This document shows, one piece after another, positions 1-64,000 of a stretch of 64,000 bases of DNA (positions within the stretch are counted from its first letter, which is position 1; each line of letters begins with the position of its first letter). A program made the position numbers and the translations under genes. The stretch lies in sequence record MW349129.1; one strand, written 5' to 3'. The notes beneath the pieces were generated by a model. It was not told the origin of the DNA. It was given only the letters and a program-made list of their open reading frames with translations, and made no database searches.

Positions 1-2
1 CG

Positions 3-2576
3 TACAGAGAAACTAATGATCAACGTAAAACTATAGTATTAGAAGATGAAAAAGGATTAAAAGAAATTGAGTATATTAAAGATAATGATGTTTATGAAAT
101 TAAACATCATTATGGAAAAAATAGTTCTCAAAATAAATCATTCATCAAGAAGAATGGTGAAGAACTTAATGAAAATGGCGGTATTAAATTATTCAATGAA
201 ATAGTGGATAAAGAATTAGGTGTATCTAAAGATTACTTTACTGTGGGACGTTTAGGTGATAATGTATCAAACTTTATCGATTATACTACAGGTGATCGTA
301 AATCATACATTAATAAATTTGTACCTAATATTGATAGATATTTAGAAGCTTATAAAGTAGCTAATGAGAAATTAAAAATCATTACTAAAGATTTAAAATC
401 ACTTAGGTTTGATTTAGATAAATATAAAGAATTTGATGAAATTAAAAAAGAAAAAGAGAATTTAGAAACTTTAATTGATCAATTACAAAATGAACTTGAT
501 GAAGCTAATAAAGATAAAACAACTCATGAAACTAAAATGAACTCTATCATGGAAGATAAATACAAAGAGATTCATCCAACTGAATATAAAAATCAATTAA
601 TTAATGAAGTTAATGAACTTAATCAAGAATTAGAAAAAGAAAGAAAGTTAAAAGAAGATAATGAGAATTTAAATAAATATACTATTGAATCTGCTAATGA
701 GAAAAAAGATAAAATAGATACTATATTAAATAATACTAATAATGAGTTAACTTCTGTTGAAAAAGATAAAGAAAATAATCAAGATAAATTAGATGACTTA
801 ATTAGTAGAAAATCTAAAATAGAATCTCGTATGAATGCTATCAAGTTTAATGAAGATTATGACGCTTCTGATGAAATTGATTCAATTCTTGAAGGTTATA
901 AAGAGGATTTAGAAAGTATTAAAGATGATGTAGATATTTCTAGAGGGTCTTTTGTAAGTGAATTCGGTTTACAAATTAAAGATAATATTAAAGAGGATTC
1001 ATTAAGATTATATGTAAATGATTTAATTTCTAAAATAGATAACTTTAGAGAATTTATTAATGATAATGAGTTTAAATATGATTCTATTCGTGGAGATTTT
1101 GAAAGTGAAATTAAAGATAATAATGAAAAAATTTCTATGAACCAGAATGAATTTAATGAAATTAATACTAAGCTTAATCAAATTAAAGGTAAATCAGACT
1201 TATTAAAAATATTAGATCAAAAAGATCATGAACACTATAATGAATGTGTATTTGTTCCTTTAGTAGCTGACTTTAAAGATAATGAATTTGATTCAATCTC
1301 TGAATTAGAAAGTAAAGGTAATCAACTTTATAAAGATAATCAAGAATTAGAAAAAGATAATAAACTATTATCTAATCATATTGACTTATTACGTAAATTT
1401 AATGATATACTTACTAGTAGAAATAGTTTAATTGAATATATTGGATTTGAAATAATTGATATTGATAGTATTGAAGAAATATTCACTAATGGTAATACAT
1501 TCTCCAGTGAACTAAATAGTCTTAATTCATTAATTGAAAAGACAAATGAAATTCGTACTAATGAAACTAATAGAGACAGATTAACTATTGAATTAGAAAG
1601 AAAAGAAAATGCTCTTAAAGAAGATTATTCTAATAAGAAAATATTAGATCAATATAAAGAAGATAAAGAAGATTTAATTAAACAAATTGAAGGAATTAAA
1701 AATAAAAATAATGAGATTTCTGAAAATCTTAATTATCTTAATAGTCGTAAAGAAAAAGCTGTTACTAACTTAAATATTATTAATGAATTTATTAATCTAA
1801 CAGAGAGATCTGAAGAAATTAAATTAAAAATAAAAGATAAAAATGATATAGTTGATGATATTGATAAAGATCTTTCAAAATTAAGTAATTTGTACGAACT
1901 TAATCAAAAAGCAGACAATAAGATTCAATCTATTAAAGATAATTTAACTATGAAGAAGAATGATTTAGAATCTACTAAAGAAAAATACTTTGCAGTTAAT
2001 TCTATTATTACTAAGATTGATGAAATCGAATCAGTATTATGGAAATATAATATGGTAGTAGATTCATTAAATCCTAAGAAAGACTCTATACCATTAATAT
2101 TCATTACTAATTATCTTAAAGATATTGCTGTAAGTACTAATGAATTACTTTCAGTGGCTTATAATAATTCATTTAAAATTGACTTTGATTTGACAGATAA
2201 AGATTTCTTTATTAATGTGTATAAAGGTAATGGAACTGAACTTAAGGATATTAAAGAAGCTTCTCAAGGAGAAACAGCTTTAACTAATATCAGCTTATCA
2301 TTATCATTATTAAATAAAGTATCTCAAGATTATAATATCTTATATTTAGATGAAATGGACTCTACATTGGATTCTAATAATAGAAGAAGATTTGTTGATG
2401 TTATTGACAGACAGATTGATTTAATGGGATTAGAACAAGTATTTTTAATTAGTCATAATGATGAATTCTATAGTGCTGATATTGATTTAATCTTACTTAA
2501 AGGATACGAAAGTAAAATTGATATTAATGATGAAGAAATGATGCAAGGTAAAAATGTATTATTTAAAGTAAATTAA
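3..2576 (+). CDS. sbcC: SbcC/Rad50-like SMC ATPase (5'-truncated by window edge)
   Basis: The frame is open from base 3, upstream of the track's GTG at 204. Long coiled coil, then ABC signature-like EASQGE, Walker B/D-loop ILYLDEMDSTLD and H-loop FLISHND. Confidence 0.88.
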   Translation, partial: YRETNDQRKTIVLEDEKGLKEIEYIKDNDVYEIKHHYGKNSSQNKSFIKKNGEELNENGGIKLFNEIVDKELGVSKDYFTVGRLGDNVSNFIDYTTGDRKSYINKFVPNIDRYLEAYKVANEKLKIITKDLKSLRFDLDKYKEFDEIKKEKENLETLIDQLQNELDEANKDKTTHETKMNSIMEDKYKEIHPTEYKNQLINEVNELNQELEKERKLKEDNENLNKYTIESANEKKDKIDTILNNTNNELTSVEKDKENNQDKLDDLISRKSKIESRMNAIKFNEDYDASDEIDSILEGYKEDLESIKDDVDISRGSFVSEFGLQIKDNIKEDSLRLYVNDLISKIDNFREFINDNEFKYDSIRGDFESEIKDNNEKISMNQNEFNEINTKLNQIKGKSDLLKILDQKDHEHYNECVFVPLVADFKDNEFDSISELESKGNQLYKDNQELEKDNKLLSNHIDLLRKFNDILTSRNSLIEYIGFEIIDIDSIEEIFTNGNTFSSELNSLNSLIEKTNEIRTNETNRDRLTIELERKENALKEDYSNKKILDQYKEDKEDLIKQIEGIKNKNNEISENLNYLNSRKEKAVTNLNIINEFINLTERSEEIKLKIKDKNDIVDDIDKDLSKLSNLYELNQKADNKIQSIKDNLTMKKNDLESTKEKYFAVNSIITKIDEIESVLWKYNMVVDSLNPKKDSIPLIFITNYLKDIAVSTNELLSVAYNNSFKIDFDLTDKDFFINVYKGNGTELKDIKEASQGETALTNISLSLSLLNKVSQDYNILYLDEMDSTLDSNNRRRFVDVIDRQIDLMGLEQVFLISHNDEFYSADIDLILLKGYESKIDINDEEMMQGKNVLFKVN

Positions 2577-2592
2577 AGTTGGTGATTGTTTT

Positions 2593-2916
2593 ATGAATAA
2601 AAAAGGTTCTAGGATAATTAATGATGAGTATGGATATAAAGAAGAATCAAATGAATTTGATAAGATACAATCTCATCTTATAGAATCTTTAAATGAAGAA
2701 TATGATGTATCTAAATATTTTATAGAAATTTATGGTGTAAAAGAAAAGACATGGAAAAATAAAAAATTGTCAAATGATTTTAAATTTATGTATCTTAGTG
2801 CATTTTATGATATAACAATTAAGATACATGAAGAAAATAATATTGAATATCCAGAAGACATTAAAAAAATTATTAAAACAATAAAGATGAGAAAAGTTAA
2901 AAATGCTTTTATATAA
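2593..2916 (+). CDS. hypothetical protein
   Basis: 107 aa ORF with a GGTGA SD-like site upstream; no recognisable motif. Confidence 0.7.
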   Translation: MNKKGSRIINDEYGYKEESNEFDKIQSHLIESLNEEYDVSKYFIEIYGVKEKTWKNKKLSNDFKFMYLSAFYDITIKIHEENNIEYPEDIKKIIKTIKMRKVKNAFI

Positions 2917-2932
2917 AAGGGGAAATATAATT

Positions 2933-3082
2933 ATGAATAGAATTCTATTAGGATCAATATCATTGGTAATATTATCTATTTCTATAGTATCTACAAAAAT
3001 AATATACGATAAAATAAAATATAGAGACGATGATATTGATACATCTGAAGATCCATTTATGAAAGGTCCATTATTTATATAA
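2933..3082 (+). CDS. small membrane-anchored protein (49 aa, MNRILLGSISLVILSISIVSTK...)
   Basis: Read by hand. AAGGGG SD, N-terminal hydrophobic helix, followed by a terminator hairpin. Not in the ORF track. Confidence 0.65.
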   Translation: MNRILLGSISLVILSISIVSTKIIYDKIKYRDDDIDTSEDPFMKGPLFI

Positions 3083-3090
3083 TTTAATAT

Positions 3091-3122
3091 TGCCAAACAT
3101 TCTTTAAATAGAGTGTTTGGCA
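3091..3122 (+). terminator. intrinsic terminator hairpin
   Basis: TGCCAAACATTCT-ttaaat-AGAGTGTTTGGCA followed by a T-rich tract. Confidence 0.75.
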
Positions 3123-3204
3123 TTTTATATTTTAATTTTTTATGAAATTTAAGTAACGATTAAATTATCAAAGTAGCAATTGAATTGAGGAGTGTTTAAA
3201 GATA

Positions 3205-5079
3205 ATGGGTAGATTTATTAAATCAACATATTTAAATAAAAAAGAGACACAATCAGGTAAAGAAAAAGTAGTAATGGTAGTTAAAGAAGAAGACGGTACT
3301 AAGAAACATATGGAAATAACTGATCCAATGATGCATTATTATGTAACTAAAGATGAACATTGGTTACCACCTAATAAAATTGTAGGTTCTATTGAAAAAG
3401 ATAAAGTAAGAACTGTTACTTGTAAGCATAAAGATATTATTAAATCAGTGGTTAAAGAAGCCGGTAATGCTCAAGATAAAGCAGAATATGACAGAATTAT
3501 GAAATCAGGTAATTGGCAAGAATATAGAAAATTAAGAGATTTTCATTTATTAAATAACGCTCATGGTTCTGATATTAATATAGAAGATTATAATATTAAT
3601 GAATATATTAAAAAGAATTTAGATAGTAAAGTCGGTATAGATATATGTCTATTCGATATTGAGGTTGATGGTTCTCAAGTAACAGGCTTCCCAGATCCTG
3701 AAAAAGCTGAGGCAGAGATAAATATTATAACTGTAGTGGATTGGAGTAAGAAAAAAGTATTAACATTTGCTCTTAAATATGACACTGATACTTATAAAGA
3801 AACTATGAAAGACCAAGATAAGTTAATTAAAGACTTAAATGAAATTTATAATAATGAAAATAGTGAAATTGGTAAAGATTTAGGTTTAGAATTTGAAATA
3901 TATGAATTAGATACAGAAATGCAAGTAATTAAATCTTTCTTGTATTATATTAATGAAATTAGTAAACCTGATATATGTACGGCATGGAATTGATAATAGG
4001 TTCCATTAAAAGAATATTAATTGCTGGAACGTTCTTTTTAGAATAATCAGCATCAACAAAATAAAAGTTGTTCAACGACTAAATATATTCACTCATATTA
4101 ATGAGTATGATATAGTCTATTTTATATTTAATAAATATAAAAGCTAGATTATGACTTTCCTGCAATATTTGAACGTATTAGAGTTAATGGAGAAGATCCT
4201 GCAGATTATTTCTGTTCTAAAGAATTTGAAGATAAAAAAGCATATTATAAACTAGATAAAAATGCTACTGATATGGCTAATAGATCTTCTACATTTGAGA
4301 CTAATTCTTATACTAACTGGATTGACCAATTAGCGTTATATGCAAATATTAATAAACCTAATGGAGCTTTAGAGTCAGTTAAGTTAAATGATATTGGAGA
4401 AAAAGAAGCGGGAGTCACTAAAGATGTTTATGAAGGTTCTATCTCTGATTTACATTTTAGAGACTATTATACATTCATTCTTTATAATATTAAAGATACT
4501 GTATTAACTGCATTAATCGAACATAACACTAATATGTTTGATCTATTATTCTCTATTGTAGATATGACTAGAACAAGACCTAGCAAAGCACTTAAGAAAA
4601 CTATTTGTTTAAGAAATCGTAGTTCAGTATTCTTTGAAAATCAAGGATATGTAATAAGTAATAATCATTCAAAATTATTATCAGATCCTAATGCAGATAA
4701 AATTCGTGGTGGTTTTGTAGCAGATATGATGTTAATTGAACGTAATGGAGATACATTAGTTAAAGGTAAAGATATTAGATCTAATAGATTATTTAGTAAT
4801 GTTTGCGACTTTGACTTGACTGCTCTATATCCATCTATTATTAGAGCATATAATATAACACCTGAAGGACATGTAGGTAAGATGAATATTCTTGATAAAG
4901 ATAGAATAACAGTACCTAAATATGAAGAAGATAAAGATAACTATGATTTTAATACTGAATTCGTAAGTAAGTTTAACAGTCAAGATAATGTTGCTTTTGC
5001 TCAAGAATTTCATGGTTTGCCTTCTCTTATTGAAGCATCTGACGATATTATTAAAGAATTAGAGGAGGAAATTAGTTAA
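3205..5079 (+). CDS. family B DNA polymerase, N-terminal part (3'-5' exonuclease plus motif A); spliced join(3205..3990,4144..5079), 573 aa
   Basis: ExoI FDIEVD. ExoII is restored across the intron as AWN|LDYDFP. ExoIII YNIKD and polymerase motif A DFDLTALYPSII are present. Motifs B and C are absent, so the polymerase is split. Confidence 0.88.
3991..4143 (+). ncRNA. minimal group I intron (153 nt, no ORF) in the DNA polymerase gene
   Basis: P1: exon ATGGAAT pairs with intron GTTCCAT, with U-G at the splice site. Core elements AATTGCTGGAA, AATCAGCA, GTTCAACGACTA and GATATAGTC; P7 GACTA/TAGTC; terminal G at 4143. Removal is in frame. Confidence 0.92.
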
Positions 5080-5861
5080 TGTCTATTATTATTGAAGAAT
5101 CAAAAATAGTAAATAAATTAGTAATGACTTTTGAAGAAATATCTAAATTATTCAATAATATTGTTGATGGAAGTAAATATATTAGTTTAAATAAAAATAT
5201 TATAACAAATCATTCTAAATCAGATGATAATCCTAATTCAGTTGAAGTGGAAATTGTAGAAGATAATCCAATTTACGATTATCTTCTTTCTGTTGAAAAT
5301 TGTGTTTTTAATGTAGAAGACTTTATTGAAGTAAGAAAAAATAAGGGAGATAAAATTGTTAAAGTTGAATTCTTCAATGAAATTGATAATAGTGGTATTA
5401 GAATAACTAGAGAATCTGATTTAGAAACTATTATTAATGGTGATGAATTTGATGAAGATTTATTAGATGAAGAATTAAATTATTCATTAGATGCTATTAA
5501 TTATTTTAGTTCTTTTGAACCAAGTCTAAATTTTAAATTAGATAATGATAGTTTATTGGGTATTAAAGAAAGAAAACCTTCTGAGTTCTTTAAATTTATA
5601 TTTACTGAAGATGATGTTATTGTTAAAGATCCTTATTACATTTATAATGAAAAAGATTACCTTATTGATTTTAGAACTTCTAAAAAGTATTTATTAGGTT
5701 TAAAATATAAAAAGACTAAAGATAAAATAGTTTGTCCATTAGTTAATATAGAAATATATGCCCCAGAAACAACTGTATATAGTGAATTGATTATGGTAAA
5801 ATTTTCAATTTATCAAGACAAATTTGTTGCAAAATTGAAGAATTTAGTTTATAATATATAA
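5079..5861 (+). CDS. hypothetical protein
   Basis: 260 aa ORF whose start overlaps the polymerase stop (TAATG); GGAGG SD. Confidence 0.75.
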   Translation: MSIIIEESKIVNKLVMTFEEISKLFNNIVDGSKYISLNKNIITNHSKSDDNPNSVEVEIVEDNPIYDYLLSVENCVFNVEDFIEVRKNKGDKIVKVEFFNEIDNSGIRITRESDLETIINGDEFDEDLLDEELNYSLDAINYFSSFEPSLNFKLDNDSLLGIKERKPSEFFKFIFTEDDVIVKDPYYIYNEKDYLIDFRTSKKYLLGLKYKKTKDKIVCPLVNIEIYAPETTVYSELIMVKFSIYQDKFVAKLKNLVYNI

Positions 5862-5904
5862 TGTGAAAAAATACTTATAAATTAAGAGAAAATTCTAAAA
5901 AGTA

Positions 5905-8367
5905 TTGAAAAGGAGTGTTTTGAATTTGGCTGATGAGAATAAAACTCAGAGAAGTATAAATAACATCAATAGAGATATGGTTAGAGGGTTAGGAGATGAA
6001 GAAAATCCTAAGAACTTATCTGACAATATACCTGATTTTGATGATAGATTAAAAAAGATAAGACGTAAAAGCAATCATGGTAATAGTAATGGTGACATTC
6101 TATCTTTAGCATCTAAAGTGAGCGGTAAGGATAGAAATGTTAGAAAATCTAATACAGGTGATGATAAAAAAGATTTCATTAAAGATTTCATAGAAGAGAA
6201 TATTGAAAATCAAGATTTTTCATCTGAGATTGCTAGGGTTTCTAGATACGATGACTATAGAATTATAGATAAATTTATACCTGAAATATCAACAAGTATT
6301 GATGTATTCGCTACTTCTATTATTGCACCTGACGATACTTCTAAATTATCATTGATGTATCGTTATGGTGATATAAATAATAAAAATGAATCAGAAAATA
6401 AAGAAGTTTTAAATGAATTAGATAGAATTGTAAAGAAATATAATTTGGACAATTTGACATATACTTCTATTCGTGACGGTTTATTATTAGGTGATGTTTT
6501 CTATATTATTAAAGATACTAAATCTGACTTTGAAGAAATACTTAATGAAAATGATGATGTATTAGGAAGAGAAACACGAGATGATCAAAAAGTGATTAAT
6601 GAATCATTTATAGATCAGAACCTTAAAGAATCTGATTTAGACACTGTAATTAATGAATTTAATAATCAATTTGAAAAACCTATTAAAGATGAAGATCAAT
6701 TAAATGAACAAAGAGCTAATTTTAAAAATGAAATATTAAAGAGTATTAATGAAAATGTAGCTTTCTTTGAAAATTCTTCTGAATTACTATCTGATATAGG
6801 TAAGTATAAAGGTTCTAATGACTTACAAGCATTTTTAGATAAAGCAGATAACAAAAATAAGTCTAGTAAATTAAAATCTGGTTCAGTATATTTTAGATCT
6901 GTAGAACCTGAAGATATGATTAAATTAGAAATTGATGGTATGTGTATTGGTTATCTTTATATTGAACCAGATTCTGGAACTGACTTAAGAGGAGGAGCTA
7001 ATCCCTTATTATCCGCTATGAATAATTTAATGGGAGACGGATACCAAAAACAAGGTCAAACAGGATCATTTTCAAGTGGTATGGGAGTTACTAATTTAGA
7101 TCCTGTCACTGGTGGTACTGCAGGAAATAATATGTCTAGCAATTCTAAAAATCCTAATTCAGGAATGAATGCTACATCTGGTTCATATTATGAAAATGGA
7201 AATACTGTTATGGCTTATCAAGGTTTAGTTGATGTTATAGTTAAAGGTATTTCTCAAAAAATTAATATGGACTTTATTAATAAAAATGATTCATTTAAAG
7301 ATATCATATATAGATTAATTCGTAAGAATTATATTATTGAAAATGGTATTAAAATGACTTTCTTAGAAGCTGATGAAGTATTTCACCATAAATTAGACAG
7401 TCAAAAAACTTATGGAGTTTCTAAACTTAATAAATCATTATTCTTTGCTAAATTATATTTAAGTACATTAATAACTACAATGATGGTTAAATTAAATCAA
7501 TCAAGAGATAGACGTGTATTTAGAGTTAATGCAGGTTTAGATGATGATTATGAGGGAACAGTAGAAGAAATAATTCGTAATGTAAGACAAAATGAAATGT
7601 CTACAGGATTATTTGGAGACGGAACTTCCGTTCAGACATTATTCAATCAAGTAGGTAACTTAGAAAATATGTACATTCCTCAAAATAAAGAGGGAACTTC
7701 TCCTTTAGAAATAGATACAATTTCTGGTATTCAGGTTGATATTAATGATGAATTCTTAGAATGGCTTAAGAAATCAGTTATATCAGGTACAGGAGTTCCT
7801 TTAAACTATATTGATGCTGAAACTGAAACTGATTACGCTCGTTCATTATCAATGCAGAATAATAACTTTGTAAGACGTGTAGTTAATTATCAGAAATCTT
7901 TTGGTGAATTCTATACTGGAGTATTAAGAAAATTATATTATCTAGAAAATGTAAGTAAGAATAAAAAAGAAAATGAAGAATTAAATAATAGAATACAAGA
8001 AATTGAAGCTTACTTCCCAGCACCTGTATTCTTAAACTTAGGAAACCTTAATGAAGAAGTTGGAGCTGTTACACAAATGATAGACTTCTTAGTTCCTTTA
8101 TATACTTCTGAAGCTTCTGGTGACGAAGAGGAAGATGATAACGAAAAATTAAAACGTCTATTCCGTAAAGAACTAGTTCAACAAGAATTCATGGCTAATT
8201 TAGATTATGATAGATACGAAGATATTATTAACAATATTAAAGATGAAATAAATAAAGATAAAAAGAAAAATGACATGGTAAATAATAATAATACTGATGA
8301 AGACGATTTATCTTCTTCAGATGACTCTGGAAATAATTCAGAAGATAATTTTGAGGATGATTTCTAA
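5905..8367 (+). CDS. portal protein (T4 gp20/phiKZ-like)
   Basis: Motifs RYDDYRIID..PEISTSIDV, RDRRVFRVNAG and ENMYIP...IDTISG resemble T4-type portal motifs; acidic C-terminal tail. The true start may be TTG 5920 or 5926, after AGGAG at 5911. Confidence 0.75.
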   Translation: MKRSVLNLADENKTQRSINNINRDMVRGLGDEENPKNLSDNIPDFDDRLKKIRRKSNHGNSNGDILSLASKVSGKDRNVRKSNTGDDKKDFIKDFIEENIENQDFSSEIARVSRYDDYRIIDKFIPEISTSIDVFATSIIAPDDTSKLSLMYRYGDINNKNESENKEVLNELDRIVKKYNLDNLTYTSIRDGLLLGDVFYIIKDTKSDFEEILNENDDVLGRETRDDQKVINESFIDQNLKESDLDTVINEFNNQFEKPIKDEDQLNEQRANFKNEILKSINENVAFFENSSELLSDIGKYKGSNDLQAFLDKADNKNKSSKLKSGSVYFRSVEPEDMIKLEIDGMCIGYLYIEPDSGTDLRGGANPLLSAMNNLMGDGYQKQGQTGSFSSGMGVTNLDPVTGGTAGNNMSSNSKNPNSGMNATSGSYYENGNTVMAYQGLVDVIVKGISQKINMDFINKNDSFKDIIYRLIRKNYIIENGIKMTFLEADEVFHHKLDSQKTYGVSKLNKSLFFAKLYLSTLITTMMVKLNQSRDRRVFRVNAGLDDDYEGTVEEIIRNVRQNEMSTGLFGDGTSVQTLFNQVGNLENMYIPQNKEGTSPLEIDTISGIQVDINDEFLEWLKKSVISGTGVPLNYIDAETETDYARSLSMQNNNFVRRVVNYQKSFGEFYTGVLRKLYYLENVSKNKKENEELNNRIQEIEAYFPAPVFLNLGNLNEEVGAVTQMIDFLVPLYTSEASGDEEEDDNEKLKRLFRKELVQQEFMANLDYDRYEDIINNIKDEINKDKKKNDMVNNNNTDEDDLSSSDDSGNNSEDNFEDDF

Positions 8368-8375
8368 TATTAACA

Positions 8376-8411
8376 TTTGAATAACGGATTAAATACAATT
8401 CGTTATTCAAA
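8376..8411 (+). terminator. hairpin after the portal gene
   Basis: TTTGAATAACG (8376-8386) pairs with CGTTATTCAAA (8401-8411). Confidence 0.6.
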
Positions 8412-8425
8412 TTTATATTATATAA
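8406..8425 (+). promoter_or_regulatory. early promoter motif (AAATTTATATTAT)
   Basis: Matches the recurring (T)TAAATATATATTAT motif; lies about 45 nt upstream of the non-virion RNAP subunit gene. Confidence 0.55.
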
Positions 8426-8467
8426 GTGTAGTACATAATATTTATTTATAAGGAGAATGAATTAGAT

Positions 8468-10381
8468 ATGACAAATGAAGAAATTGTTTTAGACTTGAAA
8501 TTAGGTAAGTACAATGATTATTTACACTCAGATAATTATTTTGAAACTTTAGAAGCTTTAAAGAAAGATATTATTAGTAATCCTCAAAAAAGAATGGAAG
8601 ACTATTTTGAAGAAAATATATCTAAAAGTAATTATTTCACTTTATTAGTACTAGGTAAACCTTTCAGAGATATGAATAAAGAGTTTACGGAAGAATATTT
8701 AGTTAATCCAACTGATATTGATGATTATTATGATTATTTTGACAAAGTTGTTGTTAATTTTATTCATGAAGGACATGATCCAATAAAAGTTAGTCAATCA
8801 ATTGCATTTGTTATTGACGAATTAACTATATTTTCAAATGAATATATTTTACCTTTAGATGGACCATCTATCTCATTATACGATATTATGAGATTGGCTA
8901 ATGAAGATAAAGAAATAGAGAAATTAATCAACTTTGATAAAGAAGACATTGACCCTAACTTAAACTATCAGCAAATCATTAATGAAGTTCAAAAACCTAA
9001 TATGCATAAATTAATTGATCGTATTAAATCTGATAAAGAAAACGATTATAAAACTTTCTTACATTCAGGAACAGGTATTAATAAGATACAATTGAATGAG
9101 GTTTTAAGTTTCGTAGGATATAAACCAGATATTCGTGGTGATGTTGTAACTGATATTATCGATACATCATTCATGCGTGGTTTAAAAGATACAACGCAAT
9201 TTGCTATTGATGCAGAATCTTCATTAAACGCATTAATGAACTCTAAGAATAAAGTACGTGAATCAGGATACTTAAACCGTAAAATTACTTTATTAACTTC
9301 AGACTTAAAATTATCAGAAACTGAAGATTGTGAAAGTAAACATTTCGTTTACGTTAATATGAACAGTCAAGATAAATTAGATAGATTTAATGATAGATTC
9401 TATTATGATGATACAGATCAAGAATTGAAATTAATTAATTCTAAAGAAGATAATCATTTAATAGGACAGATTGTTCCATTACGTTCACCTATTACATGTG
9501 CTGAATCTAAAGGAAAAATATGTCAAACTTGTTACGGTAAACGTTTATATAACATTAATAGAAACTTATCTGTAGGTATATTAGCTACTTTAAGATTAAC
9601 AGAGCCTATGACTCAAAAATTATTATCAACAAAACACTTACAAGCAGTACAATTATCTGAATTCTCTTGGCCAGATATCTTCAAAGAACACTTTGAATTC
9701 TCTGGAGATAATATTGTTCCACGTAATGAAAAGACTAAGGTTATTATTGATGAAATGGTTATTAATGAAGATTATGAATATGGAAGATATAAAGCTAATA
9801 GTTTTAAATTTAAAGTAGGTACTAAAATTCATACTGTTAAATCACCTGTAATTCTTAAAATACCAGATCAAAATATTGAGACTATGGATAAATTTTACGA
9901 TGAAGATGAAAATGCATTTATATTCAGTATGAAAGACTTAAAAGAGAATTTCTTATTTAATATTAAAATTAAAAATGAAGGCGTTGCTGATCCACTTCTT
10001 AAAATACGTTCTATATTAGAAAGTACTAAATACATTAGAAATGATTATGAAGAAAACAACTATCAAGCAATGTTCAATGATGTAACAGATTTATTACTTA
10101 AATCAGGTACAGATGTTATGAGTGTTCATTTAGAAACTATTATTAGAAACATGGTATTCTTAAATGAAGATTATAAAGAAAGAACTAAATATAGAGATCC
10201 TGAATTTGAACCTGATATTGAATTGAAGAATGTAGGTAGTGCTATTTTAAGTTCACCTTCACCAGTTCAATCATTGATCTTTGAGAAGATTAAAGCTCAG
10301 TTAAGTACTGATGACACTAATAACTTCTTCAGTAAAGATGGAGATTCAATGTTCGATCCGTTATTTGATTTTGATATTTAA
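8468..10381 (+). CDS. rpoC: multisubunit RNA polymerase beta'-C subunit, probably non-virion (AR9 gp154-like)
   Basis: SGTGIN..Q...V...G.KPD, SFMRGL, bridge-helix VRESGYLNRK, Zn ligands DCES / RSPITC..ICQTCYG, trigger-loop-like TEPMTQKLLSTKH. The sequence resembles my recollection of AR9 gp154, and the gene has an early promoter. Confidence 0.88.
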   Translation: MTNEEIVLDLKLGKYNDYLHSDNYFETLEALKKDIISNPQKRMEDYFEENISKSNYFTLLVLGKPFRDMNKEFTEEYLVNPTDIDDYYDYFDKVVVNFIHEGHDPIKVSQSIAFVIDELTIFSNEYILPLDGPSISLYDIMRLANEDKEIEKLINFDKEDIDPNLNYQQIINEVQKPNMHKLIDRIKSDKENDYKTFLHSGTGINKIQLNEVLSFVGYKPDIRGDVVTDIIDTSFMRGLKDTTQFAIDAESSLNALMNSKNKVRESGYLNRKITLLTSDLKLSETEDCESKHFVYVNMNSQDKLDRFNDRFYYDDTDQELKLINSKEDNHLIGQIVPLRSPITCAESKGKICQTCYGKRLYNINRNLSVGILATLRLTEPMTQKLLSTKHLQAVQLSEFSWPDIFKEHFEFSGDNIVPRNEKTKVIIDEMVINEDYEYGRYKANSFKFKVGTKIHTVKSPVILKIPDQNIETMDKFYDEDENAFIFSMKDLKENFLFNIKIKNEGVADPLLKIRSILESTKYIRNDYEENNYQAMFNDVTDLLLKSGTDVMSVHLETIIRNMVFLNEDYKERTKYRDPEFEPDIELKNVGSAILSSPSPVQSLIFEKIKAQLSTDDTNNFFSKDGDSMFDPLFDFDI

Positions 10382-10394
10382 AACAATATATTAC

Positions 10395-10426
10395 AACCAA
10401 ACTTCTATTAACTTAGAAGTTTGGTT
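10395..10426 (+). terminator. hairpin terminator
   Basis: AACCAAACTTCT-attaactt-AGAAGTTTGGTT. Confidence 0.65.
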
Positions 10427-10455
10427 ATATATAATAACTTTAGGAGGAATTTAAT

Positions 10456-10749
10456 ATGAAAGAAGAAAATTTATTAAGAGACAATTTATACGAGCAATAC
10501 GATTATAATAAGGATGATAAGTTAGAAAAGGCTATAATGAGGAATTGTTATATCGTTTTTGATAATCTAAGTGAAGATGGAGAGAAAAATGTCTATATAA
10601 TATCGGAGTTAGAAGTAAATAAAGATCAAATTTTATCATTTATCTTATTTAAAGATGATATACCTGTTTCAACTCATAGTTTTTCAATTGAAAATGTTTA
10701 TGAATTTAATGAACTTGACAAGCTTATATTAAAAAGTATTAATTCTTAA
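10456..10749 (+). CDS. hypothetical protein
   Basis: 97 aa, AGGAGG SD. Confidence 0.75.
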   Translation: MKEENLLRDNLYEQYDYNKDDKLEKAIMRNCYIVFDNLSEDGEKNVYIISELEVNKDQILSFILFKDDIPVSTHSFSIENVYEFNELDKLILKSINS

Positions 10750-10817
10750 AAAATTAATTTTTTATAATAACTGTTAGATATAAAATTTTAAAGTAAAAAA
10801 GGAGAATTTAATTTAAC

Positions 10818-11264
10818 ATGGAAATTTTCAAATTAAAAGAATTAGAAGGTAAACAAGAACAAACAATCGAATTAACTGGTGATGATAAAAATCTTAAAGA
10901 AATTAGAGAAGCATTCTTTAATAGCCAATCAGGTACTTATATGGTAAATAAAACTATCAATGATAATATTGAAGAATTCTTCAAACATGCTGAAGATGGA
11001 GTAACTGTAGATGATGTTTATAAACTTAATGTAATTGTTGAAGACGACAAACAAATTACTTTAGTTAAAGCTGAAAAAGATGATCAATTTAAGAAAGGAT
11101 GTTTCTATATGGTATTTGACTTAATGGGTGCTGTACCTGTTTATACTGATTTAGAAAATCCTGAATCTACATTTGATTTATCTGGCATGTTTAAAGAGGA
11201 TGGTTTCGATTTCTTTAAAACTATTGCAGAAGTATTCCCTACTACTATTGAGCTTAAACAATAA
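10818..11264 (+). CDS. hypothetical protein
   Basis: 148 aa, AGGAG SD. Confidence 0.75.
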   Translation: MEIFKLKELEGKQEQTIELTGDDKNLKEIREAFFNSQSGTYMVNKTINDNIEEFFKHAEDGVTVDDVYKLNVIVEDDKQITLVKAEKDDQFKKGCFYMVFDLMGAVPVYTDLENPESTFDLSGMFKEDGFDFFKTIAEVFPTTIELKQ

Positions 11265-11281
11265 AGAAAGAAGCTGATACT

Positions 11282-12829
11282 ATGGTAGTATTAAATGAAA
11301 CAAGAAAAATAAAAGTATCTGTATATCCTACTCGTATATTAGTTGAAAATTACGAGTTAGGATTTTGTTCTGCAGTAGAAAATTATTTATCAGTGTGGGA
11401 TAAAATATATCATAAACACACTTATAAAGCTTTTAAATATGATGAAGAAAATAAAACTATATCTTTTCCAGCAGGTATTAATACTAAATTATTATTACAG
11501 TCATTAAAAAATCATGGAGAAATTGATTATCAAGATTTCAGAGCAGTTGAAAATTTATTCTTTAAACCTAAACCAAATTATGATGTTAAAATGAATTTTA
11601 AACCTAGAGATCTTCTACAAAGAAAAGCTATAGAATTTTTAAATTCATTTAGTATATATGATCCATCAACTCAAAAATTTCTTTCATTACAAACTGGTGA
11701 AGGTAAAACTTTCTGTGCTTTAAAATCAGTTATTGACAGAGAATTAGTACCTATGATTTTTGTTAATAACAATAAACTTAAAGAGCAATGGGAAGAAAAA
11801 ATAAAAGAGTACACTAATGTTGATGATGAAAAGATATATGTGATTCAAGGGAGAGCAAGTATTAATAAACTATTTAAAATGAAATCTAAAGAAAGAAATA
11901 AAATAGATTTCTATATAGTAATGTATAAAACTTTAAACTCTTTCATTCAAGAAGACGAAGAAAGATTACAAGAATTACTATTAAAAACTAAAGTAGGTAT
12001 TAAGATATTTGATGAAGCACATTTAGATTTTCGCAGTTTAACTAATATTGATATACAAACAGATTTACCATCAATATACTTATCAGCTACGCCTAGAAGA
12101 TCTGACAAATCAGAGAATATGGTATTTAGTAATATATTCTTAAAAACACCTATATTTAGCTCTGATAACTATGATAGACAAATAGCTAATAACAGAAAAA
12201 TACCTTCTAAATATCATGATGTATTTATTATTAGATGGAATAGTAATCCTAAAGAAGTTGAATTAGCTGATTTCATGAAAGCTTCTAAACGTAATGGACT
12301 TAATGTAAATCATTATAGTAAATACTTAATTGAAGAAGATAAAAGAAGAAAAGAATACTTTGATATTGTATTTAATATTATTAATAATGCCATTATGAAA
12401 GAAGAAGTTAAAAAGACTGTGGTTATGTTTAAATTAAAGAATATGATAGATGATTTTTATTCATATTTAGAAGATAAACTTGGTCCTGAAGGATTAGAAT
12501 TTTTAAACTGTATTAGATATTATGATGGTATTGATAAAGAAGAAAAAGATAAAGTATTAGAATCTAACTTAATTATCACTACTGATTTATCTTTAGGCAC
12601 TGGAATAGATATACCTGATTTGAAAGCAGTAATTAATACAGTTCCTTTATCAAGTGAAAGTAAAGTAACTCAAATTATGGGTAGACTAAGATATATTGAA
12701 AATGAAAAATTGATGTTCTTTGATTTGATTGATCATGGATTTAAAAAATTAGTTTCTCAAGGAAGTAATAGATTAAGAAATGTATATAAGAAAAAAGCTT
12801 TAAATATAACTGATTTTAAAATTAAATAA
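11282..12829 (+). CDS. superfamily 2 DNA helicase (UvsW-like)
   Basis: Motif I LQTGEGKT, II DEAH, III SAT, V SLGTGIDIP and VI QIMGRLR. Confidence 0.9.
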   Translation: MVVLNETRKIKVSVYPTRILVENYELGFCSAVENYLSVWDKIYHKHTYKAFKYDEENKTISFPAGINTKLLLQSLKNHGEIDYQDFRAVENLFFKPKPNYDVKMNFKPRDLLQRKAIEFLNSFSIYDPSTQKFLSLQTGEGKTFCALKSVIDRELVPMIFVNNNKLKEQWEEKIKEYTNVDDEKIYVIQGRASINKLFKMKSKERNKIDFYIVMYKTLNSFIQEDEERLQELLLKTKVGIKIFDEAHLDFRSLTNIDIQTDLPSIYLSATPRRSDKSENMVFSNIFLKTPIFSSDNYDRQIANNRKIPSKYHDVFIIRWNSNPKEVELADFMKASKRNGLNVNHYSKYLIEEDKRRKEYFDIVFNIINNAIMKEEVKKTVVMFKLKNMIDDFYSYLEDKLGPEGLEFLNCIRYYDGIDKEEKDKVLESNLIITTDLSLGTGIDIPDLKAVINTVPLSSESKVTQIMGRLRYIENEKLMFFDLIDHGFKKLVSQGSNRLRNVYKKKALNITDFKIK

Positions 12830-12849
12830 TGAAAGGTTGTTGAGGTATT

Positions 12850-13560
12850 GTGTCTATTATATCTCGTGGAGAGGCTATTGATAATTATCAATACCTCAAT
12901 GAATTATTTATAAGTTTTAGAAAAGAAATTAAAGAATTTTTATCTAGTGAGATATTTAAAATTAATCATACTGATTTTAAGAATTCTATTATAGGTAGTG
13001 TTAATTCAGAATTTAAAGTTAAAGAAGAAAAAAGTTCAATTTACTTATTATTAGAAGATAAATTTATTGAATTCGACCTTTATGAAGGATTTATTATCCT
13101 TTACAACTTTAAAGAGAATATTAGTTTAATGAAAGAAAAAATTGATATCCAAAAATCTATAATAGAAAATAAATTAGATACTAGATATAATTCTAATGAT
13201 AAACTTAAAAATAAGAATAAAAAGCTTAACAATGAAATAACTGAAAAGAATAATGAACTTAATGAAAGAATTAAATTAGGTGTTTTAACTAATGCATTAC
13301 TAAATATGTTAAGAATGCCCAATTCATTTAAATTAAAAGAAGAAATAGATGAACTTAATAAAAGTATTGAGAAAAATAATCTAATTATAGAGAATAATGA
13401 TAGTAATATAAAATTATTAGAAGAAGATAAGAAAGATATTAGTAAATATGATTTTAGGTTTGCTAATGATAAATATTTATTCAATAAGATTAGTGAGTTT
13501 GTACAGTACTTTAAAAACGAATATGGTTTTGAATTTTATATTAAAAATGATACTATATAA
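12850..13560 (+). CDS. hypothetical coiled-coil protein
   Basis: 236 aa, GTG start after GAGGT; heptad-rich central region. Confidence 0.7.
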   Translation: MSIISRGEAIDNYQYLNELFISFRKEIKEFLSSEIFKINHTDFKNSIIGSVNSEFKVKEEKSSIYLLLEDKFIEFDLYEGFIILYNFKENISLMKEKIDIQKSIIENKLDTRYNSNDKLKNKNKKLNNEITEKNNELNERIKLGVLTNALLNMLRMPNSFKLKEEIDELNKSIEKNNLIIENNDSNIKLLEEDKKDISKYDFRFANDKYLFNKISEFVQYFKNEYGFEFYIKNDTI

Positions 13561-13571
13561 GGAGTAATTAT

Positions 13572-14204
13572 ATGAATAAAGATCTAAGTAAATTAAGTTT
13601 AGAAGAGTTGAGTGATTTAAAAGAAGAAGTCAATAGATTTTTCAATAACGATTTATTTAAATTTCCAAATGCAGGAATCACATCTAATTTATCTTTACCT
13701 GCAAAGTATTATAATCTTTTATTAGTTAATATTATAGAAGACAGCAAACTAAAATTTACTTTATACGGTATCGATATGATTATTTTTGATTTAGATACAT
13801 TAGAAGTATCAATGAGCGACAAATATGAACACAATATGGGTTTAGCTGAAGAAACTCTAATTTCTAATTATAAAGGTTCTATTGAAGAAGAAAAATTTTC
13901 AGATTCTATAGAAAATGAGAAAAATATACTAAAAGATAAATTTATATTTGAAAATAATATTAGTTCTATTAATAAAGAAATAGAAAATATTAAATCATTA
14001 TTTGGTATCAAGTTTAAATTTATCGAAGATTTTGATGGTTATAAATTAGAAAGAAATCAAGATAATGAAGATACAGAAGAAATTGAAAAAGAAAATATAA
14101 TTGAAGATGATAAGATTACTAAAGAAAGTAATGAACATGAAATTACACATAGTAAAAAAGATTCTTTAATTAAAAGAATAATTAAGAGAGTGGTGAAATT
14201 TTAA
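13572..14204 (+). CDS. hypothetical protein
   Basis: 210 aa, AAGGAG SD. Confidence 0.7.
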   Translation: MNKDLSKLSLEELSDLKEEVNRFFNNDLFKFPNAGITSNLSLPAKYYNLLLVNIIEDSKLKFTLYGIDMIIFDLDTLEVSMSDKYEHNMGLAEETLISNYKGSIEEEKFSDSIENEKNILKDKFIFENNISSINKEIENIKSLFGIKFKFIEDFDGYKLERNQDNEDTEEIEKENIIEDDKITKESNEHEITHSKKDSLIKRIIKRVVKF

Positions 14205-14804
14205 ATGACTGAAGAAAAATTACCTGCATTAAATATTATTGCTTCTGCAGTAACTACTACACCTAAGACTAATACAGAATTTATTAATATAACATTTATG
14301 GTAGATAATCCTAAATTTAAAAGTATGTATTTAGAATTTTCTGACATTGATTTATCAGAAGTATTTAAAAACGAAATGCTTAAAGAAGCTTATGAAAACG
14401 GTCAATTAGCAGAATATACTAAAATTGATCAGACTTTAGATAGTTACAATATTAGAATGATTAAAGATGATACAGTTGTACAAATACAACGTATTAGAGA
14501 TTACTTTGAAGAATTATCTGAATATGCTGATAAATTAATATTCTGGGTTGATGAAATTACTTTATGGTCTCAGTTAATAGAATTAGTTTATGGAGGTTCA
14601 TCAGATAACACATATGAATTACCTTCATACATTGACTTCCAACCTATTGACATTAAATCAGTAGTTAGAATGTCAGCTATAAGAGATGATGATTATTCAT
14701 ATGCAGAAGAACTAATGGGAACAAGTGAATCACTAACAGATTCATCTTTATCAATTTCATCATTCTTATTAACATTCATTAAAAATGCTGGAATATTAAA
14801 ATAA
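14205..14804 (+). CDS. hypothetical protein, possibly a degenerate DEDDh/DexA-like exonuclease fold
   Basis: The pattern (N-terminal strands, FW...LW..L..L, P...IDIKS) recalls small phage 3'-5' exonucleases, but the catalytic acidic residues are not evident. Confidence 0.4.
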   Translation: MTEEKLPALNIIASAVTTTPKTNTEFINITFMVDNPKFKSMYLEFSDIDLSEVFKNEMLKEAYENGQLAEYTKIDQTLDSYNIRMIKDDTVVQIQRIRDYFEELSEYADKLIFWVDEITLWSQLIELVYGGSSDNTYELPSYIDFQPIDIKSVVRMSAIRDDDYSYAEELMGTSESLTDSSLSISSFLLTFIKNAGILK

Positions 14805-14807
14805 AGT

Positions 14808-14825
14808 TTTAAATATATATTATAA
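14808..14825 (+). promoter_or_regulatory. early promoter motif
   Basis: TTTAAATATATATTATAA, an exact copy of the motif also found at 37761, 40619 and 62163(-). Confidence 0.7.
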
Positions 14826-14875
14826 TGATGTATTAATAATAGAATATTTATTAATATAAATAATTTAAATGGAGA

Positions 14876-16132
14876 GTGTCAGATATTATGTTAACAAATT
14901 TTAAAGATCATTTACACAGAGGCGGAAACCTTTCAGTTTCAATTTATACTTTATTTACTAGAAAGAATAAAAATACTGGTAATGCTATTCATGGTGAATA
15001 TATTAACACATATCAATCAAGTCAATATAACAATGTACCTTTCTTAAGTGAAATTGAAAATAATGGTAATCATTATATTTCTTTCTCTTATAACAAGTTC
15101 CAACAAGGTCAAGCACCTATTCGTGAAGACGTATTAATCAGTTATCCACACTTACAAGAATTTAATAATTTCTTAAAAGCAACTTATACAAGCATTAGTG
15201 AGAATTTTAATAATATTTTCTCTAATAATCAAGTTACTCCGGAATATCAACAACATATTTGGCAATCACCAAAATTAGTATCTGGTAAAGAAATTGCTAT
15301 TGCACCTGCAGTAATTCAAAATAATAGAACTAATAATTTTGAAATTGGTTTTAATATTATGGTAAATGATACTAATAAATATGATTTTGTATCATCCAAC
15401 ACATTTATTAGTTTAGTTACTTTATTAGCTAGAATTACTAATGATCCATTAACATTCAGAAATCAATGTGTACAAGCAGAAATGCAAGCTAAAGAAATTG
15501 AAAATAATCAACTATTAAAAGGATTATTAAGAGCTCAAGGTTTACCTACAGACATGAGTAATCATCATATGGATGAAAAATCAGCTCAAGGTAATGCTCC
15601 ACGTAATAATAACTTTAATAATAACAATGGTGGAGGTTTCAATAACAATAATCAATTTGGTAATTTCGGTGGTAATAACGGAAATTTTAACCAAGCTCCA
15701 CAACAAAATAAATTTAATCAACAACAATCTAATAACCAATCTCAAGGAAATTCTTTTGGAAATTTTAATCAACCTCAACAACAACAGAATCAACAACCGG
15801 TACAACAAAATGACAATCCTTTCAATGTGAGTCCGCAACAATCAGCACCACAACAAAGTAATAGTAGTAATCCATTTAATGTTGGTCAAACGGATCAAAT
15901 TAATGATGACGATTTACCATTTGAAACTAAAGAAACTCCACAACAAGATGATAGACAAATTGATAAATCTAACATGTTTAAAGATGCTGAAGTTAACAAA
16001 GAATCAGGTTCTTTAGAAGACTTATCAAATACAGTAAATACTGAAAGTGAAGGTAAAGCTAGTTCTTTACTAGATGATTTCATTAAAAAAGGTAAAGAAT
16101 CAGAACAAGAAGATGATGATTTAGGAATTTAA
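14876..16132 (+). CDS. putative single-stranded DNA-binding protein with N/Q-rich disordered tail
   Basis: Globular N-half, N/Q/G-rich linker, SSB-type DDDLPF motif, acidic C-terminus EDDDLGI, and an early promoter. The function is an inference. Confidence 0.5.
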   Translation: MSDIMLTNFKDHLHRGGNLSVSIYTLFTRKNKNTGNAIHGEYINTYQSSQYNNVPFLSEIENNGNHYISFSYNKFQQGQAPIREDVLISYPHLQEFNNFLKATYTSISENFNNIFSNNQVTPEYQQHIWQSPKLVSGKEIAIAPAVIQNNRTNNFEIGFNIMVNDTNKYDFVSSNTFISLVTLLARITNDPLTFRNQCVQAEMQAKEIENNQLLKGLLRAQGLPTDMSNHHMDEKSAQGNAPRNNNFNNNNGGGFNNNNQFGNFGGNNGNFNQAPQQNKFNQQQSNNQSQGNSFGNFNQPQQQQNQQPVQQNDNPFNVSPQQSAPQQSNSSNPFNVGQTDQINDDDLPFETKETPQQDDRQIDKSNMFKDAEVNKESGSLEDLSNTVNTESEGKASSLLDDFIKKGKESEQEDDDLGI

Positions 16133-16142
16133 GAATTAAATA

Positions 16143-16186
16143 ATATGTGGTCTAATATGGATAAATATCTGTATTAGATCATATAT
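16143..16186 (+). terminator. long hairpin after the SSB-like gene
   Basis: ATATGTGGTCTAATATGGATA pairs with TATCTGTATTAGATCATATAT using G-U pairs on the + strand. Confidence 0.6.
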
Positions 16187-16216
16187 ACCTTTTATTTTTT
16201 ATAAAAAATAAATAAA

Positions 16217-17068
16217 GTGAGTGAATATTATATGGCAAATAAAAAGGATCTAAGTGAGTTAGAAAGAATTATAAGTAGTATGGACACTATCGATGTTAGA
16301 GAAGTTTTTAAAGATGTAAGAAGTTCAGATAATGTTAATGAAGAAGATGATTTAAATTCATCTAAATATAAAGGTGATATTAAAGGTTTAGTAACTAAAG
16401 AAGAATATGAAAGTCTTCCATATTTAGGTAAACGTGCTATTCAGTTTATGGAAAATATTGCAGCTGATAAAGAAAATTTAGACTTTGAATCTTATTTTGA
16501 AAGATATGCAAAAGCATATGGTAAAGATGAAATTGATTCATTTAAAAACACTATGTATAGACTTAAAAGTAGTAAGGTTTTTACAATACAATCATTAATG
16601 ACAATTACTGAAGCTATTGATTATAAAGTTCATATAATAACTGAAGAATTTAAAGGTATGGATGAATTAAGATTATATGAACCTAAACGTAAAGTTAAAT
16701 CTTCTAGATTTATGGGTAAATTAAAATTTGATTTAATGCCAGATGTTATATATGAAGACTTTATATTAGAGTTTGTAGAGTTTTTAGAAGAATTAGGAAA
16801 AGAAGGATATACTTTTGAGATGTTATTCGGAGAACTTGAAAATAATTCTGATGAGAAGAATCCTATAAGTAAAATTAAATCATCTATGGATAAAATGATT
16901 AAACAAGGTAAACTAACTTGGAAGACTATGGAAACAATAACAGAATCTTTAGGTATGAATATTAAAGTTGATTTTATAAAAGATGTTATTGATACTGATG
17001 AAGTTAATAAAATAGATGCTTCTAATCAAATACGACTAGAAGACGATAATATAATTCATAAGAAATAA
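16217..17068 (+). CDS. protein with two XRE/Cro-like HTH-type repeats, putative regulator
   Basis: Internal repeat: SFKNTMYRLKSSKVFTIQSLMTITEAIDYKVHI versus KIKSSMDKMIKQGKLTWKTMETITESLGMNIKV. Confidence 0.45.
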   Translation: MSEYYMANKKDLSELERIISSMDTIDVREVFKDVRSSDNVNEEDDLNSSKYKGDIKGLVTKEEYESLPYLGKRAIQFMENIAADKENLDFESYFERYAKAYGKDEIDSFKNTMYRLKSSKVFTIQSLMTITEAIDYKVHIITEEFKGMDELRLYEPKRKVKSSRFMGKLKFDLMPDVIYEDFILEFVEFLEELGKEGYTFEMLFGELENNSDEKNPISKIKSSMDKMIKQGKLTWKTMETITESLGMNIKVDFIKDVIDTDEVNKIDASNQIRLEDDNIIHKK

Positions 17069-17075
17069 AATATAT

Positions 17076-17105
17076 CCCCTAACCTTATTAATTTAAGGTT
17101 AGGGG
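17076..17105. terminator. bidirectional terminator, repeated palindrome family
   Basis: CCCCTAACCTTATTAATTTAAGGTTAGGGG between convergent genes. The 28-nt core is identical at 39791 and 44734. Confidence 0.8.
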
Positions 17106-17123
17106 AATTGTATTATTTTTTTT

Positions 17124-19034
17124 TTATTCTGTTGTAGTTTCTTCTGGTGTTTCTTCTACTTGTGAAGTAGAAATAGTAACACTAACATCTTTACTTACAC
17201 TATCAGAAGTAACTTTAACTTTAGCAGTTCCTGCAGCTTTAGCAGTTACAAGACCACTGTTGTTAACTGAAGCAAAATCAGTTCCTTCAGTAATTGAGTA
17301 ACTTACAGGATTTCCTTCAGGATCTGTAGTTACTGTTAATTGTTGAGTTTCATTATCTTTCATATCAACACTATCAGGAGTAACTGTTAGACTTTTAGTC
17401 TTTACTCTAGTTACATTAACGTTAACTGTCTTGCTAACAGAATCAGAAACAATCTTAACTTTAGCAGTTCCTACAGCTTTAGCAGTTACAAGACCACTAC
17501 TATTGACTGAAGCAAAATCAGATCCTTCTGTAATAGAATAACTTACAGGGTTTCCTTTAGGATCAGTATTTACTGTTAATTGTTGAGTTGATTCTGCATC
17601 TATGTTAACTTCTTCTGGAGTAACAGTTAGACTCTTAGTTTTTACTCTAGATACATTAATAATAACATCTTTACTTACACTATCAGAACTTACTTTAACT
17701 TTAGCAGTTCCTACAGCTTTAGCAGTTACAAGACCTTTATTATCAACTGAAGCAAATTCAGATCCTTCAGTAATAGAGTAACTTACAGAGTTTGTAGATG
17801 GTTGAATTTTAACGTCTAACTGTTGAGTTGATTCTACATCTATGTTAACTTCTTCTGGAGTAACAGTTAGACTCTTAGTCTTTAAACGGCTTACATTAAC
17901 CTCTACATTTTTAGAAACATCATCTGATTTAACTGTAACGTTTGCAGTTCCTTCAGAAATACCAGTAATATTTCCGTTATTATCAACTGAAGCAAATTCA
18001 GAACCGTCTTTTAATTCAAAGCTTACTTTTCTTCCTTCTGGTTCAGTAGTAACTTCTAATTTCTGAGTTTGTTCTGCTTCAATATTAACTGTCTCTGGAG
18101 TAACAGTTATACTTTTAGTTTGATTAATGCTTTCAAATTTTCCATCTTTAGGATCATAAACAGAATATTCAATTTTCTTATCGATTTCGTTTTGTATAGT
18201 TTCCTCATCTAAAATGCGGATATTGAAATTAACAATATTATCTTGAATGTTTCTCTCAATTACTTTAACTAAGATTTCACCAGTTTTACTAAAGAATAAT
18301 AAACGATTTTTATCTGATTGATATCTAGCATAACTTTCATCACTAATATTTACAGATAATAATTGTAATAGATTTTCTTTAGCTACAGGAGTAACTTCTT
18401 TAGTATCGAAATCTTTATAACCTAAGATTTTATCTAAAGGTAATACAGATTCTTTAAGAACGTTAATATCTTGTTGTAATTGAACAAGACGACCTGTAAA
18501 TTTACCGTATTCTTTAACTTTAATAAAGACTGAATCTTTAACACGTTCAAATAAGTTTTTATGACCTTCAGAAATAGCAATATCATACTTTTCTGAAGCA
18601 TCTTTAGGGAAGTATAATTTAAGTTCATATTCTTCATTAACTTCTAAATCAGAAGTAGGTAAACTTAAAATTTCAGATTTAACATCTTTAGCAGTATAAG
18701 TTTTAACTACAGACTTATCTGAAAGTTTGATTAAGTCAAATTTTAATAATCCTAATACATCACGAGCATCTACAGGATTAATATAGAAAGGTACATTAAT
18801 AAACTTACCAGTTTCTCCTTCAGATTTGAAGTAAACTGTTCTTCTATCATATTTAATTTTACCAGTTTCAGGAAGAGGTTGAACATCAGTAACAGTCCAA
18901 CCAGCTTGTTTTAAGCTAGCTAGATCATTACTAGAAAGAATAACGTTTTCACGAGGTCCACGTTCACCTAATCCTAAAAATGGAATTAATTTTTCATCTA
19001 ATAATTTTACTTTAAAGTAGTTAGTAGTAGCCAT
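17124..19034 (-). CDS. virion surface protein with four tandem Ig-like (Big_2) domains
   Basis: Four ~80 aa repeats KSLTVTPE...QQL.V...P....VSYSITEG..FASV...GLVTAKA.GTAKVKV.SDSVSK. Confidence 0.85.
   Translation of the reverse strand: MATTNYFKVKLLDEKLIPFLGLGERGPRENVILSSNDLASLKQAGWTVTDVQPLPETGKIKYDRRTVYFKSEGETGKFINVPFYINPVDARDVLGLLKFDLIKLSDKSVVKTYTAKDVKSEILSLPTSDLEVNEEYELKLYFPKDASEKYDIAISEGHKNLFERVKDSVFIKVKEYGKFTGRLVQLQQDINVLKESVLPLDKILGYKDFDTKEVTPVAKENLLQLLSVNISDESYARYQSDKNRLLFFSKTGEILVKVIERNIQDNIVNFNIRILDEETIQNEIDKKIEYSVYDPKDGKFESINQTKSITVTPETVNIEAEQTQKLEVTTEPEGRKVSFELKDGSEFASVDNNGNITGISEGTANVTVKSDDVSKNVEVNVSRLKTKSLTVTPEEVNIDVESTQQLDVKIQPSTNSVSYSITEGSEFASVDNKGLVTAKAVGTAKVKVSSDSVSKDVIINVSRVKTKSLTVTPEEVNIDAESTQQLTVNTDPKGNPVSYSITEGSDFASVNSSGLVTAKAVGTAKVKIVSDSVSKTVNVNVTRVKTKSLTVTPDSVDMKDNETQQLTVTTDPEGNPVSYSITEGTDFASVNNSGLVTAKAAGTAKVKVTSDSVSKDVSVTISTSQVEETPEETTTE
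17160..18120 (-). repeat. 4 x 240 bp tandem Ig-domain repeat
   Basis: GGAGTAAC(A/T)GTTA recurs at about 17376, 17616, 17856 and 18096, a period of 240 nt. Confidence 0.9.
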
Positions 19035-19057
19035 TCTTAGAATTCACTTTCCTTTCT

Positions 19058-19624
19058 TTATTTTTCTAATAGTAAATCAATTAAATCTTGTTTACGAGCA
19101 TTTTTATTATACTCAATTCCTTTAGAATCTAATTCTTCTTTAAGCTCAGCTACAGTGAATTCATTTAAATCTTCTTCTGTAACTTCGACTTCTTTAGAAT
19201 CTTTTTCTTCTTCAGAATCTTGCTCTTCTACTTTTTCATCGATAGTAGAATCTTCTTCAGAACTTTGTTCTTCTTTAGTTTCTTCTTTTACTTCGTCTGA
19301 TACTTCGCTATCTGTTCCTTCATCCACTTGCTTCTCTTCGCTGCTGCTTTCATCATTGCTCTGTTCCTCTTGTGATTGAGTATCATTTGATTCAGAAACT
19401 GTTTCATTTTTATCTTCACTCTTATCTTCTTTTTTATTTGATTTATCGCTTGGATATACATAGTCTTCATCAACAATTGTTACTTGTAAACCTAAACGTC
19501 TAAATAAACGAATTTGTGAACCTGAAGCACGGAAAGGTTTAACAAAAGGACCTTTACCTTTACCAGGTACGAATGCTTTTTCATTAATAATAATGAAATT
19601 ATTATCTTCATTGAAATTTAACAT
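19058..19624 (-). CDS. protein with N-terminal PGKG.GP module, acidic linker and C-terminal HeH/LEM (SAP/Rho-N-like) domain
   Basis: The C-terminus DLNEFTVAELKEELDSKGIEYNKNARKQDLIDLL fits the helix-extension-helix pattern. Confidence 0.7.
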   Translation of the reverse strand: MLNFNEDNNFIIINEKAFVPGKGKGPFVKPFRASGSQIRLFRRLGLQVTIVDEDYVYPSDKSNKKEDKSEDKNETVSESNDTQSQEEQSNDESSSEEKQVDEGTDSEVSDEVKEETKEEQSSEEDSTIDEKVEEQDSEEEKDSKEVEVTEEDLNEFTVAELKEELDSKGIEYNKNARKQDLIDLLLEK

Positions 19625-19670
19625 AAATTAGTAATCTCCTTTACCATATTTTATTTTATAAATAAAAGTT

Positions 19671-19699
19671 AAGGAAGGATCTTATAAAAATCCTTCTTA
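19671..19699 (-). terminator. terminator after the CHAP lysin gene
   Basis: AAGGAAGGAT / ATCCTTCTT inverted repeat at the stop codon, with an A-tract on the + strand side. Confidence 0.55.
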
Positions 19700-20494
19700 A
19701 CTAAATGTTCCCCATGCGTTACCAATACGTTGTCCTTTACCATTTGATTTACCAATTGGCACGTATACATATTGTCCTTTAAATTTACCTGAAACCCAGA
19801 TAAGACCATCAAAGTCTTGGATTTCTTCGTATTTAATAGAGTCGCCTTTTTTCATGAATGGACCTGTAGGCCATCCAGTCCATGGACCATTTTTACGAGT
19901 AATAATTCCTGAAGCAACATTACATTTGAAAGTAGCTTTTTCAGTTTTCCATAGAATACCTGCTGAATTACGTTTCCATTTAGCAGATGTAACAGCTTTC
20001 TTAGGAGCTGCTTTCTTAACTACTTTTTTCTTAGGAGCTGCTTTCTTAGTAGATGCTTTCTTAGTAGGAGTACTACTAAAGGCTGGACGAATTACACCCC
20101 AGAATCCTGTATAATCATGGAATACTTTAGCTGCGGGTGAACCATTGCTACCTGCATTAAACCAGTTCTGGTCAATTGAATAGAAATTGTTTAAGTTAGC
20201 TGAAGTGATAATACCTGTATGACCATAAACATCATATGGAGGATTGGCCCAAATAGCTATATCTCCTGATTGAGGCAAGAATGATGGAGTATTTTTAATA
20301 AGTTTCCATCCTTCAGGCATTGTATTATTTTTAAGATCTTTAGCGTTACCCCAAGGCCAGAATTTTCCATCAGTTAAATAATTACAATAACCGATAGTCA
20401 AATCCATACATTGAGCCCCATAAGCACCATCCATGTCAAGTCTACGACCAATACGATTATTAACCCAATTCAAAGCTTGAGTTTTAGTTTTCAT
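19697..20494 (-). CDS. endolysin, CHAP + SH3b (SH3_5)
   Basis: CHAP motifs DMDGAYGAQCMDL and YGHTGI; Lys/Ala/Pro linker; staphylococcal SH3b WKRNSAGILWKTE...GLIWVS....YVP.G..WGTFS. Confidence 0.92.
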   Translation of the reverse strand: MKTKTQALNWVNNRIGRRLDMDGAYGAQCMDLTIGYCNYLTDGKFWPWGNAKDLKNNTMPEGWKLIKNTPSFLPQSGDIAIWANPPYDVYGHTGIITSANLNNFYSIDQNWFNAGSNGSPAAKVFHDYTGFWGVIRPAFSSTPTKKASTKKAAPKKKVVKKAAPKKAVTSAKWKRNSAGILWKTEKATFKCNVASGIITRKNGPWTGWPTGPFMKKGDSIKYEEIQDFDGLIWVSGKFKGQYVYVPIGKSNGKGQRIGNAWGTFS

Positions 20495-20536
20495 ATTTTA
20501 TTCAAACCCTTTCGATAAATTTTCTTTATTTCTTTA

Positions 20537-20548
20537 TATTTAGTTGTT
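20537..20548 (-). promoter_or_regulatory. late promoter AACA-N6-TA
   Basis: AACA-ACTAAA-TA, about 45 nt upstream of the CHAP lysin start. Confidence 0.65.
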
Positions 20549-20590
20549 CTTTTATAAGAATAATAAGTTTCATGCTAGTATAAAAATAAA

Positions 20591-20625
20591 TACCCTAACG
20601 AATCTTTAATATGATCGTTAGGGTA
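20591..20625. terminator. CCCTAA-family hairpin terminator
   Basis: TACCCTAACGA / TCGTTAGGGTA, downstream of the amidase gene. Confidence 0.7.
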
Positions 20626-20659
20626 TATAAAATTATAATTTACATTATAGAACCATTTA

Positions 20660-21610
20660 TTAGCTAAATGTTCCCCATGCTGGACCAATACGTTTACCGT
20701 TACCATTTGATTTACCTACTGGTACATAAACATATTGCCCTTTAAATTTACCTGAAACCCAAATGTATCCGTTAAAATCTTGGATTTCATCATATTTAAT
20801 AGTATCACCTTTAGACATACGAGGACCTTGAGGCCATCCAGTCCATGGACCATTTTTACGAGTAATAATTCCTACAGATACACCGCATTTGAAAGTAGCT
20901 TTTTCAGTTTTCCATAGAATACCTGCTGAATTACGTTTCCAAGTAGTTGAAGTTTCAGTACTTGTTTTCTTAGGTTTAGCAGGTGCTTTAGTTGTAGTAG
21001 TAGATTTAGTCGCTGTTGAAGTTTTAGCTGTAGAAGTAGCACCATTTTTCATATAAGCTAGAACCTTTTTATCTACATTAGAAACACTACGAGACATACC
21101 ACATGCCGCTAATAAGTTACCTGGATCTTGTTTGTCTGCTTGAATATCTTGATGACCTGGCATATTTGTACTTGCATTAACTTTATATTCTTTACATAAG
21201 AAAGCAAGAATACGACAATAGTTATCAAATGATTTTAATGAACGACTTCTATTAGAGAAGTAACATCCTTCAACACCAATAGCACCGTCATTAGCATCAA
21301 TACCATACCAAGCATTATCAGTTGGTGTATTGTACATAACATGCCATGCTTTTTCATCTAAAGGAACACAGATAATACATTCTTTATCATCAACAAAAAT
21401 ATGAGCTGATGCTGTATAGTTCCAATCAATATTATATGAATTACGATAGTAATCAACATTATTTTGAGCTGTTGTGTTAGGGTTTCCTGTGTCATGAGCA
21501 ACAATAAATTTAGGTCCGTTAAGCTTATCTCCAGCTCTACGAGTACCTATTGGTAAAAAATCAGTATAAACAGGAACACCGTTCCATGTACCGATATGTT
21601 TTTTAGCCAT
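20660..21610 (-). CDS. N-acetylmuramoyl-L-alanine amidase (Amidase_2) + SH3b
   Basis: IVAHDTGN, ASAHIFVD, EKAWHV, AIGVEGC and PGHQDIQADKQDPG; C-terminal SH3b nearly identical to that of the CHAP lysin. Confidence 0.92.
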   Translation of the reverse strand: MAKKHIGTWNGVPVYTDFLPIGTRRAGDKLNGPKFIVAHDTGNPNTTAQNNVDYYRNSYNIDWNYTASAHIFVDDKECIICVPLDEKAWHVMYNTPTDNAWYGIDANDGAIGVEGCYFSNRSRSLKSFDNYCRILAFLCKEYKVNASTNMPGHQDIQADKQDPGNLLAACGMSRSVSNVDKKVLAYMKNGATSTAKTSTATKSTTTTKAPAKPKKTSTETSTTWKRNSAGILWKTEKATFKCGVSVGIITRKNGPWTGWPQGPRMSKGDTIKYDEIQDFNGYIWVSGKFKGQYVYVPVGKSNGNGKRIGPAWGTFS

Positions 21611-21657
21611 AATTAAATTTTCCTCCTTGAATTTATTACTAATTAAAGTAATTTCTA

Positions 21658-21669
21658 TATTTAACTGTT
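21658..21669 (-). promoter_or_regulatory. late promoter AACA-N6-TA
   Basis: AACA-GTTAAA-TA, about 50 nt upstream of the amidase start. Confidence 0.65.
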
Positions 21670-21677
21670 CTATATTT

Positions 21678-24600
21678 TTAATACTTGATTTCTGTAGATA
21701 CGATTAATTTATTTTGGTATCTTCCACCTCTAGTGTAAACTTTACTATCAGTGTCACCTATATTAATACTATTTTCAGATCCATAAGCTATACATTCATC
21801 TAAGAATAAATTACCTCCTGATGAAGCTTGGAAGTCTTTTCCTTGATAACTTTCAAATGCGATACATCCTAAATTCCACGATTGTGTACCTTCATTTACA
21901 TCAGCTACATTACCTCCATCATTTCTTCCATATATACCATTTATTCTAATGATTTTTAAACCTTCATGAGTAGTTGATCCGTTATTTGATTTAACGCCAT
22001 TCAATCCTTTATCAGTTCCATTATCCATTCCTATACAATTAATTTCTATTATATTAGGTTTAGAACCATCGGCACCAATATGGTAATTTAAACCATCAAA
22101 ACTATTATAATTACCTTTACAACTATCAAGAATAATATTTTTTCCACCAACAATAGCAAGACCATTGTAACTTGAAGCAGAATGATAAAAATTACATTTC
22201 TTAAAGAATGCACTATTATTTGAAGTTAAATTCAATTCAACACAGTTTCTTCCACCATATATATTTAAATTTTCAAAATATATATTTGAAGCTAGACTTG
22301 TTAACTGTATATTTGAAGAAGATATTAAAGGTATTACATTACTATTTGAAGGTTTATTATCATTAATATTTGAATAAACTTTAGTACCATCAGTAAACCA
22401 TGAATTAGGCGTGCTTTCAACTTCATCAATACTATTTACTTTCTTTATATCAATACTATTATCTAGAGTTACAACTTTATCGGTAGCAGATCTACTAAAT
22501 TCATAAGTTCTATTTTTACCAGAAGTTAGTGTCCATGAAGGTTCATCAGCCATAACAATATTCACATTATTACCTGTACCTATTATATTAATACTCTTAT
22601 TAAATGCTTTTGTAATTAATGTACCACCGATTCTAAAATAGTTGCCATCAGCAACCATAATTGTATCATTATCATTGACTTTAGGTATTGCTACTTTAAA
22701 AGATTTAAATGGTTTTTCTTTAGATAAACCGTCATTGGAATCATTACCATTAACAGCATCTAAGTAGTAAGTAGTTCCTCCTGATAATCTATTAGTAGTT
22801 ATATCATATTTCACTCCAAAAGTACCCTTACCATCAGTAACTATTCTATCTTTTAGTATCTCATTTCCATAATTAAAATCTTTAGGTTTTCTAACTGTTA
22901 TTGGAAGAGTAGGAGCATAATTTCCATCAAGGCCAGGTAAACCTTGCAAACCTTGAGGTCCAATCTGACCTGTGTCACCTTTTAGACCTTTAATTATATT
23001 TTGTGATGTATCATTCTTCACAACTGTTATCTTATATGGTCTTTTTGTTGTTATGGGATCACTTGTATTATTCCATAATCTAAGTCTAACAGTATCTGTC
23101 GTTGTTATAAAACCATTATAAACTAATCCCACTTCTATACCAGATCCAGGAGAAACAATAACATTGTCTGAATTTGTAACACCTTGAATTGTAAAATTAA
23201 CATCTTTATAATTATTAGCAGGTACTACAACATCCACTGATTCTATTTTTTGTATTAAAGTATTGGAATTTGAAGAACTTTTAATATCTTCAAATTCAGT
23301 CCAATTGTTTGTTGTTGTATTCCATCTACGTTTATAGATACTATTACTATTATTTGGCATAAACAATTGATAGCTTAATCCCATGCTTTCTGATTTAACC
23401 GTCTGTAACTGTCCTGATGAGTTGTTTGGAAAACCTTGAGAATTCGAAGATACAATTGCAACCGTTGAAGTTGTTCTATCAGTAAACTCTGTTACAGGAG
23501 TATCAATACTTACGGTATTATATTTTAAAGTATAGTAATTCTTTTCTCCAAAGTTTGAATAAACTTTACCATCTCTATCCATCACATAATAATCTATATT
23601 TTGACTTCTTCTCGTATAGTCTCCTGTATCTATTAAATTACCTATATAATCTAATCCTTCTTCTAAATTCACTTCAATCATTTCTTGTTCTCTAGCATAA
23701 TCTATAATTTGTCTAATAATATTTAATTGATTTTCATCAAAAGATTCATATTGAGAATGAGATTTAAATATTATCCAACCTTTATTTATGATTGCTTCAT
23801 CTATTTTTTCTTTATATTGTTCAAAAGTTGTATATAGTGGTTCACCTAATGTGATACGATTAATTCTAAAAGTATCTAAAGGAGGTGTATTGATTCCTTC
23901 TTTAGTTCCAATATTAGCTCTATAATATTTTCTAGAAATTCTTCTTACAGAATCGGTATTTTCACCAAAAGGTTGGACAATAATATTGTATGTTAGACCT
24001 TCTCTTTTTAAAATATCTCTAGACAATCTTAACTCATCTTCTACTTCCTCATCCGTAAGTTGCTGAGCGTGCTTATGTTCATGAGTATGACTTACAAATT
24101 CAACGCCATATTTTTGATTCCAATCATGTATTTCATCCCATTGAAGAACTGTAGGTTCTTTATCATCAATCCACTTAGTAACTGTCGCTATTGTAAGTTT
24201 ATTTTTCTTTTCTTTCAATATAGGTTCCCATTTTGTTTTTAATTCATTTCTACCATCATCATCAATAAATGTAATTAAAGGTCTATTTTCTCCACTAGAA
24301 GTTATATTATGATTTGTAGATTTAAATTCTTTTTTTGAGAAGCTTTCTTTTAATGATTCTTTTATAACACTGTCTATTTCTTCAATATAATCATTTTTGA
24401 TATTTTCAATATCTTTATAAGTTTTATTATATTGATTATTCAATTCATTTTTAAAGTTATTTATTATATCATCAATATTTTTTATTTCTTCTTTTAAACT
24501 TGCAATCATATTTACACTGGAACTTAAACTTTCCATTTCTTCAGATAAACTCATAGTATTATTATAATCATTTTGAAATTTATCTTTTACTTTCTCAAAA

Positions 24601-25097
24601 TCATTTAAAAATGATTCAATTTGATTCAATTCTTCTTTAACTTCATTAAATGTATTTTCAATATTTTCTTTATTTTCTTGAATTTCTATCTTTTTATCTT
24701 CTAAATCATATTTAATTTTATCTAGATTGCTTAAATATTCATTTATTTCTTCTTCATTTATTGTTTTTTCTTTAAATGAATTAAGTTTTTCTTCTGTGTC
24801 TTTATTAATACTGTCAACATCTTTAGAAATTATTTTTATCTGTTTAAAAGCTTCATTAATTTGAAGATATTTTTGTTTTATAAAATCTTCAATAGAGAAG
24901 TAATCAGATATATCATATTTCCCATCTGAATTTAAATCAACATATTCATTTTTATTTACCTTTACATATTGAATATTCATTAAATCATAATAATCTAATG
25001 TATTTCTATCAACATAATAAGGTTTATTTATAGGTCCCATACCTTTACCCGGAATATAAGTTTTTTGAGGAACTATAATTAGTATACTATCTTCCAT
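21678..25097 (-). CDS. multidomain fibre/appendage protein: anchor motif, coiled coil, NodB-type polysaccharide deacetylase, fibre-knob segment, collagen repeat, beta-helix domain
   Basis: Deacetylase motifs LITFIDDDG, FVSHTHEH and QPFG; knob-like SIYKRRWN; collagen GLKGDTGQIGPQGLQGLPGLDG; pectin-lyase-like start YYLDAVNGNDSNDGLSKEKPFKS followed by beta-helix rungs. Confidence 0.75.
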   Translation of the reverse strand: MEDSILIIVPQKTYIPGKGMGPINKPYYVDRNTLDYYDLMNIQYVKVNKNEYVDLNSDGKYDISDYFSIEDFIKQKYLQINEAFKQIKIISKDVDSINKDTEEKLNSFKEKTINEEEINEYLSNLDKIKYDLEDKKIEIQENKENIENTFNEVKEELNQIESFLNDFEKVKDKFQNDYNNTMSLSEEMESLSSSVNMIASLKEEIKNIDDIINNFKNELNNQYNKTYKDIENIKNDYIEEIDSVIKESLKESFSKKEFKSTNHNITSSGENRPLITFIDDDGRNELKTKWEPILKEKKNKLTIATVTKWIDDKEPTVLQWDEIHDWNQKYGVEFVSHTHEHKHAQQLTDEEVEDELRLSRDILKREGLTYNIIVQPFGENTDSVRRISRKYYRANIGTKEGINTPPLDTFRINRITLGEPLYTTFEQYKEKIDEAIINKGWIIFKSHSQYESFDENQLNIIRQIIDYAREQEMIEVNLEEGLDYIGNLIDTGDYTRRSQNIDYYVMDRDGKVYSNFGEKNYYTLKYNTVSIDTPVTEFTDRTTSTVAIVSSNSQGFPNNSSGQLQTVKSESMGLSYQLFMPNNSNSIYKRRWNTTTNNWTEFEDIKSSSNSNTLIQKIESVDVVVPANNYKDVNFTIQGVTNSDNVIVSPGSGIEVGLVYNGFITTTDTVRLRLWNNTSDPITTKRPYKITVVKNDTSQNIIKGLKGDTGQIGPQGLQGLPGLDGNYAPTLPITVRKPKDFNYGNEILKDRIVTDGKGTFGVKYDITTNRLSGGTTYYLDAVNGNDSNDGLSKEKPFKSFKVAIPKVNDNDTIMVADGNYFRIGGTLITKAFNKSINIIGTGNNVNIVMADEPSWTLTSGKNRTYEFSRSATDKVVTLDNSIDIKKVNSIDEVESTPNSWFTDGTKVYSNINDNKPSNSNVIPLISSSNIQLTSLASNIYFENLNIYGGRNCVELNLTSNNSAFFKKCNFYHSASSYNGLAIVGGKNIILDSCKGNYNSFDGLNYHIGADGSKPNIIEINCIGMDNGTDKGLNGVKSNNGSTTHEGLKIIRINGIYGRNDGGNVADVNEGTQSWNLGCIAFESYQGKDFQASSGGNLFLDECIAYGSENSINIGDTDSKVYTRGGRYQNKLIVSTEIKY

Positions 25098-25135
25098 ACT
25101 ATATTTCCACTCCTTTAAATTTGATCTGTAAAATC

Positions 25136-25213
25136 CCCCTAATATATTTTTAAATCGATGATTATTCTATTCTTATAATTATTGGCTCATCGTTTAAAGT
25201 TATATATTAGGGG
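25136..25213. terminator. extended 78-nt hairpin between the head-protein gene and the fibre gene
   Basis: CCCCTAATATAT/ATATATTAGGGG outer stem plus TTTAAA and CGATGA/TCATCG inner stems. Confidence 0.55.
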
Positions 25214-25276
25214 AACTAATTTTAGTCGAAAAAACTAACGAAAATTAATTTTTATTATATAATAATGTTATAAATT

Positions 25277-27751
25277 TTAACCATTAATAATTTTAAAAAT
25301 ATTTTCGTTTAATAAATCTCTTTCTAATCTACTTTCTTCAGAAAGTTTTTCCATTAATTCTTCTTCTGTATATTCATCAAAAGATACAGAATTATATCCA
25401 TTAATAGAAATAGAAGATTCATTAACTTGAATTGATTTATTTACATTTAGATCATTAATGCTTTCTTCTAAGAATTTTTTAAGGCGTGTTTCATCTCTAT
25501 TAGGTACATTTTCATAGGCTTCAAACACTATATCTTCATAGTATTCTTCTAATGATTCTTCAAAACCTTCATAAAGTGAATCATCTTTATTTTTTAATTG
25601 GAAATTAATATCTTCTTCTAGCAATTCTAAATTAACTTCTTCAGATAATCTTTCTTTAACATCTTCGTTAACTTCATCTAAAGGATTAAGATAGTCTTCT
25701 AAAAGACCTGATTGAGCTTCATTATTAACACGTTGAATTGTATTCATATTAAATTCTTTTTCTAAGTTTTCTAAAGTTATTTCATTATCTGTATAGAATT
25801 CTTTAAGAACTTTATTTACTTTAGGTTCAACTACAATAACTTTCTTAAATCCTAAACCGAAATCAACTTTATCAACTAATAATGAAGAAGGATTATATAC
25901 TTTAGGAACTTCATCCATATAAGATTCTTTACTAATAACGATATCAACACGTTTACCTAAAGATTCAGATAAAGCATTTGTATATCTAATTAAGTCTTTA
26001 ATTGTGTAAGTTTCATTAACTTCTTCTTCATTAATAACTTTAGTTTTAAATTCAATATCAGTAGATCCACAATTTTCACATACTAATTCATCTTCATTAA
26101 CGTTAGGATCAACTGTTTCTTGAACTCCACATTCGTTACAAATTACTTCTCCAACTTCTTTAGAAGTTTTTAAAGCTTCTTCAAGTTCTCCATTACAATT
26201 TTCACATACTAATTCATTTGATTCATTCATTGTTAGATTGCTTCCACAATTTTCACAAACAGCTTTTCCATTTTCAATTTTACCAGTTTCACTTAAAATA
26301 CGTCTAACAGTTTCAATTGATTCATTAGTAACAAAAATTTGTTTTTCATTTTCATTCTCTAACTTAAATGTGTTTAATAGAGTTTCATGAATTTTCTCTG
26401 CATGATTTTTAAATGATTTAACTACAGCAAAATCAGAATCTTCTCTCATATATACATATGGGAAAGCTTGATTGTTTTTATCATCAACATAATTTTCATT
26501 AGCAATTATATTTTGTTTTTCAGTATTAACTTCTTTAGATTCTGGAGTACCTATAGCATATCCTACTTCAGCAGAAGTATCTAAAATTCCATTTTTTAAA
26601 TCTACAAAAGTAAATTCAGGGGCTGGATCTTTATCGTATAAATAAGTTTCAGTAACTGCTCCTCCAACACTTGGAGAACTATTTGCAGCAGATAAACCTC
26701 CATCACTAACAGAACCAACATTTGTATTTGCATTAGAAGTACTTACTGAATAAGTTGCATGTGGACCAAAAGTAGTAGGAACCATCATTTGAGAGTCTAA
26801 GAATTTAGCTCTTAATTCAGAATATCCTGGTTGTTTCTTATCTTCATCATCGTCTTCTTTTTCATCTTCGAATAAGTAATCTTCTTCAATAGAAATTTCA
26901 GGATCTGAGTTAGCTACATCAGTAACGATAACTTCATCTTTATCGGCCACAATTGGTTGATCATAATCAGGATGATCTGAATCAATTACTTGAACGTCAT
27001 CTTCATCTTCAGCATCTTCAATTTCATCAAGGTCATCAGATTCCTCATCATCAATTTCTTCTTCATCTTCATTAATTATTTCGTTAAACATTTCTTCTAA
27101 TTCTTCATCATCTTCAGGAATGTCACGTTTTAATTCTTCATTCTCATCATCATTTAAATCATCTTCAAATAACAACATATCATTTTCAATATCTTCTTCT
27201 ATGATATTTTTCTTAACTAATAATGAATGAATTTTATCACTAGCTTTTTCTTTTTTAGAATCACTTACATTTTGTTTACTTAAAGCTTTTCCTTTTTTGA
27301 ATTTACCTGGTATACCTTTAATCTTATCAAAGCTTTTTACTAATATTCCCTTAACAGATTCATTAATATTTTCAATATCTTCATTGATCTCAGCTTTAGC
27401 ATTAATAATATCTTGGATTGTATATTCAGACATTTTTAAATTAAATAATTGATTATTTATTTGTTCTAATGTAAAATTAGTGGCTGCTAAGAAGTAATCA
27501 TCAATTAAATCAAATGCTTCTTTATCACTACGAAATTTTTTAAGTGCGAAATTTATGTCTATAGCCTCTGCCTCACTATTAATGAAAAATACAGCGGCTT
27601 TTAATTTCTTTTTATCCATATAGAATAATGGACCTTGTACTAACTCATATCCTTCTTTTCTTAAATTAAAACTATAAGGTAAAACAGCATCTATTAATTT
27701 CTTATTAAATTTATCTAATAAATTTCCAGCTTCTTTACTTAATTGTTGCAT
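25277..27751 (-). CDS. acidic internal head/scaffold-like protein with Zn-ribbons
   Basis: Very acidic, with many I/L-N-E and L-x-E sites typical of prohead-protease substrates; four CxxC pairs (CENCG...CENCN, CNECG...CENCG). Confidence 0.5.
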   Translation of the reverse strand: MQQLSKEAGNLLDKFNKKLIDAVLPYSFNLRKEGYELVQGPLFYMDKKKLKAAVFFINSEAEAIDINFALKKFRSDKEAFDLIDDYFLAATNFTLEQINNQLFNLKMSEYTIQDIINAKAEINEDIENINESVKGILVKSFDKIKGIPGKFKKGKALSKQNVSDSKKEKASDKIHSLLVKKNIIEEDIENDMLLFEDDLNDDENEELKRDIPEDDEELEEMFNEIINEDEEEIDDEESDDLDEIEDAEDEDDVQVIDSDHPDYDQPIVADKDEVIVTDVANSDPEISIEEDYLFEDEKEDDDEDKKQPGYSELRAKFLDSQMMVPTTFGPHATYSVSTSNANTNVGSVSDGGLSAANSSPSVGGAVTETYLYDKDPAPEFTFVDLKNGILDTSAEVGYAIGTPESKEVNTEKQNIIANENYVDDKNNQAFPYVYMREDSDFAVVKSFKNHAEKIHETLLNTFKLENENEKQIFVTNESIETVRRILSETGKIENGKAVCENCGSNLTMNESNELVCENCNGELEEALKTSKEVGEVICNECGVQETVDPNVNEDELVCENCGSTDIEFKTKVINEEEVNETYTIKDLIRYTNALSESLGKRVDIVISKESYMDEVPKVYNPSSLLVDKVDFGLGFKKVIVVEPKVNKVLKEFYTDNEITLENLEKEFNMNTIQRVNNEAQSGLLEDYLNPLDEVNEDVKERLSEEVNLELLEEDINFQLKNKDDSLYEGFEESLEEYYEDIVFEAYENVPNRDETRLKKFLEESINDLNVNKSIQVNESSISINGYNSVSFDEYTEEELMEKLSEESRLERDLLNENIFKIING

Positions 27752-27773
27752 TAATGTTCAATCCTTTCAAATT

Positions 27774-29042
27774 TTATTTTCTAAAAGTTCCTTCAATACT
27801 ATCTTTGATAATAAATAATATACACGGAAGTAATACATAATCTTCCATATTCATATCGTATTTATCATCATAGTAATTAAATACTTTACTTAATATTTTT
27901 TCTTCTATCTTTTCATCATTCATATACATTGAGATTAATTTATATCTATCATCAAAGTAAGTTAAACTTTTAGTGCCTTGATAGTCTTCATTAACTTCAT
28001 TAATCTTAGTTAAATTACTCAATTCTATAAAACCGTTTAATCCATTTAATACTTCAGTGTCTTCTATACTTTTATGAACGAAGCTTATTTCTTTATACTT
28101 CTCTCTAAACATTTTTAAGAAATTATCCTTAGTGTCATTAAGAGTAATAACATTAGGTAAAGTCTTTTTATCTTTTAATTTTTCATATAGAGAGAATTTA
28201 TAATTCTTTTGATTTATTCTTTCATTCTTAGGATTTTTATCTTTATAAGGTAATATATTAGAAAGATAAGTACTGGATTTTACTAATAGATTATTATCAT
28301 AAATAAATCTAGATAAATTCAAGTCAATATATTTAGTTGATGCAACTGCACTAAATTCATCTTCATAGTAAATAAAAGTATTTAATGAAGAATTATAGAA
28401 ATGATCAATAAATATTTGTGAAAACTCATCAGCGTATTTAATACTATGATTAACTTGATAGAAATCTTCTTCTAATATCAATGATTTATTATCTGTTCCA
28501 ATATTGGAAAATACTGTTCTATATACGTTTGATACTTGATTTTCAATATCCTCTGTATTAACATTAAAATTCTGATATTGTATTTTATAGTAAGCTGAAT
28601 TCTCTAATGAACTCATTTCCACATTAGTTACACGATATATTCTACTGGTTGCATTTTCTTTAGATTGATACTGAAATACAATAAAATCATCTGGTAAAGG
28701 TTCAATAGTGCCTGGTAATATAACCGCTTCAGATTCTAAATCTTTTTCAGTTCCCCATTCTTCATCCCATTCAACGGTAGGATTCATTTCAGCTACGTTA
28801 TACAAAGGGAAATCTTTTAATTTATTATATTTCAAAGGAGAATTATCTCCAATAATTTCTTCAACATTATCTAGCGAACGATCAGAAGTAGATTTCTCAT
28901 GATCTTTACTATAGTATGTAACAAAACTAGGAGCACCTGCTTGAAACTTACTATATTTTTCTGTACCGGATAAATATGAGGATACGTAACTATTTACAAT
29001 ATCTTTTGGTTGTAATTCATCATTCGATATAAATGTACCCAT
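27774..29042 (-). CDS. virion structural protein, probably neck/head-closure type
   Basis: Late promoter and structural context. FVTYY, EAVILPGTIEPLPDDFIVF and YRVTNVE recall head-closure beta-barrel proteins. Confidence 0.45.
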   Translation of the reverse strand: MGTFISNDELQPKDIVNSYVSSYLSGTEKYSKFQAGAPSFVTYYSKDHEKSTSDRSLDNVEEIIGDNSPLKYNKLKDFPLYNVAEMNPTVEWDEEWGTEKDLESEAVILPGTIEPLPDDFIVFQYQSKENATSRIYRVTNVEMSSLENSAYYKIQYQNFNVNTEDIENQVSNVYRTVFSNIGTDNKSLILEEDFYQVNHSIKYADEFSQIFIDHFYNSSLNTFIYYEDEFSAVASTKYIDLNLSRFIYDNNLLVKSSTYLSNILPYKDKNPKNERINQKNYKFSLYEKLKDKKTLPNVITLNDTKDNFLKMFREKYKEISFVHKSIEDTEVLNGLNGFIELSNLTKINEVNEDYQGTKSLTYFDDRYKLISMYMNDEKIEEKILSKVFNYYDDKYDMNMEDYVLLPCILFIIKDSIEGTFRK

Positions 29043-29081
29043 ATATTCTCATTATCCTCACTTTCTTTATTAATTTTCGTA

Positions 29082-29093
29082 TATGGTATTGTT
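29082..29093 (-). promoter_or_regulatory. late promoter AACA-N6-TA
   Basis: AACA-ATACCA-TA, 40 nt upstream of the 29042 start. Confidence 0.65.
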
Positions 29094-29120
29094 ATCTTTG
29101 ATTTTTGTTTTAATATAATA

Positions 29121-29153
29121 ATCCCAATACCTATTGAATTAAGGTATTGGGAT
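29121..29153. terminator. hairpin terminator (second repeated family)
   Basis: ATCCCAATACCT / AGGTATTGGGAT; the same arms recur at 57049-57080. Confidence 0.75.
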
Positions 29154-29161
29154 ATTTAAAA

Positions 29162-29671
29162 TTAAAGACCGAATTCTTTATCTAAAGATTCTTCTAAAGA
29201 ACTAATTTCTTCATTAGTTTGTTCTTCTTCTTTAACAGCTTCAAATAAGCTAAATAAAGCTTCTTCAACAGGACTTACAACTGAATCAATTTTATTTTCC
29301 ATAGCTTCATTTAATTTAGTAGGTAATTTTTTGAAAAGTGCAATATATTTCTTTTCATTATTTCTAGCCCAAGCTTCTGCTTTTTTAGGACTTTGGAAAG
29401 CACATACTCGAATAAAACGATTTAAAATAGATGTTTTACCTTTAGTATCAATTACTCTGTAAGTAAATACAACTGTTCCATCTTCATGTGCATCTAAAGC
29501 AAATTCATTTTCATCAAATTTTTTACCTTTAGCGATAACTTTAGCTTTCTTTTTAGTAGCACGTGCTATGAATTTTTCCTCTGTATCTTTATCAGAAGGG
29601 TTTACCATTTTTCTTAATGTATCCTTCACATTAGCTTCATTTAATAATGTTTCTTGTAAAAAATCTTCCAT
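29162..29671 (-). CDS. putative internal head protein (paralog of the C-terminal domain of the 29712..30740 protein)
   Basis: Propeptide-like MEDFLQETLLNEA. KAEAWARNNEKKYIALFKKLP resembles EAQKWAQSNGNKFVSIFKKAP in the neighbour. Ends LEESLDKEFGL. Confidence 0.55.
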   Translation of the reverse strand: MEDFLQETLLNEANVKDTLRKMVNPSDKDTEEKFIARATKKKAKVIAKGKKFDENEFALDAHEDGTVVFTYRVIDTKGKTSILNRFIRVCAFQSPKKAEAWARNNEKKYIALFKKLPTKLNEAMENKIDSVVSPVEEALFSLFEAVKEEEQTNEEISSLEESLDKEFGL

Positions 29672-29711
29672 AATTATAATTCCTACTTTCGTAATTTTTT
29701 TTATATATTAT

Positions 29712-30740
29712 TTAGTTCAAATTAAATTCCTCATCTAATATTTTTTCTAAATTTTCAACAACTTTATCATCTTCATCAATTTCAGGTTTCTTATCAGGAG
29801 CTTTCTTAAAGATGGATACAAATTTATTACCATTGCTTTGAGCCCATTTTTGTGCTTCTTTGAAACGATCTGCAACTATTCCAATAGGTATTCTTCTAAT
29901 TTTATCTTTACCTTTATACTTAATAGGTACTTCTAAAGCAGCGTTTTTACCTCCAGTACGTTTGGCTACCACTACAGCATTACCTGAATCAATCCTAATA
30001 CCTTTACTTTTAGCTTTTATTTTAAAATTCATACAAGCTTTAGCAAAATCTGCTTCAAGAGTATCAGGTTCAACAATTCCTTCTTGAACTGCAACATCGG
30101 AAGTGTTACCACAATCTTCACATACTAATTGCCCTGATTCATTTGGAGACATTTTAGAACCACATTCTTCACAAATAGGTTCTTCTTTATCAGTGTCAAT
30201 ATCACGATTTAATTCTTCATTTAATTTTTTCTTACTATTTTTCAATTTTTCTTTATATTCTTTAATCTTTCTTTTTTTCTCTTTTCTATCTTTAGTATTT
30301 CTAATATCCTCAATATCTTTTCGAAGTTCTAATTTTAATTTATCCTTCTTAATTCTACTTTCAGCAGCTTTTTTAGCTTCATCTGAAGGTTTCATCTTTT
30401 TAAGTTCAGGAAAAACTAATGACTTATTTTTATTCATTATTCTTTCATACTGTCCGCCTGAAGCAATAACTCGATTAATTCTAACCACAGCAAAGTCTCT
30501 TTCTGTGTTTTCTCCACTAACTAAGTTTTTACATTTTACTTCTAAGTTTATATTAGTTCCCATATAAATAAATTTACTAGGTTGGAAGTTAGCATAGCCT
30601 TGTTTTGTTAAACCATCTATCCCTTTTTGATATTGATTTATGATAAAACCTATCATGCTTTTAAAAAAATCTTGGTCTGGATCTTCATTAACTAAATTAA
30701 ATTCTTTGTCTAGAGATTCTTCTAAAGATTTCAAATCCAT
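29712..30740 (-). CDS. putative internal head protein with Zn-ribbon
   Basis: Starts LEESLDKEFNL and ends LEKILDEEFNLN; contains CEECG...CEDCG; late promoter. Confidence 0.55.
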   Translation of the reverse strand: MDLKSLEESLDKEFNLVNEDPDQDFFKSMIGFIINQYQKGIDGLTKQGYANFQPSKFIYMGTNINLEVKCKNLVSGENTERDFAVVRINRVIASGGQYERIMNKNKSLVFPELKKMKPSDEAKKAAESRIKKDKLKLELRKDIEDIRNTKDRKEKKRKIKEYKEKLKNSKKKLNEELNRDIDTDKEEPICEECGSKMSPNESGQLVCEDCGNTSDVAVQEGIVEPDTLEADFAKACMNFKIKAKSKGIRIDSGNAVVVAKRTGGKNAALEVPIKYKGKDKIRRIPIGIVADRFKEAQKWAQSNGNKFVSIFKKAPDKKPEIDEDDKVVENLEKILDEEFNLN

Positions 30741-30772
30741 TATATTTTCCTCATTTCTATTTATTTTATTAA

Positions 30773-30784
30773 TATTAATGTGTT
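30773..30784 (-). promoter_or_regulatory. late promoter AACA-N6-TA
   Basis: AACA-CATTAA-TA, 33 nt upstream of the 30740 start. Confidence 0.65.
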
Positions 30785-30807
30785 AAAATAATGATTTATT
30801 AAAAATA

Positions 30808-30836
30808 ACCCTAACCAAAGTATAAATGGTTAGGGT
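30808..30836. terminator. CCCTAA-family hairpin terminator
   Basis: ACCCTAACCA / TGGTTAGGGT just after the RNAP beta stop. Confidence 0.75.
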
Positions 30837-30844
30837 ATATAATA

Positions 30845-33800
30845 TTAAAGCATATCTTTAACTTTACGTTTTAATTCTATTAGAGCTTTATTAGTGAAAA
30901 GCATCAAGTAAATATCTGTAGTCATACGAGATACGATACTTAATGGAGAGAATATAGCTTCGATTTCTTCTTCAGGTCTATATTCAGCATAAGGAGATTC
31001 ATCAGGCGGAGTAACGTCAGCAATAACTGTTTTACATGCTCCGTAGAAACTAATCTTATCACCGATACTCATATCATCTTCATACTCTGTGAAGATTTCA
31101 ATAAGAACTCCGTCTACTTTTTCACCTTTAATTTTCTCACTATTAATTTTCTCTACAGCTGGAATATCTACATCTAATCCAGGTAATGTAGATTTATTAT
31201 CTTTAACTGCATTTTTGTATTCTTTATATTTGCTCTTAGATTTATTAATATACCCATTAACCAATTTAGCTAATGTAGGAGACATATTTTCAATATCATC
31301 ATTATAGTAGATATTTACTTTTTTAATTTCTCCAGTATATTTAGATCTAACAGCTCTATTAGAAATATCTTGTATTTCTTGTTCAAATTCAGAACCGATT
31401 TTATCTAATAAAGAACCAATACCTTCATCATCAAATGAATTCTCAAATATCATTAATGGATCTCCTGTACGTACATTTTGACCTTCTTTAACAATATATT
31501 GAATATTCGTACTAGAAGCTAAGTTGACTGTTTTCTTCATAGTAACTTTAGTTGACATAGATTCAGACATACTGCTAGAAATAATAGAACTATCTTCGTA
31601 CGTGCCATAGCTTGAAGCAACTGCAACTTTAGATAATTTACCAGCAGCAAATTGAATATCATTATTACTACCAGATCCTGCAAAGTAATTATCATTTTTA
31701 GCCAATACTTGTCCTTTATTAAATTTCTTACCTACTTCAAATTGTGGAGTAAGTTTATTATTTTGATAGAAACCACCATTAGAGTTCTTAGCAAGTTTTT
31801 CAGATATATCGATCACATCGTTATCTCCATTAATGTATTCAACAAGCATTAATCCTGTTTTCTCATTAACAGAAGTTACTTTCCCATCTTCTTTAGCTTT
31901 AAATGCAAAAGTATCTGAAATTTGATACGCTAAAGCTTTATCTACACCAGATCCAACTAATGGACGGTCATTTGTTTTAGTAGCGATTAAATGCTTAGCC
32001 TGAGTTCCTGTCATTCCTATACGAGGTGACATTTTTATTATTCTACATTAATTTAATATAGATTAGACTATATCTTTACCATATAAATGGTAACTATTAT
32101 TTAGTCGTTGAACAGTCTTTAACTGATGCTGATTAACTTAATAAAGCTTTCCAGCAATTAAATAATTTTATTGCGAACTTACCTCATTTCGTATATCCGC
32201 ATGTCTACTAGTATATGGATTTAATAATTCTAATGGAGTATATAAAGCTGTATCACTTACATCTTTTTTACTACCATCAGTATAACCACGAGTAGATTTA
32301 ATTTGTGTATCATATGAAAGTTGTCTAACTATCCCTACCTTATTAGAGTCGGGAGTGGATATTCCTAATATACCTTGCATACTTTCATCGTAAGAACGAA
32401 TATCAGGTTCATATGATTGTTCCGAGTTACGTCCAGCAGGACCTTTAAATGTAACAGAAGTCATCTTATCTATTTCTAAGTTAGGGTTTAAATCAGATAC
32501 TTCATCTACTGTAGGTTGTTCCATAATAGTTTTAATTAATTGGTCTTGTTTAACTGAAATATTCTTAGGATTTTTATTATTATAAGAATCTGAATATTCT
32601 TTATAAGCATTAGCCATCATTTTATATAATAATGCGTTGATCTGTTCTGGACCACGTACACGATAAATTCCCATATCATTATGATCTTTAGCAGATACAT
32701 CTTCCAACATCGTATTAGCTAATAGTAATAATTCAACCATATTATCAGGAAGTTTTAAATCTCTTAATACTTCTTTAGTAATAGGATCCATTGCTAAATC
32801 CATAGTATTTTTAATACCTTTACCAACATTACGACTGTAGAATTTATCATTGAAATATTCTAAGTAAGGTGTTTCAGTTTCAAAATCACTGAAGTTGTAT
32901 TGTGATGTAGGTAATACAGTTAATCCAGACATTAATAAATCAAATCTTAATTTATCAGTAGAATATATTAAATAACCATCTTGGAATTTAATCTTATTCT
33001 TTTTATCATGAATACTAATTCTTTCATTCTCAGTAGTAAATTTATAATCAACTTCATAAAGATCAAGAATATTAGTTAAACCTTTATAGAAACCTAATAA
33101 TAGAATTGTAGGTACTAATTTATTAGTAATTTTAACACGTGAAAATGCCATAGTTTTACTAGCTTGTATATTCTTACTAAATTTCTTATCAACGACTCCA
33201 AAGTCAACTTCATTGTCTAATTTATCAATAATATAGTCAAATATATTCATTTCCATTGACTTAATATTAGATTTACTACATTCATACATAACAGATTCTG
33301 TTTTATCTGCTAATATTAATTTAGATTTATTAATATTATAACCAATAGGGAAGTATTTATCTTGATCATAATCAATCTTAGATAAGCTCGCACTATCAGA
33401 AATCATTCCTAATAAACTTCTTTGGTTAAATATAAGTACATTAGTATCATCTTGGAAATTTAGTATATTTCTAGATAAACTATTATAAATAACTGATGTT
33501 ACATATTTATTATTGATTAAAGAAGCATTACCCTTTTTAACAGATAATTTAGATTTATTTTCAATATAATCTATAACTTGATCATCTTCAATAACTTTCT
33601 TAATCCATTCAGTTTCAGCATTTTCTTTATAACCGAATTTTTCTATAATGAATTTATTATAGTTAGTTGTAATCCAAACAGTGTCAGGTTTATATTTAAC
33701 GATTGGCCACATCATTAACTGTTTAGTTAATACTTTTTTACCACCATTAAGTTTCATGTATTTACCATCAATAACTTTAGGAACATCAAATTTAACATTA

Positions 33801-35263
33801 TGAGTTAAACCATCTGGACTTCTAAATTGAACTTTAACTGTATTCTTTAATGATTGACTATCTGAATTATCTTCAATATTCATTTTATTAATAAATACCG
33901 GAATATCTTCATTGTCATTAAAGCTTTTCATTATGTCAATAAAATCTTTATTAAATGTTTTTTGCATATAAGAAATATCAAAATCATTAGAAGCAATATT
34001 ATTAATAGTCTCTTCATTGATATTATTAATATTTTCATTAATTTCTCTATCAATTAATTTATCTTCAGAAAAACTAAAATCTTCTAAATCATTAAGGTAA
34101 TCATCTTGTTTTTTAGATAAAGCTAATATCTTTTTAGTATTTTTAAGAGCTTCGTCTCCAATACTAGATTTATTTTTAATATTTCTCTTAATTGATTTAA
34201 ATGAATCATTTTTATCTAATACATCTGAATATAATGTTTCAGTATCGATATCAATTAAATCTTTATTATCATTTAATTCTTTTTCAATTATCATAGCTAT
34301 ATTATATTCATCATCGACATCCATTTCAGTATTGTCTAATGATCTGATATAACTTATTGTAGAATCTATTTTATTAGATATTTTTTCTAATTGTTCATCA
34401 TTTTCATATTCAACTTCATCGTTCTGAGCTTCAATAGGGTCGATTGTTCCTACATTATCAAATGCTTTCTTTTTAATTACTCCATCTACAGCTTCAGTAT
34501 TATCATCATCTTCAACTTTACTAATTTCATCAGTATCCAATACCTGTGTATTAGTGTCAATCATTCTTCTTAATCTTTGTCTTAATCTCATATTAAGTTT
34601 ATTATAATCTTTATAATCAAATTTAAACATTATTCCATTATCTAATGAGACAAATAATAAATTAACATTTTGATTTTCACCGTGAGGTAATTCCTCTTGA
34701 TTCTTAATCATCATAAATAAGCTTGACATGAAATCTTTTGTATTAGGTCTAATAGCTTGTTGAGAAGGTTTATTATAACCATCAACATTAATTACATAAA
34801 GTAAATTATTATAATCTTCTGTATTATTTAAAGAATTAAAAGTTGATTTAATTGAATTTAATACAGTATTGAAGTTTTTAGTCATTAATGATTTATCTTC
34901 TAAATCAATAAATTTAGTTGAATCAACAATATAGTTTCTACTTTTAAATAATTTCTCATTTCTTTCAACTCTATACTGTTTGTAAGATTTAGATTTAATT
35001 TCTTTTTGATAATCTGTTATATTCGTTAATAATCTAGTTCTTCTATTTTGAGTTCTATACAATCTTGGTGTATAGATATTCTTGAAATTCTGATGATATA
35101 ATAATCCACTATTTAAGAAATCAGTAAATGAATTTTCTTTAAAACCTTTATAAATAACTAATTGGTCTTTTTTCTTATCTTTGATTTCTTCATCAATAGC
35201 TTTAATTTTATATCCAGATATTGAATAGAATTTAAGATTTTTTAATCTATTAAGATATTTCAA
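30845..35263 (-). CDS. rpoB: multisubunit RNA polymerase beta subunit, probably virion; spliced complement(join(30845..32029,32195..35263)), 1417 aa
   Basis: LNGGKKVL, SVTFKGPAG, TPDSNKVGIV and GDKISFYGACKTVI. The junction gives PYTSRHAD|SPRIGMTGTQAKH, matching bacterial beta HDDANRALMGANMQRQ. Confidence 0.88.
32030..32194 (-). ncRNA. minimal group I intron (165 nt, no ORF) in RNAP beta
   Basis: P1: exon TGCGGAT pairs with intron GTTCGCA. P10: GAGGT pairs with exon 2 ACCTC. P3 ATTATTTA/TAAATAAT, P4 TGCTG/CAGCA, P6 CAGT/ACTG, P7 GACTA/TAGTC, P8 TTACCAT/ATGGTAA and P9 are present, with a terminal G. Removal is in frame. Confidence 0.93.
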
Positions 35264-35761
35264 TTATGCCATTCCTTTCCGTATTTAATTTTATTGATTA
35301 ATATATTTATATTACTTTTATTTTATAATATTATTCAATAAATTTCCTATATACAATAGTTTTGATTACTATCATTATGTATTTTAATTGGATTTATAAA
35401 AATAAAATAACGAACTATGTGAGTTATTTTTAAATACATTTTTATGAAATAAAAATGTGTACTATCCCCTCATAATATTTTAATTTATATAAATATACTA
35501 TAAGAATAGTATATTTATTATTATAATATTTCATTATAATATAATTATAATATTCCGGACACTTTCAAATTTTTTATTACATAATGATACAAATTTATAA
35601 TTCTTCATATAATTTATTTTTATAGATTACATTAAGATAATATAAAATATTAATAGATTATCCTATCTTTATTAATATAATACAATTAAATAATTAATAT
35701 AAAAACATTTATTAACTTCATACATATTGTTTAATTATATAAAAATTATAAAATACTCAGT

Positions 35762-35773
35762 AACATCTAAATA
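35762..35773 (+). promoter_or_regulatory. late promoter AACA-N6-TA
   Basis: AACA-TCTAAA-TA, about 30 nt upstream of the second beta'-C gene. Confidence 0.65.
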
Positions 35774-35804
35774 TCAATAAAATAACGAAAGAAGTGAAAA
35801 TAAA

Positions 35805-37031
35805 TTGGCTAATATGAATTATGAAAATAAAACACTTAATGAAAAAGAATTATCGACATTATTAAGTGTTGGTAAAGATGATATTACATTAGACAAGTTA
35901 AAAGAATTATTTGCTTTTAGACAAAATACAGAACCAATGTATAATCCGACAGATAAATTTACATTAAAGAAAGATTTAGTGTTTAATAAAAAAGATGAAA
36001 AAACTACTGTAGGTAGATATATATTTAATAAATTTATTTTAGATAATAAAATTGGTCCAATTATAGGATATATGAATCATGATATGGGTGGTTCTGGAGT
36101 AGGTAAACTTCAATCTGATTTATCAAACTTATTACTTAATGATATTATTACTACACAAGAAATGTCAAATTATATTGATAGATTACAATGGTTAGGATTC
36201 TCTATAGCTAGTTTTATTAATTCTAGTTTAACTACTACAATGATGACTGCTACTGATAAAGTTAAACAAAAGAAAGAAGAATTATTAGTTAAATATGAAA
36301 AAGCATTGAATACTCCTGGAGAAGAATTAAATGCAATATCAGTTATTGAAAAAGAATTAATTAACTTAAGTAAAGAAGAATTAAAAGGATTAGCCGATTT
36401 AGATATTTATGATAGTGGTTCTCGTGGTTCATTCGGTAATAACTATAAATTAACTGCATTAATTCGTGGAGCTAATAAAAACTTTGCTGATCCAAGTAAA
36501 ATTAGAATTGCTAAAAGCTCACTAGCTGAAGGAATTGATCCTAATGAACTTTATATGTTTGGAGATATCATGACTGCAGGTTCAGCTGGACGTGCACTAG
36601 GAACTCAAGAAGGCGGGTACCAAGCTAAGCAGCTGATGTCGGCTTTCCAAACGACTGTTTTAGATAAAAAAGGTTCTGATTGTAGAACAAATCATTTCCT
36701 TAAATTGATATTAGATAAATCAAACGCATCATTAATGATGTATAGATATTTTAAAGATAATAACGCAAGATCAGGTCAATTAGTTTTATTAACTCCTGAA
36801 AATGTAGATGATCATATGGGTAAAGTTTTAGAATTTAGAAGTCCTATGTATTGTGCAAGTGAAGATATTTGTAGTAAATGTGCAGGAGAACTACCATATA
36901 AATTAGGAATTGAAAATATTGGTCTATTAGTTAACCAAGTAGCACAAGCAATCGTAACAAGCTCAATGAAATCTTTCCATGATATGACAATTAAACAGAA
37001 TGAAGTAGACATAGAAAGTTATATAGAATAA
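35805..37031 (+). CDS. rpoC: RNA polymerase beta'-C subunit, probably virion
   Basis: SGSRGS, LAEGI, TQEGGYQAKQL (bridge helix), DCRT and FRSPMYC...ICSKCAG Zn site, and trigger-loop end SSMKSFH; late promoter. Confidence 0.88.
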   Translation: MANMNYENKTLNEKELSTLLSVGKDDITLDKLKELFAFRQNTEPMYNPTDKFTLKKDLVFNKKDEKTTVGRYIFNKFILDNKIGPIIGYMNHDMGGSGVGKLQSDLSNLLLNDIITTQEMSNYIDRLQWLGFSIASFINSSLTTTMMTATDKVKQKKEELLVKYEKALNTPGEELNAISVIEKELINLSKEELKGLADLDIYDSGSRGSFGNNYKLTALIRGANKNFADPSKIRIAKSSLAEGIDPNELYMFGDIMTAGSAGRALGTQEGGYQAKQLMSAFQTTVLDKKGSDCRTNHFLKLILDKSNASLMMYRYFKDNNARSGQLVLLTPENVDDHMGKVLEFRSPMYCASEDICSKCAGELPYKLGIENIGLLVNQVAQAIVTSSMKSFHDMTIKQNEVDIESYIE

Positions 37032-37035
37032 TGAA

Positions 37036-37065
37036 AATATAGTGACATTAATTTGTCATTATATT
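37036..37065 (+). terminator. intrinsic terminator
   Basis: AATATAGTGACA / TGTCATTATATT followed by a long T-run. Confidence 0.7.
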
Positions 37066-37268
37066 TTATTTTTTTTTTATTTAGGATTTATAAATAACTA
37101 TTTTAATATAGTAATAGATATATTTCTATTTACTATATTCGTAAATTCTTTTTCTTACTCAATTTCGTAATTTGCTTTTGCGTCAAGCAGATTGCATGGG
37201 CCTCCGACCCGTATAATATTGTACTACACATAGTGGATCATAGAAAAATGATCCACTTTATTTATTAT

Positions 37269-37340
37269 TGTCCCATAACTCAATGGTAGAGTGAGCGGTT
37301 GTTAACCGATTTGTTGAGAGTTCAAATCTCTCTGGGACAA
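37269..37340 (+). tRNA. trnN: tRNA-Asn(GTT)
   Basis: Acceptor TGTCCCA/TGGGACA, D stem ACTC/GAGT with GG, anticodon loop TT-GTT-AA, T arm GAGAG-TTCAAAT-CTCTC. One anticodon-stem mismatch, discriminator A, no encoded CCA. Confidence 0.8.
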
Positions 37341-37347
37341 CAGTTTA

Positions 37348-37423
37348 TGTTCTTGTTGCTACTGGTTAAAGCATATCGAGTAAATCGGTATTTTGTGAGT
37401 TCAAATCTCACCAAGAACACCCA
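37348..37423 (+). tRNA. tRNA-like gene with aberrant anticodon loop (identity undetermined; possible pseudo-tRNA)
   Basis: (T)GTTCTTG/CAAGAAC(A) acceptor, D stem TGCT/AGCA, T arm GTGAG-TTCAAAT-CTCAC, ends CCCA. The anticodon stem ATCGA/TCGGT encloses only GTAAA, so U33 is missing. Confidence 0.6.
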
Positions 37424-37714
37424 ATAGGATTAATCATCCTTACATCAGTGCTGCAGAACTGATGTAAATAAAATATAATATGAGTGATATGCCAAACTTA
37501 TATTATTAGATTCAACCAATGTTAAGGCATATCATTGGTTGTAAAAACAAAAAATCATTACAGTCTTATAGGTTTTCTAGTTTTGTTCCTGTCACTTGAT
37601 GTCTAAAAACTAGACTATTAAACATTTTATTTCTTTTAGCTCACAACTTAAAAGAAAAACTAGGTGGATCATTTTATGCTTTTTTGATCGGCTAAAAACT
37701 AATAAAGCACCCTT

Positions 37715-37745
37715 ACCCTAACCTCATTAAGTTGAAGGTTAGGGT
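37715..37745. terminator. CCCTAA-family hairpin ending the tRNA/ncRNA region
   Basis: ACCCTAACCT / AGGTTAGGGT followed by TATTTT. Confidence 0.75.
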
Positions 37746-37760
37746 TATTTTATACATAGT

Positions 37761-37778
37761 TTTAAATATATATTATAA
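37761..37778 (+). promoter_or_regulatory. early promoter motif
   Basis: TTTAAATATATATTATAA. Confidence 0.7.
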
Positions 37779-37830
37779 AAATGAGATATAATTGTCTCAA
37801 ATACTTTTATAATATGGAGATGAAAGAGAT

Positions 37831-39783
37831 ATGATAGGTTCAGAGATTAGAAAATCATTAAACGAGAAATTTGGTTATCATTATAAATTCTTATTAGAAG
37901 ATTTTAAGAAAGATTATGATTTAAATAAGGATACAATTATGGTAACTAAAGAAGCTAGCGATATTACAAAGGAATATAGAATAAAATTATTAAAGTATAC
38001 TAAAGACATTGAAAAATTAGATAAAGACTTTAAGAAAGAGGAAGAAGAATTAAATATTAGAAAATCTAGAATTTTTAATTTAGATGAATTAGGTTTAGAT
38101 GAAGACCTTAGAAATATCTGTAAGTATATAGATAGTACTACTAAATTAAAAGTAAAGGTTAGAGAGTATAAAAAAGAAAGTAAAGAAAATATTGAATTCT
38201 TTTACAAAAATTTTGCTAATTATACTTATAATAGTGTAATATATGATATGAGTAATTTTAAACCATCAACAATTAGATCTAATCAGAAAGTTATATGCAG
38301 AAAACATGGACCTTTCTTTACTACTCCAGTAGATTTCTTTATAAAGAAAAAAGGATGTCCAGTGTGTGAAAAAGAAACAGAGGAAGAAAAGAAAGACACT
38401 AGTTGGAAGGATGAATTCATAGAAAATAACAATAAAAAAATATATCAAGAAGTAAAAGAAGAGAAAGAAAAAGAAAATAAAAAATCTAAAAAAGAAAAGG
38501 TAGATGTGAAAAAAGAAAATAAAAAACTTTTAGATGAAATATTAAATCCACCTGAATTAGGATATTACAGAGAACCGGATAAGATACCTAATAATGAAAA
38601 AGAAAATGAGAAATTCTTAAAGAATATTAAAGCTATAGATAACGATAAAGTTGAAGAATCTAAAGAAGTTCAAAAACCAAAAGAAATTGTTAAACCTAAA
38701 TTAAATAAAAAGTCAGTTGATCAAATAATAGGAGACGATAATACTAATTTAGGTAGAAAGATTAAATATATAAATAAAAATATCTACACGGAAAATGAAA
38801 GACAAGATTTCTATAAAAAATTAACTGATCGTAAACATGGTAAAAATAAATATAAAATTGACAAATTCAGACCTAAGACTATCAAAGAAAAACAAGAAGT
38901 AATTTGTCTTAAGCATGGTCCTTTTAAAGTAACAGCTGAAGAATTATTAATTAAAGGCAAACAGTGTCCTAAATGTTCTTCTACTAGCACTTCGATAACA
39001 GAAACTTTTGTAAGGGAGTACATTCAAAGTTTAGATTTTGAAGTTAATAATTATGAAATAGAAGATTTAATCAGACCTTATGGTGTTGATATAGTTATAG
39101 AAAATTTAAAATTAGCTATTGAAGTTCAAGGTATTAAATATCATTCATCTGAAACAAGATCAGAATCTTCAAATAAATACCATCAATTAAGAAAATTAAA
39201 AATGTTAGAAAATAAAGGTTATCATTTATTGAATATATATGATGATGAAATCCCTAATAAGAATAAAGGAATTGGCTGGGATAAATTTGGTAGATTTTTA
39301 TCTGAATTAATGATGTTTGATAAAAGATTTGATATTGAAGAAATGGATACAAATTCAATAAAGATAGATACAATTAGTTATTACAAATTCAGAGAATTCT
39401 TTGAAAATTCTAGACAAAATTTTGTTACTGGAGATACAGAGTATAAAGGTGTAGTTTATAAGAATAAATTAATCTCAGTGTTCTCATATAATAAAGAAAC
39501 AAGAGAATGTCATAACTATCATACTATGACAAATAATAAATTTGATTTGGAATTAATTAAAAGAAAATACAAAGATTTAAAATTTGTAGTTAAAAAAGAT
39601 TCTTATGTAGCGTATAAAATGAAAAGCTATGAAATGTTACCAATAGCAGAAACGGAACCTGACTTCTGTAACTTTTCAAAGACCAATGGAAATAGAAAAA
39701 ATAACTATATAAGACAAAAAAGAAAGGATGAAAATGATAAAAACAAAGTATATAACTGTGGAAATATAATTTTTGTATTTTAA
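37831..39783 (+). CDS. free-standing homing-endonuclease-like protein (two C-x2-HG.F...CP.C Zn modules plus Vsr/PD-(D/E)xK domain)
   Basis: CRKHGPF...GCPVC and CLKHGPF...QCPKC, then E...YI, VDIVIENLKLAIEVQGIKYHS and LLNIYDDE. Confidence 0.7.
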   Translation: MIGSEIRKSLNEKFGYHYKFLLEDFKKDYDLNKDTIMVTKEASDITKEYRIKLLKYTKDIEKLDKDFKKEEEELNIRKSRIFNLDELGLDEDLRNICKYIDSTTKLKVKVREYKKESKENIEFFYKNFANYTYNSVIYDMSNFKPSTIRSNQKVICRKHGPFFTTPVDFFIKKKGCPVCEKETEEEKKDTSWKDEFIENNNKKIYQEVKEEKEKENKKSKKEKVDVKKENKKLLDEILNPPELGYYREPDKIPNNEKENEKFLKNIKAIDNDKVEESKEVQKPKEIVKPKLNKKSVDQIIGDDNTNLGRKIKYINKNIYTENERQDFYKKLTDRKHGKNKYKIDKFRPKTIKEKQEVICLKHGPFKVTAEELLIKGKQCPKCSSTSTSITETFVREYIQSLDFEVNNYEIEDLIRPYGVDIVIENLKLAIEVQGIKYHSSETRSESSNKYHQLRKLKMLENKGYHLLNIYDDEIPNKNKGIGWDKFGRFLSELMMFDKRFDIEEMDTNSIKIDTISYYKFREFFENSRQNFVTGDTEYKGVVYKNKLISVFSYNKETRECHNYHTMTNNKFDLELIKRKYKDLKFVVKKDSYVAYKMKSYEMLPIAETEPDFCNFSKTNGNRKNNYIRQKRKDENDKNKVYNCGNIIFVF

Positions 39784-39789
39784 ATAATA

Positions 39790-39819
39790 ACCCTAACCTT
39801 ATTAATTTAAGGTTAGGGT
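39790..39819. terminator. bidirectional terminator, repeated palindrome family
   Basis: ACCCTAACCTTATTAATTTAAGGTTAGGGT between convergent genes. Confidence 0.8.
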
Positions 39820-39840
39820 ATTTTATATTATTTTTTTTTT

Positions 39841-40524
39841 TTATTGAACTATTTTATTTGGTTTAACTTCACTTTTCATTTTGATTTCAGTTTTAACTTT
39901 GTCAAGAACTTCCGATTCATATAAAGAAGGATCTTCTTCATATTTTTTAGTCATTTTCTTAACAGCGGCTAATTTATTTTCCAATGGTGCTTCTAATTCT
40001 ACTTGATTAAATAATCCTTCAAAATTACCGAAAACAAATTCTTCATTTAATGGAATAAACAGATCTCCATTATGTGCTAACTCATGGGCAGTATAAGATA
40101 AAGGCACAATTCCTATATTACCTTCAAAATGCATTTTAATAACATCTTCAGCTATTTTAAAACTTTCATATGATTTTTTATACTCATAATTAGTTTTAAG
40201 TTTTTCTCTATAGCTAGATACTATATCATATAAAGACAATGGGTAGTGGTGCATTTCCATAGTTAAACGCTTATCATCATTTATATCAACTTCTGGTATA
40301 AATTTACATTTAGTGAGGTCCATTTCAGTTTTCAAAGCTTTAATAAATGATTTGTATTCATATGAGCTTCTAACTATTTTTTCAATATATTTATTAAATG
40401 TCTCTTCAGACTTTATATCATCTTCATTATTATACATTTCAAATTTCTTTGTTTCATCTACATTTAATTCTACTGTTTCGATTAATTTTGGAAGGTCTTT
40501 TTTATCTACTTTTGGCATTTGCAT
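39841..40524 (-). CDS. protein with HNH-like (His-Me finger) motif
   Basis: C........MEMHH...GIVPLSYTAHELAH; late promoter. Confidence 0.45.
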   Translation of the reverse strand: MQMPKVDKKDLPKLIETVELNVDETKKFEMYNNEDDIKSEETFNKYIEKIVRSSYEYKSFIKALKTEMDLTKCKFIPEVDINDDKRLTMEMHHYPLSLYDIVSSYREKLKTNYEYKKSYESFKIAEDVIKMHFEGNIGIVPLSYTAHELAHNGDLFIPLNEEFVFGNFEGLFNQVELEAPLENKLAAVKKMTKKYEEDPSLYESEVLDKVKTEIKMKSEVKPNKIVQ

Positions 40525-40568
40525 AGATTTAATACCTTCTTTCTAATTTTCTTTTATCTATATTAGTA

Positions 40569-40580
40569 TAATTAAATGTT
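40569..40580 (-). promoter_or_regulatory. late promoter AACA-N6-TA
   Basis: AACA-TTTAAT-TA, 45 nt upstream of the 40524 start. Confidence 0.6.
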
Positions 40581-40618
40581 ATGAATATTTTTTAGTCTTT
40601 ATGCGTTTCATTTAAATT

Positions 40619-40636
40619 TTTAAATATATATTATAA
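40619..40636 (+). promoter_or_regulatory. early promoter motif
   Basis: TTTAAATATATATTATAA. Confidence 0.7.
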
Positions 40637-40698
40637 AAGTGAAGTACTAATTAGCTAATAGTATTTCATAAAAATTACACTAGGAGAGTGAATAGGAT

Positions 40699-42783
40699 AT
40701 GAGTAGAATAATACTAAAGAAAAACAACTTATCAGAAGAAAATATCAGTTTAAAGGAGGTTAAACGTTGGTTTAAGAAAGCAATAGATGTTAATCAACCA
40801 TCTAAAATGGTAAATGATAAAAATTATGTAAATAATGTAAATAATCTTTTTGATGGCGTTATTAATATTATGAAAGAAAATAAAATAACAGATACAATGT
40901 TTAGATTTATTTCAAATGATAGTAATGAAGATGCTAGAAATATTTTTATTATTTATTCAATTGATAGTATTCCTTTTGTTACTAGAGTATATGGACCAAA
41001 AATGAATCTTAAAGATAAAAATAGTGATATAAATGTAGATGCATTATTAAAATTTATTAAATCAAGTATCATTGACAATTTAATGATTTACAAATTTTAT
41101 AAAACTACAGATTTTAGTTTCCATAAAAAACTAAGTAGTTTCGGTAATTATGAAAGAAATACATTATATGATTTAATTGCTGAAATTAATAAAGATGCTA
41201 TTATTGCAGCATATAAAGAACTAAGTGTGGATAACTTAGGTAGTTACTTAATTTCATTAGACAATGAGGAACTACTAAATAAATCTTATGATGCAATTAA
41301 TTATTTTGATTTACTAATGGATGCTAATATAAATGTTAGAAGTAAAGAAGGTAAATTGATTCAAAAGATTGACAGAAATGATATATTTTCAAATAGAACA
41401 TATTCTGAAGTGTTTACATTTAGTCAACGTTCAGATTATTATTTCGCTAGTAATCCATTATTCAATATTCCAAAAGTAAGTGATGTAAGGGATGATACTA
41501 GAGTAGATTTATTTATATGTACAAATGGAAAAGAACAAAAAATAAGAGATACAAGTGTCTTAACTAGAGAAAATTTATATTTCAATCCATTTAGACAACG
41601 ATTCTTGTCAGTTAGCTATGAACATCCTATTAGAGAGACATTGATATATGATTTATTCTTAAGTTTCTTCGGTATAGAAAATATTGAAAATACTTTAAAG
41701 AGATTTACATTTGAACTTCTTCAAGGTGTTTATTCAGGAATATATTCTAAAGGGAATGTTAATGAAGTTACTTCAAAATCATATTTATTAAATTCAGAAA
41801 ATAAACGTGGATATACTAAGAAGAAGAAAAATGAGTATCCATTAAAAATGAATATATTAGAAGCATCAAGCACTAGTACTCATATAGTAGGATATACTTT
41901 ATTCAATAACTTCTTATTTGAATATATACAGTCAAGTAATAAAACTATAAAACTTGATGATTTTAATGTTATAAAATTAATGAAATTCATTACTTTTGAA
42001 AATAATAACACTGATTTTAATGAAGATATTAAAAATGTCTTTACGTCAAGAAAAGATATATTTAATGGTAATAAACGTATTAATACATCTTCGCATAGAT
42101 ATACAAATCTAAAACTAGGTTTAGAATCTTCATTAAATACAATATTTAATGAGGATAAAAATTATATTGATGCATTTACTAATCAATATCAAAATATAAT
42201 TGAAGGAAAACATGCATTTTCTAAACCTGAAAAAGAAAGTATTATTGAAATCAATAATGAAGATGAATTAAAAGAAATGCAGGAAGAAATCAAATCAAAA
42301 GATTCTAATATAGAATATGTAGAAGAAACTAAAGAAGAAACTAAAAATGATAAAAAAGAGGAGAAATTAAATATGTCATATCAAATTATTAAAGAAAATA
42401 AGTTTACTAAGGATGTATCATTTAAATATGCAGGTTCTACACATAGAATTGATAAAATTCGTAAAGGGGATATTGAATTAGAAATTGCTAAACGTAAATT
42501 ATTCATTAATAAATTAATTAATGATAATACTAAATTTTCTTTCGTAGATAGCGTAGAGTTCTCGGATAGTCATACTATTAAAGTTACTAATATTGATGGT
42601 GAAGTTCAATTTGTTAGTGATTATGTTGATGTTCTTGAAGGAACAGATACTTTAGAAGACATTAGAATTAAAGTTACTAATAAAGATTTAGATAGTGATG
42701 AAAATTTAGTTAAATTAATTACTGGTGAAGAAACTGATATTAATTCTTTAGATGAAGAAATCTTAGATTCATTTATGGTTTAA
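40699..42783 (+). CDS. large early hypothetical protein
   Basis: 694 aa, AGGAG SD and early promoter; no motif recognised. Confidence 0.75.
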   Translation: MSRIILKKNNLSEENISLKEVKRWFKKAIDVNQPSKMVNDKNYVNNVNNLFDGVINIMKENKITDTMFRFISNDSNEDARNIFIIYSIDSIPFVTRVYGPKMNLKDKNSDINVDALLKFIKSSIIDNLMIYKFYKTTDFSFHKKLSSFGNYERNTLYDLIAEINKDAIIAAYKELSVDNLGSYLISLDNEELLNKSYDAINYFDLLMDANINVRSKEGKLIQKIDRNDIFSNRTYSEVFTFSQRSDYYFASNPLFNIPKVSDVRDDTRVDLFICTNGKEQKIRDTSVLTRENLYFNPFRQRFLSVSYEHPIRETLIYDLFLSFFGIENIENTLKRFTFELLQGVYSGIYSKGNVNEVTSKSYLLNSENKRGYTKKKKNEYPLKMNILEASSTSTHIVGYTLFNNFLFEYIQSSNKTIKLDDFNVIKLMKFITFENNNTDFNEDIKNVFTSRKDIFNGNKRINTSSHRYTNLKLGLESSLNTIFNEDKNYIDAFTNQYQNIIEGKHAFSKPEKESIIEINNEDELKEMQEEIKSKDSNIEYVEETKEETKNDKKEEKLNMSYQIIKENKFTKDVSFKYAGSTHRIDKIRKGDIELEIAKRKLFINKLINDNTKFSFVDSVEFSDSHTIKVTNIDGEVQFVSDYVDVLEGTDTLEDIRIKVTNKDLDSDENLVKLITGEETDINSLDEEILDSFMV

Positions 42784-42827
42784 TAAAATTAACAAATGCT
42801 AAAAACTTTTTAATTATCTATTAAAAT

Positions 42828-42851
42828 GAAGAGAGTTTAAATACTCTCTTC
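42828..42851 (+). terminator. intrinsic terminator
   Basis: GAAGAGAGT-ttaaat-ACTCTCTTC followed by a T-run. Confidence 0.75.
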
Positions 42852-42890
42852 TTTATTTTTTTTTTATAACTTTTAGGGACGTGTATAAGA

Positions 42891-43502
42891 TTGATAGACT
42901 TTAAAAAAATGCTTAAAGAGAATGCTAGGAACATAGAAATTTATTGTGATGGAGCAATAAAAGGTGTTAAATCTAAAGGAACTAAATATGGAGGTTTAGG
43001 TATTATCCCTGTTGAAGATAATATATTCGATTATTTATCTATACCATATATAGGAGAAGATTTAACTAATAATAAATTAGAAATACTATCAGTACTATTT
43101 TCAATAATGTTTGCTATGGATTCTTGTAATCATAAAGGTAAAATTAATATTAATATAAAATCAGACAGTCAATATGTAGTTAATAGTTACAATAAATATA
43201 TTGATAATTGGATTGAAAATGGATGGAAAACTAATTCTGGATCAGATGTTAAAAATATAGAATTATGGGAATTAATGAATAGAATTAAATCTTATGTAAA
43301 TAGAAATAGATATAAATATTATATTGATGTTCAATGGACTAAAGGACATAGTAATGAAAAATATAATGATTTAGCTGATGAATATGCAGTAAAAGCTAAA
43401 ATGGAAGCTATAGAAAATAATGACAGTGCTTTTTCTATAGATTATGCTATTGATAAAGCTAATAAATTTATAACTAAATTAGAAAAGAAAGAGGTATTGT
43501 AA
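42891..43502 (+). CDS. rnhA: ribonuclease HI
   Basis: IYCDGA, TNNKLEI, SDSQYVVN, W..NGWK..SG..VKN.ELW and WTKGHS..YNDLADEYA. Confidence 0.92.
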   Translation: MIDFKKMLKENARNIEIYCDGAIKGVKSKGTKYGGLGIIPVEDNIFDYLSIPYIGEDLTNNKLEILSVLFSIMFAMDSCNHKGKININIKSDSQYVVNSYNKYIDNWIENGWKTNSGSDVKNIELWELMNRIKSYVNRNRYKYYIDVQWTKGHSNEKYNDLADEYAVKAKMEAIENNDSAFSIDYAIDKANKFITKLEKKEVL

Positions 43503-44057
43503 ATGGCAACTAAAATAGATTTTAATAATGAAGACGATTATAATGATGTATTAAATATAAATGATTGGAATAGACTATGTATGGACTTCTGTATTAGATC
43601 TGCTAGTATTAGTAAATGTGCTGCTAAACAAGTCAGTTCAATTGTAGCTGATAAAGATTCTATATTTTCTCTTGGAGTAAATGGTTCTTTTCCGGGTAAA
43701 CTAAATTGTAATGAAATATTTAAAAAAGAAGATGGAATTTGGTATGTAAAAGATCTTAATGAAGAAACTAATTTAATTGAATGGGTTAAATGTGAAGATC
43801 AAGAACAGCATCATAAATGGTCTTTATTAAATGAAGTTCATGCTGAAATAAATGCTTTATCTAAAATGAATAAAAAAGGTATTTCTACTGAAGGGTTAGA
43901 TTTATATTGTACTCACTCACCATGTTATAATTGTGCTAAAAGTATAATTGCTGCTGGAATTAAAAATGTTTATTTTAATGAATTATATGATGGTTATGAA
44001 GATGTTATGGAATTATTAGTTTCAAATAATGTTAACTTCATTAAAGTGGAGGTCTAG
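43503..44057 (+). CDS. dCMP deaminase
   Basis: S.C..KQV, GVNG, HAEINAL and THSPCYNCAK zinc-deaminase motifs. Confidence 0.92.
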   Translation: MATKIDFNNEDDYNDVLNINDWNRLCMDFCIRSASISKCAAKQVSSIVADKDSIFSLGVNGSFPGKLNCNEIFKKEDGIWYVKDLNEETNLIEWVKCEDQEQHHKWSLLNEVHAEINALSKMNKKGISTEGLDLYCTHSPCYNCAKSIIAAGIKNVYFNELYDGYEDVMELLVSNNVNFIKVEV

Positions 44058-44061
44058 AATT

Positions 44062-44241
44062 ATGTCTTGGTTACCTCTATCAATATTTATATTTATAGGA
44101 ATATTACTTATTTTATCAACAAATGAAACAAAAAGAATGGTAAGAACTGAAAAATTGAAAGAAGAAAAAGATTATTTAAAAAGACAAAGATTTAACAATT
44201 TAAGGAACAGCCAAAGAAAGCGAGGAAAAAGTAGATGTTAG
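44062..44241 (+). CDS. small membrane protein
   Basis: ATG 44062 follows GGAGGT and is a better start than the track's 44029; hydrophobic N-terminus, basic tail. Confidence 0.6.
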   Translation: MSWLPLSIFIFIGILLILSTNETKRMVRTEKLKEEKDYLKRQRFNNLRNSQRKRGKSRC

Positions 44242-44726
44242 ATAATGTAATTATACTTAGTGTTTTATCTATAGCATTCTTTTTAACTACTTTAACATTT
44301 ATATTTTTAACAATTCATTTTAGAAAAGAATTAGTTAAAAATATTAAAATGAATAAAAATTATAGAGATAAAATAGCTATTTTAGAAAAGCAAACAACTG
44401 GAAAAGATGTATTAGATTCATTAAATTCTATGATCGATGATTTTTTAAAACCGACTTATGATTTAACTATAGAAGAAACATACATGGATTTAAAATTAGA
44501 CAATCCTTTAGTTTCAAATAGAAATATAACTATATCTGAACAAAGGAAAAATGTTATACTTGAAGATGTATTTGAAAAATTCATGAATTATCTATCTGAT
44601 GATTTTAAAAATAAATTATCTTTAATATATAAAGAAGATGAAATAGAAAATATGGTGCTAGATATAATGTACTATAAATTAACTGTATATATAAAAGAAC
44701 GTAACGAGTTACAAAAAAATTCTTAA
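44235..44726 (+). CDS. membrane-anchored hypothetical protein
   Basis: N-terminal TM segment VIILSVLSIAFFLTTLTFIFLTI. Confidence 0.7.
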   Translation: MLDNVIILSVLSIAFFLTTLTFIFLTIHFRKELVKNIKMNKNYRDKIAILEKQTTGKDVLDSLNSMIDDFLKPTYDLTIEETYMDLKLDNPLVSNRNITISEQRKNVILEDVFEKFMNYLSDDFKNKLSLIYKEDEIENMVLDIMYYKLTVYIKERNELQKNS

Positions 44727-44732
44727 AAATAT

Positions 44733-44762
44733 CCCCTAACCTTATTAATTTAAGGTTAGGGG
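44733..44762. terminator. bidirectional terminator, repeated palindrome family
   Basis: Identical 30-mer to 17076-17105. Confidence 0.8.
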
Positions 44763-44782
44763 TTTATATTATTTTTTTTTTT

Positions 44783-45550
44783 TTATAATAAAACATTTAT
44801 TAAATCTGTCAAAAATCTCAATTGATTTTTATAAGACAAATCTTCAATTCTTACTTCTTCATTAATATCATCTTCAATATACATTTCCAACGTATCCATC
44901 TCAATGATATATTTATCTTCAATTATATCTTTATAATAACCAGAAGTTAAATTATAATTAATCATATTATCTTTAAATAATAGAAGTTTCTTATACAGAT
45001 CCATTTTATCTTTCTTTTTATCTTCCCAGAGACACTCTATTAAAAATTTAAACATATAATCAGTATGATGTTCTTTAACACCATTTTGATAACCTTTTAC
45101 GTCTATTTTATTTTGATATAAGTTTATATAGTGTTCTTTACCTAATATATTTATATAATTATCATACTCTTCACTTTCAGCAAATCTAACATGTTTTGAT
45201 ATCTTTAAATTATTACATTTTTTACCAATAACAAATATAGCATCTTTTTTAATACTTAAAATGTCACTATCTTTAAGATTATTATTCTCTATAAAAATCT
45301 TTCTAGCTATTTTAAAACCATCCATTAATGCTTTATTCATATCTTTATTATTCTTTAACATCTTGCCGATAATAACATTTCTTTCGTATTTTTGAGTATT
45401 TCGTAATTTATTATATTGTTCTTCATTAAGATAACCTGAATCATATAATATATTCATACCAGCTGATTTAATATCATATTCAGTAATTACAGTATCTTTA
45501 ATATATCTTACGTCTGATGTGTAATTAGTTTTCATGTATAAATTAGACAC
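44783..45550 (-). CDS. small protein with DNA-polymerase-palm-like motifs
   Basis: ITEYDIKSAG resembles motif A and ILSIKKDAIFV resembles motif C. The function is inferred. Confidence 0.4.
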   Translation of the reverse strand: MSNLYMKTNYTSDVRYIKDTVITEYDIKSAGMNILYDSGYLNEEQYNKLRNTQKYERNVIIGKMLKNNKDMNKALMDGFKIARKIFIENNNLKDSDILSIKKDAIFVIGKKCNNLKISKHVRFAESEEYDNYINILGKEHYINLYQNKIDVKGYQNGVKEHHTDYMFKFLIECLWEDKKKDKMDLYKKLLLFKDNMINYNLTSGYYKDIIEDKYIIEMDTLEMYIEDDINEEVRIEDLSYKNQLRFLTDLINVLL

Positions 45551-45621
45551 TGCAATTACCTCCTCTATAATATTTTAATAAACCAATTACTATTTAAAAA
45601 TACATTAGCTAAGCAATTCAT

Positions 45622-45756
45622 TTATAATCCTCCTATATAATCATCGCCAGCCTCTTTACTAATTTCATATTCTCTCTCAATATCTTCTTCTGATTTGCCT
45701 TGTAATCCTTCTGCAACTTCACCATATTCATCTAATAAAAAATCTAAAAATCCCAT
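45622..45756 (-). CDS. small acidic protein (44 aa, MGFLDFLLDEYGEVAEG...)
   Basis: Read by hand; strong GAGGAGG SD. Not in the ORF track. Confidence 0.65.
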   Translation of the reverse strand: MGFLDFLLDEYGEVAEGLQGKSEEDIEREYEISKEAGDDYIGGL

Positions 45757-45835
45757 TATAAAACCTCCTCAAAATAGTAATCTAATTATCTTCGTAATCT
45801 GTAACTTCTTGTCCTTCGCCTTCTTTTATAATATT

Positions 45836-46396
45836 TTAATTCTTAACAAAGTTATGTTTCATCAATGTCTTAATAAATTCTTTATTAGTTAACCAATCTC
45901 CAGTATTATTAACTACTTCAAGATCAGTTACTTCATCTAAATCTTTCTTTTCTTTCTCTAAATCTTCTTTATTTCTTCCTTCACGTTTAACTTGATTCTT
46001 TTCGTTAATTACCTGAATAGTAATAATGTCAGAATCTTCACCATATTTCTCTTTAATATCTCTTACAGAAGCATCTCTACCTTCTCTATTTACAATAATA
46101 ATATTTACATTATAAATACCATTTTGTGGATATTCTAAACTTTGATCAATTGTACCGTAATAATTTTCATAGAAATTAGTCTTAGCTATTAAATTACCTT
46201 TCATATCATCATATTCTTCTTTATTTAAGAATACATAATCTACTCCATTTGTTTCATCTTCTCTTTGTTGTCTAGTAGTCACTTGATCTAATTTTTTAAA
46301 GAATAAATGCGGATATTCCTTTTGATCTGATAAATTATTTGCTAATACAGTTTTTCCTGTACCTGACACGCCACATAATAAGATAAATTTTTTCAT
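45836..46396 (-). CDS. guanylate-kinase-like NMP kinase
   Basis: P-loop GVSGTGKT, TTR..RE.E.NGVDY.F and YYGT. Confidence 0.82.
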   Translation of the reverse strand: MKKFILLCGVSGTGKTVLANNLSDQKEYPHLFFKKLDQVTTRQQREDETNGVDYVFLNKEEYDDMKGNLIAKTNFYENYYGTIDQSLEYPQNGIYNVNIIIVNREGRDASVRDIKEKYGEDSDIITIQVINEKNQVKREGRNKEDLEKEKKDLDEVTDLEVVNNTGDWLTNKEFIKTLMKHNFVKN

Positions 46397-46472
46397 AACT
46401 AGAAACGACCTCCAAATTTTATTATCTAATATTATTTGGTTTTCTATATTTTTTAGAAAAATTCGTTATAAA

Positions 46473-47204
46473 TTATGATTTAATTCCGTCAGATTCTCTT
46501 AATTTATCAATCAATTCTATAAATTCATTGTATTTCTTATCTACAATTTTAATGTAATTATATTGAGAATTAGAAGCAACTTCATCTTTTTTCTTTTCTT
46601 TTAATTCATCACGTTTTTGATAGTGATTATTTTTACCTTTAATTTCTATTAATAAATTAAAATCAGGAAGATAAAAATCAGGCATGTAGAAATGTTTCTT
46701 ATTAGCAAATGTATAAGGAATAGCTATATTAGAAGGAGATAATACATTATTAGATTTAAAATCCATCTGTTTATCTAAGAATTCTAAGAAATCCTTTTCA
46801 TAAGATCCAACATATTGAGTAGGTAGACCTTTACCGGAACTCCAATGATATTTACCTGAAATTTTTCTATTTTCTAACATTTTATTTTGCATTTCAGGAT
46901 CATTTAATAAAGTAGTCTTACCGTATTTTTTATTCATTCTATCTTTAAATTGTTGTCTATATTTATCTTTACATATTTTATCATGTACACGTTCGTACTT
47001 TTCAGTTTGTTCATTGAATTTAGTAGGTTTACCACATATAATGCACGTACCATGAGTTTTCTTATTTCTGAAATTAAAATATATATTAGCTGCGGATAAA
47101 TCACCTAATTCTTTTTCATGAAATTTCTCCATATGATTATAAAGACCTTTTTTATCTACATATTTCTTTGTACAGAATGGGCATTTATGATATTTTGTAG
47201 CCAT
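46473..47204 (-). CDS. C2H2 zinc finger plus TnsA/T4 gp4-like PD-(D/E)xK nuclease (head-completion-like)
   Basis: CPFC...Y.....L..H...H, CIICG, GSYEKDF and YMPDFYLPDFNLLIEIKG; late promoter. Confidence 0.65.
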   Translation of the reverse strand: MATKYHKCPFCTKKYVDKKGLYNHMEKFHEKELGDLSAANIYFNFRNKKTHGTCIICGKPTKFNEQTEKYERVHDKICKDKYRQQFKDRMNKKYGKTTLLNDPEMQNKMLENRKISGKYHWSSGKGLPTQYVGSYEKDFLEFLDKQMDFKSNNVLSPSNIAIPYTFANKKHFYMPDFYLPDFNLLIEIKGKNNHYQKRDELKEKKKDEVASNSQYNYIKIVDKKYNEFIELIDKLRESDGIKS

Positions 47205-47244
47205 TATTAATTTTCACCGTTCTTTCATTATCATTATTTAAGTA

Positions 47245-47256
47245 TAAATGCTTGTT
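47245..47256 (-). promoter_or_regulatory. late promoter AACA-N6-TA
   Basis: AACA-AGCATT-TA, 41 nt upstream of the 47204 start. Confidence 0.6.
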
Positions 47257-47383
47257 TCTATTGTTTTGTTATAAAAAATTAAGAACGCATTTATTTATAA
47301 ATATAATATTATATATTACATTAATTGAAAGTTGGTGATAGCTAATCGCTAATAAAAAGAAACATTTTAGAAATGAAATATTC

Positions 47384-47785
47384 ATGGCTCAAAATATTTA
47401 TAACCATCAGCATATGTTAGAAGATATGGAAGCTATGGGTCAAACAATTCAGAATTTAATTATAATGAAAAAAGGAACTTATCCTAATACTCCAAATTTA
47501 GGAGTAGGAATAGAAGATTATTTATTTGAAATACTAGATAACGAAACTATATCTGATATTACTAGTAATATTAATAATCAGATAAATCAATATATAGTAT
47601 CTTCTTCTGTTAATATAGATGTTAAAGTAATACAATTAAAAAATAGTAATGCAAATTTAAATAGTTTAAAAATTGATGTTACGCTATCAGATACAATTGA
47701 TATTTCTAATATACAAAGATTTTCTTATGTATTTGCAGCTAATATGTTAACTAGGAAAATGATAACTAAACTTGTTTTAAGTTAA
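47384..47785 (+). CDS. baseplate wedge protein, T4 gp25-like
   Basis: NLIIMKKGTYPNTPNLGVGIEDYLFE fits the gp25 pattern L.T..GE....P.FG..L..LFE. A possible ATC start lies at 47345. Confidence 0.75.
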   Translation: MAQNIYNHQHMLEDMEAMGQTIQNLIIMKKGTYPNTPNLGVGIEDYLFEILDNETISDITSNINNQINQYIVSSSVNIDVKVIQLKNSNANLNSLKIDVTLSDTIDISNIQRFSYVFAANMLTRKMITKLVLS

Positions 47786-47826
47786 GACTTCAAAAATAAA
47801 AAAGAAAAGAATGGAGAAATAAATAA

Positions 47827-49332
47827 ATGGTGAAAAAAGCAGATAACAATGAACTTAATGATTTTATGTCTGAAGAAGAATTAAATGAAGTTAGTCAAGG
47901 TTCTTCTAACAATGATGGGAAACAGGAACAAAAACAAAGTAATCAAAAACAACAAAATAATCAAGGTAATAAAAAGAAAAATAACAATCGTAGAAGAAAC
48001 AACAATAATAAACAGAATCAACAGAATAAGAAACAAAATCAAAATAACAAATCAGCAATTCCAACTCAAAGAAATAAAGATAATCAAACTATGATGAGTG
48101 CTAGTGTTGATAATGATAATCAACAAGAACAAGCTAAAACAGATCATATTAATTTAGATGGTCCTCAACCAGGCGAAGGTTTTGTTGATTATGAAAACTT
48201 AACTTCACATGGATTTGATGAAGGAAAATCAAATGAAGATACTTCTAGTATGACATTATCTGATTTTGAAGAACAACAAGAACAGAAAGCTAAAAAAGAC
48301 TTTGAAAATCAAAAAGCTATTAGTGAAATTGAAAGCATTAGTAGTGATGAAAGAGCTAGTCTATTAAATAATATTAATGTAGATTTAGACAATATTGAAA
48401 TTATTTCTGATATCGATTATGATATTGATAAAGAAAATACTAATTTCGTATTAAATAGTAAAGCAACTCATCAAGTTGTATTACCGCAATCAGCTTATAT
48501 TGCTCATATGGAAAGTTTACGTAACCAAGAGATTTTATCTATTGCTGAATCTATTGATGATGATTACAACGCAATGTTAAAACGTTACCAATTATACTTC
48601 CATAAAATGAACACGAATTCATTAGGAATTAATAATTTCCAAGATTTCGCTAGATTGACTTCTGTATATGATGTTAGTACTGTTGAATACGGATTATACA
48701 ATATTTCATTCCCTGGTGAAACTAAATTTGACATTAGATGTGGTAGCTGTAAAGCTGAATTAAAAGATGTTAAAGTTTCTAATGATCAATTAATGTCATT
48801 CAAAGATGAAGATGCTTTCGAACATGTTACTAAAAATGTTAAGAATATTACTAGCGTTGATGAAAATAAAGAACACTCATTAATCTATACGGAACAACGT
48901 ATTGCTTTAAAAGATTCTAAAATTATCTTTGAAATTGTAACACCTACTGTTGAAAAACACTTAAGAGTTTTAGGTAGTATCCATACAGATGGTTTAACTG
49001 AAGATGAATCAGAAAGATTTAAACAAAATGCTACAGCTTTAATGCATGTTAAAAATGTTTATATCCCTGACTTAAAAACACTTAAAGAAGGACAAAAACC
49101 TAAATTCCGTAAATTAGGTGAAGATAATATGAAAGATAAAATGCAAATTATTGAAAATCTTTCTATTCGTGATGGACATCAATTAACTGATGCTATTTAT
49201 GATCGTGTTAATAAACATGCCATTGAATACGCTATTAAAGGTGCAAGCTGTCCTAATTGTGGAGAAGATTTAGGTAAGATTGATATTGATATGAGCGAAA
49301 TGCTTTTTCGGGAAGCGCTGCATTTGGTTTAG
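47827..49332 (+). CDS. tail assembly chaperone / baseplate hub-type protein
   Basis: Disordered N/Q-rich N-terminus, CxxC pairs (RCGSC, CPNCG) and EIVTPTV motif; follows gp25; ends at a slippery T-run. Confidence 0.6.
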   Translation: MVKKADNNELNDFMSEEELNEVSQGSSNNDGKQEQKQSNQKQQNNQGNKKKNNNRRRNNNNKQNQQNKKQNQNNKSAIPTQRNKDNQTMMSASVDNDNQQEQAKTDHINLDGPQPGEGFVDYENLTSHGFDEGKSNEDTSSMTLSDFEEQQEQKAKKDFENQKAISEIESISSDERASLLNNINVDLDNIEIISDIDYDIDKENTNFVLNSKATHQVVLPQSAYIAHMESLRNQEILSIAESIDDDYNAMLKRYQLYFHKMNTNSLGINNFQDFARLTSVYDVSTVEYGLYNISFPGETKFDIRCGSCKAELKDVKVSNDQLMSFKDEDAFEHVTKNVKNITSVDENKEHSLIYTEQRIALKDSKIIFEIVTPTVEKHLRVLGSIHTDGLTEDESERFKQNATALMHVKNVYIPDLKTLKEGQKPKFRKLGEDNMKDKMQIIENLSIRDGHQLTDAIYDRVNKHAIEYAIKGASCPNCGEDLGKIDIDMSEMLFREALHLV

Positions 49333-49595
49333 TAACAACGACTAACTCCAAGCAATATAGAAAAAAGGTCTTTGATGATGCAGCGTATATAGCATATTTG
49401 CTTGATTTATTTGAAGGACGTTTATCTTTTAATGAAATTCTTAATATGGAATTAAATATATTAAATTCTATGGTTAAAGCTAAAGAAAAAGAAATGAAGA
49501 ATAAACGTATGCAACAACAAAAATTAGAATCTGCTCAAAAAAGAGATTTTAATAATGGAATGCCTAAAGTAGAACTACCAAGACATTTAAATTAA
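49308..49595 (+). CDS. -1 frameshift extension of the tail chaperone (fusion of about 589 aa)
   Basis: The -1 frame is open from CTTTTTC (49303-49309) into the track's 49398 ORF, which has no SD. It encodes chaperone-like LSFNEILNMELNILNSM. Confidence 0.6.
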   Translation, partial: SGSAAFGLVTTTNSKQYRKKVFDDAAYIAYLLDLFEGRLSFNEILNMELNILNSMVKAKEKEMKNKRMQQQKLESAQKRDFNNGMPKVELPRHLN

Positions 49596-49626
49596 AAAAA
49601 AAGAAATGAAAGGAGCTGACTATTGA

Positions 49627-49920
49627 TTGGTTACTAATACTAAAGATAGTCAGAAAATCCTTCATATTTATGATTCTCTTGTTGAAGATGATGATAACAT
49701 TCTATCGTCTCTATGTCATTCTAATAAAGGTTTAGTATTCGTAAATCTTTTATATGACGTAGATTATAAAATTAAAGAAGGATTTTCTAAAAACTATAAT
49801 GAATTTGATTACATTATTTTGGAAACAGAAGACAAAGAAAAATTAAAAGAAAAAGTTTCATATATAAAAAATTTAAAATTTGAAGACAACAAGAATACTA
49901 TAAGAATTTCAATTGTGTAA
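49627..49920 (+). CDS. hypothetical protein
   Basis: 97 aa, AAGGAG SD, TTG start. Confidence 0.65.
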   Translation: MVTNTKDSQKILHIYDSLVEDDDNILSSLCHSNKGLVFVNLLYDVDYKIKEGFSKNYNEFDYIILETEDKEKLKEKVSYIKNLKFEDNKNTIRISIV

Positions 49921-49937
49921 AGTGAGGTCTAAAAAGA

Positions 49938-51680
49938 ATGTTAGATAAGAATAAAGAAAAGAAAAAATTAATTTCAAATATTGTAGACGAAGATTCATAT
50001 AAAGATATAGCGGAATTAACTATTGATACTATTTCAAATACGTTAATGAAGTCATTAGGTTATTTTGGTTCTACAACTATTTTTGATGACGGTATTAGCA
50101 GATATGTAACTAAAGACGGTTATAATATCTTAAAAAATATTAGATTTCAAGATACAATCGCTACAGCTATTTTGAATTTCATTAAAGAAGTATCGTTATC
50201 ATTAGTTAAGTCTGTTGGAGATGGATCAACTTCATCAGTAATTAACTCACAAGCTATGTTTAAAGAGATTAACAAAAGATTAAAAGAAAAAGATGATTTA
50301 GGTGGTTATTCTCGTAAAGAAATTTCAGATTCATTAAATAATATGAAAGAATTAATTTCTAAAGAGTTAACTTCAAAATCTACTAAAATTGATCAAGATA
50401 ATTTCCATAAATTAAAAAATATCGCTACAGTATCTAATAATAATGATGAAAAATTAGGAGAAATGGTTTATGAAATTTTCTCTAAAATTGGTAATAAAGG
50501 TTTTATATTCCCTGAAGTTTCTGATAATGAAGAAGACCATTATTCATTAACTAGAGGTATTGAAACACCGCATGCATTATTAGATAATAAATTAATTAAT
50601 AATAAAGATGATCATTCAGTTGATTTTAGTAAACCTTATGTAGTTGTTGTTAATGATAAACTAACTGAAGAAGATATTGTATGGACGTCAAATATTATTT
50701 CTAAAGTTAAACCTTTTTCAGGACAAGGATTAATATTCTTTGCTCCAGCTTTTTCTAAAGAATTTAAAGACTACATTAAAAATAATTTGCATGCTAATAG
50801 AAATAATGGTTCATTACAAGCAGTTGAAACTGACTTTGAATTAGCTATCGGTTCTCATTATCATGATCCAGAAAAATTAGAAGATTTAGCTATATATACA
50901 GGCGGATCTATTATTGATAAAACTATGGAAAAAGAAGATTTCTATAAGCAAGTTGAATCTATTGTAGAACTTCCTGAAAATGATCCAGAGTGGTTATTAT
51001 TTAATGAAAATATGATTGGTAGAGCTGAAAGAATTACTATTGATAATTTTAAAACACAAATTGTTAATGGTTATGGTAATGGCACTCAAAAACTTAAAGA
51101 TAGAATTTCAGAAATTAATAATGAGATAACTTATTATACTGACATGAATTCAGATCAAGCTATTACAGCTATTACTGATTTACAAAAACGAGCAAATTCT
51201 TTAAATAACGCTATTGCTAAATTATACGTTGGTGGTTCTTCTCAAGCAGAAAAAACTTCTAGACTATACTTAGTAGAGGATTCAGTACATGCTTCTAAAT
51301 CTGCTTTAGAACATGGTTATGTATCTGGAGGTAACTTATCAGTAAATAAAGTTATTAAAAATATTAATAGAGAAGTTTTAAGTGATTTAGATAATCTAAC
51401 ATTAGATTTAATAGATATATCTTCAAGAGAAGTTTACCATAAAGTATTAGAAAACTTTAATAGATTTAGTTCAGGAGAAATTGAATCCATTACTCAAACT
51501 TGTATCGATAAAGATGCTATATTGAATATTAAAAATAATGAATATGAAGATGATGTTAATACAGATATTATCAACTCAGTAGAAACAGATATTAAAATAT
51601 TAGAAACAACTATTAGTATTATAGGATTGATTTCACTAAGTAACCAATTCTTAACTAATTCAGTCATTATCCCACAATAA
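49938..51680 (+). CDS. groEL: phage GroEL-like chaperonin
   Basis: SLGYFG, TKDGYNIL, VGDGSTSS, ATVSNNND, EDLAIYTGG, VGG.S..E and EDSV.A.KSALE.G.VSGG. Confidence 0.9.
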   Translation: MLDKNKEKKKLISNIVDEDSYKDIAELTIDTISNTLMKSLGYFGSTTIFDDGISRYVTKDGYNILKNIRFQDTIATAILNFIKEVSLSLVKSVGDGSTSSVINSQAMFKEINKRLKEKDDLGGYSRKEISDSLNNMKELISKELTSKSTKIDQDNFHKLKNIATVSNNNDEKLGEMVYEIFSKIGNKGFIFPEVSDNEEDHYSLTRGIETPHALLDNKLINNKDDHSVDFSKPYVVVVNDKLTEEDIVWTSNIISKVKPFSGQGLIFFAPAFSKEFKDYIKNNLHANRNNGSLQAVETDFELAIGSHYHDPEKLEDLAIYTGGSIIDKTMEKEDFYKQVESIVELPENDPEWLLFNENMIGRAERITIDNFKTQIVNGYGNGTQKLKDRISEINNEITYYTDMNSDQAITAITDLQKRANSLNNAIAKLYVGGSSQAEKTSRLYLVEDSVHASKSALEHGYVSGGNLSVNKVIKNINREVLSDLDNLTLDLIDISSREVYHKVLENFNRFSSGEIESITQTCIDKDAILNIKNNEYEDDVNTDIINSVETDIKILETTISIIGLISLSNQFLTNSVIIPQ

Positions 51681-51689
51681 AAACTTATT

Positions 51690-51721
51690 GCCGAAACCAT
51701 TTGAACATTAATGGTTTCGGC
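51690..51721 (+). terminator. intrinsic terminator
   Basis: GCCGAAACCATT / AATGGTTTCGGC followed by TTATTTTT. Confidence 0.8.
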
Positions 51722-51850
51722 TTATTTTTGTGAATATAATTATCTTAATAATCTTTTTTACAAAATTAGATTTTTATGATTTTTTATTTGCTTTTTTGCT
51801 AATTTTTTGTTATAATTAAAAATATATTAAGTAGGAGGAATTATATAAAA

Positions 51851-52624
51851 TTGACTAATTTTACAGCTTCTCAATTTCTCAAAAACCCTACAGGAAAAGG
51901 TTCAGCTACAGTAGCTAGACGTGATAGAATCATATTAGATATGAGAACTAGATTTTCTTATCTTTATAAAAAGAATAGAAAGAGTTTTAAATTAAAGATA
52001 TTCTTGTATCAAGATAAATATTACTTCTATTTCCAAATACCTTCAGAAGACTATTTTAAAGAAAATCTATCTTATGATGTTATTATTGAATTTAGACCGC
52101 CTAATGAAAGAGCAGCTAAAGCAAAAGATCTTAATAATTACTTAATAAGATTTATTAGTAATTCACCTAACTTTATGTTTACATACGGTTATCTATATAA
52201 TAAAGATGATTTGCTAATAAGTTGGTTAAGTTATAAATTAGGACCTAAAGCTTTAAATCAACCTCCAGAAGTTAGAAACCCTAGACTTGAATATGGTTTT
52301 GAGAAATCAGTTTATTTTGCACTTTTGTATCTAGAGACTAACCCTAAAGCATTAAAAAATCCGCTTCATTTGACACTACCTAACAGACAAAGAATTAAAA
52401 GTTCTTTTAAATCTTCAGAATTAAAATTACGTGAATACAATAAGATTAAACAACAGAAAACTTCTTCTAAGAGAAACTCATCCGGTATTAAAAAACAAAT
52501 AAGTAATCGTGTCGATAAAAGAAATGAAGAAAAGAAAAGAGTAACTAAACCTATTAATAGAAAAGTTAAACCTATAGGTAAAGTTAAAAAAGTTAAGAAG
52601 AATAACTCTATAAAACGAAAATGA
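51851..52624 (+). CDS. basic hypothetical protein
   Basis: 257 aa, AGGAGG SD, Lys/Arg-rich C-terminus. Confidence 0.75.
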   Translation: MTNFTASQFLKNPTGKGSATVARRDRIILDMRTRFSYLYKKNRKSFKLKIFLYQDKYYFYFQIPSEDYFKENLSYDVIIEFRPPNERAAKAKDLNNYLIRFISNSPNFMFTYGYLYNKDDLLISWLSYKLGPKALNQPPEVRNPRLEYGFEKSVYFALLYLETNPKALKNPLHLTLPNRQRIKSSFKSSELKLREYNKIKQQKTSSKRNSSGIKKQISNRVDKRNEEKKRVTKPINRKVKPIGKVKKVKKNNSIKRK

Positions 52625-52628
52625 TTTA

Positions 52629-52646
52629 TTAAATATATATTATATA
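52629..52646 (+). promoter_or_regulatory. early promoter motif
   Basis: TTAAATATATATTATATA upstream of the sigma-like gene. Confidence 0.65.
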
Positions 52647-52700
52647 AATGATAAATAATACGTATTTATCATAATTATTATTTAAGGAGAGTGCCTGATA

Positions 52701-54434
52701 TTGGATAAAGTTAAAGAATTAGAGTACAAAGAGGATTTAGATTTGAAAAAGATTGATGAATTAGTTAATAATGACGTAGAAGTACCCCTATTATCTAGTA
52801 ATGTCAATAAGCTTAAAAGAGTCTCTGGTAATTTTGATTTGACTAATGAATACATTAATTCTAAAGACCTAGATACACTTGAAAGAAAAAATAAAAATGG
52901 TAAAATTGAATTGGAGTACATACAGAGAACAGATATTCTTCAATTAGTTAAATTTGTTGAAAGTGAAAAGAATGATACTATATTTATAGATTTCAATAAG
53001 ATATTAGAGACTGATAATCGTGAAGTACCTAAAGATGAAGAATTTGATAATATATTCACTATTCAAATTAAACAGAGATCTTACAAGAGTATTTTAGATT
53101 ATATTGTAAATGATATGAACTTTATAGTTAATGAGATTCCTCACATAATGATTAAAGGTGCTACTATATTAAGTAAGATAGCTAAATTAAGAGAGAATTA
53201 TAAAGAAGATGATTTCTTCAGAGATATTCAGAATATTATTGAAGATGAAGATTTAAGAAATGTTATTAGAAATATTGTTGATAATAATTATACAATTAAT
53301 TTAGATCAGACTAATGCTGAAGCTATGTTACAAAGTAAAAAAGTTATCAAGAGAGACTTACAAGTAACTGACCAAGTAAATAAATCATTCTTATCCACAG
53401 CTGTAATGCAAAGATTTATTATTCCATTTATTAGTCAATATTATGTAATTACTAATAAATATCATTGTGAAAATTCAGATGCAGATAAGGAAAGAACTAA
53501 AAATGGTTACTTTAAAGCATTTAATTATTGTATGTGTATTTCTTCATTTGATTATAACGTAAGTAATAATAATAAACTTTACAAAATTGTAGAACCTAAA
53601 GTAATCAAAACAAAATACAATGATAGAGTTATTTGGAGATTCTTAGATTTACGTTCAATTGATCCTGACACTGTTATTAATAAAATAATGGATAAAATCA
53701 TTAGACAAATTGTATGTAAATTATTAGTAGATACTTCTGCAGTATCTTATTTTACGTCTGTTATTAAATTCTCAATCGATTATGAATTCCAGTACAAATA
53801 TCCAATTAAGTTTAGATCAATACGTTTATCTACAGATGATGACGATGATGAAGATAGTTTCGATAAATTCCAAATGAATAACTTCCATAAAGTTAATGAA
53901 CGTTTAGATTTAGCTAATAAAATCACTATTGATAGATTTATTAATGAACGTTTAGAAGAATTAAATATTGATGATGATTATATTAATTGTTTATATGATA
54001 AATTTGATTATATTAATGATTTACAATCTCATTTAATTAAAGTATATTTTGCTGAATACTTTAACGTTAATACAAATGATAGAAAGAGTATTGTTTCATT
54101 ACTAGCTATTATGTCTAAAGAACTTATTGAAAATAATATGGAAACTTTAGGAAAGATAGTAGCAAGTAAAGTTGTTTCAGGTACAAAAGCTAAAAATGTA
54201 GGTAAATTATCATTAGACGTAATTGCAGATAAATACTATATTGCTGCTTGGGATAAATATAGATTTATCAATGATATTACTGAAAAAGATAACTTTATCT
54301 TACGTATAGCATTAGTAAATGGATATTCATTTAACTTTACTCCTGAAGATAAAGAAGAAGATGAAGAAGTTATTGCTGATATTGATAAGAAATACTTTAT
54401 CTCTGAAGTATCACAATTTATTTCTCAATACTAA
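52701..54434 (+). CDS. sigma-like promoter-specificity subunit of the non-virion RNAP (AR9 gp226-like)
   Basis: Blocks LQVTD, NKLYKI...TKYNDRVIW, SAVSYF.SVIK and YKYPI match my recollection of AR9 gp226 (LQVTD, NKLYKI...TKYSDVVIW, SVISYL.VVIK, FKYPI). An alignment is needed to confirm. Confidence 0.75.
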   Translation: MDKVKELEYKEDLDLKKIDELVNNDVEVPLLSSNVNKLKRVSGNFDLTNEYINSKDLDTLERKNKNGKIELEYIQRTDILQLVKFVESEKNDTIFIDFNKILETDNREVPKDEEFDNIFTIQIKQRSYKSILDYIVNDMNFIVNEIPHIMIKGATILSKIAKLRENYKEDDFFRDIQNIIEDEDLRNVIRNIVDNNYTINLDQTNAEAMLQSKKVIKRDLQVTDQVNKSFLSTAVMQRFIIPFISQYYVITNKYHCENSDADKERTKNGYFKAFNYCMCISSFDYNVSNNNKLYKIVEPKVIKTKYNDRVIWRFLDLRSIDPDTVINKIMDKIIRQIVCKLLVDTSAVSYFTSVIKFSIDYEFQYKYPIKFRSIRLSTDDDDDEDSFDKFQMNNFHKVNERLDLANKITIDRFINERLEELNIDDDYINCLYDKFDYINDLQSHLIKVYFAEYFNVNTNDRKSIVSLLAIMSKELIENNMETLGKIVASKVVSGTKAKNVGKLSLDVIADKYYIAAWDKYRFINDITEKDNFILRIALVNGYSFNFTPEDKEEDEEVIADIDKKYFISEVSQFISQY

Positions 54435-54454
54435 AAAAAAAAAATATTAAAAAT

Positions 54455-54489
54455 TACCCATACACTCTATATTAATGAGTGTATGGGTA
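54455..54489. terminator. bidirectional terminator
   Basis: TACCCATACACTC / GAGTGTATGGGTA flanked by A- and T-tracts between convergent genes. Confidence 0.8.
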
Positions 54490-54520
54490 TATTATTTTTT
54501 TTTTCGGATCATAGAAAATT

Positions 54521-55681
54521 TTACCTATTTAATTCGCCTTCAAATAAATAATCTATATTAATGTAAGTTCTTTCAAATATTTCTTCATTAAGTCTTTTAA
54601 TCTCATTAGGGTCATTGAAATCTATTATTTGAGAAGATAATATATTTTGAATTTTACTTCCATCAATTTCATCAACTATATGAGGATGATTGAATAGTTT
54701 AAACCTCTTAATTAACTCTTCTAATTTTTCTTCTTTTATTTCATTTTCGAATAGTTTTCTTAAAGATGATTCATTATTGTATTCTTTTAAAGGAGATAAT
54801 TTTAAATCAGATATCATTTTATCTAATAATTTTACAGTTGATACTGGACCATAGCTTGGAATTGATTTATATTCTTGATCTTTATGTTCCATAAATAAGT
54901 TATATAAGTCTAATATATTATAATCTATATTAACAAAATCGTTAATATCTTTTTTAGTACTAGAACTAAATAACTCATCTTTAATATTCTCTTTAGTTAT
55001 TACTTTACTCTTTTCTGATCCACGTAGTTCTAATAGTAATAATCTATCCTTATATTTTAATAATTGTCTATATATTTTATCATTACTAACAATTAATGAA
55101 TAATCGTTATCATTTTCAATATTAGTTTTAGATAATATATAATAAGGTAATATAGTTGGTTCTATTTTATAAGTATCTATAAAATATGCGTTAGGTATAT
55201 ATTTAACTATCGTTTTAACTAATTCTAAAGTCGATTTAATAGTTTTATTAGTGTCTCTATAAGTTATATTATCCTTATCCATCTTTTTATAATATTCTTT
55301 CTTATACTCTTCATCAATATTAGTATGATATATTGATTCTTTATCTGAATAGAATAAGAAGAATCTACTATGCATATTTAATCTACTAGCAAAGAAATGA
55401 CGATAATGACCTATTATATTAACTAATTCAACAACTAAATTTAATCTATCTTTAGTTTTTACATGTGTAAAATTTTCAGCTATTTGAGGTGAATATAATT
55501 GTTTAATAACTGAATTTAAGTCTACATATATAGTTACATTATCATTTTTAGTATTACTACCAAATCTACCTCCTTCTACATAAGGTCTAACTAATTCAGT
55601 CATTTTATTATAATTCAGTTTTTTAGAGTTTATTATACGCTCTATTATACTAATATCCATACGTATTTCACGTCCTTTCAT
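54521..55681 (-). CDS. 5'-3' exonuclease/flap endonuclease-like (PIN fold)
   Basis: IYVDLNS, SLIVSNDK...QL and H3TH-like SIPSYGPVSTVKLL. Confidence 0.55.
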   Translation of the reverse strand: MKGREIRMDISIIERIINSKKLNYNKMTELVRPYVEGGRFGSNTKNDNVTIYVDLNSVIKQLYSPQIAENFTHVKTKDRLNLVVELVNIIGHYRHFFASRLNMHSRFFLFYSDKESIYHTNIDEEYKKEYYKKMDKDNITYRDTNKTIKSTLELVKTIVKYIPNAYFIDTYKIEPTILPYYILSKTNIENDNDYSLIVSNDKIYRQLLKYKDRLLLLELRGSEKSKVITKENIKDELFSSSTKKDINDFVNIDYNILDLYNLFMEHKDQEYKSIPSYGPVSTVKLLDKMISDLKLSPLKEYNNESSLRKLFENEIKEEKLEELIKRFKLFNHPHIVDEIDGSKIQNILSSQIIDFNDPNEIKRLNEEIFERTYINIDYLFEGELNR

Positions 55682-55683
55682 TG

Positions 55684-55700
55684 TTATAATATATAATTAT
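55684..55700 (-). promoter_or_regulatory. early promoter-like motif
   Basis: The minus strand reads ATAATTATATATTATAA next to the exonuclease start. Confidence 0.45.
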
Positions 55701-55740
55701 ATATTAATTCGTAATTTTATAAAAATTGATACTACCTAGT

Positions 55741-55752
55741 AACATTCACTTA
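55741..55752 (+). promoter_or_regulatory. late promoter AACA-N6-TA
   Basis: AACA-TTCACT-TA, 36 nt upstream of the 55788 start. Confidence 0.6.
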
Positions 55753-55787
55753 TAATAATATGTATCGGGAAGTCGGTGAATTAAAAA

Positions 55788-57062
55788 TTGATAGAAAGTT
55801 TGATTACTAAAAAAATATTTAATATAAAATTAATAGCATTATATTCAGATGGAACTACTGATGATTTATCTCAATTTATTAAAAGATCTAGAATAGAAAT
55901 GAACTTCCAAGAATATATTATGCCATACTATAGATTTATATTAAGATTACCTAAAGAGACTATAATTAAGATTAATAAAGATAGAGACAAAGTGGTATTT
56001 TCTTTTGCTTCAGATATGATTACTACTGATGCTGAAAGTGAAAGTTTATCTATTCCTTTTTATGAAGAAATAATATTAAATCCATTAATGGATTTAAGCA
56101 ATCCAGTTAATTATGATGATAGAGTAACTAGAACTGATGAAGATCAAAAACATTTATTTGATAGATATGAATTAGTTGCTATATCTGAAGAAACGTTAAA
56201 AACTAATAAACCTATAGTTTCAGGTATATATAATAACTGTACTGTCAGTGAAGTAGTTACTGATTTATTAAGTAATTTAAAAAATAGAGAAATATACTTA
56301 CATGAAATAGATAATAATAAAATATACGAGCAGATTATCTTACTTCCTGCAAACGTATATGATAATATAAAATTTATTGATGATGTATATGGTATATATA
56401 ATAGGGAAATTAAGATGTTTAACCATGAAACAGGTTTAAATATTTTACCAATGTCTGGATTTGATCCTAATGATATAGGTAAAGTTAAAGTAGAAATAAG
56501 ATTCCCTTCAAATCAAACTGATGAGGAAATCATAGAAGGATCTTACGAGCAAATATCTGAAGAAGATGACTTAGTTAGAAATAAAAATATAGTAACAAGA
56601 ATTAATAATGTATCTCTAGTAGATAATACAAGATTATTTAATGAATTAATCGGTTCAGAAATTAATTTATTTGGAATGGATAATGAGACAGAATACACTA
56701 AATTAAATACATATCGTAGAGATATGGAAGATAGAAATGGACCTATTAATAAAGTTAAAGTATATGACGATATTTATGATAATCCTTATAGTCTAGAAAA
56801 AGAGTTTAATAATAGTAAAGATATAATATTAAAGATACAATTAAATGATATTGATTTGACTATGGAAGATACTTTCAAGCAATTTGATATAGAGTTCTTT
56901 AATGAATATTATAAACACTATAATGGTTTTTATGAGTTGTTATCAATTAATCAAGAATATAAAAATGCAAGTAAAGCTCTAGTATTATCAAACTATATTA
57001 CATTAAGAAAGATAACTGATCATACATTTATTAAAAATGATAAAAATAATCCCAATACCTAA
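55788..57062 (+). CDS. virion structural protein, possibly baseplate hub (gp27-like)
   Basis: Late promoter; beta-rich; SGIYNNCTV.EV...L and an EQII pattern recall hub proteins. Confidence 0.4.
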   Translation: MIESLITKKIFNIKLIALYSDGTTDDLSQFIKRSRIEMNFQEYIMPYYRFILRLPKETIIKINKDRDKVVFSFASDMITTDAESESLSIPFYEEIILNPLMDLSNPVNYDDRVTRTDEDQKHLFDRYELVAISEETLKTNKPIVSGIYNNCTVSEVVTDLLSNLKNREIYLHEIDNNKIYEQIILLPANVYDNIKFIDDVYGIYNREIKMFNHETGLNILPMSGFDPNDIGKVKVEIRFPSNQTDEEIIEGSYEQISEEDDLVRNKNIVTRINNVSLVDNTRLFNELIGSEINLFGMDNETEYTKLNTYRRDMEDRNGPINKVKVYDDIYDNPYSLEKEFNNSKDIILKIQLNDIDLTMEDTFKQFDIEFFNEYYKHYNGFYELLSINQEYKNASKALVLSNYITLRKITDHTFIKNDKNNPNT

Positions 57063-57080
57063 ATTAAAAGGTATTGGGAT
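57049..57080. terminator. bidirectional terminator
   Basis: ATCCCAATACCT / AGGTATTGGGAT; same arms as 29121. Confidence 0.75.
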
Positions 57081-57086
57081 AAATTA

Positions 57087-57821
57087 TTAACCAATATATT
57101 TTTGAACATCATTTAATACATCTACATGACTCTTCATAGCATTATTAATTACTTTTCTATAAAGTACATTAAGTTTATTAAGATCATTGACTAATTTTTG
57201 ATTTTCTTTTATCTTTTCTTCTTCAATTTCTTTATTAGCAAATTTAATTGAAGTCTCTGAAGCGGATTTCATTGTATCTGCTGAAATCTTAAATGATTTA
57301 GCAAATGATTTAGCTTCATTAAACTGTTCAAATGATTTATTAACAATATAGTCTAAATCAATAGACATTGTTAATGGTATTTCCAAGTAATGATCATTTT
57401 CTTCTAATTCTTTTTCGAAGTCATAGTATTTCATTGAGAAATTATCATGACCTGCATAATTTAAAGTATTTTCATATTTTCTTAAATCAGCAGCTTTCCA
57501 TATACTAAATACTGAAGCTGGACCTGAAAGCTTACTCATTACGTTATTTATTTGCTCTTTATTCTTTTTAATTTTCTTAAGAGTAGATTTAGTTTTAATT
57601 GTAACTCTGTTAAAATTAGTATTAAAGAACTTCATAAATTTAACTAAACCATTCTTAATTAATGATAGTATATTTAGGAAAAATTCTTTAATTGTTTGGA
57701 AGAAATCTTTAACAGGAGATTCATTTAGACTATTTAATTCATCATTAAACTTTAATGATTCACTTACAATTTCAATTTCTTCCTTTAAGAATTCATTATT
57801 ATAATCTTTATTTTCTAACAA
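57087..57821 (-). CDS. internal head protein (propeptide plus amphipathic-helix family)
   Basis: Acidic N-terminus ending SLNES, then PVKDFFQTIKEFFLNILSLIKNGLVKFMKFF. Confidence 0.6.
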   Translation of the reverse strand: MLENKDYNNEFLKEEIEIVSESLKFNDELNSLNESPVKDFFQTIKEFFLNILSLIKNGLVKFMKFFNTNFNRVTIKTKSTLKKIKKNKEQINNVMSKLSGPASVFSIWKAADLRKYENTLNYAGHDNFSMKYYDFEKELEENDHYLEIPLTMSIDLDYIVNKSFEQFNEAKSFAKSFKISADTMKSASETSIKFANKEIEEEKIKENQKLVNDLNKLNVLYRKVINNAMKSHVDVLNDVQKYIG

Positions 57822-57855
57822 GAAGAATCTTTCTCCTTTCTTTATTAAATAAAAA

Positions 57856-57888
57856 GACCTAATACCCTATTATTAAGAGTATTAGGTC
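57856..57888 (-). terminator. hairpin terminator
   Basis: GACCTAATAC / GTATTAGGTC with an A-tract on the + strand 5' side. Confidence 0.65.
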
Positions 57889-57908
57889 CTATATATTATA
57901 GAAATTTA

Positions 57909-58745
57909 TTATTTAGCTGCTTTTTTAGCATCTTTCTTAGCAGATTGTACGCCCTCACCAGTACTACCAGTGTTACCACGTAATAATTCTTTAGTTGCAG
58001 CGTAAGCTACAGCTAAAGCTTTGTTTGACATAGAGATTGATTTAGAGTTAACAGATCTAGCAAAGCTATTAAGTTTAGAAGCTTTAGCAATTTCAGCTTT
58101 TTTAACTTTAACTGTTTCGTTATCATTACGAGCAGCTGATTGAATACCTTCTTTAGCTTTTGTTTGTACTTCTTTGTTAGATTCTTTAACTGCATCAGCT
58201 GAAGCTTTAACATCTTTAACAGCTTTTTTAACTGTATTTACTGCACTTAATGCTGAACTATAGTCTGTAACAGTTCCACCTTTAATTTTAGAACCATTAG
58301 TTAAGTCATTTTTAGTTTGTTCGAATACTTTATCAAAACGATCATCAGAAGGTTTAAGAGTTTTAAGTGAAACTAAAGCACCTGGACTTAAGTATTGATA
58401 TTCTTTAGCTGTTTCTAGTTTTTTGCTAGAATCAGAAATTTTAGATTTAGCATCTTTAATGAATTTTTCAACATTTACAGTGCGAGATTGTAATTTGTTG
58501 AATGCTTCAACGAAGAAAGCAGTGAATTTTTTGAATGCTTCAGCAATAGCTTTAGCAATTTTAATGAAGAAATCTTTAGCTTTTTGAGCATATTCTTTCA
58601 ATTTGCTAGAACCTTGCTCTTCACCTGCAGCAGCATCTTCAGCTTCAGTAAGTACATTAACACTTTCTAGAACAAAAAGTTCTGTTTGAGTTGCTTCTAA
58701 TTCCTCTTGTAGAGAAACAGTTTCGAATGATTGATTTTGTAACAT
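57909..58745 (-). CDS. internal head protein (paralog of the previous gene)
   Basis: SLQEE..VLES..LTEA propeptide, then KAKDFFIKIAKAIAEAFKKFTAFF; Ala/Lys-rich with highly biased codons. Confidence 0.6.
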   Translation of the reverse strand: MLQNQSFETVSLQEELEATQTELFVLESVNVLTEAEDAAAGEEQGSSKLKEYAQKAKDFFIKIAKAIAEAFKKFTAFFVEAFNKLQSRTVNVEKFIKDAKSKISDSSKKLETAKEYQYLSPGALVSLKTLKPSDDRFDKVFEQTKNDLTNGSKIKGGTVTDYSSALSAVNTVKKAVKDVKASADAVKESNKEVQTKAKEGIQSAARNDNETVKVKKAEIAKASKLNSFARSVNSKSISMSNKALAVAYAATKELLRGNTGSTGEGVQSAKKDAKKAAK

Positions 58746-58789
58746 TATATAATTTCCTCCATTTATTTTATAATTTAAATTTTTTAATA

Positions 58790-59848
58790 TTAAAAACTAA
58801 TATTAAAATCATTTTCTAAGTCTTTTCCTATTTCTGCATCTATTTGTTCTGATTCTGATTTACCTTGAACTTCAGCTACTCCAGAATCAATATCAATTTT
58901 ATCAGCTAATTTATTTAAACGTTCAGTAGCTTTATCCTGTTTTTCACGTGCTTTATCTGATAAATCATTATTTCGTTCACCTTCAATGATTTTAACAGCT
59001 TCACGTAAATACTCAGCTATATCAGAACGAGTTTTAATTACTTTAATGTAAGCCTGTTTTGTTAAATATAAAGCTAGCATAGAACCTGCAATGGCTGATA
59101 TTGTGATAGATCCATATATACCAGCTTTTTTAACATTGTTAGCATTTGTTAAGAGTTTATTATCTTTTAAGAATTTACTATCTTTAGCTTTTTTAGCTAA
59201 ATCCACTATATCATCAAAATTAAATTCTTCATTAGCACTTACAAAAGAACCATCAAATTTAAAAATATCTTTAAGCTTTCCTGCTTTATACATTTTTAAA
59301 ACATTTTCCAAAGTATTTACTTCTAAAGAATTTTTATTTTTAAGTTTTTTATCATCAAATTGTAATTTACCATCTTCATTACTGAATCCTAAGAAAAACA
59401 ATTGTGAAGTTAATAACATAACTGTTGATGCTAAAGTAGTATAAACAATCTGACCAACTTCATTACCATTATTAAAACATTTTTTAAAGTTATTTTTTTC
59501 TTTTTCAAGTAAGTTTACAGAATTCTCAATAGTATCAAAAACGGAAATAAGTTTAGGGTCAAAGCTATTAGATTTTTGACTCTTTATGTAATTAAAAGTC
59601 TTTTCAAAATCTTTATAAGCTTTAATCTTTTTAAAATCGCCTTTACTAGAAAGGATCGATTTTAAATTTTTATTTCCAGATTTTTTCAACATTTTTTCAG
59701 ATGTTTTAGAGATTGCAACCGAAAGAGCTTCCATCTTTTCTTCTGGTTCTAATCTTTTAAAAGGTCTGAATGGTAAAGAGAACTCCTGTAAAACTCTTTG
59801 TGTCATTGCATCTTCAGTTAGAAGATGTTTGCTTTCAAGAAGTTCCAC
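58790..59848 (-). CDS. virion structural protein
   Basis: LLES..LLTED propeptide-like N-terminus, two hydrophobic segments, late promoter. Confidence 0.5.
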   Translation of the reverse strand: MELLESKHLLTEDAMTQRVLQEFSLPFRPFKRLEPEEKMEALSVAISKTSEKMLKKSGNKNLKSILSSKGDFKKIKAYKDFEKTFNYIKSQKSNSFDPKLISVFDTIENSVNLLEKEKNNFKKCFNNGNEVGQIVYTTLASTVMLLTSQLFFLGFSNEDGKLQFDDKKLKNKNSLEVNTLENVLKMYKAGKLKDIFKFDGSFVSANEEFNFDDIVDLAKKAKDSKFLKDNKLLTNANNVKKAGIYGSITISAIAGSMLALYLTKQAYIKVIKTRSDIAEYLREAVKIIEGERNNDLSDKAREKQDKATERLNKLADKIDIDSGVAEVQGKSESEQIDAEIGKDLENDFNISF

Positions 59849-59943
59849 AGGGAATCTCCACTTCCTTTCTAGGAGTTAATCCAAATATAATAAAATAATA
59901 AATGAAACCTACACGCTAATATAAATTTTCATTTTATATTTTA

Positions 59944-59955
59944 TAAATTTTTGTT
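59944..59955 (-). promoter_or_regulatory. late promoter AACA-N6-TA
   Basis: AACA-AAAATT-TA, about 95 nt upstream of the 59848 start. Confidence 0.5.
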
Positions 59956-60025
59956 CTAAATATAATTTCATTAATTTATTCAGATTAAGAAATATATCTT
60001 ATTATATAATAACTGTTTCTATTAA

Positions 60026-61552
60026 TTAACGTTTTAATAATTTTTCAAGCATTTCTGAAGTTAAATCTTTTTGATTATTCTTAACTTTGTAAGCACCAAG
60101 TTTACTTTCTTTAATAACTTCAAATTTATTATGATCCGGTAAATATTTATAAACTAATTCTCTAGTTTGATCTAATACAATAAAGTCTAATAAGAAGAAT
60201 TCATTATAAATTTTCTTAGCAGCTCTACGATCAGATAATAAGTCTACGCCAGTTTTACGTTTAACTTCTTGAACTTCATCAATAGTAATCATTAAAGCTG
60301 TTGTTGGAATATAGTTAGCTTTAGCTGACTTAGCAATTCCTGCAGCTTTATTAACTGTATAAAGAGAATTTAATTTGTTCCAGATAGCTCCAGAACGTCC
60401 TCTTTTAGAATCTTGTGCAATTTTCTTAACTTTATCAGCGTCTAATAATAAATCTTTAACTAAACGTAATTCACCTGTAGTAAATTTAACTAATTTAGTT
60501 ACTAAGTTTGAACCACGAGATTTATCAGAAAGATAGAAAATGATGTCTTCAGTTTTAACAACATGAACTACTGTTTTAACACCAAACTTAACTTCTTTAG
60601 GAACTAATACTCCTGGTATAGGTTCACCTTTACTATCAGTTCCCATAAAAGTAACTTTAGAAGAAATAGTTGTAGGTAAAGAAGAATTTATTTTATCTTT
60701 ATCAATAACTACTTTTGCACCGAATTGTTCATCTACATCATTTTTAGCTCCAGAAATATACGAAGAAGACAAATCATTTAAAAATGCATCTAAAACACCA
60801 TCTTCAATTACCATGAAATCTTTCCCATGATCATCTTTGTGTTTTTCACCGTTTAATAGATATTTAATGTTTCTTGAAGGGTCACTTTCTTTAAGATTTT
60901 TAAATTCATATCTTTCAGTTCTAATTTTATCTTTCTCTATTTTATTTCCATTTTTATCTTTTTTACCCTCTTCTACCGTTACTATTTTAACTTTTAAATC
61001 ATAGGTATTTGAGAGCTCTTCTTCTTTTTTAGATTTAAGAAAATCTGCTTCTTTAAAATCAAAATCATAAGTGGTACCTGTATGACCACCTTGTACTTTA
61101 ATTCCTTCATTTAATAATTCTTTCATTTCTTCTCTAGTGATAGTCATATCATTTAAAGAATTCATGTTAAATTTTTCTTCAGGAGTTTCTAATAAATAAT
61201 CATTAGATCTTTTAATATCTCCTTTTGTACTTTCAGCTAAATTTACATTATTATGCAAATCAGCCATAAATGAAGTAGGGTCCTTTGGATTAAATTCTTG
61301 TAAAGGAGAATTCGTTAATACAAAATCAAACTCAAAAGCTCTTTCTAATTCTAACTGATTCCTCATTAATTCAACTGTGTCTTGTTCTATAGTGTCAGAT
61401 GTAACTAAAGGAAATTGTAAGATGAAATCTCCTGCTCTAGATTTCATGGAACGTTTTCTTCTAATATCTTTTTTATAATTTCTTTTTACGCTACTTGGTC
61501 CTATATCTTGTAAGAGTCCTATTACATCTGTAAGTAAATTTACTTTGGCCAA
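60026..61552 (-). CDS. virion (head) structural protein
   Basis: The start is re-called to TTG 61552 because of the AAAGGCGG SD and a late promoter at 61587-61598, which lies inside the track's longer ORF. LxE-type processing sites are present. Confidence 0.6.
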   Translation of the reverse strand: MAKVNLLTDVIGLLQDIGPSSVKRNYKKDIRRKRSMKSRAGDFILQFPLVTSDTIEQDTVELMRNQLELERAFEFDFVLTNSPLQEFNPKDPTSFMADLHNNVNLAESTKGDIKRSNDYLLETPEEKFNMNSLNDMTITREEMKELLNEGIKVQGGHTGTTYDFDFKEADFLKSKKEEELSNTYDLKVKIVTVEEGKKDKNGNKIEKDKIRTERYEFKNLKESDPSRNIKYLLNGEKHKDDHGKDFMVIEDGVLDAFLNDLSSSYISGAKNDVDEQFGAKVVIDKDKINSSLPTTISSKVTFMGTDSKGEPIPGVLVPKEVKFGVKTVVHVVKTEDIIFYLSDKSRGSNLVTKLVKFTTGELRLVKDLLLDADKVKKIAQDSKRGRSGAIWNKLNSLYTVNKAAGIAKSAKANYIPTTALMITIDEVQEVKRKTGVDLLSDRRAAKKIYNEFFLLDFIVLDQTRELVYKYLPDHNKFEVIKESKLGAYKVKNNQKDLTSEMLEKLLKR

Positions 61553-61586
61553 TGTATTTCCGCCTTTCTTTTTCTTATTATTTTTA

Positions 61587-61598
61587 TAAAGATATGTT
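61587..61598 (-). promoter_or_regulatory. late promoter AACA-N6-TA
   Basis: AACA-TATCTT-TA, 35 nt upstream of TTG 61552. Confidence 0.6.
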
Positions 61599-61634
61599 TG
61601 ATCATGAGAATCAATAAAAAAGTAAAAAAAAAAT

Positions 61635-61676
61635 AAATTTAGATATCGTATCAACTAAGACACGATATCTAAATTT
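61635..61676. terminator. hairpin terminator
   Basis: AAATTTAGATATCGT / ACGATATCTAAATTT flanked by A- and T-tracts. Confidence 0.75.
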
Positions 61677-61726
61677 TTTGTGAGTGAGTTATTTTTGAAT
61701 ATCCATCATATTCGAGAAGTTCTATT

Positions 61727-61885
61727 TTAAATTCTATCATAATTAGATAAAATCTCTTTATTTCTAAAATCTTCGGAATCATTCCTTATTACATAAGGTT
61801 CATTTCTTACATTTTCACTAACATTTTCATTAAGTAATTCGATAAAACTTTTTTCTTTCTTTTCTGATACATTATCTTTATTCAA
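61727..61885 (-). CDS. small protein (52 aa, MNKDNVSEKKEKSFIELL...)
   Basis: Read by hand; GGGGAGAG SD, TTG start. Confidence 0.5.
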   Translation of the reverse strand: MNKDNVSEKKEKSFIELLNENVSENVRNEPYVIRNDSEDFRNKEILSNYDRI

Positions 61886-61940
61886 TTTTTGAATCTCTCC
61901 CCATTTATATTACTACTATTAAATATATTACATAAATATG

Positions 61941-62160
61941 TGTGAACGGACTAACCACCTTAAATACAATAGATATGACTGTTTGATTGTTGACCTAATG
62001 TCATTTGGTAATCTTTTTATTGTTTAACTCACTCTGTTCACATTTTGTTATTTTATACTTCCATTCATTTTAGTATAGGGGATCTAAAATGGATCGGCAT
62101 ATTTATATATCTTAGTAGAATATAGTATATTAATGAGAAGTTAATTTCTTAACTTCTCAC
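61941..62160. ncRNA. candidate structured non-coding RNA
   Basis: ORF-free. Nested stems TGTGAACGGA/TCTGTTCACA, ACAATAGA/TTTATTGT and ATGAC/GTCAT; second hairpin CATTTTAG/CTAAAATG; terminal hairpin TGAGAAGTTAA/TTAACTTCTCA. Confidence 0.45.
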
Positions 62161-62162
62161 TT

Positions 62163-62180
62163 TTATAATATATATTTAAA
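62163..62180 (-). promoter_or_regulatory. early promoter motif
   Basis: The reverse complement is TTTAAATATATATTATAA. Confidence 0.65.
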
Positions 62181-62220
62181 AACTATTTACAAAAAAAAAG
62201 AAGAATCTTGAGATTCTTCT

Positions 62221-62730
62221 TTATCTATAAAAACCTGGATTATCTTTTTTCAGTTGTGCTATATAAGCATCCACTCCGTAAAAATGACCATCGTCATCTT
62301 TTTCATAAGGATTAGAAACAGAAATTGGTATATCCTTTTCTTTAGCTTTGAAAGCTATCATTGAGTTAGCTTCATAAAATAGTTTATAATGTTTCATTCT
62401 ATTTATATGTCCCCAACTATAACCATTTCTTTTTAAATAATATTTAGCTTTTTGATAGTCGGACATTACATCTTTATTAAATTGTAATTTATCTAAACCT
62501 TCTTCTTTCATAAAATTATCTTTTTTATTTTCTATTTCTTTTTTTCTTTCATTAATTTCACGAAGTTCTTCTTTTATTCTCTCTTCTTCTATTTTTGCTT
62601 CTTCAATTCTCTTTCTTTCTCTTTCTTTTGCTTCTTTAATTCTCATTCTTTCTCTTTCTTTTTCTTCTTTAATTCTTTTTTGTTTTGCTATTCTTCTATC
62701 ACGTTTAATTTCTTTAATTTTATTTAACAT
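62221..62730 (-). CDS. Lys/Arg/Glu-rich coiled-coil protein
   Basis: 169 aa, AAGGATGG SD. Confidence 0.75.
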   Translation of the reverse strand: MLNKIKEIKRDRRIAKQKRIKEEKERERMRIKEAKERERKRIEEAKIEEERIKEELREINERKKEIENKKDNFMKEEGLDKLQFNKDVMSDYQKAKYYLKRNGYSWGHINRMKHYKLFYEANSMIAFKAKEKDIPISVSNPYEKDDDGHFYGVDAYIAQLKKDNPGFYR

Positions 62731-62861
62731 ATTAATCCATCCTTTTTTATTTTTTTTTATCTATACATATTTACTTCCATTTGAATTTCTCTTCAATAAC
62801 TTCTTTTACTTCTTCTGATATTCCGCTAGAATCCACTTTCTTCTCTTATTTCCTACTCTAC

Positions 62862-62990
62862 TCACTGCTCAAAGTCTGTTTCTCTAATAAGTCTAATAAG
62901 TTCTTCTTTTTCTCTTTCTTTTTCTTCTTTAATTCTTTTCTGTTTTGCTTTTTCTATTTCTTTAATAATTTCTTTAATTTTGTTTAACAT
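62862..62990 (-). CDS. 42 aa truncated paralog of the 62221..62730 N-terminus
   Basis: MLNKIKEIIKEIEKAKQKRIKEEKERE... versus MLNKIKEIKRDRRIAKQKRIKEEKERE...; same SD cassette. Confidence 0.55.
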   Translation of the reverse strand: MLNKIKEIIKEIEKAKQKRIKEEKEREKEELIRLIRETDFEQ

Positions 62991-63023
62991 TTTAAATCCA
63001 TCCTTTTCTTTTATATTCTTCTT

Positions 63024-63143
63024 TTACTTCGTTTGACACTTCGCTAGCTGTTCCTTCATCCACTTACTTCTCTTTTTTGCTGCTTTCATCATTGCTTTTT
63101 TCATCTTGCGATTGTGTATCATTTCATTTATTATCTCTTTCAT
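63024..63143 (-). CDS. 39 aa basic peptide MKEIINEMIHNRKMKKAMMKAAKKRSKWMKEQLAKCQTK
   Basis: Has its own AAGGATGG SD and an upstream early promoter. The DNA is a diverged copy of about 19285-19400 read in the alternative frame. Confidence 0.55.
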   Translation of the reverse strand: MKEIINEMIHNRKMKKAMMKAAKKRSKWMKEQLAKCQTK

Positions 63144-63198
63144 TTTAAATCCATCCTTTTTATTTAAATTAGTTGATTAATAACTATCAACTTCATAA

Positions 63199-63216
63199 TT
63201 ATAATATAAATTTAAA
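63199..63216 (-). promoter_or_regulatory. early promoter motif
   Basis: The reverse complement is TTTAAATTTATATTATAA. Confidence 0.6.
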
Positions 63217-63245
63217 AATTAATTTATTACGGGTAAACATGCTTT

Positions 63246-63257
63246 AACATAGCCTTA
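63246..63257 (+). promoter_or_regulatory. late promoter AACA-N6-TA
   Basis: AACA-TAGCCT-TA, 31 nt upstream of TTG 63289. Confidence 0.6.
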
Positions 63258-63288
63258 TTAAAAATAACGATTGGTGGTGTAAAAGAGA

Positions 63289-64000
63289 TTGGCTGAAGAT
63301 AAGAAAACTACGGAAGAAAAGTTTAAAAAAGCATTAAAAGAAGAGGGAGATATAAAAGAAATAAAATCCTTTAATCCATATAGAATAAAAGATAAAAACT
63401 CAGAGATATTTAATAAAGGATTACCTTTTATTTTCATAACAGCTCCTAGAATAAATCTAGTAGATGAAAATATAGGAAGAGAAAGTTTCTTTCTTTATTT
63501 AAAATCAGTTAAACCTGATTTATTAAAAAGCTTAAATTTTAGTAATAATGGAGCCTTAAGCTCAGGTAGACCTTTCATCCCAATCCTTTCAAATAGATTC
63601 ATGGGAATATCTATTCCCGATACACAAACAACAATGAAAGAATTTCATGAAACATTTTACGGTTATAAACAACATTTACCTGTAGGTACAGTTAACTCAG
63701 TTGCTGGTGGAGAAATAGCTGTAGATTTTGAAGAGAATAAAGAAATAGACGTTATACACTTAATTAAAGCATGGAGTGAATATATAGAAGGTGTAACTAG
63801 AGGTTACTTATTCCCTTCAGAAGATGCTAAAAATAAACGTTATATAGATTATACTAGTTCTATATATTATTTCTTATTAGATTTTGATGGTGAAACTGTA
63901 TTGCATTATTCTAAGTATACTGGTTGTTTCCCTATAAATGTACCTTACGATATATTCTCACAAAATATCGGTGATGATCCAGAAGTTCCTCATGTTTCGA
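63289..64000 (+). CDS. tail tube-like/baseplate tube-initiator protein (3'-truncated by window edge)
   Basis: Open frame MAEDKKTTEEKF... with PFIFITAPRINL, W.EYIEGV.RG and YSKYTGCFPINVP, which resemble T4 gp19/gp48/gp54-type tube folds; late promoter. Confidence 0.6.
   Translation, partial: MAEDKKTTEEKFKKALKEEGDIKEIKSFNPYRIKDKNSEIFNKGLPFIFITAPRINLVDENIGRESFFLYLKSVKPDLLKSLNFSNNGALSSGRPFIPILSNRFMGISIPDTQTTMKEFHETFYGYKQHLPVGTVNSVAGGEIAVDFEENKEIDVIHLIKAWSEYIEGVTRGYLFPSEDAKNKRYIDYTSSIYYFLLDFDGETVLHYSKYTGCFPINVPYDIFSQNIGDDPEVPHVS

Follow-up and report, generated by a model that had tools for sequence, protein, structure and literature searches.

The DNA polymerase gene of Staphylococcus phage Madawaska is interrupted by a 153-bp insert which, with a probability that we put at roughly 0.88, is a miniature intron of group I that leaves the polymerase pre-mRNA through the standard two-step pathway of its class. 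The insert is found at positions 3991–4143 of the window, the stretch of 64,000 nucleotides analysed here, which agrees with record MW349129.1 at 100% identity (window position = record position − 124000), and is one of a number of related copies in the same genome. The coordinates of all features are collected in Table 1.

The boundaries of the insert are defined by an uninterrupted polymerase allele of 573 codons in phage MarsHill. In an alignment of the Madawaska, MarsHill and LY01 genes, the insertion appears as a single gap of precisely 153 bp with its 5′ edge at ...TGGAAT (3990) and its 3′ edge at CTAGAT... (4144), and no other placement of the gap fits. This comparison with intron-less alleles had been proposed in an earlier note on the same DNA, which described a 153-nt ORF-less group I intron at this place, and every structural element that the note listed is found where it had put it. 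The S6 and UFV_DC4 genomes gave a query coverage of 92%, the same figure as MarsHill, and the genes neighbouring the polymerase are kept in the intron-less relatives. LY01, an independent deposit, carries the same insert with 97.4% identity; the four differences from the Madawaska copy are all at unpaired bases, of which the P6 loop has three and the P5–P4 joiner one.

The reading frame on either side agrees with these boundaries. The open reading frame at 3205–3993 ends in ...CTAWN, followed by the in-frame codons TGA TAA TAG (3991–3999), while downstream the frame opens at 4144, reading LDYDFPAIFERI..., and removal of 3991–4143 yields the MarsHill reading frame with AWN joined in frame to LDYDFP. 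The PHROG 3011 profile ('DNA polymerase') matches exon 1 at its positions 26–250 and exon 2 at 252–567, and since the exon ends fall at positions 250 and 252 the two exons are contiguous; a Pfam search of the exon pieces returned no match. The intact MarsHill protein aligns with the family B polymerases of RB69 and T4 (E about 4e-11), and the alignment shows ExoI (FDIEV), ExoIII (YNIKD) and polymerase motif A. Its segment ICTAWNLD-YDFPAIFERI stands opposite ILTGWNVESFDIPYVYNRI, which we take to be the ExoII motif, and because the alignment places the junction there, the intron splits ExoII between Asn and Tyr-Asp. The proposal that excision mends a divided ExoII in frame is borne out both by the intact allele and by the contiguous profile positions. 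The remainder of the polymerase is encoded by a separate gene about 20 kb away, also with a mini-intron. The existence of the intron is already annotated in GenBank, where both exons are joined under the remark 'exon junction predicted based on alignment', the alignment being with an AR9 protein. This join escaped the earlier note, as did the membership of the intron in a multi-copy family.

Table 1. Features of the interrupted polymerase gene, its intron and the second mini-intron of the window
Feature	Position in window	Strand	Basis
Exon 1, DNA polymerase exonuclease-domain gene CPT_Madawaska_137, 262 codons	3205–3990	+	ORF translation, PHROG 3011, GenBank joined CDS
P1 5′ strand AUGGAAU, final seven bases of exon 1, with U3990 at the splice site	3984–3990	+	pairs with 4000–4006; minimum-free-energy fold; intron-less allele
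Putative group I mini-intron, 153 nt, ORF-less	3991–4143	+	MarsHill allele, RF00028, family models
P1 loop, three in-frame stops UGA UAA UAG	3991–3999	+	read from sequence
Internal guide sequence, P1 3′ strand GUUCCAU; G4000 pairs with U3990	4000–4006	+	complementarity, minimum-free-energy fold
P1–P3 joiner, five bases, no P2	4007–4011	+	coordinates
P3, long-range	4012–4017 / 4085–4090	+	covariation
P4, encloses the P5 hairpin	4022–4027 / 4047–4052	+	RNAalifold, covariation
P5	4031–4035 / 4040–4044	+	covariation
P6 hairpin, 9-base loop	4054–4057 / 4067–4070	+	RNAalifold, covariation
J6/7 and P7 5′ strand (GACUA, 4077–4081), inside conserved TCAACGACTAAAT	4071–4084	+	Rfam consensus, RNAalifold
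P7, crosses P3 (pseudoknot)	4077–4081 / 4113–4117	+	RNAalifold, PB50 variant
P8 hairpin, 6 bp, AUUA loop	4091–4096 / 4101–4106	+	covariation
J8/7 and P7 3′ strand (UAGUC, 4113–4117), inside conserved GATATAGTC	4107–4117	+	Rfam consensus
P9 hairpin, 10 bp, AAU loop	4120–4129 / 4133–4142	+	covariation, minimum-free-energy fold
Terminal G (omega G), last intron base	4143	+	intron-less allele
Exon 2, rest of ExoII, ExoIII (YNIKD), polymerase motif A (DFDL..LYPS); starts LDYDFPAIFERI	4144–5079	+	translation, PHROG 3011, RB69/T4 alignment
Second copy, 165-nt mini-intron in virion RNA polymerase beta subunit (C-terminal), CPT_Madawaska_160	32030–32194	−	models, S6/DC4 alleles, joined CDS

The insert has the architecture of a group I core, with helices P3 to P9 arranged in the P4–P6 and P3–P9 domains and with the P3/P7 pseudoknot. 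The U·G pair at the 5′ splice site (U3990 and G4000) and the terminal G4143, both claimed before, are present. The minimum free energy of −37.5 kcal/mol compares with −23.6 ± 3.2 for shuffled sequences (z = −4.3), and the corresponding fold recovers P1, P3, P4, P5, P8 and P9. The conserved core is accompanied by little else: P2 is missing, as the note had reported along with the lack of peripheral domains and of an endonuclease, no P5abc is present in the 153-nt intron, and the 153 bases hold no ORF and contain stop codons in the exon frame. P3′ (4085–4090) directly abuts P8 (4091–4096), leaving neither P7.1 nor P7.2, which help define the IA1 and IA2 subgroups; these elements and P2 would be expected in an intron of either subgroup. 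Likewise, the intron-encoded homing endonuclease that marks a mobile intron is absent from the 153 bases and their ORF list. The G+C content is 21%, the 153-nt intron showed neither GNRA tetraloops nor any other evident tertiary anchor, and for these reasons the unaided folding of such a tiny core may be marginal. A P10 of 3 bp is possibly formed by UAG (3997–3999) with CUA (4144–4146), as their complementarity suggests.

Covariation among relatives supports this structure. A covariance model, R1, was built from the Madawaska and LY01 introns and their own structure with P7 left unpaired, and it matches exactly two places in the window, 3991–4143 and 32030–32194; the intron-derived model gave 61 matches at E ≤ 1e-3 in 100 loci. 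The R1 score of the polymerase intron itself is 158 bits and its R2 score 121 bits, both models having been trained partly on this intron. In the alignment of relatives (42 distinct), 94.4% of the cells are paired and compensatory changes occur in 33 of the 37 modelled pairs, and the covariation score reaches 0.648, where shuffles give 0.16 and slid controls no more than 0.12; fitting the alignment to the model structure does inflate the pair counts, although the effect is nonetheless large. Compensatory changes affect all six pairs of P3 (UA, AU, CG and GC types, 94% of cells paired), all five of P5, all four of P6 (100% paired), all ten of P9 and all six of P8, a helix that is absent in some relatives, and P4 is 100% paired with compensatory changes across relatives. 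For P7, a compensatory variant GACUG/CAGUC is present in the PB50 relative, which was found via protein alignment and not by the P7 pattern. The TCAACGACTAAAT segment, which holds J6/7 and the 5′ strand of P7, is invariant in 11 Staphylococcus-phage paralogs. With an independent MAFFT alignment of 11 paralogs as input, unconstrained RNAalifold prediction retrieved no helices other than P4, P6 and P7, since MAFFT misaligns the variable hairpins; the covariance model was therefore built and the sequences realigned with it.

Agreement with the known group I introns is detectable, although the intron falls below the usual threshold of recognition. The Rfam group I model RF00028 matches it end to end (model positions 1–253) with 23.3 bits and E = 0.0012 in an 800-base search, the Infernal check proposed in the earlier note, and this score lies under the gathering cut-off of 50 bits. 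The shortfall can be attributed to the missing P2, the short hairpins and the misaligned P1. Rfam scans of the whole window, at the gathering threshold and at E ≤ 1, missed the intron and returned only a tRNA and noise, and the standard threshold misses both mini-introns of the window. At the level of sequence, the single-stranded segments and P7 strands in TCAACGACTAAAT (J6/7–P7) and GATATAGTC (J8/7–P7′) agree with the Rfam group I consensus. Taken with the compensatory changes in P3, P4, P5, P6, P8 and P9 and in P7 of PB50, and with guide sequences that track their exons at four boundary-verified introns, this upholds the group I core that had been proposed.

The intron is a member of a family that is dispersed over the Madawaska genome. 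A refined model finds 12 mini-introns of at least 85 bits in eight essential genes, the next match having 25 bits, and each of the 12 falls in a gene whose annotators either had to join it or failed to reconstruct it. Most are in core replication, transcription and packaging genes: two each in the large terminase, beta-N of the virion RNA polymerase, the non-virion RNA polymerase beta-C and the prohead protease/scaffold, and one each in the exonuclease part of the polymerase, its catalytic part, the virion RNA polymerase beta-C and gyrase B. The second copy of the window, in virion RNA polymerase beta-C, scores 86 and 103 bits with the family models. Its boundaries (32194..32030) were predicted from P1 (GCGGAU/GUUCGC) and the terminal G, and S6 and DC4 then proved to lack exactly these 165 bp, with the junction ...RHAD–SPRIGMTG in both alleles. 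The members with verified boundaries accordingly measure 142 nt (PB50 polymerase), 142 nt (LY01 polymerase intron 1), 153 nt (Madawaska polymerase) and 165 nt (Madawaska virion RNA polymerase beta-C). All four introns bounded by intron-less alleles have the P1 U·G pair and the terminal G, and the guide of each matches its own exon. Exact lengths are given for these four only, because the inference of splice sites from P1 and an open frame was ambiguous when applied to the 12 copies.

Beyond Madawaska, BLAST with the 153 bases found multiple places in every Staphylococcus jumbo phage in the match table, with 13 in Madawaska, 34 in LY01, 28 each in Machias and AH12, 19 in PB50 and nine in MarsHill. 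A short P4-P5-P6-P7 pattern occurs at no fewer than 118 loci of IMG/VR; among the matches listed these are mostly on contigs of 200–400 kb and often in tandem, about 150–210 bases apart. In 185,579 cellular species genomes a single contig, belonging to a metagenome-assembled genome, carried the same pattern. The only cultured phages that BLAST connects with the metagenomic copies are the Staphylococcus jumbo phages. For one metagenomic locus with seven mini-introns (L080), tblastn with Madawaska ORFs and Pfam identified no host gene, and the locus contains an HNH/NUMOD3 endonuclease ORF. A phage-specific multi-copy family of this kind appears to populate the Staphylococcus jumbo phages and many uncultivated phages of 200–400 kb.

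The polymerase genes of the sister phages suggest how such an element may have arisen. The 153-nt, ORF-less intron of Madawaska and LY01 follows ...TGGAAT (Asn262), and six bases upstream of this site, after ACGGCT, PB50 has an ORF-less intron of 142 nt; at the PB50 site and with a nearly identical guide sequence, Machias carries an intron of about 1.09 kb with a homing endonuclease gene. A further site lies after codon 162, where intron 1 of LY01 is 142 nt long and has no recognisable P8, and where PALS_2, Machias and PB50 have HNH-bearing introns; in Machias and PB50 the HNH ORF occupies the usual place of P8. Where the 153-nt intron has P3′ abutting P8 and just five bases from P1 to P3, the full-size introns that Machias and PALS_2 have at related sites do contain additional sequence. 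In light of these relatives the mini-introns look like streamlined derivatives, or precursors, of endonuclease introns, and the 153-nt intron most likely arose by reduction of full-size endonuclease introns at neighbouring or identical sites in sister phages. The mini-introns are scattered unevenly over phages whose exons are more than 95% identical, which points to recent gain or loss.

Excision at the RNA level and its chemistry, which we infer from the sequence, would follow the group I scheme. Exon bases 3984–3990 would pair with the guide at 4000–4006 to form P1, and an external guanosine bound at P7 would attack after U3990. G4143 would next occupy the guanosine site and the exons would be ligated, possibly aligned by the 3-bp P10, which would restore the ExoII sequence ...AWN-LDYDFP.... 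The three in-frame stops at the 5′ end of the intron would release ribosomes before the catalytic core.

The 153-nt intron is probably autocatalytic on its own, although we favour this by a small measure. A less probable but still substantial alternative is a group I-derived intron that has lost its autonomy and whose splicing in vivo depends on a phage or host cofactor acting in trans, for example a phage-encoded maturase-like protein or an RNA chaperone, which would stand in for the absent peripheral domains, as some mitochondrial group I introns need maturases or CYT-18. All elements of the catalytic core are kept under clear structural selection, which argues against such dependence, even though this AU-rich core is cut down to the extreme, P2 and any evident tetraloop/receptor pairs being absent, and some relatives are without even P8. 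With 12 similar copies in the Madawaska genome a shared cofactor would be economical, and the several homing endonucleases encoded in the Madawaska genome also speak for dependence on a cofactor; on the other hand, no candidate cofactor was identified in this analysis. Moreover, activity without protein is known both for engineered sunY derivatives of about 180 nt and for the 205-nt Azoarcus intron.

Comparison with known systems sets the Madawaska intron apart mainly by its size. To our knowledge, the 205-nt Azoarcus intron is the smallest natural self-splicing group I intron. It is GC-rich and relies on tetraloop-receptor contacts. One paper calls it a 'compact 205 nt intron' and gives 37 °C as a temperature of self-splicing (PMC13168695). 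The Madawaska intron is likewise a compact, ORF-less group I intron of bacterial type that has few peripheral domains, a U·G pair within P1 and helices P3 to P9 and that ends in a G, but at 153 nt (142–165 in relatives) it is about a quarter below the Azoarcus length, lacks P2 and has 21% G+C. Furthermore, it is found in a protein-coding phage gene and not in a tRNA anticodon loop and, unlike the Azoarcus intron, it belongs to a multi-copy family. With the phage introns of IA2 type (T4 td, nrdB and nrdD, those in the SPO1 and Bastille DNA polymerases, and those of Twort and phage K) it shares the insertion at conserved motifs in virulent phages' genes for DNA metabolism, the J6/7–P7 and J8/7–P7′ sequences, the patchy occurrence among close relatives and the existence of sister phages with endonuclease-bearing versions at the same or adjacent sites, whereas it is several-fold shorter and has no endonuclease ORF, P2 or P7.1/P7.2. 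Doudna and Szostak reportedly found in 1989 that engineered sunY (nrdD) mini-ribozymes of about 180 nt stay active when the ORF and peripheral elements are stripped; those were laboratory deletions assayed in trans, while the Madawaska intron is natural, evolutionarily maintained, smaller and predicted to splice in cis. Degenerate 'group I-like' introns of 56–81 nt in fungal rRNA genes have been proposed as the natural minima of group I introns (PMC3160393). These, however, keep only P1, P7 and P10 (PMC3160393), in contrast to the complete covarying P3–P9 core of the Madawaska intron. The mini-introns, of 142–165 nt and in some cases without P8, might be the smallest natural self-splicing group I ribozymes, forming a phage-specific multi-copy family in essential genes, a proposal that we regard as possible, if somewhat doubtful.

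Readings without splicing fare considerably worse. It is very improbable that the insert is kept in the RNA and that two polypeptides, one ending at 3990 and the other starting at the ATG present at 4273, assemble after translation. Large enzymes are indeed split in these phages, as the RNA polymerase subunits and the distribution of the family B polymerase over two genes demonstrate, but a start at 4273 loses 43 conserved codons, including the Tyr-Asp of ExoII, the reading frame is open right from 4144, and the annotation gives the second polymerase piece neither a start nor a ribosome-binding site of its own. The insertion is also base-precise against the uninterrupted alleles and carries a covarying ribozyme core, neither of which favours two polypeptides. 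As an intact ExoII seems to be needed if the exonuclease domain is to work and the second piece is without a start codon or ribosome-binding site, splicing is by far the likelier course. Still harder to credit is a dispersed, non-catalytic MITE-like repeat of superficial group I likeness, with the gene inactive or rescued by some other recoding: multiple short, AT-rich copies under the Rfam threshold would fit it, but all 12 strong Madawaska copies are in joined or split genes, every boundary-checked copy has a guide sequence that matches its own exon, the long-range helix and the P3/P7 pseudoknot covary as in group I introns, and the conserved single-stranded segments fit the Rfam group I consensus. 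An intein is ruled out by the in-frame stops and by the nature of the element as an RNA structure, and an assembly artefact by the same intron in the independently deposited LY01 genome; translational bypassing was set aside, as the ribozyme core accounts for the insert.

The preprint text of the Madawaska genome paper lists intron-disrupted genes, and within that text neither 'group I' nor 'self-splicing' occurs and the size of the introns is passed over; what the earlier note says of short introns in related phages is matched there as to the introns, but not as to their shortness or class. A later paper on jumbo phage DC4 states that Rfam identified no introns (PMC10638138). In the literature accessible to this analysis, no description of small or miniature group I introns in phages was found. 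The unusually small group I identity and the large phage-specific family appear to be undescribed in the literature examined.

A dedicated model of the family would mend gene annotation in many jumbo-phage genomes; in MarsHill, for instance, the reconstruction of the terminase gene failed for its annotators. The Staphylococcus jumbo phages are reported, in the preprint text of the Madawaska genome paper, not to propagate at 37 °C, and we offer as speculation that AU-rich minimal cores are thermolabile and that the splicing of a dozen introns in essential genes could contribute to this failure. If unaided splicing is true, the minimum for natural group I introns would move from 205 to 142–165 nt, a quarter to a third lower, and P2, the peripheral domains and, in some members, P8 would be shown to be dispensable, which would bear on ribozyme folding, on arguments about minimal ribozymes and possibly on compact permuted-intron designs for circular RNA. 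If, instead, a cofactor is needed, a phage-encoded general splicing factor serving a dozen introns would be new for bacterial viruses.

The genome of Staphylococcus phage Madawaska carries multiple mini-introns of the same family as the one in the polymerase gene. Besides a second intron in the window, the refined covariance model identifies ten more family members in the rest of the genome, with scores of 86-109 bits, which brings the total to 12 mini-introns in eight genes. The family B DNA polymerase itself is encoded by two genes located about 20 kb apart, of which one encodes the exonuclease domain and motif A and the other the "catalytic subunit", and each of the two contains one mini-intron. 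In the terminase gene, the pair of mini-introns directly follows a homing endonuclease gene. The only Rfam match above a gathering threshold in the whole window is a tRNA gene.

Features of the mini-intron family and associated genes
Feature	Locus	Coordinates	Strand	Remark
Second mini-intron, 165 nt	window	32030-32194	minus	within virion RNA polymerase beta (C-terminal) gene
tRNA gene	window	37269-37340	+	RF00005, 62 bits
DNA polymerase gene	window	3205-5079
DNA polymerase gene	record	104735-106855
Madawaska members	L132	635-772, 1085-1210, 8046-8181, 8219-8355		outside window
Madawaska member	L133	6009-6144		outside window
Madawaska member	L134	37456-37578		outside window
Madawaska members	L135	1726-1848, 1907-2029, 15750-15890, 16564-16698		outside window
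Three tandem mini-introns	L126	1361-1869		MarsHill terminase large subunit region
Seven mini-intron matches	L080	856-4206		IMG/VR contig 3300029384_000001, 359 kb
LY01 polymerase intron 1	L003	4485-4626		no recognisable P8 hairpin
Machias virion RNA polymerase beta-N intron 1	L128	1505-1632		no recognisable P8 hairpin
Mini-intron core	L005 (Machias), L006 (PB50)	3502-3616		directly upstream of HNH ORF
HNH endonuclease ORF	L005, L006	3620-4204
Cellular pattern match	L136	998-1073		CANQDA010000006.1

The three codons immediately 3′ of the 165-nt intron read TCA CCT CGT in Madawaska versus AGT CCG AGA in the intron-less S6 allele, all three changes being synonymous. The ACCU within the recoded codons can pair with the AGGU of the P1 loop, forming a possible P10; alternatively, the recoded stretch may represent a co-conversion or endonuclease-immunity tract.

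The introns also occur in arrays. The mature MarsHill terminase escaped the annotators' reconstruction, probably because its three tandem mini-introns are separated by very short exons. On the 359-kb IMG/VR contig, seven matches lie inside 3.4 kb, some of them no more than about 70-125 bases from the next, which would make this an extremely intron-dense gene of an uncultivated jumbo phage. Among 185,579 cellular species genomes, the mini-intron pattern is matched only once, in a Lachnospiraceae metagenome-assembled genome, and the contig in question may be of phage or prophage origin and binned with that genome.

Finally, the P8 region varies within the family. The HNH endonuclease ORF in Machias and PB50 takes the position of P8 behind a mini-intron core, an arrangement that links the ORF-less and ORF-bearing forms. 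In the LY01 polymerase intron 1 and the Machias beta-N intron 1, only about eight bases extend from P3′ to J8/7-P7′, and if these introns still splice, their P8-less group I core would be unusual.

Follow-up and report, generated by a model that had tools for sequence, protein, structure and literature searches.

A probable 165-nucleotide group I intron in the virion RNA polymerase gene of Staphylococcus phage Madawaska, and the multi-copy family to which it belongs

The gene for a beta-like subunit of the virion RNA polymerase (RNAP) of Staphylococcus phage Madawaska is interrupted by a short, AU-rich insert. Does this insert separate the genes of two polypeptides, or is it an intron that is removed from the transcript to restore one protein? 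Madawaska is a 265-kb AR9-like jumbo phage that infects S. aureus. The DNA analysed here, called the window, is a stretch of 64,000 nt that corresponds to bases 124001–188000 of MW349129.1 (a 2.5-kb stretch around the intron was 100% identical). All coordinates below are those of the window and are converted to those of the record by adding 124000. The interrupted gene, CPT_Madawaska_160 ("viral RNA polymerase beta subunit, C-terminal"), occupies positions 30845..35263 of the minus strand. In GenBank it consists of two joined pieces, with the remark "exon junction predicted based on alignment to YP_009283093", and the exons of CPT_Madawaska_137, which encodes a DNA polymerase exonuclease subunit, are likewise already joined. 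In these phages the genes for RNAP subunits, DNA polymerase, gyrase B, terminase and prohead protease were described as intron-disrupted, a prediction based on protein alignment alone (Korn et al., bioRxiv 10.1101/2020.12.14.422802). Thus, the existence of the intron is not new, since GenBank joins the exons and disrupted RNAP and DNA polymerase genes have been reported. From its sequence, we consider it highly probable (roughly 90%) that the insert at 32030..32194 is a genuine group I intron that would be spliced to restore an essential RNAP subunit.

The interrupted gene and the boundaries of the insert

Exon 1 (32195..35263, minus strand) has 1023 codons and ends in CAT GCG GAT, as defined by the list of open reading frames (ORFs), the GenBank record and alignment to the uninterrupted gene of phage S6. 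Exon 2 (30845..32029, minus strand), supported by Pfam and PDB matches, starts with TCA CCT CGT ATA GGA ATG and has 394 codons and a stop codon. It carries Rpb2 domain 6 (PF00562, E = 1.5e-8) and matched bacterial and plastid beta chains in the PDB. Pfam gave no match to exon 1 or to the pieces of the DNA polymerase exonuclease, and the identity of these genes was therefore taken from the GenBank annotation and from PDB matches. The uninterrupted S6 protein reads lnpytsrhadsprigmtgtqakhliatktndrplvgsg across the junction and aligns with bacterial beta chains; by this alignment, the junction falls inside the conserved bacterial motif HDDANRxLMGxNMQRQ. The initial annotation had equated HAD|SPRIGM with HDDANRALM of beta, and in the alignment it indeed lies opposite bacterial HDDANR(A/V)LM.

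The boundaries of the insert were obtained from intron-less alleles. The S6 coding sequence is uninterrupted and has 4254 nt, that is, 4419 minus 165, and its alignment to the Madawaska gene places the insert at exactly 32194..32030, the same coordinates as proposed in the initial annotation. Among the equally scoring placements, a single one fits both rules for group I introns, a U before the 5′ splice site and a G at the end of the intron: the last base of exon 1 is U (GAU), and the insert terminates with …AAAAAUG. Joining of the exons gives the frame RHAD|SPRIGM, and the same peptide is encoded without an insert by S6, DC4 and SA1; the start of exon 2 in DC4 is identical to that of Madawaska.

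The 165-nt insert has a G+C content of 26% and contains no ORF. It was recognised as a group I intron by Rfam and by a family-specific covariance model. When a 1.2-kb stretch was scanned, RF00028 matched at 32043..32224 over the full model (1–253) with 55.9 bits (E = 3.2e-13), the curated threshold being 50 bits. Rfam scans of the whole 64-kb window in both gathering and E-value modes returned tRNA only and missed this intron because of speed filters. They also missed a second mini-intron at 3991..4143, around which even a 1.2-kb scan returned nothing at E ≤ 1. The four conserved blocks that the initial annotation listed were found without mismatch at the stated place on the minus strand and a second time at 4017–4119 of the plus strand, and the 16-mer and the 13-mer that it quoted have exact copies at just these two loci in the 64-kb window.

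Fold, guide pairings and predicted splicing

The structure of the intron was mapped as follows. P3 is formed by intron nt 28–34 and 97–103 and spans 32092..32167 (minus strand, as are all elements of the fold); this region was supported by structure mapping, covariation, the Rfam alignment and energy-based folding. Enclosed by P3 are P4 (nt 39–44 with 63–68, corresponding to the P and Q blocks), two hairpins, P5 (nt 47–60) and P6 (nt 70–82), and the R block together with the 5′ strand of P7 (nt 89–93, GACUA). The P8 hairpin follows at nt 104–117 (32078..32091). The 3′ strand of P7 (nt 125–129, 32066..32070) is the UAGUC within the S block GAUAUAGUC and pairs with GACUA to give the pseudoknot helix. 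Both P7 strands were invariant in 21 of 21 family members, and P7 probably holds the guanosine-binding G–C pair. The P9 hairpin (nt 134–152, 32043..32061), supported like P8 by mapping, covariation and folding, is followed by a 13-nt tail that leads to the terminal G at 32030. P2, P7.1/7.2 and P5abc were not visible in the mapped structure of the 165-nt intron, nor did the intron contain a GNRA tetraloop or any other recognisable tertiary clamp. Energy-based folding alone found P4, P5, P6, P7, P8 and P9 (z = −3.07), the ensemble frequency of the predicted structure being just 0.0017.

The intron also contains guides for both of its exons. P1 consists of 7 bp between the end of exon 1 (UGCGGAU, 32195..32201), whose last U forms a U–G wobble at the 5′ splice site, and intron nt 17–23 (GUUCGCA, 32172..32178). 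In P10, intron nt 8–14 (AUGAGGU, 32181..32187) form 7 bp with nt 3–9 of exon 2. Hence, the match of the guide to its own exons in P1 and P10, as put forward in the initial annotation, is real on both sides. A P1 of 7 bp is by itself only moderately unusual, as 30 out of 1387 mock sites within this gene allowed a P1 of that length. The introns that occupy the same site in PB50 and AH12 likewise have 165 nt and are ≈76% identical in the core, and their guides have changed together with the exons. In P1, exon GCGGAU pairs with GUUCGC in Madawaska vs GCCGAU with GUCGGC in PB50 and AH12. In P10, ACCUC pairs with GAGGU in Madawaska vs UCCA with UGGA in the other two phages, two exon positions and their guide partners being swapped.

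Covariation was analysed with 21 members, which were collected with a covariance model built from 11 related introns and comprise the Madawaska copies and those in the gene equivalent to CPT_Madawaska_160 in LY01, PB50 and AH12. A MAFFT alignment of the introns ignored the stems, and a model-based realignment was used instead. This alignment was fitted to the model structure and so favours it; the margin was nevertheless large, with standard pairs in 94.3% of the cells vs 69.8% in shuffles and 27–48% when the partners were slid. The covariation score was 0.587 vs 0.156. Changes on both sides were seen in 24 of the 34 pairs. P3, P5, P6, P8 and P9 covary, whereas P4 and P7 are nearly invariant. 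The earlier proposal that P5, P6, P8 and P9 differ in sequence and yet stay paired was thus borne out across the family.

On the basis of established group I chemistry, splicing would proceed as follows. The RNA is predicted to fold into a standard P3–P9 core with a P3/P7 pseudoknot, with neither P2 nor a peripheral domain. The guide GUUCGCA would pair with the last seven bases of exon 1, thereby placing the U–G wobble at the 5′ splice site, and a free guanosine bound in P7 would attack this site. The guide segment AUGAGGU, located just upstream, would hold exon 2 in P10, and the freed exon 1 would then attack after the terminal G, so that the exons become joined. The expected product is a continuous subunit of 1417 aa reading …RHAD-SPRIGMTGTQ…, while translation of an unspliced transcript would stop eight codons into the intron. 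The data show the sequence, its structure and covariation, the exact junction and the pattern of presence and absence among phages; splicing itself, its catalysis by the RNA, any independence of proteins and the mode of spread of the family are what we infer. It is a reasonable inference that both replication and virion transcription depend on splicing.

The ORFs at this locus permit another explanation. The upstream ORF (1031 aa) extends eight codons into the insert and stops 27 nt in, and the downstream ORF (395 aa) begins with the AUG formed by the last three bases of the insert, in frame with exon 2; both are as given in the initial annotation. The insert might therefore be an unspliced intergenic spacer, and the beta-like subunit might be made as polypeptides of 1031 and 395 aa that assemble, like other split RNAP subunits of jumbo phages. 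Indeed, beta and beta-prime are naturally divided among several genes in this phage family. However, the insert carries a complete, covarying group I core with P1 and P10 matched to these exact exons. Moreover, the break would split the most conserved beta motif mid-way, and close relatives have one continuous protein. The terminal AUG is a feature of the intron family that is also present at sites where it is out of frame (e.g. site A of LY01), and directly before this AUG we saw no purine-rich motif for ribosome binding, nor does GenBank annotate such a site there. We regard two separate polypeptides as very improbable.

If the insert is a group I intron, can it splice unaided? Efficient folding without help is uncertain because the intron is AU-rich (26% G+C) and lacks P2 as well as a GNRA loop or other recognisable clamp. 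It could be too stripped to self-splice under physiological conditions and might need a phage or host RNA chaperone, a maturase, or low temperature. The absence of P2 and of GNRA loops, hairpins of 4–7 bp and the low ensemble frequency (0.0017) would all be consistent with such a need, and some paralogues have virtually lost even P8. In addition, these phages plaque and grow poorly at 37 °C (Korn et al., bioRxiv 10.1101/2020.12.14.422802), although S6 likewise needs explaining. On the other hand, all junctions of the catalytic core, as well as the P7 site, are preserved and hardly vary among 21 copies. The introns of AR9 reportedly self-splice in vitro. We consider a requirement for helpers rather unlikely. 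As a side possibility, marginal folding of a dozen introns in essential genes may contribute to the failure to grow at 37 °C.

The mini-intron family and its spread

The second mini-intron of the window (153 nt, 3991..4143, plus strand) lies in CPT_Madawaska_137 and was identified by the family model, by GenBank and by intron-less relatives; at its site, the sequences of MarsHill, DC4 and S6 lack exactly 153 nt. Its P1 pairs AUGGAAU with GUUCCAU. That the two introns share a core, as the initial annotation had it, was confirmed. With its filters turned off, the family model found just two copies in the window, scoring 144 bits (the score recorded for the RNAP beta intron) and 117 bits, the next-best match reaching 15.6 bits (E = 2.3). 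A loose scan of the window for pairs of R and S blocks gave chance pairs alone beyond the two introns, and the search with the full model found no further copies there.

In the whole Madawaska genome, the model found exactly 12 copies (94–144 bits) in nine essential genes, all of them inside genes annotated as joined or split in GenBank. The host genes serve replication, transcription and packaging or head formation, and every copy has a guide that matches its own exons. Two copies each are present in the genes for the N-terminal part of virion RNAP beta, the C-terminal part of non-virion RNAP beta, the prohead scaffold/protease and the large terminase, and one copy each in those for the C-terminal part of virion RNAP beta, the DNA polymerase catalytic subunit, the DNA polymerase exonuclease subunit and gyrase B. 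The proposal of one lineage retargeted to a second essential gene was therefore correct but understated, given 12 copies in Madawaska and ≈33 in LY01. Exact lengths were obtained from intron-less S6 alleles for seven of the 12 copies (153, 155, 165, 174, 178, 184 and 186 nt); automatic inference of splice sites from open frames and P1 was dropped because it was too ambiguous in AU-rich DNA. The paralogues are 60–84% identical over the core. Some have a P2 hairpin, and others, including both introns of the window, have none. The terL member is alone in the family in carrying a homing endonuclease gene. The 165-nt intron neither encodes a homing endonuclease nor has an endonuclease gene next to it, the nearest one annotated in the window being ≈14 kb away.

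Full-length matches to the family in blastn searches were confined to Madawaska (12 copies), LY01 (≈33), MarsHill (10), AH12 (≈30), PB50 (≈20) and Machias (≈30); S6, DC4, PALS_2 and SA1 were absent among the matches listed. The family model found nothing in 89 kb of S6 that covered nine of the twelve orthologous sites. The phages are ≈95% identical in the two genes compared, yet their copies range from none found (nine S6 sites) to ≈33. The site of the 165-nt intron is occupied in Madawaska, LY01, PB50 and AH12, and is empty, with the gene continuous across it, in S6, DC4, SA1, MarsHill and PALS_2. The exact family core was absent from representative genomes of 185,579 species and from IMG/VR. 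It did occur in one metagenome, in four short contigs that show a relationship to these phages and a still higher density of interruptions. Compact group I introns of ≈170–220 nt that are more distant from the family were seen in contigs of uncultivated jumbo phages.

The junction region of the RNAP beta gene is a hot spot for insertion. LY01 has four family introns in its gene for the C-terminal part of virion RNAP beta, and LY01 and AH12 both carry a second family intron (site C) 24 nt downstream of the site of the 165-nt intron. In MarsHill and PALS_2, an unrelated intron of 1.3 kb lies 17 nt downstream of the same site. This larger intron encodes a CapR/zinc-finger protein, of a kind recently described as a homing endonuclease. 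Derivation of the mini-intron from it by deletion was not supported, as the larger intron lies 17 nt away and scores only 26–40 bits against either model.

How do the copies reach new genes? One candidate route is reverse splicing of the RNA at sites of short complementarity to the guide, followed by reverse transcription and recombination; the alternative is homing at the DNA level by endonucleases. The presence of 12 to ≈33 ORF-less paralogues at unrelated coding sites would fit an RNA-level route. So would the target sites: sites A, C and D have GGU|A at the junction and a GCC guide in common and nothing more, and the gyrB site and the beta site of PB50 and AH12 are alike over the 8 nt that precede the splice site, with nothing shared beyond it. 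Madawaska also has a reverse transcriptase gene (CPT_Madawaska_208). However, the reverse transcriptase of S6 is 94% identical, and no family member was found at nine orthologous sites of this phage, so that presence of the gene did not correlate with that of the family. Furthermore, the terL member has its own homing endonuclease gene, and several free-standing endonucleases in the genome could act in trans. The guides differ between paralogues, and retargeting thus needs mutation either way, while same-site spread is accounted for by recombination between co-infecting phages. According to a review, the reverse-splicing pathway requires reverse transcription, and direct evidence for it is still lacking. 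We regard reverse splicing as an improbable explanation of how the family spreads. Improbable, too, is the broader proposal that these AU-rich introns of 153–186 nt are among the smallest natural self-splicing group I ribozymes and form an actively transposing, ORF-less family that moves by RNA-level reverse splicing, with the phage reverse transcriptase providing the cDNA step. If true, a pathway of mobility that was put forward decades ago and still lacks direct evidence could be studied in a convenient phage system.

Significance and comparison with known systems

In the literature searched, a single, minimal, AU-rich and multi-copy family that is rapidly gained and lost appears to be undescribed. 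Likewise, we found no description of its sizes below the ≈200 nt of the Azoarcus intron, the usual benchmark, of its absence from near-identical phages or of its invisibility to routine Rfam scans. For annotation, an exon junction formerly predicted by protein alignment alone now has support at the RNA level from structure and covariation. Introns of this type escape standard scans with Rfam, and the splitting of genes in AU-rich jumbo phages has therefore probably been accounted for too rarely. In the study of ribozymes, the family provides natural group I cores that span ≈150–190 nt and lack P2 or P8, which should be useful for the question of the minimal functional fold. For the study of mobile elements, a range from none found to ≈33 copies, mostly without an endonuclease, is a clean natural experiment on the spread of ORF-less introns. 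The general view of AR9-like phages as having polymerase genes riddled with introns is unchanged.

One of the closest known systems is that of the relative AR9, whose RNAP genes contain group I introns (Korn et al., bioRxiv 10.1101/2020.12.14.422802; Nucleic Acids Research 2025 paper). The introns of AR9 and PBS1 resemble the Madawaska family in that they belong to the same phage lineage and interrupt host genes of similar function, namely those for split RNAP subunits, DNA polymerase and gyrase. In contrast, ≈30 nt around the S block are all that matched the mini-intron family in AR9, PBS1 and BpSp by blastn. Self-splicing of AR9 introns is said to have been shown by Lavysh et al. in 2016. 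The orf142 introns of phage Twort, reportedly described by Landthaler and Shub in 1999, are ≈250 nt long, fall into subgroup IA2 and possess additional peripheral helices. Like the Madawaska introns, they are said to comprise several closely related group I introns without ORFs in a single Staphylococcus phage, some of them within one gene. Unlike them, the Madawaska family has members of 153–186 nt and 12–33 copies per genome, and blastn revealed no full-length similarity to Twort-like phages.

A literature search on the smallest known group I intron and on mini group I introns returned nothing relevant. The intron usually quoted as the smallest that self-splices is that of the Azoarcus tRNA-Ile gene (≈200 nt), an intron rich in G+C that contains P2 and in which two tetraloop–receptor contacts act as clamps. 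The Madawaska intron shares with it a minimal P1–P10 architecture without large peripheral domains, but differs in its 26% G+C, in the absence of P2 and GNRA loops and in being ≈40 nt shorter. Finally, the endonuclease introns of T4 td and SPO1 DNA polymerase and the systems of "collaborative homing", in which ORF-less introns act together with free-standing endonucleases, offer a further comparison. Unlike homing phage introns, the 165-nt intron contains no ORF, nor is there an endonuclease gene next to it. Like them, it is present in some close relatives and absent from others, and it is inserted in the most conserved motif of an essential gene.

Exon layout of terL

Korn et al. were unable to reconstruct the Madawaska terL. 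Using the intact S6 terL for comparison, its exon layout can be resolved at 6296-9741 of L128 (MW349129 50001-100000), outside the window. Exon 1 is followed by a first intron of ≈ 1.25 kb, which carries the homing endonuclease gene 070 and, 3' of it, a family ribozyme core (L128 8024-8190). A micro-exon of ≈ 13 nt (8191-8203) separates this intron from a second mini-intron of ≈ 160 nt, and the last exon starts at ≈ 8365.

Short contigs of the metagenome Ga0079226 (L139-L142) are kin of these Staphylococcus jumbo phages and also contain family introns. Up to three of them lie within ≈ 650 nt, and the exons between them are as short as ≈ 11 nt.

Insertion sites in the beta gene and gyrB

MarsHill (L003 1624-2925) and PALS_2 (L133) carry a different intron of 1.3 kb, inserted 17 nt downstream of the site of the 165-nt intron (window 32030-32194, minus strand). 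This intron encodes a 310-aa ORF with a CapR/treble-clef zinc finger. Together with site C, at which LY01 and AH12 have a second family intron, this gives three intron sites that lie no more than 24 nt from the motif equivalent to beta HDDANRALMGxNMQRQ.

Directly 5' of the splice site, the Madawaska gyrB mini-intron (L131 1317-1486) and the PB50/AH12 intron at the site of the 165-nt intron share eight identical bases, AUGCCGAU|. Their 3' exons are unrelated, and neither intron is the nearest relative of the other. The match could reflect guide-directed choice of the target, or else coincidence.

Corresponding loci in S6

None of nine orthologous sites in S6 contains a mini-intron. The retron-like reverse transcriptase gene is nevertheless kept in S6 (L138 1-1059; 94% identity to Madawaska L130 40290-41795), so the occurrence of the family does not follow that of this gene.

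In two genes, S6 has much larger inserts at the places of Madawaska mini-introns (L136 6277-8290 and L138 21935-25447). One, of ≈ 1.16 kb, lies in the prohead protease at Madawaska mini-intron site a, and the other, of ≈ 1.95 kb, in the virion RNAP beta N-terminal gene. Both contain ORFs, and neither was matched by the family model.

Detection by Rfam

Rfam assigned 62 bits to a tRNA at window 37269-37341 (plus strand). Its anticodon, as read from the alignment, is GUU; GenBank labels it a pseudogene tRNA-Asn.

When the whole window (1-64000) was scanned, Rfam missed both the 165-nt intron and the 153-nt intron of the DNA polymerase exonuclease gene (3991-4143, plus strand), in gathering as well as E-value mode. 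To bring the 165-nt intron above the curated threshold, the scan had to be narrowed to a 1.2-kb piece; the 153-nt intron gave no Rfam match at all, including in a 1.2-kb piece of its own. Routine annotation will under-call such introns in AU-rich phages.

Follow-up and report, generated by a model that had tools for sequence, protein, structure and literature searches.

Out-of-frame duplication of a linker-coding segment behind early expression signals in a Staphylococcus jumbo phage: a plausible proto-gene

Can a displaced copy of a piece of one gene, read in a different frame, become a gene of its own? This question is raised by a short open reading frame, called ORF39 here, in a stretch of 64,000 nucleotides from sequence record MW349129.1 (the whole of this stretch is "the window" in what follows, and record coordinates are window coordinates + 124,000). 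The window belongs to the Staphylococcus jumbo phage Madawaska (MW349129, 265 kb), with 100% identity over 2.5 kb around ORF39. The identity to the same 2.5 kb is 98% in MarsHill, about 90-92% in S6, PALS_2, DC4 and LY01, and 87% in vB_StaM_SA1 (SA1 below); PB50 and AH12 are 82% identical to the Madawaska region, in the flanking gene only. These phages are AR9-like and have RNA polymerases of their own. A reading made from the sequence alone had proposed that ORF39 is a new gene, born either by duplication and frame change from a gene with an HeH/LEM domain at a distance of 44 kb, or by the liberation of a gene overprinted on that donor. The reading to which we have come is that an out-of-frame duplication of the linker of this HeH gene gave rise to a probably expressed proto-gene placed behind early signals, and we would put its probability at slightly above one half (roughly 0.55).

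The DNA relationship is the firmest part of the case. A repeat finder aligns 19274-19410 with 63010-63146 over 137 nt, ungapped and at 85% identity (family D3), and this is the sole long-range repeat of such kind in the window. The same stretch also matches the donor orthologues of S6 and PALS_2 (84.7% over 137 nt, E = 4e-35 in a database of 2.3 Gb), and because of this E value the similarity cannot be attributed to chance. Self-alignment therefore confirms the copy that the sequence-only reading had placed at 63017-63128 and traced to about 19285-19400, except that the true limits are slightly wider. The features discussed in this paper are collected in Table 1.

Table 1. Features of the donor gene and of the ORF39 locus, in window coordinates
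Feature	Position	Strand	Basis
Donor gene, 188 aa: conserved N-terminal domain, acidic linker, C-terminal HeH/LEM domain	19058..19624	-	
Homologous stretch of the donor's acidic linker (about residues 73-115 of the main frame)	19274..19410	-	
ATG-to-TAA stretch in the donor +1 frame, 39 codons, apparent compositional by-product	19288..19407	-	
Intrinsic terminator ending the operon	62197..62222	-	predicted; annotated in record
gp188, 169 aa, last gene of the operon; Lys/Glu-rich N-terminus, conserved C-terminal domain	62221..62730	-	orthologue S6_1280
Remnant of a second ORF39-like/donor-like 3' end; no start codon, 9-nt deletion	62790..62836	-	family D7; alignment
gp189, 42 aa, truncated N-terminal piece of an S6_1300-like gene	62862..62990	-	sequence comparison
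Second SD-ATG cassette, before gp189	62988..63006	-	annotated ribosome binding site in GenBank record
Full DNA copy of the donor linker	63010..63146	.	family D3; alignments
ORF39, 39 codons + TAA, Lys/Met-rich, +1 frame relative to donor	63024..63143	-	frame translation
SD-ATG cassette before ORF39, ending in the start codon of this ORF	63141..63159	-	19-nt string match
Small inverted repeat GTTGAT-N8-ATCAAC in the 5' leader, predicted hairpin	63170..63193	-	arms conserved across relatives
Early (virion-RNAP type) promoter motif with TATATTAT; start of the leftward early operon	63199..63215	-	motif match

The main frame of the donor corresponds to frame 2 of the copy, and ORF39 is read in the +1 frame of the donor. 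The acidic frame of the copy had been described as broken by TGA and TAA, and both stops are indeed present, in Madawaska as in MarsHill; the SA1 copy has one stop in this frame, at a different codon, and the acidic frame has been broken independently in the Madawaska and SA1 lineages. The shifted basic frame is intact over 39 codons from ATG to TAA, and its peptide is identical to the +1-frame translation of the donor at 27 of 39 residues (69%), exactly as had been claimed. The peptide is strongly basic (net charge +10 in Madawaska and +10 to +12 overall, pI about 10.4-10.9, GRAVY about -1.1). Neither Madawaska nor MarsHill has an annotation for ORF39, which is entered in SA1 as QPI17168.1.

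Why should the +1 frame of the donor be open? The donor gene, for which ten orthologues were found, matches the Pfam HeH family PF12949 over residues 157-185 (34.4 bits for a cut-off of 28.9, E = 1.8e-8), and in Madawaska, S6, PALS_2 and MarsHill its +1 frame is open for 62 codons, with an ATG and a stop placed as in ORF39. Stops in a +1 frame require NTA or NTG codons (Leu, Ile, Val, Met) before a purine. The 42 donor residues that are spanned form a hydrophobic-poor linker, with just 4 Val among residues of the NTA/NTG type, and the +1 frame is open because this acidic linker is almost devoid of such codons; the +1 peptide is rich in Lys and Met because GAA and GAT codons shift to AAG and ATG. 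When the donor protein was recoded with random synonymous codons at the phage's own usage, the +1 frame was open over the same 39 codons in 44% of the recodings, and an ATG occurred within the first five +1 codons in 38%. No SD-like sequence was found before the internal +1 ATG of the donor (19405-19407). Among the orthologues, the +1 peptide has lost 4 residues in DC4 through a 12-nt deletion, differs in sequence and is longer in LY01 and in the PB50 clade, and runs into stops in the donor gene of SA1. The tests for an overlapping gene in the donor were therefore negative, openness and conservation being within what composition gives and own initiation signals being lacking. The hidden frame of the donor is, to judge from these sequence comparisons, a compositional by-product.

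ORF39, for its part, is preceded by expression signals. Its promoter is a perfect match to the repeated motif of the window and is kept in all relatives, including PB50; it contains TATATTAT, which is the predicted early promoter consensus of MarsHill and AR9 (Korn et al., bioRxiv 10.1101/2020.12.14.422802). ORF39 opens the leftward operon as its first cistron, and no terminator was found between it and gp188, a gene for which Pfam offers no family. The 19-nt cassette AAAGGATGGATTTAAAATG has exactly two occurrences in the window, one preceding ORF39 and the other gp189, for 0.07 expected by chance, and the string before ORF39 is identical to the annotated gp189 cassette. Both the SD cassette of its own and the early promoter that had been attributed to ORF39 are thus real at the level of motifs. 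Given these signals, ORF39 is probably expressed, and its translation appears likely.

The promoter, leader and cassette are shared by Madawaska, MarsHill, SA1, S6, DC4, LY01 and the metagenome contig L016. What follows the ATG of the cassette is ORF39 in Madawaska, MarsHill and SA1, whereas it is a gene of the gp189/S6_1300 type in S6, DC4, LY01 and L016; in Madawaska, the ORF39 module amounts to a 153-nt insertion with a copy of the cassette at either end. Behind its copy of the promoter, PB50 has some 290 nt of non-coding DNA, for which strong structure is predicted (z = -4.0). More generally, the gene content between the promoter and gp188 is different in every relative, and the whole array is missing in PB50 and AH12. 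The TGA that ends gp189 is also in frame in the full-length homologue of L016, in which the rest of the gene still follows. The remnant at 62790-62836 is joined to the stump of the gp189 gene. If a dead pseudogene is defined by the lack of start and regulatory signals and by indels and stops in every frame, this remnant is a dead pseudogene fragment and ORF39 is not: the latter has promoter, SD and ATG, with no indel in 120 nt between Madawaska and SA1. The stretch from 62.5 to 63.1 kb shows an extreme purine skew on the coding strand.

How widespread is ORF39? It is intact in MarsHill, with 1 nt different from Madawaska, and in SA1, where 31 of 120 nt differ (26% divergence) with start and stop kept. 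It was also found in Logan contigs of three metagenome runs (X7, X25 and X2), and the family is hence kept in at least two genomes (Madawaska, MarsHill and SA1, together with these contigs). The X7 and X25 contigs have four substitutions and no indel in ORF39, and three indels in the 60 nt downstream. The X2 contig has five substitutions and a deletion of 1 nt at 63040, with the last five residues replaced and the ORF brought to 43 codons; it carries a 1-nt deletion in gp189 too. The syntenic site is without ORF39 in S6, PALS_2, DC4, LY01, L016, PB50 and AH12, and a tblastn search with ORF39 in S6, PALS_2 and DC4 retrieves just the alternative frame of the donor. SA1 presents the converse situation: the linker of its HeH gene is shorter and could not be aligned, and the segment has no second copy in its genome. 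IMG/VR contained no relative of the flanking virion gene, and a degenerate 21-mer gave chance matches only; the JGI metagenomes gave no exact match to cassette plus ORF and one syntenic contig, L016, without ORF39; no further ORF39 loci were found in GTDB genomes.

The arrangement of the junction suggests how the copy may have come to lie behind these signals. In the scenario that we propose, a fragment of about 137 nt from the coding region of the acidic linker of the HeH gene would have been copied ectopically, likely by microhomology-mediated recombination between purine-rich tracts, and inserted at the first position of a hypervariable early operon, right after the conserved leader and SD-ATG cassette. 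The 5' junction would lie in AAAATGAAA, a string common to donor and cassette, and it is because the junction falls in this shared string that the ATG of the cassette would read the fragment in +1. The product would be a 39-residue polycation encoded by the first cistron of the early transcript, in other words a proto-gene made by out-of-frame remodelling. The original claim of DNA duplication combined with a change of frame is upheld by the D3 repeat and by the reading of ORF39 in the donor's +1 frame. At the other side, the Madawaska copy stays homologous to the donor for about 14 nt beyond the stop of ORF39, as far as a run of purines; the SA1 copy does so up to the stop itself.

We favour a single origin of the copies, because they share the junction and changes at the 5' end (CAGTTT to GAGATA). 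The maximum-likelihood tree of the 120-nt segment, which leaves the monophyly of the copies undecided, is a star in which the copies and LY01 radiate from a node of the Madawaska donor type, with the event not polarised. The linker segment is present in six phages, including LY01, which is without ORF39 and whose version is more diverged (Smith-Waterman score of 87, compared with 28 +/- 4 for codon-shuffled controls). The linker of the PB50 clade aligns at the protein level, through NDT and SEVS-E motifs, and its DNA similarity is not significant (P about 0.15-0.19). Taken from these distributions, a transfer of sequence from donor to copy is the likely direction.

Has ORF39 been maintained by selection? 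The tests rest on three to five short sequences. In neutral simulations, the ORF was kept with start and stop with a probability of about 0.20 in the Madawaska lineage (18 substitutions) and of 0.09-0.10 in the SA1 lineage (27 substitutions), which, for independent lineages, makes a joint probability of roughly 0.02; for the basic frame merely to stay free of stops, the neutral probability was 0.30 to 0.44 by lineage. Between Madawaska and SA1, a single one of the 33 positions of the leader and SD differs, versus 31 of 114 in the body of the ORF (Fisher p = 0.0017). Within each genome both cassettes are identical to each other, and the conservation of the cassette could be the outcome of concerted evolution among cassettes. 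The conservation of leader and SD is seen even though the next gene has a cassette of its own.

The frame-specific comparisons point in different directions in the two lineages. In the SA1 lineage, 13 residues of the peptide have changed, for 18 +/- 1.7 expected, and the basic frame scores 140 in BLOSUM62 against the ancestor proxy, which is above spectrum-preserving permutations (P = 0.0001) and above every clustering-preserving circular shift; the acidic frame is unremarkable in the same permutation tests (P = 0.05 to 0.12). A comparison of SA1 with the donor gives an omega of 0.37 for the basic frame; that of the acidic frame is 1.22. In the Madawaska lineage neither frame is preferred, with omega values of 0.58 (basic) and 0.59 (acidic) and a permutation P of about 0.2-0.3, and when Madawaska and SA1 are compared directly, omega is 0.85 in the basic and 0.35 in the acidic frame. 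The sequence-only reading had suggested frame-specific dN/dS across relatives as a check, and the preference for the basic frame is there in the SA1 lineage but is missing in the Madawaska lineage and in the direct comparison. The differences between Madawaska and SA1 fall 8, 15 and 8 times at basic-frame codon positions 1, 2 and 3 (not significant), and the recent variation in the Madawaska clade, with about 6 non-synonymous changes to 1 synonymous, equals the neutral expectation. The 26% divergence of ORF39 is larger than that of the flanking gene (14%) and smaller than that of the synonymous sites of this gene (pS 0.44). The SA1 copy is moreover a mosaic, with 1 difference in 36 nt (nt 19-54) versus 20 in 66 (nt 55-120; p = 0.0007), a pattern that suggests recombination or local constraint and weakens simple lineage tests. 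As for the designation "new gene", it is supported in so far as the ORF is kept in SA1 with signs of constraint on its leader and SD and on its basic frame, and weakened in so far as the Madawaska lineage looks neutral, the tail of one variant is frameshifted and most relatives lack the ORF. ORF39 is fast-evolving, dispensable, and at most weakly or episodically selected.

The peptide itself gives few indications of a role. An exhaustive HMMER search of 1.84 billion representative proteins gave no homologue at E <= 0.001, Pfam and PHROGs gave sub-threshold noise only (holin, E = 0.04; DUF421), the best ESM Atlas score (0.70) is uninformative, and an exact-sequence look-up of the peptide returned the SA1 entry alone. 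ORF39 has no HeH domain match and no protein-level homology to the product of the donor. A search for an amphipathic helix gave a hydrophobic moment no better than that of shuffled sequences (P = 0.08-0.2), and the strongly hydrophilic nature of the peptide makes a membrane or holin role unlikely. We also considered ORF39 as a truncated paralogue of the N-terminus of the gp188 family and rejected this possibility: composition accounts for the short resemblance, of the "RKMKK" type, and at the DNA level ORF39 lies much nearer to the donor. On such grounds, a function of the peptide can be put forward only tentatively. If it is functional, its most plausible mode of action would be that of a soluble polycation, binding nucleic acid or an acidic partner electrostatically.

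These data have to be confronted with other explanations. The one that deserves the most attention considers ORF39 as a recombination scar, that is non-functional debris in a decaying locus, kept open by a purine-rich, T-poor composition and translated, if at all, incidentally. We regard it as possible, while doubting it, and the evidence is divided. Survival of the basic frame free of stops is likely under neutrality, substitutions look neutral in the Madawaska lineage and in its recent variants, and the X2 contig combines a frameshifted ORF39 tail with the deletion in gp189. The gp189 stump and the remnant beside it show that junk accumulates at this locus; the cassette before the stump is identical to that of ORF39, so that a perfect cassette is no proof of function; and ORF39 is lacking in S6, PALS_2, DC4, LY01, L016 and PB50, and comes with no family, homologue or special amphipathicity in our searches. 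Nevertheless, start, stop and indel-free state have been kept over 26% divergence, with the low joint neutral survival calculated above, while three indels separate even nearly identical variants in the 60 nt of non-coding DNA just downstream. Both lineages that bear ORF39 have strongly conserved its leader and SD, in spite of the other cassette available to the next gene, and the changes of the SA1 lineage are conservative specifically in the basic frame.

One may also imagine that the direction was the reverse, ORF39 being older and the linker of the HeH gene having captured a copy, read out of frame as an acidic linker. The star shape of the segment tree gives no polarity, SA1 has ORF39 without the linker segment in its HeH gene or elsewhere in its genome, the PB50-type linker has no significant DNA homology with the segment, and linkers tolerate insertions. 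We nonetheless find this direction unlikely: six phages, the ORF39-less LY01 among them, carry the segment inside their linker; linker lengths show no 120-nt insertion in comparison with the PB50 clade, whose NDT and SEVS-E motifs align there; the distribution of ORF39 is narrower, at a hypervariable locus wholly absent from the PB50 clade; and in Madawaska the homology continues beyond the stop of ORF39, where the donor sequence still codes for protein. Much more improbable still is the liberation of an overprinted gene, in which the +1 frame of the donor would itself be translated and the copy would be its free-standing duplicate. The matching positions of ATG and stop and the 62 open codons in four phages are what it has in its favour, but such openness is expected from composition, the internal ATG lacks an SD-like sequence, and the alternative peptide is altered in DC4, LY01 and the PB50 clade and interrupted in SA1; the donors are, besides, too alike to reveal constraint on the alternative frame. 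This part of the original proposal should therefore be abandoned. We give equally little credit to the idea that the stretch acts as an RNA (leader, sRNA or structural element) and not through a peptide. Its position in the 5' part of an early transcript, and the structured non-coding DNA that takes its place behind the PB50 promoter, would suit such a role; against it, the leader and ORF39 of Madawaska fold no better than shuffled sequences (z = 0.24), Rfam gave no match, and a canonical SD and ATG are present.

A proto-gene derived by out-of-frame duplication would not be without precedent. Frameshifted duplicates have reportedly been described in eukaryotes, by Raes and Van de Peer in 2005 and by Okamura and colleagues in 2006. 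In E. coli, 767 gene families of the out-of-frame remodelled type, or ORgenes, have been listed, an ORgene being defined by DNA homology to another gene, a different frame, a short alternative-frame product, and presence in two genomes or more (Watson, Lopez and Bapteste, Mol Biol Evol 2021, PMC8788219). ORF39 resembles them in being homologous at the DNA level to part of another gene, in a different frame, with a short and probably disordered product. It differs from them in that the whole ORF, and not one component of a fusion, comes from the alternative frame, in that it belongs to a jumbo phage, and in that a single genome contains both donor and derivative, 85% identical, with a junction to promoter, leader and cassette that can be read base by base. 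In the overprinting known from viruses (Sabath et al. 2012, PMC3494269; Pavesi 2021, PMC8227390), a new coding sequence likewise comes from an alternative frame and gives a basic, low-complexity product; for ORF39, in contrast, the new frame would be expressed only in a displaced copy, and the adaptive conflict of overlapping genes is absent. The locus also recalls the modular shuffling at regulatory cassettes, the PeSL elements, that Arbiol and colleagues are said to have described in 2010 in the early regions of T4-type phages: in both cases a short cassette recurs in front of consecutive early genes, and genes are gained, lost or truncated between one copy and the next. Here, however, the repeated unit is an SD-ATG cassette and not a promoter-stem-loop, and a role in recombination is suggested by the junctions. 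With the HeH/LEM (SAP-like) phage proteins of PF12949, finally, ORF39 shares linker DNA only, the domain being located in the C-terminus of the donor. Out-of-frame remodelling is therefore a known kind of event, and it is here well documented in a phage.

It would be tempting to go further, and to see in ORF39 a genuinely selected early micro-protein, produced by out-of-frame ectopic duplication of the linker, whose SA1 derivative has outlived its source or been imported without it. On this view the peptide, a polycation read from the shifted frame of a polyanionic linker, might even act on acidic partners, for instance the linker of its own parent or uracil-containing phage DNA. We consider this doubtful at present, while noting what would follow. 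If it is true, ORF39 would offer a case of viral gene birth that is uncommonly clean, can be dated and lends itself to experiment. Most of the genes claimed to have arisen de novo or out of frame are without an identifiable source, a readable junction or intermediates, and ORF39 shows all three; at this locus one can see relatives that carry the ORF and others that lack it, a second copy in decay, and signs of peptide-level constraint in one lineage. Should translation and a phenotype be shown, it would provide a compact model of how the recombination debris of phage accessory regions is turned into small early proteins. If not, it would make a useful negative control, in which a perfectly signalled, conserved-looking small ORF is expressed junk.

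The early array downstream of ORF39, the 39-codon ORF probably derived out of frame from the acidic linker of the HeH/LEM-domain donor gene, still carries traces of rearrangement in Madawaska. One is a remnant of the 3' end of a second ORF39-like or donor-like copy, which has no start codon and bears a 9-nt deletion, and which meets the truncated gp189 gene at a purine microhomology. This remnant implies that an ORF39-like module was formerly present twice within the array. The stump itself has a counterpart in a syntenic metagenome contig that lacks ORF39 (L016), where a gene resembling S6_1300 of phage S6 is otherwise intact and is interrupted by the same in-frame TGA that ends gp189. This shared stop reflects either a nonsense mutation that arose before the Madawaska deletion or stop readthrough.

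Features discussed in the text (coordinates refer to the window unless another genome is named)
Feature	Location	Strand	Remarks
gp189	62862-62990		42-aa stump, TGA end
S6_1300-like gene	L016:329-823	minus	~164 codons
Remnant, 3' end of second ORF39-like or donor-like copy	62790-62836	minus	
SA1 ORF39	phage SA1 (L004) 2002-2121		
Inverted repeat GTTGAT-N8-ATCAAC	63170-63193	minus	start of early leader
ORF-free stretch after early promoter	phage PB50 (L017) 2215-2505	minus	
62-nt element, three copies	17066-17127, 39780-39841, 44723-44784		repeat family D5
300-nt direct repeat	19682-19981 and 20645-20944		repeat family D2, 83% identity
Tandem 240-nt repeats, n=4	17168-18127		65-79% identical

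The ORF39 of phage SA1 is a mosaic when compared with a donor of the Madawaska type: a single difference is found in the 36 nt of positions 19-54, against 20 in the 66 nt of positions 55-120 (p = 0.0007). Together with the absence of any donor-type segment from the SA1 genome, this pattern suggests recombination between phages, or import of the ORF.

Upstream of ORF39, the arms of the inverted repeat that opens the early leader are conserved among relatives while its loop varies; the repeat may form a hairpin that stabilises the 5' end, or may serve as a binding site for a protein. In PB50, the early promoter also found ahead of ORF39 is followed by about 290 nt devoid of any ORF; this stretch folds far better than its shuffled versions (z = -4.0, an equally good fold in 0 of 200 shuffles), has no match in Rfam, and is a candidate structured early RNA.

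Other repeats occur elsewhere in the window. The D5 copies, nearly identical, each contain a perfect palindrome (CCCTAACCTTATTAATTTAAGGTTAGGG) with a T-run after it, and look like a terminator module that has been reused. The first D2 copy covers the 3' portion of the lysin gene (19697-20494), the second lying 963 nt away; the title of the SA1 paper names two lysins. The tandem repeats, which encode repeated units of 80 residues, fall within a 636-aa gene adjoining the donor, whose PALS_2 orthologue is annotated as an Ig-like (Big_2) surface protein.

Finally, a search of public sequencing runs with 61500-64000 of the window recovered near-identical DNA of this phage group in runs labelled as clothing, indoor or air, chicken gut, food fermentation, soil and bird metagenomes. 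The clade is therefore more widely spread than its few isolates suggest.
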